NCBI GenBank assembly: GCA_965202605.1 | Contig: OZ241838.1 | Location: forward strand, 3,325,008 to 3,389,007 | DNA: 64,000 nt | Direction: 5' to 3' | Source of the DNA: a bacterium | Lineage (GTDB): Bacteria; JAAXHH01 | Shown: in pieces, positions 1 through 64,000 of the stretch | Layout: each line of letters opens with the position of its first letter | Numbering within the stretch: position 1 is the stretch's first letter | The notes under the pieces: generated by a model | Told to the model about the DNA's origin: nothing | Databases searched by the model: none | What the model saw: the letters and a program-made list of their open reading frames with translations, nothing else | Translations under genes and position numbers: made by a program

Positions 1-20083: not shown

Positions 20084-23000
20084 TTACCTCCCTGGACGCC
20101 ATCCTTTACGAACAGCGTTTTCCAACTTGCCGATCTCCCTTCCTATTTCATTCAGTTTCGGGTACAACAGGTGATTGTAGGCAGCCTCTCCGCCAACAAA
20201 AACCAATCCAACCGCTGCCCCAGCCAATAATCCATATGGTCCGCCGTATGCAGATGCAACCAGGTATCCGGTCGCGGTAGATGCGCCGTACCCGGTGAAA
20301 ACGTAAGCGAATTCGCCTACACTGATTCGTCCCTTTTGCATTGCTCGGAAATCATGGAGTATACCCAAAGAAGAAGCAAGCGGACCTACCCTACCCAAGT
20401 GCCTTCTGATAGTCTCCAAGCTTCTATAGATAACCAAGGTTCTTCTACTGCCCATCAAGTCTTGAATTGTCGTGGAGTTCCTATATCTTAGCACCCCTAA
20501 TTCGACAGTAGCTATACCTGCGGACACATACTCACCACCACTACGTACAATGCGCCTTGCTGTGTTCAGGGTTTCAATGTTGAAGTAAGGCGAGCCTTGT
20601 TTTTCAACATCGAACCTGGCACCCCAGGCGCGATCAAACCACAAGTGATTGTAATGACGCTGCCCCCATACGACCACCGGATCCATCTCGTATACATCCA
20701 CCTCTCCGTCACCGTTCTTGTCCTCCCACTCGAGTCCGTATTGGTCAATGCGATTTACCGGATTACTGCCGGTATAGGCATATGCGCTGAATTCAGGATC
20801 TTTCAAGGCCAGCGGGTCTGCTTGCAGGAACCGCAGCGACTCCGATCGGTAAGTCCGAAACGGCATGAAGTCCAGTCTGGATTCTTCATCCCTCTCGTGG
20901 CCGGTGAACTTGAACGGCGTGCTGTCCGTGCCGCTCGAGGCCAGGACCTCTCCGTAGGGCCAGTAGTCGTAGGTGGCGGCAGCCGTGCCGCTTGACGAAA
21001 GCAGTGTTCTCGTGCTTCCCAGATGATCCTTAAGGTAGTAGGAAACCACCCCGCCCGCAACTCTGGCCAGGCGCTCGCCGCCGGCATACACGTAGGCGGC
21101 GGTCAGGTTGCCGGCGCCGTCATAAGTGGCGAGCACGCTGCCGCCCGCGCCCCTGACGTAGTACGTCGTCTGCCCGCCGCCGGCCTTCTTCACGCGGTAG
21201 CCCTCGGCGTCCAGGGTGTACGCGTAGGCGCCGTAGCCGGTGACCAGGCCGCGGTGGTCGTAGGCCATGGCGGTCCCCGCCACCGAGGTGGCCGATCCAT
21301 TGGCATTGTACAGGAAGTAGTCGGTACTTCCGTCTACGATGAGGCTGTCCAGCCGGTTGGGGGTTGAACCGCGCGAGTAGGAATAGGTGGCCGTGTCGCC
21401 GTCGGTCGCGACGTGCGTGATATTGCCGTTGGCGTCGTAGGCGTAGGTCCTGGCGTGGGCGCTGCCCAGGCCCATGGTCTCGAGGCGGTGCAGGCCGTCG
21501 TAGGTATAGGAGGCGGTTTTCAGGGCTTCGGACGCGGTGCGGCGGTAGCGCTGGGAAGTGACGTTGCCCACCGCGTCATACATCTGGCTCAGGGTGAACC
21601 TGCCGGGATAGCTTATCCGGCTCACCCAGTCGCGCACGTTGTATGCGTAGGCGCCGGTGGCCAGGCTGCCGCCGACCGTGTGGGTGCTCATGCGTCCGTC
21701 GCCGTCGTAGCCGTAGGCCGCCAGGGCGCTTCCCTCGGCGTCCGTCACGCCCGCCAGGCGACCCGCCGCATCGTAGGCGTAATGGACCTCGCCGCCGTCT
21801 GGATAGACCATGGCGGTCACCTTGCCGGCCAGGTCGTAGCGATAGCCTATGTCCTTGTCGGGCAGCGTATCGATGGCTACCCGCCGGAGGACGACGCGTC
21901 CTTCGTGGTCGTAGGCGATACGCGTAGCGACCTCGGCCGCGGCGTCGGCATCGGTATTCTGCTCGATCCGCGTGGGACGGCCCACGGGAAAGGTGGCCCG
22001 CACGCCCCATGCGTTCGACGCACCCGATTCGCCCGTATCATAGCTGTACCGGCTCGTCCACGAGGCCGCGTCGGTCTCGAAGGCGTAGGCCCTGTTCGGG
22101 TCGAGCGAGGCGAGGGTCCGCGTCACCTCGCCGGAGCGGACCATGCGGTTGAACCTGTCGTAGGCAAAATAGCTGACCTTGCCGCCTGCGGCCTGCTGCG
22201 CGTCCTGTGAGAAACGCACGTTGTGACGGCTATCGTACTTGTACTTCGTCGTGCCCGCGTCCGGCTGCGTTTTCGAGACCATGTCGCCGTGGGCGTCGTA
22301 GGTATACGTCGTCGCGTCGCCCATGGGCGCGGTGGACCTGACCAGTCGTCCCAGGCCGTCGTAGGCGAAGCGCGTCGTGGTTTCGTCGGTCCCGCCGGAG
22401 TCGGCTACGGCGGCCACGACCTGCCCCCACCTGTCGAAGTGGCTGGTCACGCGTCTTCCGAGCTCGTCGGTGACGGTCTCGAAGCGGTTCTCCATGCTCA
22501 CGCGGGCGAGATCGCCCTTGCCGTATACGATGCTGGAGGAGACGGTCTCTCCGGGCACCGTGACGGTCTTCGTACGCATGAGGGGATCGGCGGCGTAGGC
22601 GGTTCGGGTCGTCCGCGGCGTCACAGGCGCGGTCACGGAATCCGTCCGCGCGGTCGTTACCCCCACGGGCAGGGTCTGCGACACGGGTCTTCCCAGGCCG
22701 TTGTAGGCGGTGTGCGTCACCAGGTCGCGGCCGCCCGTATTGACGCGCTGCTGCATGGGCCTGCTGCTCGCGTCGTAGTAGGCGACGCTCTGCGTGGAGG
22801 CGCCCAGGTAGAGTCCGGCGACGTGGAAACGGCCGCCGCGGCCGCGCAGGGTGAGTTCGGGACGCCAGCCTGAGGGGAAACCGCTACGGCTCGCCCGCGC
22901 GCCCTGGCTCTTCCTGGCGGAGGCGAAGTTGTCGTACCGCATCACCGAGGCGTAGATATCGCCGCCCGCGGTGACGTCGATCTCGCAGGCGTACCACGCC

Positions 23001-23332
23001 AGGGCAGGCGCGTCGAAATCGTCCAGGCCGCTCGCCCGATGCACGCCGTCCTCGTACACCCTGAAGCGGCCTGGGCCGCTGTCGTAGCGTATCTCGAAGG
23101 ACGACTTGCTGCTGCGGGCCGTATCCCGGACCCCGAGGACGACGGGGGTGCTGTCCGCCTGCGTGGTTACGTACACGTCCGCGCGGATGCTCAGGGGCGC
23201 ACCCGATGTGGGCAGGGCATAGCTCCCGTCCGTGCCGATGCGCATGGCCTGCCGGCCGGCGTACCGCACGTCCTCGTCGACGTCGCCGGAGGTGACGGCG
23301 GGCACGCCGAGGTCGGGGTCTATGCCGGCCAC
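20084..23332 (-). CDS. Rhs/YD-repeat protein, 5'-truncated orphan copy with C-terminal variable domain
   Basis: YD repeats throughout, core-terminating DQYGLEWED motif, then about 210-aa C-terminal domain with a Gly-rich hydrophobic segment. DNA homology to the upstream full-length Rhs begins near 23385; no SpvB N-terminus. Confidence 0.75.
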   Translation of the reverse strand: MAGIDPDLGVPAVTSGDVDEDVRYAGRQAMRIGTDGSYALPTSGAPLSIRADVYVTTQADSTPVVLGVRDTARSSKSSFEIRYDSGPGRFRVYEDGVHRASGLDDFDAPALAWYACEIDVTAGGDIYASVMRYDNFASARKSQGARASRSGFPSGWRPELTLRGRGGRFHVAGLYLGASTQSVAYYDASSRPMQQRVNTGGRDLVTHTAYNGLGRPVSQTLPVGVTTARTDSVTAPVTPRTTRTAYAADPLMRTKTVTVPGETVSSSIVYGKGDLARVSMENRFETVTDELGRRVTSHFDRWGQVVAAVADSGGTDETTTRFAYDGLGRLVRSTAPMGDATTYTYDAHGDMVSKTQPDAGTTKYKYDSRHNVRFSQDAQQAAGGKVSYFAYDRFNRMVRSGEVTRTLASLDPNRAYAFETDAASWTSRYSYDTGESGASNAWGVRATFPVGRPTRIEQNTDADAAAEVATRIAYDHEGRVVLRRVAIDTLPDKDIGYRYDLAGKVTAMVYPDGGEVHYAYDAAGRLAGVTDAEGSALAAYGYDGDGRMSTHTVGGSLATGAYAYNVRDWVSRISYPGRFTLSQMYDAVGNVTSQRYRRTASEALKTASYTYDGLHRLETMGLGSAHARTYAYDANGNITHVATDGDTATYSYSRGSTPNRLDSLIVDGSTDYFLYNANGSATSVAGTAMAYDHRGLVTGYGAYAYTLDAEGYRVKKAGGGQTTYYVRGAGGSVLATYDGAGNLTAAYVYAGGERLARVAGGVVSYYLKDHLGSTRTLLSSSGTAAATYDYWPYGEVLASSGTDSTPFKFTGHERDEESRLDFMPFRTYRSESLRFLQADPLALKDPEFSAYAYTGSNPVNRIDQYGLEWEDKNGDGEVDVYEMDPVVVWGQRHYNHLWFDRAWGARFDVEKQGSPYFNIETLNTARRIVRSGGEYVSAGIATVELGVLRYRNSTTIQDLMGSRRTLVIYRSLETIRRHLGRVGPLASSLGILHDFRAMQKGRISVGEFAYVFTGYGASTATGYLVASAYGGPYGLLAGAAVGLVFVGGEAAYNHLLYPKLNEIGREIGKLENAVRKGWRPGR

Positions 23333-23648
23333 GAAGTCGGCGCCGGGCTTCAGGTGCGTGCCCGGGCCCAGGACGATGCGCCGCCACGCTGTGATCCGGC
23401 CTGCAACGTCTCAACACCTCAGACACGATACTGATCTGATCAACGGGTAAAACCGCAGGTCTTTCGTTCTACAACCATGAAAGACAGCATCAGTCGCCGG
23501 GTTATCTCGCTCCAGCCAAGGTGCATTTCGAACAGCAGTCACATATCGAGGATCCACTTTGAAGATTGCGATCTGTGGTCCATGCTTTGGGGCAAGTTCA
23601 AAAACATATCGGTTCGTTGTCCTCTGGACCGAGTCAACTCCACCCGTA

Positions 23649-24146
23649 CTATCTCCATCTGAGGGTATTGAACCCGCGTTTCTTACGTTCGGAGGGAATA
23701 CCTTCCATTCGTCCAAGTATTTGATCCATCTTGGGCATCAACAAACATGTAATGATCAGCTCACCTCCGGATCGCAGTAACAAACGAGCGTAGTAATACT
23801 CCTCCATTGAAAAAAACGTTATCCAACTTCCCTTATCTATGCTAGCGGATCTGTATACAATACAGTGCTCTATATCTTCTGCTTTGAATACCTCTTCCTG
23901 ACCGTTTGTGTATCGTATGATCTCGTTTTCGGTCACCGCATATTCCTCTCCGCGGTTCTTATGCCAGTACTGCAAATGGAGATACAGAGCTGGGAGAAAA
24001 TCTATTAGAAAAACAATACCAAATATGATAGACAAGGATGTATCGAATTCGAACCAGTAAAGTGTCGCTAAAAACAATGCAGGTAGTATAAAAGCGTGAT
24101 GGATTACTATCATGTGGTTGATTGGATTAATCCTGTACCTTTTCAT
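23649..24146 (-). CDS. Small membrane protein, candidate Rhs-toxin immunity protein (paralog of 19243..19728)
   Basis: 165 aa, two N-terminal hydrophobic helices, shared motifs (FGIVFL.DFLP.LYLHLQYW...YYYARLLLRSG) with the 19243..19728 product. Confidence 0.5.
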   Translation of the reverse strand: MKRYRINPINHMIVIHHAFILPALFLATLYWFEFDTSLSIIFGIVFLIDFLPALYLHLQYWHKNRGEEYAVTENEIIRYTNGQEEVFKAEDIEHCIVYRSASIDKGSWITFFSMEEYYYARLLLRSGGELIITCLLMPKMDQILGRMEGIPSERKKRGFNTLRWR

Positions 24147-24503
24147 TACTATACTCCTCCGATATGTTATAGAGTTTCATGTTTTCTTGAACAGTTATTG
24201 GTTCATTCAGGAGTGGTCTTGAATCGCAATTTACAGTTCCTGGTCGACAGGTAGAACAAGGCTGAATGTCATCAATTGCTATCGGTAAAGATATTGGTGT
24301 ATTCGACCCGGGCTGGTTGCCTTCAGCTTTGGAACCAACTCATCTTCGATCAAGCAGTTCGCATTCCAAGTTGGCGAGCAAGTTACGCGCAGGGCTCTGC
24401 CGGGTCAGTCTTCGACAGAGCCCTGGAGGGTCGGAAGCCGATCTACCTGGATCGTACACACAGGCCTCGAAGAAGCTAAGACCTTGGTTGCTTTGGGCGT
24501 TGA

Positions 24504-25085
24504 CTACCTCCTCGAAAGCCAGCCCTTACGGACAGCATTTTCCAAGTTTCCGATCTCCCTACCTATTTGATTTAATTTAGGATACAGATTACTGTAGGCA
24601 GCTTCTCCGCCAACAAAAACCAAACCAACCGCTGCCCCAGCCAATAATCCATATGGTCCGCCGTATGCAGATGCAACCAAGTATCCTGTTGCGGCAGATG
24701 CACCGAATCCCGTAGAAATGTAAGTGAATCTGCCTACACCGATTTTACCAGTTTGCATTGCACGAAAATCAAAAGCCAAACTTAAAACAGAAGTAAAAAG
24801 GCCAACCCTGCCCAAGATCGACCTGGCAGCTCCCAAGTCTCTATACACCGCATACAGCCTGGGTGGGTTGTCTATCAAGTCATCGATCGATGAGAAATTC
24901 CCATACCTACGTACCCCGATTTCGACGGCGCTTATACCAGCGGCTCCATACTCGACTCCGCTACGTACAATGCGCCTTGCTGTGTTCAGGGTTTCAATGT
25001 TAAAGTAAGGAGATCCTTGTATTTCAACGTCGAACCTGGCACCCCATGCGCGATCGAACCACAAGTGATTGTAATGACGCTGCCC
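24504..25085 (-). CDS. Rhs C-terminal variable domain, separated from the Rhs core by an in-frame TAG
   Basis: In frame with the Rhs core at 25086..30071. The codon corresponding to TGG (Trp) in the orphan copy (VVVWGQRHYNHLWFDRAWG) is TAG here. Downstream sequence continues the homology. Confidence 0.5.
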   Translation of the reverse strand, partial: GQRHYNHLWFDRAWGARFDVEIQGSPYFNIETLNTARRIVRSGVEYGAAGISAVEIGVRRYGNFSSIDDLIDNPPRLYAVYRDLGAARSILGRVGLFTSVLSLAFDFRAMQTGKIGVGRFTYISTGFGASAATGYLVASAYGGPYGLLAGAAVGLVFVGGEAAYSNLYPKLNQIGREIGNLENAVRKGWLSRR

Positions 25086-28000
25086 CTATACGACCACGGG
25101 TTCCATCTCGTACACATCCACCTCTCCGTCCCCGTTTTGGTCCTCCCACTCGAGTCCGTACTGGTCGATGCGGTTTATCGGATTACTGCCGGTATAGGCA
25201 TATGCGCTGAATTCAGGATCTTTCAAGGCCAGCGGGTCGGCCTGCAGGAACCGCAGCGACCCCGACCGGTAAGTGCGGTACTGCATGAAGTCCAGTCCGG
25301 ACTCTTCGTCCCGCTCGTGTCCGGTGAACTTGAACGGTGCACTGTCCGTGCCGCTCGAGGCCAGGACCTCTCCGTAGGGCCAGTAGTCGTAGGTGGCGGT
25401 AGCCGTGCCGCTTGACGAAAGTAGCGTTCTCGTGCTGCCCAGATGATCCTTAAGGTAGTAGGAAACCACCTCTCCCGCAACGCTGACCAGCCTGTCGCCG
25501 CCGGCATACACGTAGGCGGCGGTCAGGTCCCCGGCGGCATCATAGGTGGCGAGCACGTTTCCGCCCGCGCCCCGGATGTAGTACACGGTGTTCCCGCCGC
25601 CGACCTTCTTCACGCGGTAGCCCTCGGCGTCCAGGGTGTACGCATAGGCGCCGTACCCGTTGACCAGGCCGCGGTGATCGTAGCTCATGGCGGTCCCCGC
25701 CACCGAGGTGGCCGAACCGTTGGCGTTGTACGAAAAACGCTCCGTCACGCTCCCCTTGGCGATGCTGTCCAGCCTGTTGGGGGTTGAACCGCGCGAGTAG
25801 GCATAGGTGGCCGTGTCGCCGTCGGTCGCGACGTGCGTGATATTGCCGTTGTCGTCGTAGGCGTAGGTCCTGGAGCGGGTGGCGCCCAGGCCCATGGTCT
25901 CGAGGCGGTGCAGGCCGTCGTAGGTATAGGAGGCGGTCTTGAGGGGTTCGGTGGCCGCGCGCCGGTAGTTCTGCGAAGTGACGTTGCCCACCGCGTCGTA
26001 GGCCTGGTCGAGCGTGAACCTGCCGGGATAGCTTATCTCACTTACCCAGTCGCGCACGTTGTATGCGTAGGCGCCGGTGGCCAGGGTACCGCCGACCGTG
26101 TGGGCGCTCATGCGTCCGTCGCTATCGTAGGCGTAGGTCGCCAGGGCGCTTCCTTCGGCGCCTGTCACGCCTGCCAGACGGCCTGCCGCATCGTAGGCGT
26201 AATGGACCTCGCTACCGTCGGGATAGACCATGGCGGTCACCTTGCCGGCCAGGTCGTAGCGATAGGCCATGTCCTTGTCGGGCAGCGTATCGATGGCTAC
26301 CCGCCGGAGGATGACGCGTCCCTCGTGGTCGTAGGCGATGCGCGTAGTGACCTCGGCCGCGGCGTCGGCGTCGGTGTTCTGCTCGATCCGCGTAGGACGG
26401 CCGACAGGCCAGGTGGCCCGCACGCCCCATGCGTTCGACGCGCCCGATGCGTCGATATCGTAGATATACCGGCTTGTCCACGAGGCCGCGTCGGTCTCAA
26501 AGGCATAGGCCCTGTTCGCGTCGAGCGACGCGAAGGTCCGCGTCACCTCGCCGGAGCGGACCATGCGGCCAAACTTGTCATAGGTAAAGTAGCTGACCTT
26601 GCGGCCTGCGGCCTGCTGCGCGTCCTGGGAGAAGCGCACGTTGTGACGGCTATCGTACTTGTACTTCGTAGTTCCCGCGTCCGGCTGCGTCTTCGAGACC
26701 ATGTCGCCGTGGGCGTCGTAGGTATACGTCGTCACGTCGCCCATGGGCGCGGTTGACCTGATCAGCCGTCCCAGGCCGTCGTAGGCGAAGCGGGTGGTGG
26801 TCTCGTCGGTCCCGCCGGAGTCGGCGACGGCGGCGACGACCTGCCCCCACCTGTCGAAGTGGCTGGTCACGCTCTTGCCCAGTTCGTCGGTGACGGTCTC
26901 GTAGCGGTTCTCCACGCTCACGCGGGTGAGATCGCCCTTGCCGTATACGATGTTGGAGGAGACGCTCTCTCCCGGCGCCGTGACGGTCTTCGTGCGCATG
27001 AGGGGATCGGCGGCGTAGGTTGTCCGGGTCGTCCGCGGCGTCACAGGCGCAGATACGGCGTCCGTCCGCGCGGTGGATACGCCCACGGGCAGGGTCTGCG
27101 ACACGGACCTTCCCATGCCATTGTAGGTGGTGTGCGTCACCAGGTCGCGGCCCCCGGTGACGACGCGCCGTTGCATGGGCCTGCTGCTGGCGTCGTAGTA
27201 GGCGACGCTCTGCGTGGAGGACCCCAGGTAGAGTCCGGCGACGTGGAACCGTCCGCCGCTGCCGCGCAGGGTGAGCTCGGGACGCCAGCCTGAGGGGAAC
27301 CCGCTGCGGCTCGCCCGCGCGCCCTGGCTCTTCCGGCCTGAGGCGAAGTTGTCGTACCGCATCACCGAGGCGTAGATATCGCCGCTCGCGGTGATGTCGA
27401 TCTCGCAGGCGTACCACGCCAGGCTCGGCGCGTCGAAATCGTCCAGGCCGCTCGCCTGGCGCACGCCGTCCTCGTAGACCCTGAAGCGGTCCGCGCCCGC
27501 GTCGTAGCGTATCTCGAAGGACGCGTTGCTGCTGCGGGCCGTATCGCGGACCCCGAGGACGACGGGCGTGCTGCCGGTCTGCGTCGATAGGTACACGTCG
27601 GCGCGGATGCTCAAGGGCGCGCCGGTAGTGGGCAGGCTATAGGTTCCGTCCGTGCCGATGCGCATGGCCTGCCGGCCGTCGAGCCGCACGTCCTCGTCGA
27701 CATCGCCCGCAGTGACGGCGGGCACGCCGAGGTCGGGGTCCACCCCGGCTGTGAATTCGGCGCCGGGCTTCAGGTGCGTGCCCGGGCCCAGTACGATGCG
27801 CTCCCTGGCACGGAGCGTCACGGCGGCGCCGGGCTCGGCCGTCAGGCCGGCATTAAAATCGATGGCGTCCGCCTCGTAGCGCATCTCCTCTCCGTCGCTC
27901 ACCGTCACCTGCGCGTCGAAGTCCAGCAGGGGAATAAGCCGTTCATGCAGCGGATACCCTTGCGGGTCGACGTAGGCCGCCGAGGCGATCCGGTTGGGGT

Positions 28001-30071
28001 CCGTTTTCGCATAGGTGCCGTCGTTCTCGTGGCGGGACCACGCGGTGAGCCGCCGCGCGGTGATCCGGCCCATGCCGTCCTCGGAGAGGAAGGCCGAGCC
28101 GAGAGGATCCCTGAAATAGCGCCTTGCGACGCCGTTGGCGTCCTGCATGGCGGTGACGGCCAGGTTCGCTGGGTCGTACGTGACAAGCGAGGTGGGCAGG
28201 GCCGACGCGGGATATACGCGCACGTTGTCGATGAACAGGCGGCCGCTGGCAACATCGTTGCGGAAGAGGACCCGGTCGGGCATAGAGGCGGACGTCAGGT
28301 CGTAGTAGCCGGTCTTCGGATAGCGGACGCCGTCGACCCGGGCGAACCAGCGCCGCGCGGATGAGTTGGTGGTGTCCCACTCCAGGCGGACGTGGTGCCA
28401 GCGGTTGACGCGGTAGGCGGTGTGGAGCGCTTCAGGCGTCCGGCTTCCGTTGTCGTGAACGCCGAAGGTGCCGTCGGCCTTCAGATCGAACCCCAAAACC
28501 GTTCTCGCGCCCGACGACAGGGTAACGGCGGAGTGGTCCGCGTTGCTGTCCAGCATCACGTCGCATTCGAACACGCCTGCCCCGAGCGCCGGGACGGTAA
28601 GCCTGAGCGCCTGATCGTTCGCGCTGCCGAGTGCCCTCAGCACGCCGTCTTCAAGCGCTACGCGGGCCGGACTAGCGGACGACCAGTCCGGGGTGGCCAG
28701 GAGCGCCGCGGCGTCCTCGTAGTCGTCGAAGACGTAGGCTCGGACCTGCGACGACCTCGTGTTGGCGAAGGCGGCCACTGGCGCGAGTCTGTCGTAGCCC
28801 CATACGGAGGTTTCCACGGTCCCTGCCGCGTCCTTTATCTCGATGGGCTGTCCCTCCGGCGTGAAACTCAGGACTTCCTGTTCCAGACGCCTGCCGGACG
28901 GCGTGCCGCCGTAGGTTTTCTGCACCTTAAAATTCGTGCCGTAGTCGAATTCTGCATGATCCAGGATGCCGCCGCCGTGGTCTTTGACCGTGACTGCCGC
29001 CGGCTTGTCCCAGATACGCCGGGCGTCGGTCATGATCTCGTACTCCGGGTCGGAAGCGGCATCGGGTAGGAGGATGACCTCGATATCCCTGGCGTAGCCC
29101 TGAACGTGCCACCTGGCCGCCCCGTCCATCGGCTTCGGGGTGAGTGCGCTGATCGTCACTTCGAGCAACGCCCTGGGCGACACGCCGGCGGCGTGTCGCG
29201 GCACGGCGATTTCCTCGTCGAAGGCTAACTCGCCGTTCGCAACCTGGCCGGAGAAACCACCGACGTACGTGGATCTGCCGTTCAGTCCCGGCCAGATGAG
29301 CCTGACCGCCACCGAGCCTGAGGGTCCGCCCGTACCCGTTGCGGGACCCAGCACATCGCGAAGGCCCGTCTTGCCCCGGACCCTGACGTAAGGGTCGGCA
29401 ACGTCGAACGCCGTGGAGCGGAAGCGGACGCTGAGCGTACTCTCCTTGACGACGGCCGGGGTTGCCGTGGCCTCGGCCCAGAGTTCCTGAAGGCCCGTGA
29501 GGTTCCCGGACCAGTCGTAGACGCCCGTGGAATCGGAGGCGGCTACGCTGTCCCAGGCATAGTCCGCCTTCGCGTTCTCCACGCTGGTGATCTCGGCGTA
29601 GGTCCGTATGCCCGTCGGCGCCGCGCTCGGATCGGCGGAACTGTGCAGCGTCACCCGCATGTAGCCCGAGCGCACGCGGTCGGGCACGACGAGGGTGGTA
29701 TCCACGGTCATCCGGACCGTCGCCGTCGGCGCGGTGAAGATCTCGTCCGCGATGATCGAGACGGGCGAAGAAGGCGCGTCCCACACGATCTCGACCTTTG
29801 CTGTGCCGTACAGGTCCGTACCGGTGCCGGACACCTTGTCGAGCCCGACCGTACCCACGATCTCGAGTCTCGGACTGGTGAGCCGGAACCTGTCGCTCTC
29901 GTACACCGCGGTTACCAGGTTCTCCTTGTTGTCGTTCTGCCCGTTCGCCCGGGTCCACACCCGGCTTCTGCCGGTCGCGGACCGGTTGTAATCGAAGTCG
30001 CCCCTGGGTGTCTCCCAGGGACGGCGGGTCGTCTGACCAGTCGTACGGCTGGTCCTGGCTGTCGGCGCCAC
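25086..30071 (-). CDS. Rhs/YD-repeat protein core
   Basis: 1661-aa ORF rich in YD repeats. C-terminal about 1080 aa nearly collinear with the orphan copy at 20084..23332. Upstream SpvB-like segment is in a different frame; ends with stop at 25086-25088. Confidence 0.8.
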   Translation of the reverse strand: MAPTARTSRTTGQTTRRPWETPRGDFDYNRSATGRSRVWTRANGQNDNKENLVTAVYESDRFRLTSPRLEIVGTVGLDKVSGTGTDLYGTAKVEIVWDAPSSPVSIIADEIFTAPTATVRMTVDTTLVVPDRVRSGYMRVTLHSSADPSAAPTGIRTYAEITSVENAKADYAWDSVAASDSTGVYDWSGNLTGLQELWAEATATPAVVKESTLSVRFRSTAFDVADPYVRVRGKTGLRDVLGPATGTGGPSGSVAVRLIWPGLNGRSTYVGGFSGQVANGELAFDEEIAVPRHAAGVSPRALLEVTISALTPKPMDGAARWHVQGYARDIEVILLPDAASDPEYEIMTDARRIWDKPAAVTVKDHGGGILDHAEFDYGTNFKVQKTYGGTPSGRRLEQEVLSFTPEGQPIEIKDAAGTVETSVWGYDRLAPVAAFANTRSSQVRAYVFDDYEDAAALLATPDWSSASPARVALEDGVLRALGSANDQALRLTVPALGAGVFECDVMLDSNADHSAVTLSSGARTVLGFDLKADGTFGVHDNGSRTPEALHTAYRVNRWHHVRLEWDTTNSSARRWFARVDGVRYPKTGYYDLTSASMPDRVLFRNDVASGRLFIDNVRVYPASALPTSLVTYDPANLAVTAMQDANGVARRYFRDPLGSAFLSEDGMGRITARRLTAWSRHENDGTYAKTDPNRIASAAYVDPQGYPLHERLIPLLDFDAQVTVSDGEEMRYEADAIDFNAGLTAEPGAAVTLRARERIVLGPGTHLKPGAEFTAGVDPDLGVPAVTAGDVDEDVRLDGRQAMRIGTDGTYSLPTTGAPLSIRADVYLSTQTGSTPVVLGVRDTARSSNASFEIRYDAGADRFRVYEDGVRQASGLDDFDAPSLAWYACEIDITASGDIYASVMRYDNFASGRKSQGARASRSGFPSGWRPELTLRGSGGRFHVAGLYLGSSTQSVAYYDASSRPMQRRVVTGGRDLVTHTTYNGMGRSVSQTLPVGVSTARTDAVSAPVTPRTTRTTYAADPLMRTKTVTAPGESVSSNIVYGKGDLTRVSVENRYETVTDELGKSVTSHFDRWGQVVAAVADSGGTDETTTRFAYDGLGRLIRSTAPMGDVTTYTYDAHGDMVSKTQPDAGTTKYKYDSRHNVRFSQDAQQAAGRKVSYFTYDKFGRMVRSGEVTRTFASLDANRAYAFETDAASWTSRYIYDIDASGASNAWGVRATWPVGRPTRIEQNTDADAAAEVTTRIAYDHEGRVILRRVAIDTLPDKDMAYRYDLAGKVTAMVYPDGSEVHYAYDAAGRLAGVTGAEGSALATYAYDSDGRMSAHTVGGTLATGAYAYNVRDWVSEISYPGRFTLDQAYDAVGNVTSQNYRRAATEPLKTASYTYDGLHRLETMGLGATRSRTYAYDDNGNITHVATDGDTATYAYSRGSTPNRLDSIAKGSVTERFSYNANGSATSVAGTAMSYDHRGLVNGYGAYAYTLDAEGYRVKKVGGGNTVYYIRGAGGNVLATYDAAGDLTAAYVYAGGDRLVSVAGEVVSYYLKDHLGSTRTLLSSSGTATATYDYWPYGEVLASSGTDSAPFKFTGHERDEESGLDFMQYRTYRSGSLRFLQADPLALKDPEFSAYAYTGSNPINRIDQYGLEWEDQNGDGEVDVYEMEPVVV

Positions 30072-32232
30072 CGAGCGGAAGCGGATAGAAGGTCTCGGTG
30101 GTTCGATAGCCCGGGATCTCCTCCCGTTCCACCAGGCCGTTTATCGGGTTGTAGCGGTACCTCGTGGTGGCGGTTACGCCGTCCGTGGTCTCGGACGTCT
30201 CGGTCCGCCGCACCCGGAAGCTCTGTTTTTTGGCGCCGCCGTGATAGATCATGTTGTTGAAGTGGCCCGACGTATCTACCGCCCAGGTGTTTTCCAGCCT
30301 GCCCACCTCCCCGCCGGTTGCCGTGTATCGGATCTCCTCCTCGAGCAGCCCGCGCCACATGCGCCGCTGCGCCTTGCCCAGGTCGCTCGTGGCGGGCGCC
30401 AGGCCAAGCCGGTCCACGTCCGCCTCGCTCACGAACTCCCGCCGGATCCTGCCGTAGGACGTGCCGTCCCGGTCCACGATGCGCTCCTCCACCCAGGGAT
30501 ACGTCACGGCTTCGACTGGACCGCTTCCGAACCGCCAGAGGTCGGCTGTATCCGGGTAGACGTACCAGGTGGACGCGGCCGGCGTTCCGGCGTCGCCGTC
30601 GTCGTCCACGTCGCGCCGGGAGACGCGGTACGCGTATTCGTCGTACTTCTTCGCGAGGTGGGACGAATCGGGCCGCGCGTGCGCCGACGTGGTAGCCCGT
30701 TCATAGGTAATGGCCATGGTCCGGCCCGTGGGGTACTTTACGCTGGTAAGGCGGTACTTGTACGACGGGGCGTAGTCGAAGTCATAGGAAGGCAGAGGCG
30801 CCCTGCCCTTCCCCTTTACCGTCACCGAAGAAAGCAGCAGAAGGTTCTGCCGCTGATGTTGTTCGAGAGAATCGGACACGGCATAGGGTTCAGGTTTCAG
30901 ACGGTTTGGTTCGAAAGCAAAGTCGATCGTCGTGATGGTCCGTCCGGCGCCGTCCTCGACCGTTATGCTTCTCAGCCGCCTCGTGGTTTCGATGCCGTCC
31001 AGCGACCGGAACAGGAAGGGGTGGTAGAGTTCCTGCGGGGACCGGTAGAGATTCCCGTTGGGCATGGCGGCGATCATCTCCTGCGCGGTGGGAATCCGGA
31101 CCTGCCCTATGGTCGAGTCCGCCACGACCGAGTTGGTGGCGAAGTCGTAATAGTTATTCCCGTTGGAAAACGAATTGCCGGCGAGCGGCAGGTCCTCCGA
31201 TCGCTCCGTCGCGGCAAAAGTCACCCGGCTCACCAGGTCTCCGGCGGGGTTGTGAAAACGGACCTCCGCCAGATGCGACGTCTGGGAGGTCTTGACCACC
31301 GTATACTCGGTGCTGGCTGATCCGATGCGCGGGTCCAGGTCGCCTGCGCTTATCCTGTTCGGGAAGCTGTTGAAGACCTGGCTTCTCTCCTGGTTGGTGC
31401 GCACGGTGGTCACCGGCTTGTCCGCCTCGTATCGGAAGTAGACGGTATTGCCCTGCGGATCCCTGATGGAGGCGAGATTCCACTGGTATACGAAGCTCCT
31501 GTTCAGCCAGCCGGAGACGATGACGGTCTCTCCCCGCAAGTCTGTTTCGGAGCCGAACGCCATGGCTTCCGTGGTGAGGTTGGCCCCGTATCCGTCAGCG
31601 GGGCCGAAGGTATAGACGTTTCCCGACAGGTCTGTCGCGGTCCAGGTCGATGTCAGCGAATCCTCATTCGCCCACCTGATGTCCCAGAACTGCCGGCGCT
31701 CGACGAAGAACCGGTTGGTGAGCGATGCGTTAGTTCCGCCCGATTCCTTCTGACGGATGAGCGGGTGGTACCCGCCGGGCAGCACCAGGGCCATGTCGTA
31801 CTCGTTAGGGTTGTTGGTGATCCACTCGCCCTGGCCCGGCTCCGTCGTATTGTAGCCGCCGATGACCTTGACCGCTCCCACGGTGAGGTTCCAACCCAGG
31901 CCCGCCCATGAAGGCTGGTTGAGCGTGTAGGTGGCTTTGCCGTCCGCGACGTTCCCCCGCAGGAGCCGGTCCGGCCCCGCGATGCCGCTGCTGTATTCGA
32001 GGGCCAGCGGCCAGGACAGGTCTCCGGAACCGGCCACCGTGGCCAGCGGCAGCGAGAAGGACCAGTCGCCGGTGAAGTAGTCCACCCGGTCCGCCTCCAG
32101 GGTGCTTTGAAGGTGCTCGAAATCATAGGCCCCGTGGGTCAGCTGCCCGGTCGCCGCCTGTCCGGAGGCGGAAAGGACGCCGATCATCAGCGCCAGGGCG
32201 GCAAGCAGCCGTATGGCAAACGGGCCAGTCAT
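30000..32232 (-). CDS. SpvB-like N-terminal region of the Rhs protein, with Sec-type signal peptide; frameshifted relative to the Rhs core
   Basis: ORF 28927..32451 is meaningful from the ATG at 32232 (MTGPFAIRLLAALALMIGVLSASGQA) to about 30000 (...DWSDDPPSLGDTQG), with SpvB-like LALEYSS and GLGWNL motifs. Beyond that it becomes Arg-rich out-of-frame read-through of the Rhs core. Confidence 0.6.
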
Positions 32233-33002
32233 GCTGAAATTCTTACTTGCCGGTGATATTGGCGATGTGTTTTGAATTGCTTCCGCCGCATTATGGTCCC
32301 GGTACGGGAACGATGCGCGGACGCAAGGCGCCGCCCCTCCCCTCCGGTCCTTGCCGCGGCCGGATGTGCGTGATTGTGATGCGTCGTGCGATGTAGGGTG
32401 TGTGCGGACGTGCATGGCTCCCCTGCCTTTCTGTTCGATCAGAAGTAGCACGGGGACGCTCGAGGTCCGCGGGGTGCGGGTCCGCTAAGGGACGCGAGGG
32501 TATTCTGATGCGGTGGTAATGCTCTCGCTCAGGCGGCACGCGTGAGCGAAATGACAATACGAAGATTACAACATTACGATACTATGATATTGCGTTCCTA
32601 CCGATTTACCGGACTGAACCCTCCTTTCGTGAGCGATCCGAATCGTGAGCGATCTGAAACGGATCACGCGTCCATGTTACGTGCGTGACCGCACACAACG
32701 ATATACTATACGTATGTTTAGTTAATGTGTCAAGAGCAAAAATGAAAAAACGCCTTTCAGGACGAAAAGCCCGTTCCGTATCCCGCGCTTACCGGATGGT
32801 ATGGATGCCACAAAGGGGATTGCGCAAGTTCCGACGCGGAATTAGATTTGACAGGAACTCCGAAGTCCCGGGGATCGTATGAATATCGTCGGTGCGCGAC
32901 TGACGCGGATGTCGGTCGAACCGCTGAATCCGATCGTTGTTTTCGTGATCCCCTCTACGAATTCAGCCGTCCGGTACGAAGAGTGGTGCGAGGATCCGCC
33001 CC

Positions 33003-33851
33003 ATGCATCCCACGCCTCTGACCGAATCCCAGCGGCGGTCCTTTGAGGAGGACGGTTACCTGATCGTCCGTAACGCGCTGGACCCCGTGGAAATCGAAGT
33101 GCTGACGGAGACGGGCGACCGGCTCATGGAAGGCTTCGAGTACCCCGGCTTCTATGCCCATCGCCGTCCCGGTCTCGTGCAGGAGCGGCCCTTCCTGGAT
33201 CTCGTCACGAACGAGCGCACGGTCCCGCTGATCGTGGCCCTCCTCGGCTTCAACATCCATATCACGAACACGGCGCTCATCCACAAGCACCCAGAGGCGC
33301 CCGGGGATACCGACCAGGTCAACTGGCACCGCGACGTGGGCGTTTCGCTGGACGTCGGCCACGTGGTGCTGCCCCTCGTCGGCCTGAAGATCGGCTATTG
33401 CCTGACGGATTTCCCCGGTCCGGACACAGGGGCGACGATGTTCGTGCGGGGCAGCAACAACATGAAGTCCGCGCTGCCGATACGAAAGGGCCAGATCCAT
33501 CCGGACGAATACGTACAGCCGGTCCTGCGGGCCGGCGACGCCTTCCTCTTCGAAAACCGGACCTACCACGCGGCCGGACTGAATTTCACGAAAGAGACCG
33601 CCAGGGTCGTCATCTACGGCTACCACTACCGGTGGATCAAGCCGGACCACTACATGCGCTTCTACAATGATGAGACGCAGCCCGATGCCGGCCTGCTCGC
33701 AGCTACCGACGACATCGGACGCCAACTACTGGGCGCCACGGTGGACTCACAGGGCCGCGAGGCGCCGGACGGCATCGACTGGCCCATCCGGGAATGGGCC
33801 GAACGGCACGGAATGGATGTAGCCCAGGACGTGCATACCATAGAAGCCTGA
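33003..33851 (+). CDS. Phytanoyl-CoA dioxygenase (PhyH) family protein
   Basis: PhyH-like sequence (HxD...H Fe-binding pattern context); paralogous in type to 3822..4601 and 53329..54102. Confidence 0.65.
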   Translation: MHPTPLTESQRRSFEEDGYLIVRNALDPVEIEVLTETGDRLMEGFEYPGFYAHRRPGLVQERPFLDLVTNERTVPLIVALLGFNIHITNTALIHKHPEAPGDTDQVNWHRDVGVSLDVGHVVLPLVGLKIGYCLTDFPGPDTGATMFVRGSNNMKSALPIRKGQIHPDEYVQPVLRAGDAFLFENRTYHAAGLNFTKETARVVIYGYHYRWIKPDHYMRFYNDETQPDAGLLAATDDIGRQLLGATVDSQGREAPDGIDWPIREWAERHGMDVAQDVHTIEA

Positions 33852-33956
33852 GAAGCCTGATCCAGGCGACCTGATAAACCGGCGTTTGCAAACCGGACTT
33901 TTGCAAATGGATCAGGTCCGACAGACCGGCTCCACACCCGAACCGGACGAGATGCC

Positions 33957-34682
33957 ATGTACCTGAAGCACATGCTTCCCCATCAACTGCGCGAGGCAGT
34001 GGAACGGGACGATCCGCTGCTGGTCCCTGCCGGTTGCATCGAGACCCACGGACCGCACATGGCCATCGGTCACGATACGATCATCGTGGAAGAGATCTGC
34101 GCGCGGGTGGCGGAGCACCTGGACGTGGTCATCTCTCCGCCCTTCGACTTCGGTCCCACCGGTTACGCCCTCGGCGGCCCCGAGGACGGCACCATCGATC
34201 CGGACTATGCAGCTTTCGGGTCGTTCGTGAAGTCCATTCTACGCAACTTCCTGGAGATGGGCTTCCAGCGTGTCTACGTGATGATCATGCACCAGGGCAT
34301 GGAGGCACCCCTGGTGCTGGCCTTCAAGAAGGCCGCGGCGGAGTTGTCCTTCGAAATGGTCCTGGCCGATGGCAATCCGCGGGGATGGTGGGCAGACGCC
34401 AGCATGTCCAGGGAATCCCGCCAGTTCGGCCGGGTCCAGGTGCACCCCATGATCCTGCCGGCGGCCTCACCCCCGGCCGGCGGCGACCACGCCGGGTACA
34501 ACGAGACCTCCTTCCTGCTGGCCACGCGCCCCGAACTGGTGGACCAGGGCCGCCTGGACGAGAACGCGCCGTGGTACTGCCGGCAGGAGGAAGACCGGAA
34601 CAGCTGGACCGCCAATGCCGCTCACGGGGATGCCATGGTGGAAGCGGTCGTGGGCGCGTGGGTCGAGATGTTGAAGGATTAG
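33957..34682 (+). CDS. Creatininase-family amidohydrolase
   Basis: CIETHGPHMAIGHD motif region typical of the creatininase family. Confidence 0.65.
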   Translation: MYLKHMLPHQLREAVERDDPLLVPAGCIETHGPHMAIGHDTIIVEEICARVAEHLDVVISPPFDFGPTGYALGGPEDGTIDPDYAAFGSFVKSILRNFLEMGFQRVYVMIMHQGMEAPLVLAFKKAAAELSFEMVLADGNPRGWWADASMSRESRQFGRVQVHPMILPAASPPAGGDHAGYNETSFLLATRPELVDQGRLDENAPWYCRQEEDRNSWTANAAHGDAMVEAVVGAWVEMLKD

Positions 34683-34770
34683 TGGTAGCGGTCGAGAGCG
34701 CGTGGACCGAGATATTAAAGGGTTAGTGGAAGCGGTCGCGAGCGCACGGATCGAGATGTTGCGGCGTTAA
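34638..34770. repeat. Three tandem copies of about 44 bp spanning the creatininase 3' end, each ending in a stop codon
   Basis: Copies at 34638-34682 (...gttgaaggattag), 34683-34726 (...attaaagggttag) and 34727-34770 (...gttgcggcgttaa). Encode VVGAWVEMLKD*, VVAVESAWTEILKG* and VEAVASARIEMLRR*. Confidence 0.85.
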
Positions 34771-34877
34771 TCGATCGAAACACCAGTAAGGGCCGACTGT
34801 TACGCGGCTACCGGATAAGCCGCCGCGCATTACCGTATCTGAGTTTAACAGCTAATCATCGTGGAAAGGAGCAATCC

Positions 34878-35588
34878 ATGCGGTCCATTTTCGTCGGCAT
34901 CGAATACGCCGGCAAGTCCACCCTCATCGATCTGCTGGACGCCTACTACCAGAAACGTCGGCGCCGGACGCATCTCGACGATCACTTCACCATCCCGGAC
35001 GCGTCCCTGAGTCCCACGTCCCGGGCGCAGTACGTCCACTACCCCGACGACGTGAAGGAACGCATGCAGCGGATGCAGCTCCACTACCACGTGGAGGTCA
35101 TCCGGAACTACCCCCATACGCTGATCGCGGGCTGGCATATCGAGGAAGCCATCTACTGCGACGTGTACGGCAACGTGGCGGGGAACCCGTACTATCCCAA
35201 CTACGTCCACCACAACCAGCGGCACTACGAGGTGCTGGTGCTGGAAGCCCGGCTGCCCGACGTCGTGCTGATCCACCTCACGGCCGACGACGAGGCGATC
35301 CGGGAACGCATGCGCACCGATCCCCACGAGTACCAGATCATCGACGAAAAGGATATACCGGATCTCAAGAAACGCTTCGAGGACGAGGTCGACCGGTCGC
35401 TCCTTACGCGCAACGGCCACCTCGTCACGCTGGATACGACCGAAAAGTCGCCGGAGGAGTCGCTGGACGAATTGCTGCTGAAGACCGATCCGATCGTGAC
35501 CGACGGGGAACTGGCCATGCGGGCCATGCCGGTGCCCGAAGGGGATTACGAGGTCCAGTACGAGAACAGGGTAAGGAAGATGGTGTGA
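34878..35588 (+). CDS. P-loop NTPase, kinase-like, hypothetical
   Basis: Walker A-like GIEYAGKST near the N-terminus. No confident family. Confidence 0.45.
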   Translation: MRSIFVGIEYAGKSTLIDLLDAYYQKRRRRTHLDDHFTIPDASLSPTSRAQYVHYPDDVKERMQRMQLHYHVEVIRNYPHTLIAGWHIEEAIYCDVYGNVAGNPYYPNYVHHNQRHYEVLVLEARLPDVVLIHLTADDEAIRERMRTDPHEYQIIDEKDIPDLKKRFEDEVDRSLLTRNGHLVTLDTTEKSPEESLDELLLKTDPIVTDGELAMRAMPVPEGDYEVQYENRVRKMV

Positions 35589-35705
35589 AGCTCGATGGAT
35601 GGCAGGAACCAGTGCACATCTTTTACTGGCTGATTCAGATTTGGTTACGAGATTGCCGACTTGATATCGACTAACTCGGTATGGAACTGAAACGACGTTC
35701 TCAGG

Positions 35706-35945
35706 TTGGTTTATTCAGGCCGGCAAATGGAACACCACATGAAGACTGATCCTAATAAGACAACTTTGAATGAGCATCTTAATGCGAGGCTAAATCGCGA
35801 TGCCGGTGTCGTTGTGCATGATTCAATAGATGGCGAACTCGGTTTACTCTACGATGCTGCGGACAATACCGTTTGGCTCTGTTGGAAGGAAAATGGGAGT
35901 ATTTACATGGAGGATAATCCCTGCTCAGTCAAGGAGCCGGCATGA
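35706..35945 (+). CDS. Hypothetical small protein in a low-GC patch
   Basis: 79-aa ORF with AT-richer composition than surroundings; stop overlaps the start of the next small ORF (ATGA). Confidence 0.3.
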   Translation: MVYSGRQMEHHMKTDPNKTTLNEHLNARLNRDAGVVVHDSIDGELGLLYDAADNTVWLCWKENGSIYMEDNPCSVKEPA

Positions 35946-36166
35946 GTGAGAGCGAATGGTTACCTCCGTTAATAACGGTGGTTGGTGCTGCTATTGTTGG
36001 ATTCGCCGGACTGGTTGCTGGTTGGCTGTTTTTCGTTCGTGGGAATATGGCCACCAAGAATGATATCAATGGCATTAACAAAACAATTCACGATATGAAT
36101 ACTCTATTGGGTAACGTAGAGGGTAAAGTCAGTATTCATGATTTGAAATTGGTTGAAAGAAACTGA
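35942..36166 (+). CDS. Hypothetical small membrane protein in a low-GC patch
   Basis: 74 aa with one hydrophobic helix (LITVVGAAIVGFAGLVAGWLFF). Translationally coupled to the upstream small ORF. Confidence 0.3.
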   Translation: MSESEWLPPLITVVGAAIVGFAGLVAGWLFFVRGNMATKNDINGINKTIHDMNTLLGNVEGKVSIHDLKLVERN

Positions 36167-36225
36167 AGTAGTTGATAAAACAAAATGTCAGTGAATTCGA
36201 TCATCGACATATTAGTTACATACTC

Positions 36226-36256
36226 AAAAGCCCCGGGCAGAAAGCTCGGGGCTTTT
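36226..36256. terminator. Rho-independent terminator-like hairpin between convergent genes
   Basis: aaaagccccg (36226-36235), 11-nt loop, cggggctttt (36247-36256). Perfect 10-bp stem flanked by A-run and T-run, so it could act in both directions. Confidence 0.5.
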
Positions 36257-36331
36257 CAATACTGAGTGGTGATTCAGGGCTATTTCCAATTAAAACCAAT
36301 ACTTACCGGTTTATCAGGCTTTGTCGGGTCT

Positions 36332-37471
36332 CTACGCCGCCAGACCCTTGCCCTGGGCTTCCTTGACACATTCCGCGAGGATGGGTATGCCTTCGTGGAT
36401 ATCCTCGATCGTGGGGAACCCGTAGGCAATGCGCAGGTAGGGTACGTCCTCGCCCGTGGCGCTGAAGCCCTGTCCGGGGGTGTAGTAGACTCCACGGCTT
36501 GCCGCTGCCTGGTGGACCTTGCGCGTGTCCGCCGCCGAGGGGATCCTGACCCATACGAACATGCCGCCGGGCGGATCCGTCCAGCATACCTCCTCACCCA
36601 GATCACTGAAGTGGGTCGATAACGAATCGACTACGGCGTCCTTGCGCGCCTTCATGACGGCGTTCACCTCTCGGATGTGGTCCCAGAGATGTTCGCCGAA
36701 GTATTCGGCCACGATCATGCTCGCCAGGGCATTCGTTCCCCCGTCCATCTTGTTCGCCATGATCCGCTGCTGCAACGTCTCCGGCGCCATGAAGTACCCC
36801 TGCCGGACGCCCGGTCCGAGGATCTTGGAGAATGAACCGACGTAAACGACCCGTTCGTCTTCGTCCAGATGATACAGGTTCGGCGGCACCGGTTCGGTCT
36901 GGAACACGATGTCCCCGTAGCAGTGGTCGTCCACCACCAGCGTATCGAATTCACGGGCCAGTTCGAGCAGGCGTTCCCGCCGGTCCAGCGAGAGGATGGA
37001 GCCCGTGGGGTTGTGATGCGTGGGAATGGTATAGATGAATTTCGGCGGCGTTCCCGCGTCGATGAGCCACTTCAACACCGTCTCCAGTTCGTCCGGCACC
37101 AGGCCGTGGTCATCGATAGGCGTTGGCGCGATGCGCACCTGCCGGCTTCGGAACACGCTCAGCGACCCGCCGTAGGAAAAGGATTCCGTGACGATCGTGT
37201 CGCCGGGAGACGCGAAGGCGTCCGTGATCAACTGCAGCGCCTGCATCGATCCGGATGTCAAGACGATCTCCTCCAGGGGCACCGCCCGTCCGGCGCTGCG
37301 CTCGAACCGTTCCGAAGCGATGGCCCGCAGCGGTTCGTAACCCCGGCCGTCCGGGTAATTCACGAGTTCTGCCCCGCGGGTGGAAATCACCTTCGCGGCG
37401 GCCTCGGCCAGCGCATCTGAAGGGAAGGACAACGGGTCGGGCCTTCCTGCGCCGAGATTGATCTCACGCAT
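36332..37471 (-). CDS. PLP-dependent aminotransferase (class I/II fold)
   Basis: Aminotransferase-like motifs including SFSKILGPGVRQGY (PLP-lysine region). Probable ATG at 37471 preceded by AGGAG; the ORF track extends to 37543. Confidence 0.75.
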   Translation of the reverse strand: MREINLGAGRPDPLSFPSDALAEAAAKVISTRGAELVNYPDGRGYEPLRAIASERFERSAGRAVPLEEIVLTSGSMQALQLITDAFASPGDTIVTESFSYGGSLSVFRSRQVRIAPTPIDDHGLVPDELETVLKWLIDAGTPPKFIYTIPTHHNPTGSILSLDRRERLLELAREFDTLVVDDHCYGDIVFQTEPVPPNLYHLDEDERVVYVGSFSKILGPGVRQGYFMAPETLQQRIMANKMDGGTNALASMIVAEYFGEHLWDHIREVNAVMKARKDAVVDSLSTHFSDLGEEVCWTDPPGGMFVWVRIPSAADTRKVHQAAASRGVYYTPGQGFSATGEDVPYLRIAYGFPTIEDIHEGIPILAECVKEAQGKGLAA

Positions 37472-37725
37472 CGAATTGCTCCTGTTGATGGCGGTTACGC
37501 CCGGTGTTTGATTTCGACGGCTAAGCGTGTTCGGGATAGTCAATCAAGGAATGTAGAGTGGCCGTCCCACGCCTGTCAACCGCTTATGCACAAACTGTGA
37601 GCCCTATCCATGGAAAGTAGTGGGCGCCGGGGTCAGGCTAAAATGGGCGCCGTTGACAGGTAATCGCGACCTTTCTACATTCACTCTACCGGTCCCTGAA
37701 GTTCGAATCCATCGGTTCTCCAATC

Positions 37726-40107
37726 ATGACCTCGTTCCGCTTCCTTCTGCTTTTCAGTATCATCATGACGTCTGCGGACGTTGTTGAAGCCCAGGACCAG
37801 CCATCCATCCGCGCCCAGGATGCGCCTTCGACACAGACGCAAATCATACGCCCGGTCCGCGTCGAGATCCCGCTTTTCGAAGGCGGGCAGGGGCTGGAGT
37901 TCTTCCTCGAGTGCGCCCGGACCTATGAACAGGAGCACAAGGGCGTAGTGATCGACCTTTACGGCGATCCCCGCATCCACGACAAGGTGCGGGTGCGCAT
38001 CCTTGAACGGTCCTTCCCCGAGGTCACCAACGCCAGCCTCAACTACTGGGCGCTCATCCGCAACGGCGACCTGCTGCCCCTGGACGAGTTCCTCGACCAG
38101 CCCAACTGGGAGGGCGACCGTACCTGGCGCGAATCGTTCCTGCCCGGAACCCTGTCCCGCTACACCCACGAGGGCAACACCTACGGCGTCCCCCTGATGG
38201 CCTCTGCCTACGCCGTGTGGTACAACAAGAACCTCTTTGAAGAGCACGGCTGGCAACCGGCCACGACCTGGGAGGAGTTCTTTGCACTATGTGAAGAGAT
38301 CAAGGCCGCCGGCATGTGGCCGCTCGCCTTCCAGGGCCGGTATCCGGGCTACGTGCAGGCCGTGATCGACCACGCGTACTATCACCTCGCCGGTCCGCGT
38401 CGCTACTTCGACCAGAAGAACCTGGTGCCCGGCAGTTTCGACAATCCCGAGTTCGCCGAGTCCCTTTCCATTGCGCAACAGATCGCGTTGAACTACTTCC
38501 AGCCTGGCGCCATGGGCATGAGCCATACCGAATCGCAGCTCGAGTTCTTCCTGGGGCACACGGCCATGATCTTCTGCGGTTCGTGGCTCAAGAGCGAGAT
38601 GCTGGGCAAGATACCGGACGGCTTCCGGCTCGGGTCCTTCAACCTGCCGGTGGCGCCCACGGGCAAGGCGGATCCATCGGCCGTCTACGGCGGGTCCGGG
38701 TACTATTTCGTCCTGAAGGACAGCGACCATCCCCGGGAAGGCGTCGAGTTCCTGCGGTTCATGACTTCCCGCCGCATGGCCGGTCTTTTCGCGCGGATGC
38801 GCGACATCCCCGTGTCCGTGGCCGGCGTATCCGAAGAGCACCTAACGGAAGACATGGCCGACCTGGCGGCCATGCTGAGGGACGCGGCCGTCACCTACGG
38901 CACGCCGCCCGGGGAGGGCTATCCGGCCATGACCCAGTACTGGACCGATGCGCGATTCAGGGTGATCACGGGACAGACCACGCCCGCGGAGGCCGCCGCG
39001 GAACTGGAAGCCAACGCGGCCGTGGTACGGCGGCAGTCCCTGGCGCCGGACGAGATCAACATCCGGCACGTATGGAAGCCGGCCCTGCTGATCGGCCTCA
39101 TGGCCCTGGCCGTGGTCTACTGGTCGGCCACCACCTACAAACGCTACCGGGATCGGCGCCGCGCGGGAATCAATACGACGGAGGCCCGGCCCTTCCTGCG
39201 CCGGACCGACCGGATCATCCTCATCGCGCCGGCCCTGGTGCTGTACACGGTGTTCGTGATCATCCCGAGCGCGAAGTCGTTCCTCTGGAGCCTGAACGAA
39301 TGGGACGGGCTGACCGACATGCGGTTCACGGGCCTGCTCAACTTCGGCCGCCTGCTCTTCGAAAGCGACGGATTCTGGATCGCGCTGAACAACAACCTGT
39401 TCATCATGTTCGTCATCCCCCTGTTCGTCATCCCGCTCTCCCTCTTCCTGGCCGTCTGCATCAGCCGCGAGATCTGGGGTTCGCGGTTCTTCCGCATCGC
39501 CTTCTTCTTCCCCAACATACTCGGAGCCGTCGCCGCCACGCTGCTCTGGATGCACCTCTACAACCCCCAGGGCGGGCCGATCAACACCGCGCTGGTGGGA
39601 CTCGGGGTGATCCTGTCCGCGGCAGGCCTCGAAAGCGCAGGAAGCTGGCTGCAGGCCATGGAAGGATTCGCGTGGCTGTCGCAGTCCAACCTGTACTGGG
39701 CACTCATCCCCATGTCCATCTGGGGCGCCTGCGGCTTCAACATGATCCTATTTCTGGCTGCCATGGAGAGCATCCCCCAGAGTCTCTACGAAGCGGCGGA
39801 TATCGACGGCGCCTCGTCGTGGCGGCAATTCTGGACCATCACCCTGCCGCTGATCTGGGAGGTGCTGTCCATCTCCATCGTGTTCATGGTCATCGGCGGT
39901 ATGAAGGCCTTCGAGACCATCTGGCTGCTCACCAACCAGACGCCCACCACGCAGGTGCACGTCATCGGCACGCTCATGGTGCAGGACATGTTCACCGAGT
40001 TCAAGATCGGCGAGGCCACGGCCATCGCGGTGCTGCTGTTCATCATGGTCTTCTTCGGCACAGCCGCCACGCTCAGGGCCATGCGAAGGGAAACGGTGGA
40101 ATTCTGA
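37726..40107 (+). CDS. ABC transporter: fused periplasmic solute-binding domain and permease (MalF-like) domain
   Basis: Single 793-aa ORF. N-terminal signal peptide plus family-1 solute-binding-like region; C-terminal multi-TM permease with EAA motif (EAADIDGAS). Confidence 0.7.
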   Translation: MTSFRFLLLFSIIMTSADVVEAQDQPSIRAQDAPSTQTQIIRPVRVEIPLFEGGQGLEFFLECARTYEQEHKGVVIDLYGDPRIHDKVRVRILERSFPEVTNASLNYWALIRNGDLLPLDEFLDQPNWEGDRTWRESFLPGTLSRYTHEGNTYGVPLMASAYAVWYNKNLFEEHGWQPATTWEEFFALCEEIKAAGMWPLAFQGRYPGYVQAVIDHAYYHLAGPRRYFDQKNLVPGSFDNPEFAESLSIAQQIALNYFQPGAMGMSHTESQLEFFLGHTAMIFCGSWLKSEMLGKIPDGFRLGSFNLPVAPTGKADPSAVYGGSGYYFVLKDSDHPREGVEFLRFMTSRRMAGLFARMRDIPVSVAGVSEEHLTEDMADLAAMLRDAAVTYGTPPGEGYPAMTQYWTDARFRVITGQTTPAEAAAELEANAAVVRRQSLAPDEINIRHVWKPALLIGLMALAVVYWSATTYKRYRDRRRAGINTTEARPFLRRTDRIILIAPALVLYTVFVIIPSAKSFLWSLNEWDGLTDMRFTGLLNFGRLLFESDGFWIALNNNLFIMFVIPLFVIPLSLFLAVCISREIWGSRFFRIAFFFPNILGAVAATLLWMHLYNPQGGPINTALVGLGVILSAAGLESAGSWLQAMEGFAWLSQSNLYWALIPMSIWGACGFNMILFLAAMESIPQSLYEAADIDGASSWRQFWTITLPLIWEVLSISIVFMVIGGMKAFETIWLLTNQTPTTQVHVIGTLMVQDMFTEFKIGEATAIAVLLFIMVFFGTAATLRAMRRETVEF

Positions 40108-62397: not shown

Positions 62398-63479
62398 TGA
62401 CATTGCCTGCTTTGACGCCCGTTACCGATATCCACGAACGGCTGCAGGTCATCTTTCCATCCGGAACGACGAACCGGAACTACGTGACGCGCGAGATCGC
62501 TGCCAAGACGCTATTCGTCATGATGTATATCGGAGCGATAGAAGGATCGGACCACTGGATACGACCGGACCAGGTGACTCGGATGACTGATGCGCAGGCA
62601 GCATCTACGGGCGAAACCGACCGCGAAGCGTGGCGGGCAGCGTCTCTACGGTCGGCGGGATCTATTGAGGGGCGGTGGTACGCCGCTAATACACGCGAGC
62701 CGATCCGCGACGAGACGTTGCGCGAGGGGTTGGTTCGCACCGGTGCCGTGGTGGAGCGGGAGGGGATTCCAACGACCTCGCCGAGACCGCGCTATGCGCT
62801 TACTCGGGATTTCGTGGCTTTGTTCGATCCTGGCTTGTACGGAAAGGCTCTAGAAACGGCCATTACGGCCTGGCAGAATTCGAATCTCTCGCCGGGCGCG
62901 CTGGCACGCATTGAGATCATGAGACAGGGCGCGGTCAGCAGTGAAGGTAGAGTGCTCGTGAGGATGCCGAGCGGCGAAACCCGGCAAATGCAGCCCGGTC
63001 CGAGCTCCGTGATTTCAAAAGCCGTCATAGAGGAATTCGCGCCGCGATTCCTTGATATGCCCGGTGTCATCTGGTTAAGTGAAAGTCGCAACCAGGTCGT
63101 GGCGCGGGATGACGAATTGGCGCAGGCAATCGGTCTGACGATCGATCCCCAGCGCAATCTGCCCGATCTGATCCTCGTAGACCTTGGTCCGGTCGAACCG
63201 CTGCTCGTGTTCGTGGAGGTGGTAGCAACCTCCGGACCCGTTAGCGCGTCGCGTCAGACGGCGTTGTGGGGGATCGCCGAAGAAGCCGGGTTCGACGAAA
63301 GACAGGTGATATTCGTAACAGCCTTCGAGGACCGTGACACGGCCGCGTTCAAAAGCTCGGTGAGCCAGTTGGCCTGGCGGTCTTTCGCGTGGTTCATGTC
63401 CGAGCCGAACCACGTCATGATCCTGCATCAAGGCGTCCATGACAGACAGGTGAAGTTGAGGAATCTGATCGGATATTAA
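62397..63479 (+). CDS. Putative cognate type II restriction endonuclease (possibly BsuBI/PstI-like)
   Basis: 360-aa ORF whose ATG overlaps the MTase stop (TGATGA). C-terminal acidic/hydrophobic segment (LPDLILVDLGPVEPLLVFVEVVATSG) could be a PD-(D/E)xK-like core. Family assignment is a guess from gene context. Confidence 0.4.
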   Translation: MTLPALTPVTDIHERLQVIFPSGTTNRNYVTREIAAKTLFVMMYIGAIEGSDHWIRPDQVTRMTDAQAASTGETDREAWRAASLRSAGSIEGRWYAANTREPIRDETLREGLVRTGAVVEREGIPTTSPRPRYALTRDFVALFDPGLYGKALETAITAWQNSNLSPGALARIEIMRQGAVSSEGRVLVRMPSGETRQMQPGPSSVISKAVIEEFAPRFLDMPGVIWLSESRNQVVARDDELAQAIGLTIDPQRNLPDLILVDLGPVEPLLVFVEVVATSGPVSASRQTALWGIAEEAGFDERQVIFVTAFEDRDTAAFKSSVSQLAWRSFAWFMSEPNHVMILHQGVHDRQVKLRNLIGY

Positions 63480-63593
63480 GTGATGAACGGTCCGAAAACC
63501 CTCATCCAATACCACAAGGTCATGGCGAAGCCAAAGCAGACGCCAGCCAATAGAACATTGATTCCGAACAAGTTGTTCTAGTGCTCTGTAAAG

Positions 63594-64000
63594 TTAATGT
63601 TTAATAGATTTATAATGTCGTTTCAGCTTGTCTCTGGCGTCGTTGGTCGTAAAGCCCCAGTTCAGCTTGACCGCTTTCTCGTTACGCGCCTCTACCCAGG
63701 CGGCGATTTCCCGGTCCAGGACGTGCTGATCGGCGATACGGCGGTTACAGCACTGCCTGCCCAGCACGGACAACTCCAATTCGGCCATGTTGAGCCAACT
63801 GGCCTTCTTCGGCGTACGATGCGGTTCGAACCGGCCCTTGAGACCGCGGGCGACCTCCGGCTCGAAGGCTTGATAGAAAGACCCGGCGCTATGGGTGTTC
63901 AGGTTGTCCTCCACCAGACGGACCTTGCGGACGCGTTCATAGCGGGCGGCGATCATGGCCCGCATGAACTCGGCATAGTCGATTTTGGTGCGCCGCTTGC
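63594..64000 (-). mobile_element. DDE transposase C-terminal fragment (IS630-like), gene runs off the window end
   Basis: ORF 63594..63965 contains ...KKASWLNMAELELSVLGRQC...AW...W.FT...AR.KL, resembling the C-terminal end of IS630-family DDE transposases. Reading frame stays open from 63965 to 64000. Confidence 0.5.

Follow-up and report, generated by a model that had tools for sequence, protein, structure and literature searches.

The rhs locus and its C-terminal toxin family

The window, the whole 64-kb stretch of DNA analysed here, comes from a Candidatus Latescibacterota-like genome and contains a locus with the classic layout of Rhs polymorphic toxins. On the minus strand, the main rhs gene is followed by an immunity gene, a 5′-truncated orphan copy of the rhs C-terminal (CT) part, and a second immunity gene. 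This layout matches described systems of main and orphan rhs genes (PMC3967940, PMC3150448). The main full-length rhs gene (24504..32232, minus strand) was delimited by Pfam and NCBIfam domains and by comparison with intact orthologues, and is disrupted as written. It opens at ATG 32232 with a signal-peptide-like N-terminus (MTGPFAIRLLAALALMIGVLSASGQA). A sigma-70-like promoter match (TTGACA-17-TATAGT, 11/12; 32705..32733, minus strand), which is a consensus match only, lies about 470 nt 5′ of this ATG. The first 743 codons (30004..32232, minus strand) form an N-terminal segment in the native frame and include a weak SpvB-like region, for which the Pfam match is marginal (22.4 bits against a cut-off of 22). 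In the same frame, they are succeeded by an out-of-frame tail of 358 Arg/Gly-rich nonsense codons and a stop (28927..30003, minus strand).

The middle region and the Rhs/YD-repeat shell are encoded in a second frame (25089..30002, minus strand), as recognized by ORF translation and domain searches. Pfam matches in the main gene comprise RHS_repeat (PF05593, E=1.7e-34) and DUF6443, and those from NCBIfam comprise YD_repeat_2x (TIGR01643, 67.6 bits), a partial RHS_core (NF041261), and Rhs_assc_core. The last of these, the Rhs-associated core domain TIGR03696 (25152..25385, minus strand; 65.1 bits against a cut-off of 32.5), covers residues 1541-1618 of the 1639-aa second-frame translation. It ends in NPINRIDQYGL, a variant of the PxxxxDPxGL motif with Q replacing P, and past this NRIDQYGL core end the orthologues diverge completely. 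The remaining C-terminal toxin region (24507..25085, minus strand) consists of 193 open codons, with the conserved toxin domain at approximately 24507-25001.

The orphan rhs copy (20084..23381, minus strand) is a 5′-truncated duplicate of main-gene positions 24505-27801, with 88% nucleotide identity. Its homology begins mid-gene at 23381, corresponding to 27801 in the main gene, and runs through to the stop codon; the ORF itself spans 20084..23332. The orphan, which follows the main gene and shares its strand, lacks an N-terminal delivery region. The sequence upstream of it is low in GC and non-coding, and a scan for sigma-70-like sites returned no promoter match 5′ of it. The initial annotation considered that the C-terminus of the orphan may be intact, which it is, and the copy possesses its own immunity gene as well.

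The putative immunity gene 1 (23649..24146, minus strand) encodes 165 aa with two N-terminal hydrophobic helices and is low in GC, and the putative immunity gene 2 (19243..19728, minus strand), downstream of the orphan, encodes 161 aa. The two proteins share 62% identity. The 165-aa protein is also about 70% identical, by eye, to a 165-aa protein of a related genome (L007), which has Pfam PH_40 on record and comes after the same toxin type. A conserved membrane protein of 161-165 aa is found downstream of this CT in three loci, and we regard this two-helix protein as the candidate immunity protein for the CT.

The CT domain itself has no significant match in Pfam, NCBIfam or PDB, and a PDB profile search was empty at E<=1. 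A word-indexed search for homologues of the orphan CT gave no matches, and the CT family was recovered by an exhaustive phmmer search. It comprises about 100 clusters at 50% identity and shares the conserved end …NFENAxKNGWYPGR. In the matched proteins the family is always C-terminal; the long ones that were scanned are Rhs proteins, and other carriers combine SpvB, FG-GAP, and RHS. The CT of the main gene is 75% identical to the intact CT P0001, and the main and orphan CTs are likewise 75% identical to each other. Judged by sequence, this is a previously unannotated family of Rhs C-terminal toxins. An invariant hydrophobic stretch of the pattern G-x3-G-x3-G-x3-G (GGPYGLLAGAAVGLVFVGGE) suggests that the toxin is probably membrane-active and of glycine-zipper type. 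Pfam profiles match only weakly, with Bacteriocin_IIc in 5/21 family members (best E = 8e-4) and similarly weak glycine-zipper matches, and this similarity may be one of composition only. An AlphaFold model of the CT, built from a 21-sequence alignment, is all-helical, with a mean pLDDT of 55.9 and a pTM of 0.37, a quality too poor for a fold search. The CT family and its two-helix membrane partner form a pair open to experimental characterisation.

Two single-base interruptions of the main gene

The frameshift is located at 30001..30004 (minus strand), where the window has GGGG and the relatives have GGG. In a DNA alignment with L001, L002, L003, and L005, the window reads CAGGGGCGAC against CAGGGCGAC in all of them, a difference of one extra G. 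Translated from ATG 32232, the frame gives a sensible protein through codon CAG 30006-30004 and then nonsense, until the stop at 28927-28929. The second frame (ORF 25086..30071) begins with about 22 nonsense codons and makes sense from approximately 30002. A GC3 phase plot at 300-nt resolution places a phase change in the same interval, and L005 and L007 are continuous across the site (LGDTQGDFDYN and LGDIQGDSDYE, respectively). The single-base indel near 30.0 kb proposed in the initial annotation is therefore this additional G. The interval given for it, 30000-30070, contains the lesion and is too wide, as 30071 merely marks the opening of the second ORF.

Removal of one G restores an ORF of 2575 codons plus stop, in agreement with the earlier estimate of about 2570, and its sole internal stop is the TAG at 25086..25088 (minus strand). 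This premature in-frame codon differs by a single G-to-A change from the Trp codon that is retained in the orphan (TGG 20666-20668) and in the two closest homologues, P0001 and P0002. The main gene reads GTC GTA TAG GGG CAG against GTC GTA TGG GGG CAG in the orphan. Past the TAG, the frame stays open for 193 codons, up to the TAG at 24504-24506; from base composition, we estimate the chance of such a run at about 47% GC to be approximately 4e-5. Homology to the orphan, P0001, and P0002 likewise persists in frame to the end of the gene. The alignment bears out the earlier observation of TGG opposite the TAG with in-frame homology downstream. The stop had also been placed exactly at the core/CT junction, which is incorrect: it lies 21 codons past the core end (L of NRIDQYGL, 25152), within the CT linker and upstream of the conserved toxin domain. 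As written, no uninterrupted ORF joins delivery region, shell, and toxin (+1 G at 30001-30004; TAG at 25086-25088), and on the evidence of its reading frames the main gene belongs to the Rhs family by ancestry and is non-functional in this form.

The comparison with orthologous loci, which the initial annotation had suggested, places five relatives in frame at the shift site. Four of them (L001, L002, L003, L007) have intact single orthologous ORFs of 2608-2638 codons, and the fifth (L005), a short contig that stops about 350 nt beyond the site, stays in frame across it. The ancestral state is one uninterrupted gene, and both lesions are derived single-base changes. Against the relatives, dN/dS amounts to 0.27-0.34 upstream of the frameshift and 0.29-0.32 downstream of it; for the CT codons past the TAG, compared with the orphan, it is 0.26. 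No further stops occur in the 1639 + 193 codons of the main gene. Since these dN/dS values reveal no relaxed selection, the lesions are either recent or artefactual. The related genomes are metagenome-assembled, and both the type of CT and the orphan count differ widely among their Rhs loci. A metagenome scan with a chimeric query spanning both lesion sites yielded 114 pattern matches, 0 of them confirmed.

In the remaining ~56 kb of the window, no other disruption was detected by a GC3 phase scan and a scan for in-frame stops with high-GC3 coding sequence on either side. The cases flagged by these scans, leuC/leuD and two overlapping ABC permease genes, are all normal. A TAG at 13621, considered as a second in-frame TAG because both of its flanks are coding, is the normal stop of leuC, followed by leuD in frame. 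The overlapping same-strand ORFs at 37726/38316, 8771/9193, and 50267/51704, considered as frameshifts, proved to be either ordinary neighbouring genes or spurious ORFs of high GC. Reassignment of TAG was rejected as well, as this codon ends 9/31 of the ORFs tallied in the window; seven of these ORFs, leuC included, lie outside the Rhs gene, and the other two TAGs are those of the Rhs gene itself. The neighbouring genes that were checked are metabolic or regulatory.

Origin of the interruptions

The interruptions themselves are of an ordinary kind, belonging either to a young pseudogene or to a consensus error. Our preferred reading, which we consider probable, is recent pseudogenisation of the main rhs gene. 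By analogy with the Rhs family, the intact gene would encode a secreted protein of about 2575 aa, made up of a signal peptide, a weak SpvB-like region, an extended middle part, and the shell of YD repeats. The core ending in NRIDQYGL would be followed by a linker of about 50 aa and a glycine-zipper C-terminal toxin of about 165 aa. We postulate that this gene was hit twice, very recently and independently, by the gain of one G in the G3 run at 30001-30004 and by the change of TGG to TAG at 25086-25088. Translation from ATG 32232 as written would then produce 743 native and 358 nonsense residues, comprising neither shell nor toxin; with both unmade, the main gene would thus be a young pseudogene. 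Several lesions are commonly accumulated by pseudogenes. Both immunity genes and the toxin end of the orphan remain intact. Orphan and main gene offer a recombination substrate of 3.3 kb at 88% identity, through which the TAG-bearing end could be replaced, as in Salmonella, with the frameshift out of reach. Of the three readings put forward in the initial annotation, a pseudogene accompanied by an intact orphan is the one we favour; a functional stop and a repeat-induced misassembly of the frameshift are not upheld.

Alternatively, one or both lesions could be consensus or assembly errors, so that the true gene is intact, with 2575 codons, and encodes a functional Rhs toxin with an orphan module. 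We regard this, the main rival to our reading, as possible and on balance unlikely. With one G removed, the frame aligns to the five relatives without a gap. Both lesions are situated at G-homopolymers (GGG to GGGG; TGGGGG to TAGGGG), a context typical of long-read consensus errors, and the relatives are metagenome-assembled genomes, in which single-base consensus errors occur. There is no other decay, as dN/dS is equal on either side of the frameshift and the 193 codons past the TAG are open, a picture exactly as expected of an undamaged gene carrying two errors. The match of the main CT to P0001 is to an intact sequence. However, the remaining ~56 kb, free of frameshifts and in-frame stops, point to a low error rate, and two errors in one gene are improbable: for random errors in the same 7.7-kb gene of the 64-kb window, the prior is about 1-2%, and the probability of the second given the first is 12%. 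A substitution error that creates a stop is rarer still. Few random substitutions yield stop codons, which is why we infer that a nonsense error is improbable a priori in an otherwise clean assembly. The repeat is an unlikely source of the frameshift through misassembly, as 2.2 kb separate the site from the duplicated segment (24505-27801), and mis-mapped orphan reads would give TGG at the second site, not TAG. These considerations argue for lesions that are biological and not consensus errors. For annotation, the ORFs 28927..32451, 25086..30071, and 24504..25064 are to be treated as one disrupted rhs gene, not as three genes or as a split toxin system.

Much less probable is that the interruptions are functional, with the CT made separately from TTG 25064 in a TA-like manner, or with the lesions bypassed by +1 frameshifting or readthrough. 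This TTG is the only nearby in-frame start, located 7 codons 3′ of the TAG and still ahead of the entire conserved toxin domain. The CT frame downstream of the TAG is open throughout, the cognate immunity gene is intact, and in Salmonella, Rhs CTs are expressed from internal promoters and a non-ATG start (PMC7043789). Against this, the intact orphan shares the TTG and its upstream context at the same position, over the stretch read, so that nothing specific to a start has evolved in the main gene. No promoter-like site was found on the minus strand at 25064-25400 in a scan for sigma-70-like sites, a class that does not cover the promoter types of the phylum, and we saw no evidence of a ribosome-binding site or internal promoter for separate CT expression. 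Every relative keeps its frame across the shift site, and Trp is present in all three homologous CTs (orphan, P0001, P0002); a programmed recoding signal would need conservation. The use of TAG as a regular terminator in the window speaks against readthrough by reassignment, and a short G4 run that lacks both a stop downstream and any recognised slippery motif is, to our knowledge, no +1 frameshift signal. The suggestion in the initial annotation that the stop has a function is therefore unsupported.

We attach equally little weight to the reading that the lesions are real but unfixed, with a metagenome consensus mixing strains and the broken alleles present in part of the population; it is compatible with the metagenomic origin of the related sequences and with the strong variation of their Rhs loci, and the sequence itself argues neither way. 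Most doubtful of all is that the lesions are tolerated or selected and the toxin is translated at a low level from TTG 25064 and kept in check by the membrane immunity protein encoded next to it; if true, the Salmonella idea of Rhs as a type II TA module would reach an uncultured phylum and a membrane-active toxin, and an internally expressed toxin/immunity pair, acting in addiction or growth control, would have replaced a delivered weapon.

Comparison with known systems

Loci combining a main rhs gene with orphan rhs-CT/immunity modules are known in Enterobacteria, namely Salmonella Typhimurium, E. coli, Dickeya, and Serratia (PMC3967940, PMC3150448, PMC10539506). A literature search on Rhs in Latescibacteria found nothing relevant, and the present locus extends the main-plus-orphan layout, with its low-GC toxin/immunity cassettes, to Candidatus Latescibacterota-like genomes. 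It shares with the enterobacterial loci the YD repeats, a core end of DPxGL type, a variable CT, and, immediately after it, a small immunity gene. Furthermore, both have a 5′-truncated orphan in the same orientation that retains part of the core and its own CT and immunity gene, and in both the GC content of the CT/immunity modules is far below that of the remaining genome. In contrast to the PAAR/VgrG-linked T6SS delivery of the enterobacterial proteins, the main gene here begins with a putative Sec-type signal peptide and the weak SpvB-like region, and no T6SS genes were found among the neighbours checked. The main and orphan CTs here are of the same toxin type, unlike the unrelated CTs of enterobacterial loci. 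The boundary reads DQYGL instead of DPxGL, and a frameshift plus a nonsense codon interrupt the main gene.

The cocoon of TcB/TcC (ABC toxin complex) resembles the main gene in its marginal SpvB N-terminus, Rhs/YD shell, and C-terminal toxic domain. Here, however, SpvB is matched only at threshold, an FG-GAP propeller is undetected, and no TcA-like partner lies beside the gene among the neighbours checked. With membrane-active glycine-zipper toxins and class II bacteriocins (Bacteriocin_IIc, Glycine zipper 2TM), the CT shares the G-x3-G-x3-G-x3-G stretch and gives the weak matches noted above. Finally, as in the internally expressed Rhs-CT modules of Salmonella (PMC7043789), a possible non-ATG in-frame start precedes the CT and an immunity gene follows it; unlike in those modules, the stop in the main gene is derived, having arisen by mutation of a conserved Trp.

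Two interruptions in the main rhs gene

The main rhs gene (24504..32232, reverse strand) is tiled by three reverse-strand reading frames: ORF 1 (28927..32451), ORF 2 (25086..30071) and ORF 3 (24504..25064), which shares the frame of ORF 2. Read from ATG 32232, ORF 1 has a signal-peptide-like start and encodes a sensible protein as far as …PPSLGDTQ, followed by 358 Arg/Gly-rich nonsense codons. ORF 2 opens with about 22 nonsense codons and thereafter reads GDFDYNRSATGRSRVWTRANGQNDNKE…, encoding a long YD-repeat protein that breaks off after …YEMEPVVV at a TAG (25086-25088). ORF 3 carries on beyond this stop, in frame, as GQRHYNHLWFD… for 193 codons, bearing out the in-frame downstream continuation given in the initial annotation. 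In a GC3 phase plot, the phase switches without a gap between about 30000 and 30150. This switch and the three-ORF reading establish both interruptions as real features of the sequence. Domain matches in the main gene (Pfam and NCBIfam) comprise a marginal SpvB, RHS repeats, DUF6443, RHS_core and Rhs_assc_core. About 470 nt 5' of the rhs ATG, at 32705-32733 (reverse strand), is a near-consensus match to a sigma-70-like promoter (TTGACA-17-TATAGT), which would imply a long leader if used.

A scan at one genome per species returned six related loci, the named ones being Candidatus Latescibacterota metagenome-assembled genomes. Three of them (L001, L002 and L003) each carry a single intact rhs ORF of 2608-2638 codons, while L007, found via a homologue of the toxin end, holds an intact 2633-aa gene with about 85% nucleotide identity to the window. 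L005 (about 90% nucleotide identical) reads uninterrupted through the frameshift site as …SLGDTQGDFDYNRSATG…. The frameshift, previously assigned to 30000-30070, is narrowed by DNA alignment to the G-run 30001-30004, which holds one G too many: the window has CAGGGGCGAC, and four relatives (L001, L002, L003 and L005) have CAGGGCGA, with C or T as the next base. Deleting one G yields 2575 codons, in keeping with the anticipated length of about 2570, with the TAG at codon 2382 as the sole internal stop. Compared to window 32514-29653, L005 (2228-5076) is about 90% identical in nucleotides across the N-terminal region, whereas its protein is 98% identical over the 117 codons immediately past the frameshift site. 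This contrast suggests mosaic similarity (recombination) inside the gene. The contig carrying L005 extends only about 350 nt beyond the site.

The segment 24505-27801 of the main gene recurs, 5'-truncated, at 20085-23381 with 88% nucleotide identity, forming the downstream orphan copy (ORF 20084..23332, reverse strand). At the TAG site, the main copy reads GTC GTA TAG GGG CAG and the orphan GTC GTA TGG GGG CAG, so the Trp reported for the orphan holds. An exhaustive phmmer search with the C-terminal toxin region (CT) found two close homologues, P0001 and P0002, which share 64-65% identity with the orphan and both have Trp at this position (…EMEPVVVWGQRHYNHLWFD…). The Trp shared by the orphan and both homologues marks TAG as the derived state, a G-to-A nonsense change of a conserved residue. 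TIGR03696 (Rhs-associated core) stops at the L of NPINRIDQYGL, position 25152, and orthologues diverge completely past this motif. The TAG is thus not exactly at the core/CT junction, as first described, but 21 codons downstream. The broadly conserved toxin domain begins only about 30 codons past the TAG, which therefore falls within a lineage-specific linker. The two interruptions are confirmed, each with a corrected position.

Origin of the lesions

We consider the main rhs gene to be probably a real, recent pseudogene. A consensus error at one or both lesion sites is rather unlikely, though G-homopolymers adjoin both lesions and other signs of decay are absent. No further stops occur, and dN/dS against relatives is alike downstream (0.29-0.32) and upstream (0.27-0.34) of the frameshift; for CT codons past the TAG it is 0.26 against the orphan. 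Hence the lesions must be artefacts or, if real, of very recent origin. Against error, the remaining 56 kb or so of the window yielded no further disruption, either by GC3 phase or in a search for in-frame stops with high-GC3 coding sequence on both sides; the cases flagged as suspicious proved to be normal genes. Two random errors within one 7.7-kb gene are unlikely, and a stop-creating substitution error is even rarer. Furthermore, the frameshift lies 2.2 kb beyond the duplicated segment, and orphan reads cross-mapped to the main gene would be expected to yield TGG, not TAG. A metagenome scan with a chimeric query covering both lesion sites gave 114 pattern matches, none of which was confirmed.

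Elsewhere in the window, a TAG at 13621-13623 (forward strand) is the stop codon of a leuC-like gene (Aconitase), with a leuD-like gene (Aconitase_C) next in the same frame; it was rejected as an in-frame stop, the two being a normal gene pair. At 37726-40107 (forward strand), one 793-aa ORF combines SBP_bac_1 (residues 66-350) with BPD_transp_1 (residues 569-776). Solute-binding protein and ABC permease domains are usually encoded by different genes. As this ORF keeps one GC3 phase throughout, the two domains were joined by in-frame fusion or by loss of a stop codon.

Functional interruptions, whether recoding (programmed frameshifting or readthrough) or the separate CT expression raised earlier, are jointly very improbable: shift site and stop are both unconserved in relatives, and TAG ends 9 of the 31 ORFs tallied in the window (both Rhs TAGs counted) and is therefore not reassigned. 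In Salmonella, separate expression of Rhs toxins has been described, driven by internal promoters and starting at CTG (PMC7043789), but the sole candidate start here is TTG at 25064, near which no promoter-like site was found and around which the intact orphan is identical over the stretch read. As a whole, a main rhs gene disrupted, or mis-sequenced, within a typical main/orphan locus is an ordinary finding.

Toxin domain and candidate immunity proteins

The C-terminal toxin domain (24507-25001 and 20087-20581, reverse strand) represents a family (P0001-P0102) that falls into about 100 clusters when grouped at 50% identity, with no match in Pfam, NCBIfam or PDB. It occupies the protein's C-terminal end in every match. 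Four of the long members scanned (P0015, P0021, P0029 and P0082) are Rhs proteins; SpvB, FG-GAP and RHS occur together in two of them, and DUF6443 with RHS in one. The family is marked by an invariant glycine-zipper hydrophobic stretch and an …NFENAxKNGWYPGR end, and 5 of 21 members give weak Bacteriocin_IIc matches. We infer that the toxin is membrane-active; its AlphaFold model was too poor for use. The main copy ends in …KGWLSRR (24507-24527) and the orphan in …KGWRPGR (20087-20107; both reverse strand), compared to the family consensus GWYPGR. The nearly invariant Pro is thus replaced in the main copy, which may be an extra sign of decay or mere allelic divergence.

Each toxin is followed by a candidate immunity protein with two N-terminal hydrophobic helices, of 165 aa after the main copy (23649-24146) and 161 aa after the orphan (19243-19728; both reverse strand), 62% identical to each other. 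In L007, a 165-aa protein (12255-12752) that follows the same toxin type is about 70% identical by eye and has Pfam PH_40 on record. Conserved 3' of this toxin type in three loci, these 161-165-aa proteins are likely membrane immunity proteins. GC content is 43-46% in the toxin/immunity cassettes and about 65% in the remainder of the window. As a modest by-product, the lesion analysis has brought out this toxin/immunity family, which lacks annotation.

Locus layout and known Rhs systems

In L007 (ENA ERZ24894576 ctg49580l, 870-21938), the intact main gene precedes at least 3-4 orphan rhs-CT/immunity modules, accompanied by an internal middle-region fragment (12890-13501) and an IS110-family transposase. 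There, the toxin type of the window belongs to an orphan instead of the main gene. L003, too, has a main gene and an orphan with related CTs. The main-plus-orphan Rhs architecture is known in Enterobacteria (PMC3967940, PMC3150448) and is shared by the window locus. Unlike in the enterobacterial loci, the main and orphan toxins of the window are of one type (75% identical), and delivery appears to proceed via a signal peptide rather than a T6SS, since the neighbouring genes are metabolic or regulatory.

Follow-up and report, generated by a model that had tools for sequence, protein, structure and literature searches.

A 44-nt tandem array spanning the stop codon of a creatininase-family gene

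Gene neighbourhood and anatomy of the array

The window, a 64-kb stretch of bacterial DNA that was analysed as a whole, carries a PhyH-family gene, a creatininase-family gene and a P-loop gene in the same orientation, and the 3′ end of the second of these is repeated in tandem (Table 1). The creatininase-family product matched the Pfam profile Creatininase PF02633 with an E-value of 1.2e-35 and a score of 123.5 bits against a gathering cutoff of 31.3, residues 8–237 aligning with profile positions 5–236; because the match reaches position 236 of the 238 in the profile, the first repeat unit is the genuine C-terminus of the protein and no extension of it. Homologues of this protein numbered 302, the closest of which are likewise 241 aa long; the exact protein was absent from the contig index searched, and the nearest database proteins were at most 90% identical. 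The product of the P-loop gene gave sub-threshold Pfam matches alone (AAA_18, E 0.002; thymidylate kinase, E 0.16) and, judged from its sequence, appears to be an uncharacterised kinase-like protein; it is highly conserved (89–97% aa identity among the closest relatives), and its gene follows the creatininase gene in 32 of 157 loci, nearly all of the closest relatives included.

Table 1. Positions of the array, of the genes around it and of further gene-end repeats in the window
Feature	Position	Strand	Remarks
PhyH-family gene	33003–33851	+	directly upstream of the creatininase-family gene
PhyH end repeat	33843–33860	+	last 9 nt with stop (GAAGCCTGA) duplicated perfectly, ×2
Creatininase-family gene	33957–34682	+	241 aa; last 14 codons and stop TA form unit 1
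Unit 1	34638–34681	+	GTGGAAGCGGTCGTGGGCGCGTGGGTCGAGATGTTGAAGGATTA; coding; own frame VEAVVGAWVEMLKD, then stop
Unit 2	34682–34725	+	non-coding copy, 2 nt off the gene frame; own frame VVAVESAWTEILKG, then stop
Unit 3	34726–34769	+	non-coding copy; own frame VEAVASARIEMLRR, then stop; flanking base A34770 completes TAA
Spacer after the array	34770–34877	+	alignable to the spacer of L007, which has a further insertion of ~20 nt
P-loop gene	34878–35588	+	236 aa; co-oriented; motif GIEYAGKST
2OG-Fe(II) oxygenase gene	52089–53177	+	Pfam DIOX_N and 2OG-FeII_Oxy
2OG oxygenase end repeat	53160–53218	+	last 18 nt (with TGA) plus 7 nt, giving 25 nt ×2.4

The array (34638–34769) consists of three ungapped 44-nt units placed head to tail, which share 36, 35 and 34 of their 44 bases in pairwise comparison (77–82%). 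Tandem Repeats Finder (TRF) reported it as the top-scoring array in the window, with a period of 44, 2.8 copies, 81% matches and a score of 171. A degenerate 35-nt pattern allowing up to three mismatches matched these three units alone in the window and nothing in 100 shuffles, and a rough binomial estimate over 64 kb and ~90 periods put the chance of finding two adjacent 44-mers with at least 34/44 bases in common at ~3e-5. The sequence-only reading from which this analysis started had reported three tandem units of about 44 bp at the end of the creatininase gene, with the stops tag, tag and taa; reading and dissecting the array base by base confirmed that description.

Duplication took in the last 14 codons plus TA, starting at the GTG codon of Val228 and ending two bases into the stop codon. 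Unit 1 alone is in frame with the creatininase-family ORF, and with 44 equal to 3 × 14 + 2, units 2 and 3 fall out of its frame; the frames, once checked, agreed with the earlier view of these two units as untranslated duplicates of the C-terminus. The three stops lie at 34680–34682 (TAG), 34724–34726 (TAG) and 34768–34770 (TAA). A stop closes every unit: the TA with which a unit ends is followed by either the G of the next unit or the flanking A. The description of each copy as carrying its own stop codon therefore holds as far as the presence of the stops goes, but not as a designed feature: the third base is borrowed, and each unit has its stop simply as a consequence of the position of the duplication boundaries. 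Since the first junction still ends the protein at its normal length, the enzyme is unchanged by the duplication.

The same boundaries automatically create a TAGTG sequence at the junctions, in which the stop overlaps a GTG, so that 14-codon mini-ORFs exist in a formal sense. Read-through of the first TAG meets a second TAG one codon on. No slippery heptamer or comparable site was seen on reading the last codons, and no microhomology is visible at the present boundaries of the array.

Elsewhere in the window, ~14 kb (18896–32987) are absent from four relatives (L007, L011, L017 and L005), in which an acetyltransferase gene is closely followed by the PhyH gene. This segment holds two very large RHS-repeat/DUF6443 ORFs on the minus strand (20084–23332 and 25086–30071) and another long, overlapping ORF (28927–32451), and from its ORF content it looks like an RHS/YD-type toxin island. 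The gene for a GAF-domain histidine kinase (14204–17029) contains an 18-nt tandem repeat of 4.3 copies and 98% identity at 16384–16461; this repeat is in frame, and a six-residue protein repeat is therefore encoded. A run of minus-strand ORFs at 41239–48343, obtained by a greedy longest-ORF call, has a third-position GC of 0.41–0.44 against ~0.8 in confident genes; the region may hold real genes on the other strand or in another frame, or it may be a compositionally different block, maybe a foreign one.

Copy number and sequence decay among related loci

We searched 163 loci, namely six encoding contigs and 157 more loci from species-representative genomes and metagenomes; 157 of the loci searched include the 3′ end of the creatininase gene. 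The sequence-only reading had advised a search for the same repeat in orthologues, and this search found one locus with an extra tandem copy among the 157 orthologous loci, that of the closest relative, L007; the window has three units, L007 two and the other 155 loci one each. L007 is a MAG labelled Candidatus Latescibacterota (JAJEHX010000010.1) with 95% aa and 91–93% nt identity to the window; its two units (3682–3769) have 40 of 44 bases in common (89–91%). An nhmmer profile built from the five units gave three matches in the window, two in L007 and one in each of 31 other loci, where the single matches were taken to be the loci's own gene tails. Neither the pattern nor nhmmer revealed dispersed copies of the unit elsewhere in the 64-kb window or in the 163 loci. 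Copy number thus varies between one, two and three among related genomes, and relative to the common state the array is an insertion. Its tandem unit of a length within ~10–100 bp, its copy number differing between genomes and its local origin are those of a minisatellite, or VNTR.

These comparisons bear on whether the array is an artefact of assembly or the scar of a mobile element that integrated or excised with the 3′ end of the gene, a pair of explanations that we regard as highly improbable. Repeats can be mis-assembled, but the copies here differ at 18–23% of positions where collapsed or expanded repeats would be identical, and two units occupy this site in L007, a MAG assembled independently; an assembly artefact therefore looks unlikely. 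As for a scar, duplication of a target gene's 3′ end is common among integrative elements, as seen at their attL and attR sites, and it leaves the gene itself intact with a second copy of its 3′ end downstream, as here; the region downstream of the operon is, moreover, variable among relatives. In contrast to such sites, the 44-nt units are perfectly head to tail in exact periodicity with no element or other DNA between them, and they carry lineage-specific bases of the resident allele; an unsystematic look at the adjacent region showed no integrase beside the array.

The shared bases in question are GTG for GTC, GAA for GAG, G[AG]GC for CGAT, and GAGAT, a set that is common to all five units (three in the window and two in L007) and that separates them from most single-copy orthologue tails. 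The units therefore arose by local duplication within the lineage and not from imported alleles. Unit 3 has a 3′ end (GCGGCGTTA) like the tails of L005 and of the consensus, and AAGG[GA]TTA is common to units 1 and 2 and both units of L007, a distribution to be read with the shortness of the units in mind, since 44 nt are too few to order the events or to tell orthology from re-homogenisation of the L007 pair.

The extra units have lost residues on which the gene itself has hardly varied. Among 18 distinct tails of close orthologues, V228, A230, V231, A234 and W235 are invariant and V232 and V236 nearly so (Val in 17 of the 18 at both positions), and the Trp is present in the gene tail of all 157 loci. 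Read in its own frame, unit 2 carries the replacements V232E and V236T and unit 3 the replacements V232A and W235R, the latter putting Arg in place of Trp. Of the private changes in units 2 and 3, counted by hand, 2 of 12 fall at third positions, as against 20 of 37 minimal changes in the orthologue tails (Fisher P = 0.043, a test that rests on 12 changes). Replacements at invariant residues together with the lack of a third-position bias mean that the extra units are without coding constraint. They also bear out the suggestion of the sequence-only reading that the copies represent a decaying duplication, and units 2 and 3 appear to be decaying neutrally. As an alternative C-terminus they do not qualify, being out of frame and altered at invariant positions.

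A further suggestion was that slippage across the units might swap the C-terminal tail. In mechanical terms this would work: by sequence logic, exchange between equivalent positions deletes exactly 44 nt and keeps both the frame and the stop, and the unit ends do look mosaic, with TTGAAGG in unit 1 of the window and unit 2 of L007 and TTAAAGG in unit 2 of the window and unit 1 of L007. As a reservoir from which unequal recombination would draw new versions of the last 14 residues, however, the array would hold variants that damage the protein, one lacking the universally conserved Trp and the other with Glu and Thr where nearly all close orthologues have Val; the changes in the extra units look unconstrained, the copies number two to three at most, and neither a recombinase nor an invertible element accompanies the array. 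We therefore hold this role to be very unlikely.

Units 2 and 3 differ from unit 1 by 18–20%, and third-position divergence between the window and L007 is 13–16%. Since the divergence of the units is at least as large as that between the two genomes, the array is not recent; on this comparison it may be old, and its long persistence could hint at retention.

Spacer length and searches for RNA or regulatory signals

Most close relatives have 37–52 nt between the creatininase stop and the P-loop start; the window has 195 nt and L007 174 nt. In the window, 107 nt separate the end of the last unit from the P-loop gene. The remaining part of the spacer differs in L007, where TRF found a 19-nt tandem duplication of 2.1 copies (GTAAGGGGCCGG...) after the array (3832–3871) that is absent from the window. 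A Shine-Dalgarno-like sequence, GGAAAGGAG, lies at 34863–34871 and is conserved as GAAAGGAGC in all five aligned sequences. In the window, the spacer motif GGCCGACTGTTACGCGGCTACC downstream of the array has no second occurrence, and the spacer after the array folds no better than its shuffles (z +1.73). The sole demonstrated effect of the extra units is the lengthening of the intra-operon spacer, from a few tens of bases to 195.

Given its position in a transcribed spacer between co-oriented genes, the array could in principle be a structured RNA, a terminator or an attenuator in the 3′ UTR or intercistronic region, and an RNA element in the 3′ UTR had indeed been proposed from the sequence. 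The searches went against this proposal. An Rfam scan of 33500–36000 gave no match even at E ≤ 10; folding compared with dinucleotide shuffles revealed no excess of stability for 34620–34880 (z −0.24), for the array itself (z −0.44) or for the L007 array (z −1.08); and neither sigma-70-like promoters nor intrinsic-terminator-like sites were found in 33800–35800. By Rfam, folding and terminator scan alike, the array does not have the marks of a structured RNA or an intrinsic terminator. Two relatives, L005 and L017, do hold a hairpin in this spacer, followed in L005 by a U-run, but it lies further downstream and falls outside the repeat. Taking both sides together, we give an RNA role for the array hardly any credence.

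The hairpins of these two relatives are imperfect and occupy 3754–3812 in L005 and 3787–3848 in L017 (z −1.98 in L017), between the creatininase and P-loop genes; with its U-run, the L005 hairpin is terminator-like. In L005, 14 nt of the hairpin's 3′ arm nearly copy the gene tail (GAAGCGGTCGTGGA), a match that none of 2,000 shuffles equalled. We looked for older degenerate tail copies in the long spacers of L005, L017, L088, L008, the window and L007, and L005 alone was significant; as its match forms a hairpin arm, the idea was set aside. L009 and L012 were borderline in the same relic-copy test (P about 0.05), which their 16-nt arrays account for. An attenuator in which the gene tail would compete with an arm of the spacer hairpin was likewise considered and dropped, there being no structural signal in the window.

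A different possibility is that the added length itself is under selection, the array serving as a spacer or as an expression-tuning VNTR that uncouples or modulates the downstream gene. The contrast in spacer length with most close relatives would fit such a role, as would the repeated expansion of spacers by tandem units at both junctions of the operon in different relatives, since recurrence could reflect selection for longer spacers and not mutation alone. The GTG-initiated mini-ORFs that the TAGTG junctions give in principle could also be brought in, and there is a precedent in Mycobacterium tuberculosis, where a correlation was reported between fpg1 expression and the length of VNTR3239, which lies upstream of Mtb-fpg1 (PMC2734929). 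Against this stand several observations. The unit sequences show no conservation that common descent would not account for; promoter, terminator and structure were searched for and none was detected; and in the aligned relatives the downstream gene still has a strong Shine-Dalgarno sequence of its own. Unit lengths and sequences vary by lineage, as random events would give, and alike duplications occur at an unrelated gene. On balance we consider a tuning role unlikely, and from the missing signal we infer that the extra units lack a function.

Stop-spanning duplications at other genes and their significance

The 44-nt array is one case of a repeated phenomenon in this organism and its relatives, the duplication of gene 3′ ends across their stops. 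In the window, the PhyH-family gene and an unrelated 2OG-Fe(II) oxygenase gene likewise end in repeats that contain the stop codon (Table 1). The oxygenase gene is overlapped by a longer minus-strand ORF (51705–53528) that has no Pfam match and is probably spurious. A further repeat, of 15 nt in 2.2 copies (33876–33907), lies wholly inside the spacer between the PhyH and creatininase genes.

Among relatives, both junctions of the operon are affected. In the PhyH–creatininase spacer, the last 12 nt of the PhyH gene, with its TGA, are the first of a series of tandem 12-nt units; TRF counted 3.7 copies in L014 and 5.5 in L002, and by eye there are ~2 in L011, L012, L013 and L017 and ~5 in L001. 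L015 has a 36-nt array of 2.3 copies just past the PhyH stop, and L007 an in-frame 9-nt duplication within the end of the PhyH gene. The creatininase stop is spanned by units of 16–17 nt in L009 (3.8–4.6 copies), L012, L003, L016 and L018, and an 18-nt array of two copies extends across the stop of the third gene in L014. Altogether, the stop-spanning or near-stop units of the window and its relatives measure 9, 12, 16–17, 18, 25, 36 and 44 nt. Unit lengths and sequences that differ between lineages are what independent mutational events would be expected to produce.

We compared the array with known systems. Extra stop codons placed shortly downstream of the real one are known as tandem, or back-up, in-frame stops. 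The array resembles them in having additional stops near a gene end, and the 12-nt arrays in the PhyH spacer of relatives do repeat TGA in frame; the stops of units 2 and 3, in contrast, are out of the gene frame and are present because the unit includes the TA of the stop.

Closer parallels are found among mycobacterial intergenic repeats. The closest described one that we found is in M. tuberculosis, where ETR-F, or VNTR3239, sits between rnc and fpg1, and this spacer measures a few bp in related species and 279–358 bp of 55/79-bp repeats in the M. tuberculosis complex (PMC2734929). Both there and here, head-to-tail units of tens of bases lie between co-oriented genes, copy number varies between genomes, and a gap that is small in relatives (a few bases there, a few tens here) is expanded in one sub-lineage. 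The two differ in that the 44-nt unit is recognisable as the last 14 codons and part of the stop of the upstream gene, that it is present in two to three copies already 18–23% diverged, and that the variation observed is one between closely related species-level MAGs and not one between strains.

The MIRU elements of Supply et al. (1997), in the accounts of that work given in PMC2734929 and PMC12548453, are intercistronic sequences of 40–100 bp with reading frames that overlap adjoining genes at their stop and start codons; the same accounts describe them as a dispersed family with 41 loci in H37Rv and as presumably mobile, with start codons as insertion sites. The 44-nt unit is likewise intercistronic, and its TAGTG junction overlaps a stop with GTG. 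Unlike MIRU, it was found at a single place in 64 kb and, in relatives, at the orthologous place; it stems from the gene next to it and keeps no reading frame, 44 being no multiple of 3. A MIRU-like element was accordingly rejected as a candidate, neither dispersal (in the 64-kb window and the loci of the relatives) nor in-phase coupling of ORFs having been found. Set beside these systems, the array works like a bacterial minisatellite or VNTR in an operon spacer and is a new instance of a known phenomenon; a literature search for stop-codon-spanning tandem duplications in prokaryotes turned up no dedicated paper among those listed.

Taking these lines of evidence together, the array is probably a locus-specific minisatellite that arose by tandem duplication and has been tolerated since its first copy ends the gene. 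In the mechanism that we propose, replication slippage or unequal exchange would have copied the 44-nt segment two more times. Units that start with G, placed after TA, recreate TAG at the junctions, so that the protein stays intact and the event would be selectively tolerated. More generally, short tandem duplications would arise everywhere, and selection would purge most of those within genes; in a compact genome, the survivors would be those confined to spacers or those spanning the 3′ end of a gene including its stop. A surplus copy would then decay into spacer DNA, and the array could grow or shrink further.

A bolder reading is that stop-spanning duplication is a favoured route by which the clade labelled Latescibacterota/Gemmatimonadota, which looks sponge-associated, builds and resizes intra-operon spacers from coding sequence, copy number tuning the translational coupling or the expression of the downstream gene. 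It is prompted by the recurrence of such duplications at three genes of the window and at both operon junctions in many relatives, although the relatives were sampled at this operon alone, an ascertainment bias that bears on any hotspot claim, and we rate it as a long shot.

Read as a tolerated duplication, the array itself matters little; it would be a neutral scar that leaves the enzyme as it was. For annotation it calls for caution, and it should not be taken for a regulatory RNA, a recoding site or a mis-assembly. Its value lies in offering a clean, datable example of a non-coding intra-operon spacer born from coding sequence, and arrays of this kind might be used as VNTR markers to type strains of these uncultured bacteria. 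That neighbouring and unrelated genes as well as relatives show this signature suggests that spacers in this lineage grow to a large extent by tandem duplication.

Follow-up and report, generated by a model that had tools for sequence, protein, structure and literature searches.

The window, a 64,000-nucleotide stretch of a bacterial genome, carries two small overlapping open reading frames (ORF1 and ORF2) between a P-loop kinase-like gene and a convergent aminotransferase gene; these probably form a true two-gene operon that was acquired horizontally and is what survives at the core of an islet of small, low-GC genes that varies between strains. That the genes are real is indicated by low dN/dS ratios (0.04 to 0.15 for ORF1 and 0.04 to 0.10 for ORF2) and by comparison with locus L001, to which the proteins are still 78 to 91% identical despite saturated synonymous sites; the ratios and the conservation of both ORFs rule out spurious reading frames. 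That they act as a functional unit is suggested by the same ATGA overlap in three genomic contexts, together with alignable DNA that is limited to the ORFs. The overall result, which is modest and descriptive, makes of two anonymous ORFs a unit that is defined and testable, namely a co-transferred pair drawn from two uncharacterized protein families, of which the ORF2 family is sizeable, multi-copy, and outside all curated databases. If the pair were an addiction or defense module, its effector/antidote combination would be new; otherwise, the ORF2 family would still mark a hotspot of strain variation by which micro-diversity in these populations can usefully be tracked.

Composition, coupling, and transcription signals

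G+C content over positions 35589 to 36331 was 0.437, compared with 0.606 for the whole window and 0.61 to 0.65 for the flanking genes, bearing out the low-GC patch described in the initial annotation of this DNA. At third codon positions (GC3), ORF1 has a value of 0.46 and ORF2 one of 0.40, compared with 0.80 to 0.87 in five neighboring host genes. Similar low-GC patches make up ~11% of the window, and the one at 35589 to 36331 is not unique.

Both overlapping ORFs were present as initially annotated, with the ORF1 stop and ORF2 start sharing an ATGA (35942 to 35945), and hydropathy confirmed that the second is a 74-aa protein with one transmembrane helix. The length of 79 aa given for the first was not upheld, and we assign ORF1 68 aa (Table 1). 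The longer form, from a TTG at 35706, is an over-extension, as homologues all begin with MKTDP, equivalent to the ATG at 35739; the DNA before 35739 shows no relationship from one genomic context to the next, and the TTG extension owes its existence to a 268-bp deletion (see below). The sequence AAGGA and the ATGA overlap were kept in all loci and all contexts (12 of 12 loci for ATGA), and the overlap, with an AAGGAG inside ORF1, would couple translation of the two genes.

Table 1. Positions in the window of the gene pair, its signals, and its surroundings
Feature	Position	Strand	Remarks
P-loop kinase-like host gene	34878..35588	+	Weak matches to AAA_18 and thymidylate kinase; GC3 0.87
Degenerate left part of islet	35589..35738	+	GC 0.47; includes p91 remnant
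p91 remnant, 17 codons	35686..35736	+	tblastn of p91 residues 26-42: 71% identity, E 0.003
ORF1	35739..35945	+	68-aa soluble, beta-rich protein; homologues 68 aa at 88-91% identity
AAGGAG Shine-Dalgarno of ORF2	35931..35936	+	Within ORF1 3' end, 5 nt before ORF2 ATG
ORF2	35942..36166	+	74-aa single-pass membrane protein; homologues 76-96% identity
Hairpin	36226..36256	.	GC-rich, with A4 on one side and T4 on the other; separates the convergent ORF2 and aminotransferase genes
Class I/II aminotransferase host gene, convergent	36332..37471	-	Pfam Aminotran_1_2, E 7.5e-34

The kinase-like gene, which showed 92 to 95% amino acid identity in all syntenic loci, is the last of a same-strand PhyH-creatininase-kinase-like run. 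No terminator was found between this upstream operon and ORF1, so that read-through into the pair is possible. A sigma-70-like promoter was likewise not found upstream of ORF1, a negative that is uninformative for this phylum. We propose that transcription of the pair may now read through from the kinase-like operon and end at the hairpin. On the other side, homologues of the aminotransferase are 379 aa long from MREINLG (gene calls in L003, L004, and L019-L026), and a 403-aa TTG ORF reaches 37543.

The hairpin, AAAAGCCCCGGGC-AGAAA-GCTCGGGGCTTTT, has a 5-nt loop and lies 59 nt past the ORF2 stop and 75 nt past that of the convergent aminotransferase. On the plus strand it forms 13 pairs, including one G.U, and on the minus strand a perfect 10-bp stem followed by an A-C mismatch and two more pairs; the perfect 10-bp stem between A and T runs that had been noted initially is that of the minus strand (A4/T4). 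The predicted RNA fold has an energy of -26.8 kcal/mol (z = -5.55 against shuffles). This inverted repeat is conserved, with slightly different stem and loop, in syntenic loci L003-L008; it is absent from L001 and L009, and L031 has an unrelated hairpin at the same position. Owing to the A-run upstream and the T-run downstream, both strands read the stem and then a U-tract, and the hairpin is probably a bidirectional intrinsic terminator. It resembles bidirectional Rho-independent terminators in its GC-rich stem of 10 to 13 bp, 5-nt loop, position between convergent stops, and conservation in synteny. It differs from consensus Rho-independent terminators, in a phylum (Gemmatimonadota) for which terminator rules are not established, in its U-tracts of only 4 nt on either strand, and for that reason was missed by a consensus terminator scan, which calls only tracts with 5 or more T in 8. 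An Rfam search returned no family at gathering score, with sub-threshold matches on the hairpin only.

Islet reduction and spread of the pair

Across related genomes, the islet between the kinase-like and aminotransferase genes consists of four slots, in the order p79, p91, ORF1-ORF2, and p97. The products p79, ORF2, and p97 are paralogues of one small membrane-protein family (pairwise BLASTP of ORF2 with p97, E 1e-6, and with p79, E 7e-6), and p91 is a 91-aa gene of the islet, complete in relatives of this genome. Among 16 syntenic loci, the one in the window has the shortest islet: p79 has been lost, and all that remains of p91 is 17 codons, which the 268-bp deletion joins directly to the ATG of ORF1. 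Global alignment to L004 placed the breakpoints between 35735 and 35736 in the window, corresponding to 3493 and 3762 in L004; the native upstream region of ORF1 has thereby been deleted. The pair is wholly missing from loci L019-L026. The islet is strain-variable and has been reduced by deletion in the window.

Where the pair occurs, lesions were observed in ORF2, namely a frameshift (+1) in L006/L007, the in-frame loss of 12 nt within the motif in L005, and a nonsense mutation (W6 to TGA) in L009; ORF1 is intact in 12 of 12 loci. Three different ORF2 alleles segregate in a population whose members share at least 99% identity. In the window itself, Leu replaces the nearly invariant Arg55 of ORF2 (R55L), where all 33 other aligned family members have Arg. 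The ORF2 lesions and alleles, together with the deleted upstream region of ORF1, suggest that the module may be decaying in the window genome. Taken further, the shortened islet, the lost 5' region, R55L, the disabled alleles of sister lineages, and the loci without the pair would all fit a functionless relic that is nearing loss and is carried by linkage. We regard this as distinctly improbable. Against it, both frames are intact in the window, dN/dS between the window and other lineages is low (0.07 to 0.15 pairwise), neither the Shine-Dalgarno sequence nor the ATGA coupling nor the probable terminator has been lost, and read-through from the upstream operon is possible.

The pair was recovered, complete or almost so, from 12 loci that represent three unrelated contexts: the Gemmatimonadota islet (window, L003-L009); L001/L002, where genes for an N6/N4 methylase, a BglII endonuclease, and AbiU2 precede it; and L031. 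The initial annotation had named conservation in other genomes as a check and its lack for either ORF, together with no expression signal, as grounds for dismissal; both ORFs proved to be conserved. Between contexts, alignable DNA is limited to the two ORFs (35731/35740 to 36169), and what follows ORF2 is unrelated in all three. This confinement of homology may reflect saturation of unconstrained flanks (dS > 1.3) and not precise mobilization. The low GC3 of the pair (0.40 to 0.46), set against that of the host, matches the 0.42 to 0.54 of the L001 copy and its restriction-modification neighbors, which indicates that the pair is foreign to its host and was acquired horizontally; the L031 copy also forms a low-GC patch within higher-GC flanks. 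Within the clade, dS of the pair (0.2 to 0.4) is similar to that of the flanking kinase-like gene (0.32 to 0.42), indicating vertical inheritance there. Searches for a vehicle returned no direct or inverted repeats of note on either side of the patch, no tRNA as an integration target, no hit to ORF1 among plasmids, and, with respect to integron cassettes, no attC and no GTTRRRY/RYYYAAC pair on reading 36167 to 36331.

Although the members of the closest clade are always paired (12 loci in three contexts), more distant homologues are not. ORF2 relatives at 44 to 46% identity, as well as the p97 and p79 paralogues, occur without ORF1, and ORF1 relatives at 45 to 57% identity have no ORF2-like neighbor. 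The partnership is thus specific to one small clade.

Two uncharacterized protein families

Neither ORF matched Pfam, NCBIfam, PADLOC, or PHROGs models at or near cut-offs, in line with the original remark that family evidence was lacking. The HMM and structure searches proposed at that time recovered uncurated families for both proteins, no curated match, and no fold match for ORF1. When 12 ORF1-family and 34 ORF2-family members were scanned against curated models, only coiled-coil or transmembrane noise was obtained.

The ORF1 family, defined by the motif DPNKTTLN..L.A..N...G.VH...LL....WLCWKENGSIYLED.P, is very rare, with ~10 small-protein clusters among 1.84 billion representatives in a profile search. 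An AlphaFold2 model built from an alignment of 12 sequences (pLDDT 83) was mostly beta with one short helix, and Foldseek comparison of this model with PDB and BFVD returned nothing at E<0.7. An earlier model from three sequences (pLDDT 68) had given chance Foldseek hits only; among these, a likeness to the AP2 domain (E 0.3) was rejected, as its elements were in the wrong order and it disappeared with the better model. No RHH, HTH, or AbrB-type domain, no Pfam DNA-binding domain, and, by Foldseek on the models against PDB and BFVD, no recognizable antitoxin fold was detected. The NCBI MAG apparently has no annotation for ORF1, since the tags OXD39_05810/OXD39_05820 leave one gene slot between p79 and ORF2.

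One possible relationship of ORF1 is to the blades of the DUF346/PLL-PHL seven-bladed beta-propeller lectins, with which residues ~24-50 share the pattern DG-x-L-x-hh...D-N-x-h-W-x-x-W on two consecutive beta strands. The ORF1 profile matched the Photorhabdus lectin PHL (PDB) with E 6e-5 summed over six blades, single blades contributing 5 to 7 bits, and a multi-blade protein in the 1.84-billion library with E 1e-6; the profile also matches unrelated repeat proteins (P0136), so that summed repeat scores inflate significance. Profile-profile comparison with a propeller blade (hhalign) gave 9% probability and E 0.0036, the Pfam DUF346 model did not match ORF1, and Foldseek found no propeller with the better model. 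Whereas the propellers are repeat arrays, ORF1 is one unit plus an N-terminal extension. We retain the blade relation as a weak lead. It would be very doubtful to go on to view ORF1 as a free-standing single blade akin to DUF346/PLL that assembles into a ring-shaped oligomer, which ORF2 would hold at the membrane through its coiled-coil tail. If true, the single-blade stage that has been postulated in the evolution of propellers would have a natural representative in ORF1, with a blade recruited into a mobile two-gene membrane module, perhaps an addiction or defense cassette.

ORF2 has a hydrophobic segment at ~7-31 (Kyte-Doolittle mean over 19 residues, 2.21) and a short tail, heptad-patterned with hydrophobic residues spaced by 3-4, that carries the family motif HDMNT(R)LGxVEG. 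A profile search recovered 210 family members of 67 to 102 aa at E<=0.01, built of an N-terminal transmembrane helix, short repeats in varying number, and a C-terminal HDMNTRLGxVEG, in which L56, G57, V59, E60, and G61 are invariant and N53, T54, and R55 nearly so. The window protein conforms to this pattern, departing at R55, and is a divergent member. Named members are almost all "hypothetical proteins" of Gemmatimonadota MAGs, at least one apparently sponge-derived, and several paralogues occur per contig, with four in tandem in L030. The string RLGRVEG had no occurrence in the literature searched. The LGxVEG part of the motif contains a GxxxG.

The same layout of an N-terminal transmembrane helix and a heptad helix in 70 to 100 aa is seen in DUF948/YtxG-like, FtsL-like, CCDC90-like/DUF1640, DUF2730, and Rz-like i-spanin proteins. 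Several ORF2 paralogues match these models weakly by hmmscan; the matches are far under curated cut-offs, and ORF2 itself has none at E<=0.01. For DUF2730 (PF10805), ORF2 had no hit at E<=1, none of the 34 family members matched at E<=0.01, and weak or faint precomputed hits were confined to a few paralogues. None of these anchor/coiled-coil families is characterized by the HDMNTRLGxVEG motif or by the variable ELTAIRTEM-type repeats, and no curated model covers the ORF2 family.

The i-spanin-like architecture, the DUF2730 hits, and weak PHROGs matches to holin, Rz-like spanin, and "hol-like" models (E 0.18 for ORF2, against a holin, and down to 1e-4 for some paralogues) raise the idea that the pair is what remains of a phage lysis or superinfection-exclusion cassette, in which a holin-, spanin- or Imm-like protein was joined by an accessory protein. 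These matches are at the noise level of coiled-coil and transmembrane sequences and under any curated cut-off, and no endolysin, terminase, or other phage gene was present at any locus. Moreover, relatives of ORF1 and ORF2 were not found in 2.9 million viral contigs, and the sole match of ORF1 in 50,697 phage records was weak and partial (E 0.01, 40% identity, 72% of the query). A phage origin is exceedingly improbable. The phage-record match of ORF1 falls within a replication-initiator gene and looks like chance.

Possible modes of action

For the horizontally acquired operon that we favor, a working model can be outlined from the predicted properties of the two proteins. According to the positive-inside rule, applied to the charges flanking its helix, ORF2 would span the inner membrane once, exposing its N-terminus on the outer side and leaving its tail in the cytoplasm, where the tail may mediate self-association. 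ORF1, produced in fixed proportion through translational coupling, might bind this tail and so modulate or complete a small membrane-anchored complex. We infer the interaction between ORF1 and ORF2 solely from their coupling and co-transfer.

The initial annotation had compared the layout to a toxin-antitoxin or membrane-peptide pair. Of this proposal, the two-gene cassette and the membrane location of ORF2 hold, given the conserved ATGA overlap in unrelated contexts and purifying selection on both ORFs, whereas toxin-antitoxin identity is unsupported, as known families are not matched and distant homologues are unpaired. Type II modules in which a membrane toxin is countered by a small protein antidote do exist, for example SpoIISA/SpoIISB. 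The pair is similar to these in having small, adjacent, co-oriented, and coupled genes (ATGA in 12 loci), with one membrane-embedded and one soluble product and the soluble partner first, and in its foreign base composition, presence or absence among strains, and movement between three contexts, one of which is a defense cluster (BglII restriction-modification and HEPN_AbiU2). Genes of the ORF1 family also occur near HicB-like, HsdR_N-like, IS1595, and MazE-like genes, and disabling lesions in ORF2 only are the order of decay expected if a toxin were lost first. An addiction module of the toxin-antitoxin or abortive-infection type, with ORF2 as a membrane-damaging effector and ORF1 as its antidote, which would persist or spread selfishly or as phage defense, is thus a possible reading, albeit an unlikely one.

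Several observations run counter to it. Three lesions in ORF2 and zero in ORF1 are not significant for genes of equal length (~0.14 by chance). No toxin, antitoxin, or defense model in Pfam, NCBIfam, PADLOC, or PHROGs was matched, and the pair has no sequence, profile, or fold relation to known toxins or antitoxins; in particular, ORF1 lacks a DNA-binding fold of the antitoxin kind (RHH, HTH, AbrB, Phd/YefM). The wider ORF2 family is unpaired, and its four tandem copies without a partner are hard to reconcile with a toxic family. Type I modules do not match in form, as their toxins are usually <60 aa and nearly all transmembrane helix, whereas ORF2 has 74 aa with a 40-aa soluble tail; in place of their antisense or overlapping sRNA antitoxin, no Rfam sRNA was found at gathering score, and a novel antisense RNA is conceivable.

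As a horizontally acquired operon in a variable islet, the pair would most plausibly have an accessory, dispensable role, typical of variable-island cargo, with no core metabolic function. A locus near-identical to the window (L008) lies in a MAG that, according to its title and APA_bin_.. naming scheme, apparently came from a sponge; a MAG with the same naming scheme has been assigned to the sponge Aplysina aerophoba (PMC11706023).

A low-GC gene pair between convergent genes

Between a kinase-like gene and a convergent aminotransferase gene, G+C content falls to 0.437 over 35589-36331, against 0.61-0.65 in the flanking genes, in line with the low-GC patch of the initial annotation; similar patches make up ~11% of the window, and this one is not unique. 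It holds two small genes, ORF1 and ORF2, with GC3 of 0.46 and 0.40 (0.80-0.87 in five neighbouring genes), which overlap by ATGA at 35942-35945 with an AAGGAG ribosome-binding site 5 nt ahead of the ORF2 start codon. They had been proposed as translationally coupled ORFs of 79 and 74 aa. The coupling and the length of ORF2 stood, and ORF1 was corrected to 68 aa, as the 79-aa form starting at TTG is an over-extension relative to every homologue.

Both ORFs are real genes and form a conserved foreign two-gene unit. The conservation check proposed initially recovered relatives of both, at 88-91% (ORF1) and 76-96% (ORF2) identity, with low Nei-Gojobori dN/dS (0.04-0.15 and 0.04-0.10, respectively). 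Against the most distant copy, at locus L001, dS is saturated (> 1.3) and the proteins are still 91% (ORF1) and 78% (ORF2) identical.

A strong, conserved hairpin (-26.8 kcal/mol; z -5.55 versus shuffles) lies between the convergent genes, with the A and T runs first described. With a T run of only four, it went unreported in a consensus terminator scan. The same scan gave no terminator-like site between the kinase-like gene and ORF1, so read-through from upstream same-strand genes is the likeliest source of expression of the pair in the window. DNA 5' of the ORF1 ATG is unrelated from one genomic context to another.

Features of the gene pair and of a nearby low-GC island in the window
Feature	Position	Strand	Description
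p91 remnant	35686-35736		17 codons
ORF1	35739-35945	+	68 aa; start MKTDP as in all homologues
ORF2	35942-36166	+	74 aa; one hydrophobic stretch
Hairpin	36226-36256		RNA fold; A4 and T4 runs on either side
HNH endonuclease	41239-42096	-	low-GC island
DUF4420 PD-(D/E)XK protein	42279-43271	-	low-GC island
Z1-domain protein	43268-45415	-	low-GC island
HATPase_c_3 protein	45402-46973	-	low-GC island
C5 cytosine methylase	47033-48343	-	low-GC island

Genomic contexts and the variable islet

The pair was present in three unrelated contexts. Synteny with the window defines the first, loci L003-L009 (PhyH, creatininase, kinase-like, islet, convergent aminotransferase, ABC transporter), whose flanks are 85-91% identical to it in nucleotides. 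Within this clade, the pair and the flanking kinase-like gene have equal dS (0.2-0.4 and 0.32-0.42), so the pair has been inherited vertically here since it was acquired. The L008 record bears the title of a Gemmatimonadetes MAG, APA_bin_41. A MAG named by that scheme was assigned to the sponge Aplysina aerophoba (PMC11706023), from which we infer a sponge-symbiont origin. In the second context (L001/L002; genome GC lower, 0.45-0.52), genes for an N6/N4 methyltransferase and a BglII-type endonuclease, adjoined by a HEPN_AbiU2 gene, lie 267 nt upstream of the pair. The third, L031, is a low-GC patch within higher-GC flanks and has its own hairpin after ORF2, unrelated to that of the window. Alignable DNA among all three is confined to the two ORFs (window 35731/35740-36169), which fits co-transfer of the pair and could also come simply from saturation of unconstrained flanks. 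An integron cassette was ruled out, there being no common attC-like sequence 3' of the pair.

Mapping the kinase-like to aminotransferase interval in 16 syntenic loci revealed an islet of four slots, in the order p79, p91, ORF1-ORF2 and p97 (all small genes). The pair is accompanied by p79 and p91 in L005-L008, by p91 in L003/L004 and by p97 in L009, and is missing from L019-L026, which have p79/p91/p97 or subsets of these; the window, with the pair alone, has the shortest islet. ORF2, p79 and p97 are paralogous to one another (BLASTP E 1e-6 to 7e-6). The islet is variable, and in the window it was reduced by a 268-bp deletion that fuses the p91 remnant to the ORF1 ATG, removing the native upstream region of ORF1 and giving rise to the spurious 79-aa ORF.

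The islet also holds a second coupled pair in reverse order, the membrane paralogue p79 followed by the soluble 91-aa p91 (L005 9173-9677), overlapping by 11 nt and found too in L006-L008, L019, L021, L022 and L026; p91 had no match in Pfam. In L003, an IS element (9571-10488; DDE_Tnp_1 transposase, 305 aa) separates the hairpin from the aminotransferase gene, marking the interval as an insertion hotspot. Locus tags OXD39_05810 (p79) and OXD39_05820 (ORF2) in NCBI record JAPOOT010000203.1 (L008) allow one gene between them, so either p91 or ORF1 seems to lack annotation in the deposited MAG; no member of the ORF1 cluster is NCBI-sourced.

Two small-protein families

The single hydrophobic stretch of ORF2 (residues ~7-31; Kyte-Doolittle mean 2.21), flanked by acidic N-terminal and basic C-terminal residues, agrees with the transmembrane helix noted initially and makes the product membrane-anchored; hydropathy gave no such stretch in ORF1. 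ORF2 belongs to a large uncurated family: a profile of ORF2, its close relatives and two islet paralogues retrieved 210 proteins of 67-102 aa at E <= 0.01, the named ones being 'hypothetical protein' from Gemmatimonadota MAGs and one from Zixibacteria. Members share an N-terminal transmembrane helix, ELTAIRTEM-like short repeats in varying number, and an invariant C-terminal L-G-x-V-E-G with N-T-R ahead. ORF2 is a divergent member in which the repeats are absent and tail residues 42-63 show 3-4 hydrophobic spacing; the window copy has R55L, a Leu where 33/33 other aligned members have Arg. As first remarked, family evidence was wanting: no curated family covers the group, which gave only sub-threshold matches to anchored coiled-coil families (DUF948, FtsL-like, CCDC90-like, Rz-like spanin, holin), and weak DUF2730 matches in a few paralogues. 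The closest relatives beyond the pair clade, P0025 and P0044 (44-46% identity), are solo, without ORF1, and several paralogues may share a contig, four in tandem at L030.

The tandem arrays (L030 2568-4479; L028 and L029 ~2666-5500) hold up to four paralogues of 79-127 aa differing in number of ELTAIRTEM-type repeats. After them comes a pair of overlapping genes (85/89 aa), one of whose products combines a coiled coil with a membrane anchor at the C-terminus. Close by are a SocA_Panacea-domain gene in L029 and a DDE transposase in L030. Near P0044, L010 215-2982 is another restriction-modification and small-gene neighbourhood (NotI-type endonuclease, D12-class methylase, DUF2283 small gene).

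The ORF1 family is rare. Searching 1.84 billion representatives with a full HMMER profile returned only ~10 small-protein clusters (54-94 aa), with the motif DPNKTTLN...L.A..N...G.VH...LL....WLCWKENGSIYLED.P. Neighbours of these loci vary (HicB-like antitoxin, IS1595 transposase, HsdR_N-like gene, 212-aa gene), and none at the loci examined was ORF2-like. The HMM and structure searches proposed initially for this peptide were run: its AlphaFold2 model (12 sequences) is confident and mostly beta (pLDDT 83), and Foldseek found no match in PDB or BFVD. The ORF1 profile reached multi-bladed DUF346/PLL-type propellers (E 6e-5, Photorhabdus lectin PHL, in PDB; 1e-6 in a large library), which share the motif DG.L.hh...DN.hW..W. 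Propeller-blade kinship is kept as only a lead, because a single blade gives just 5-7 bits, profile-profile comparison 9% probability and Pfam DUF346 no match, and the profile also catches unrelated repeat proteins.

L001 700-2274 (beside the pair) and L015 5785-7428 (beside the ORF1 homologue P0129) encode HHH_3-domain proteins 67% identical over their full length, which relates the two lineages; both keep an ORF1-family gene in a variable region beside this gene.

Lesions, possible roles and other low-GC regions

ORF1 was intact in 12/12 loci and ORF2 damaged in several, by a +1 frameshift in L006/L007 (its 42-aa product, P0005, has entries from both JGI and a Logan assembly), a 12-nt in-frame deletion in L005 that removes NVEG from the motif, W6->TGA in L009, and R55L in the window. 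Since the L005-L008 islet is at least 99% identical, three ORF2 alleles segregate in one population, unless some are assembly errors. Three disabling lesions against none (~0.14 by chance for equal-length genes) make a bias toward ORF2 suggestive, not significant.

The pair brings together two uncharacterised small-protein families in a combination not described before. ORF2 would have an outward-facing N-terminus and a cytoplasmic tail, through which it may self-associate; coupling would supply ORF1 in fixed proportion, possibly to bind that tail, and the pair may be accessory cargo of regions that are variable or of defence type. The two-gene cassette suggested initially holds in three contexts. 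Its toxin-antitoxin form would fit the gene layout, the mobility, a neighbour of defence-island type in L001 and lesions confined to ORF2, but remains a hypothesis of low probability, as every homology-based membership test failed and unpaired and tandem ORF2 paralogues weaken it. Descent from phage lysis genes is likewise unlikely: no viral contig carried either gene, phage records gave one weak partial match, and no phage genes lie near it. Specialists would not find the pair surprising, nor does it open a long-standing question; its interest is modest, but it can be tested cleanly.

Elsewhere in the window, low-GC patches (19031-20730 and 23401-25070; GC ~0.46) lie either side of a 1082-aa ORF, and their ORFs of 161, 141, 165 and 186 aa had no Pfam match. 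About 5 kb from the pair, an 8-kb low-GC island (41239-48343, minus strand; GC ~0.46) resembles a multi-gene restriction/defence island linked to Dcm.
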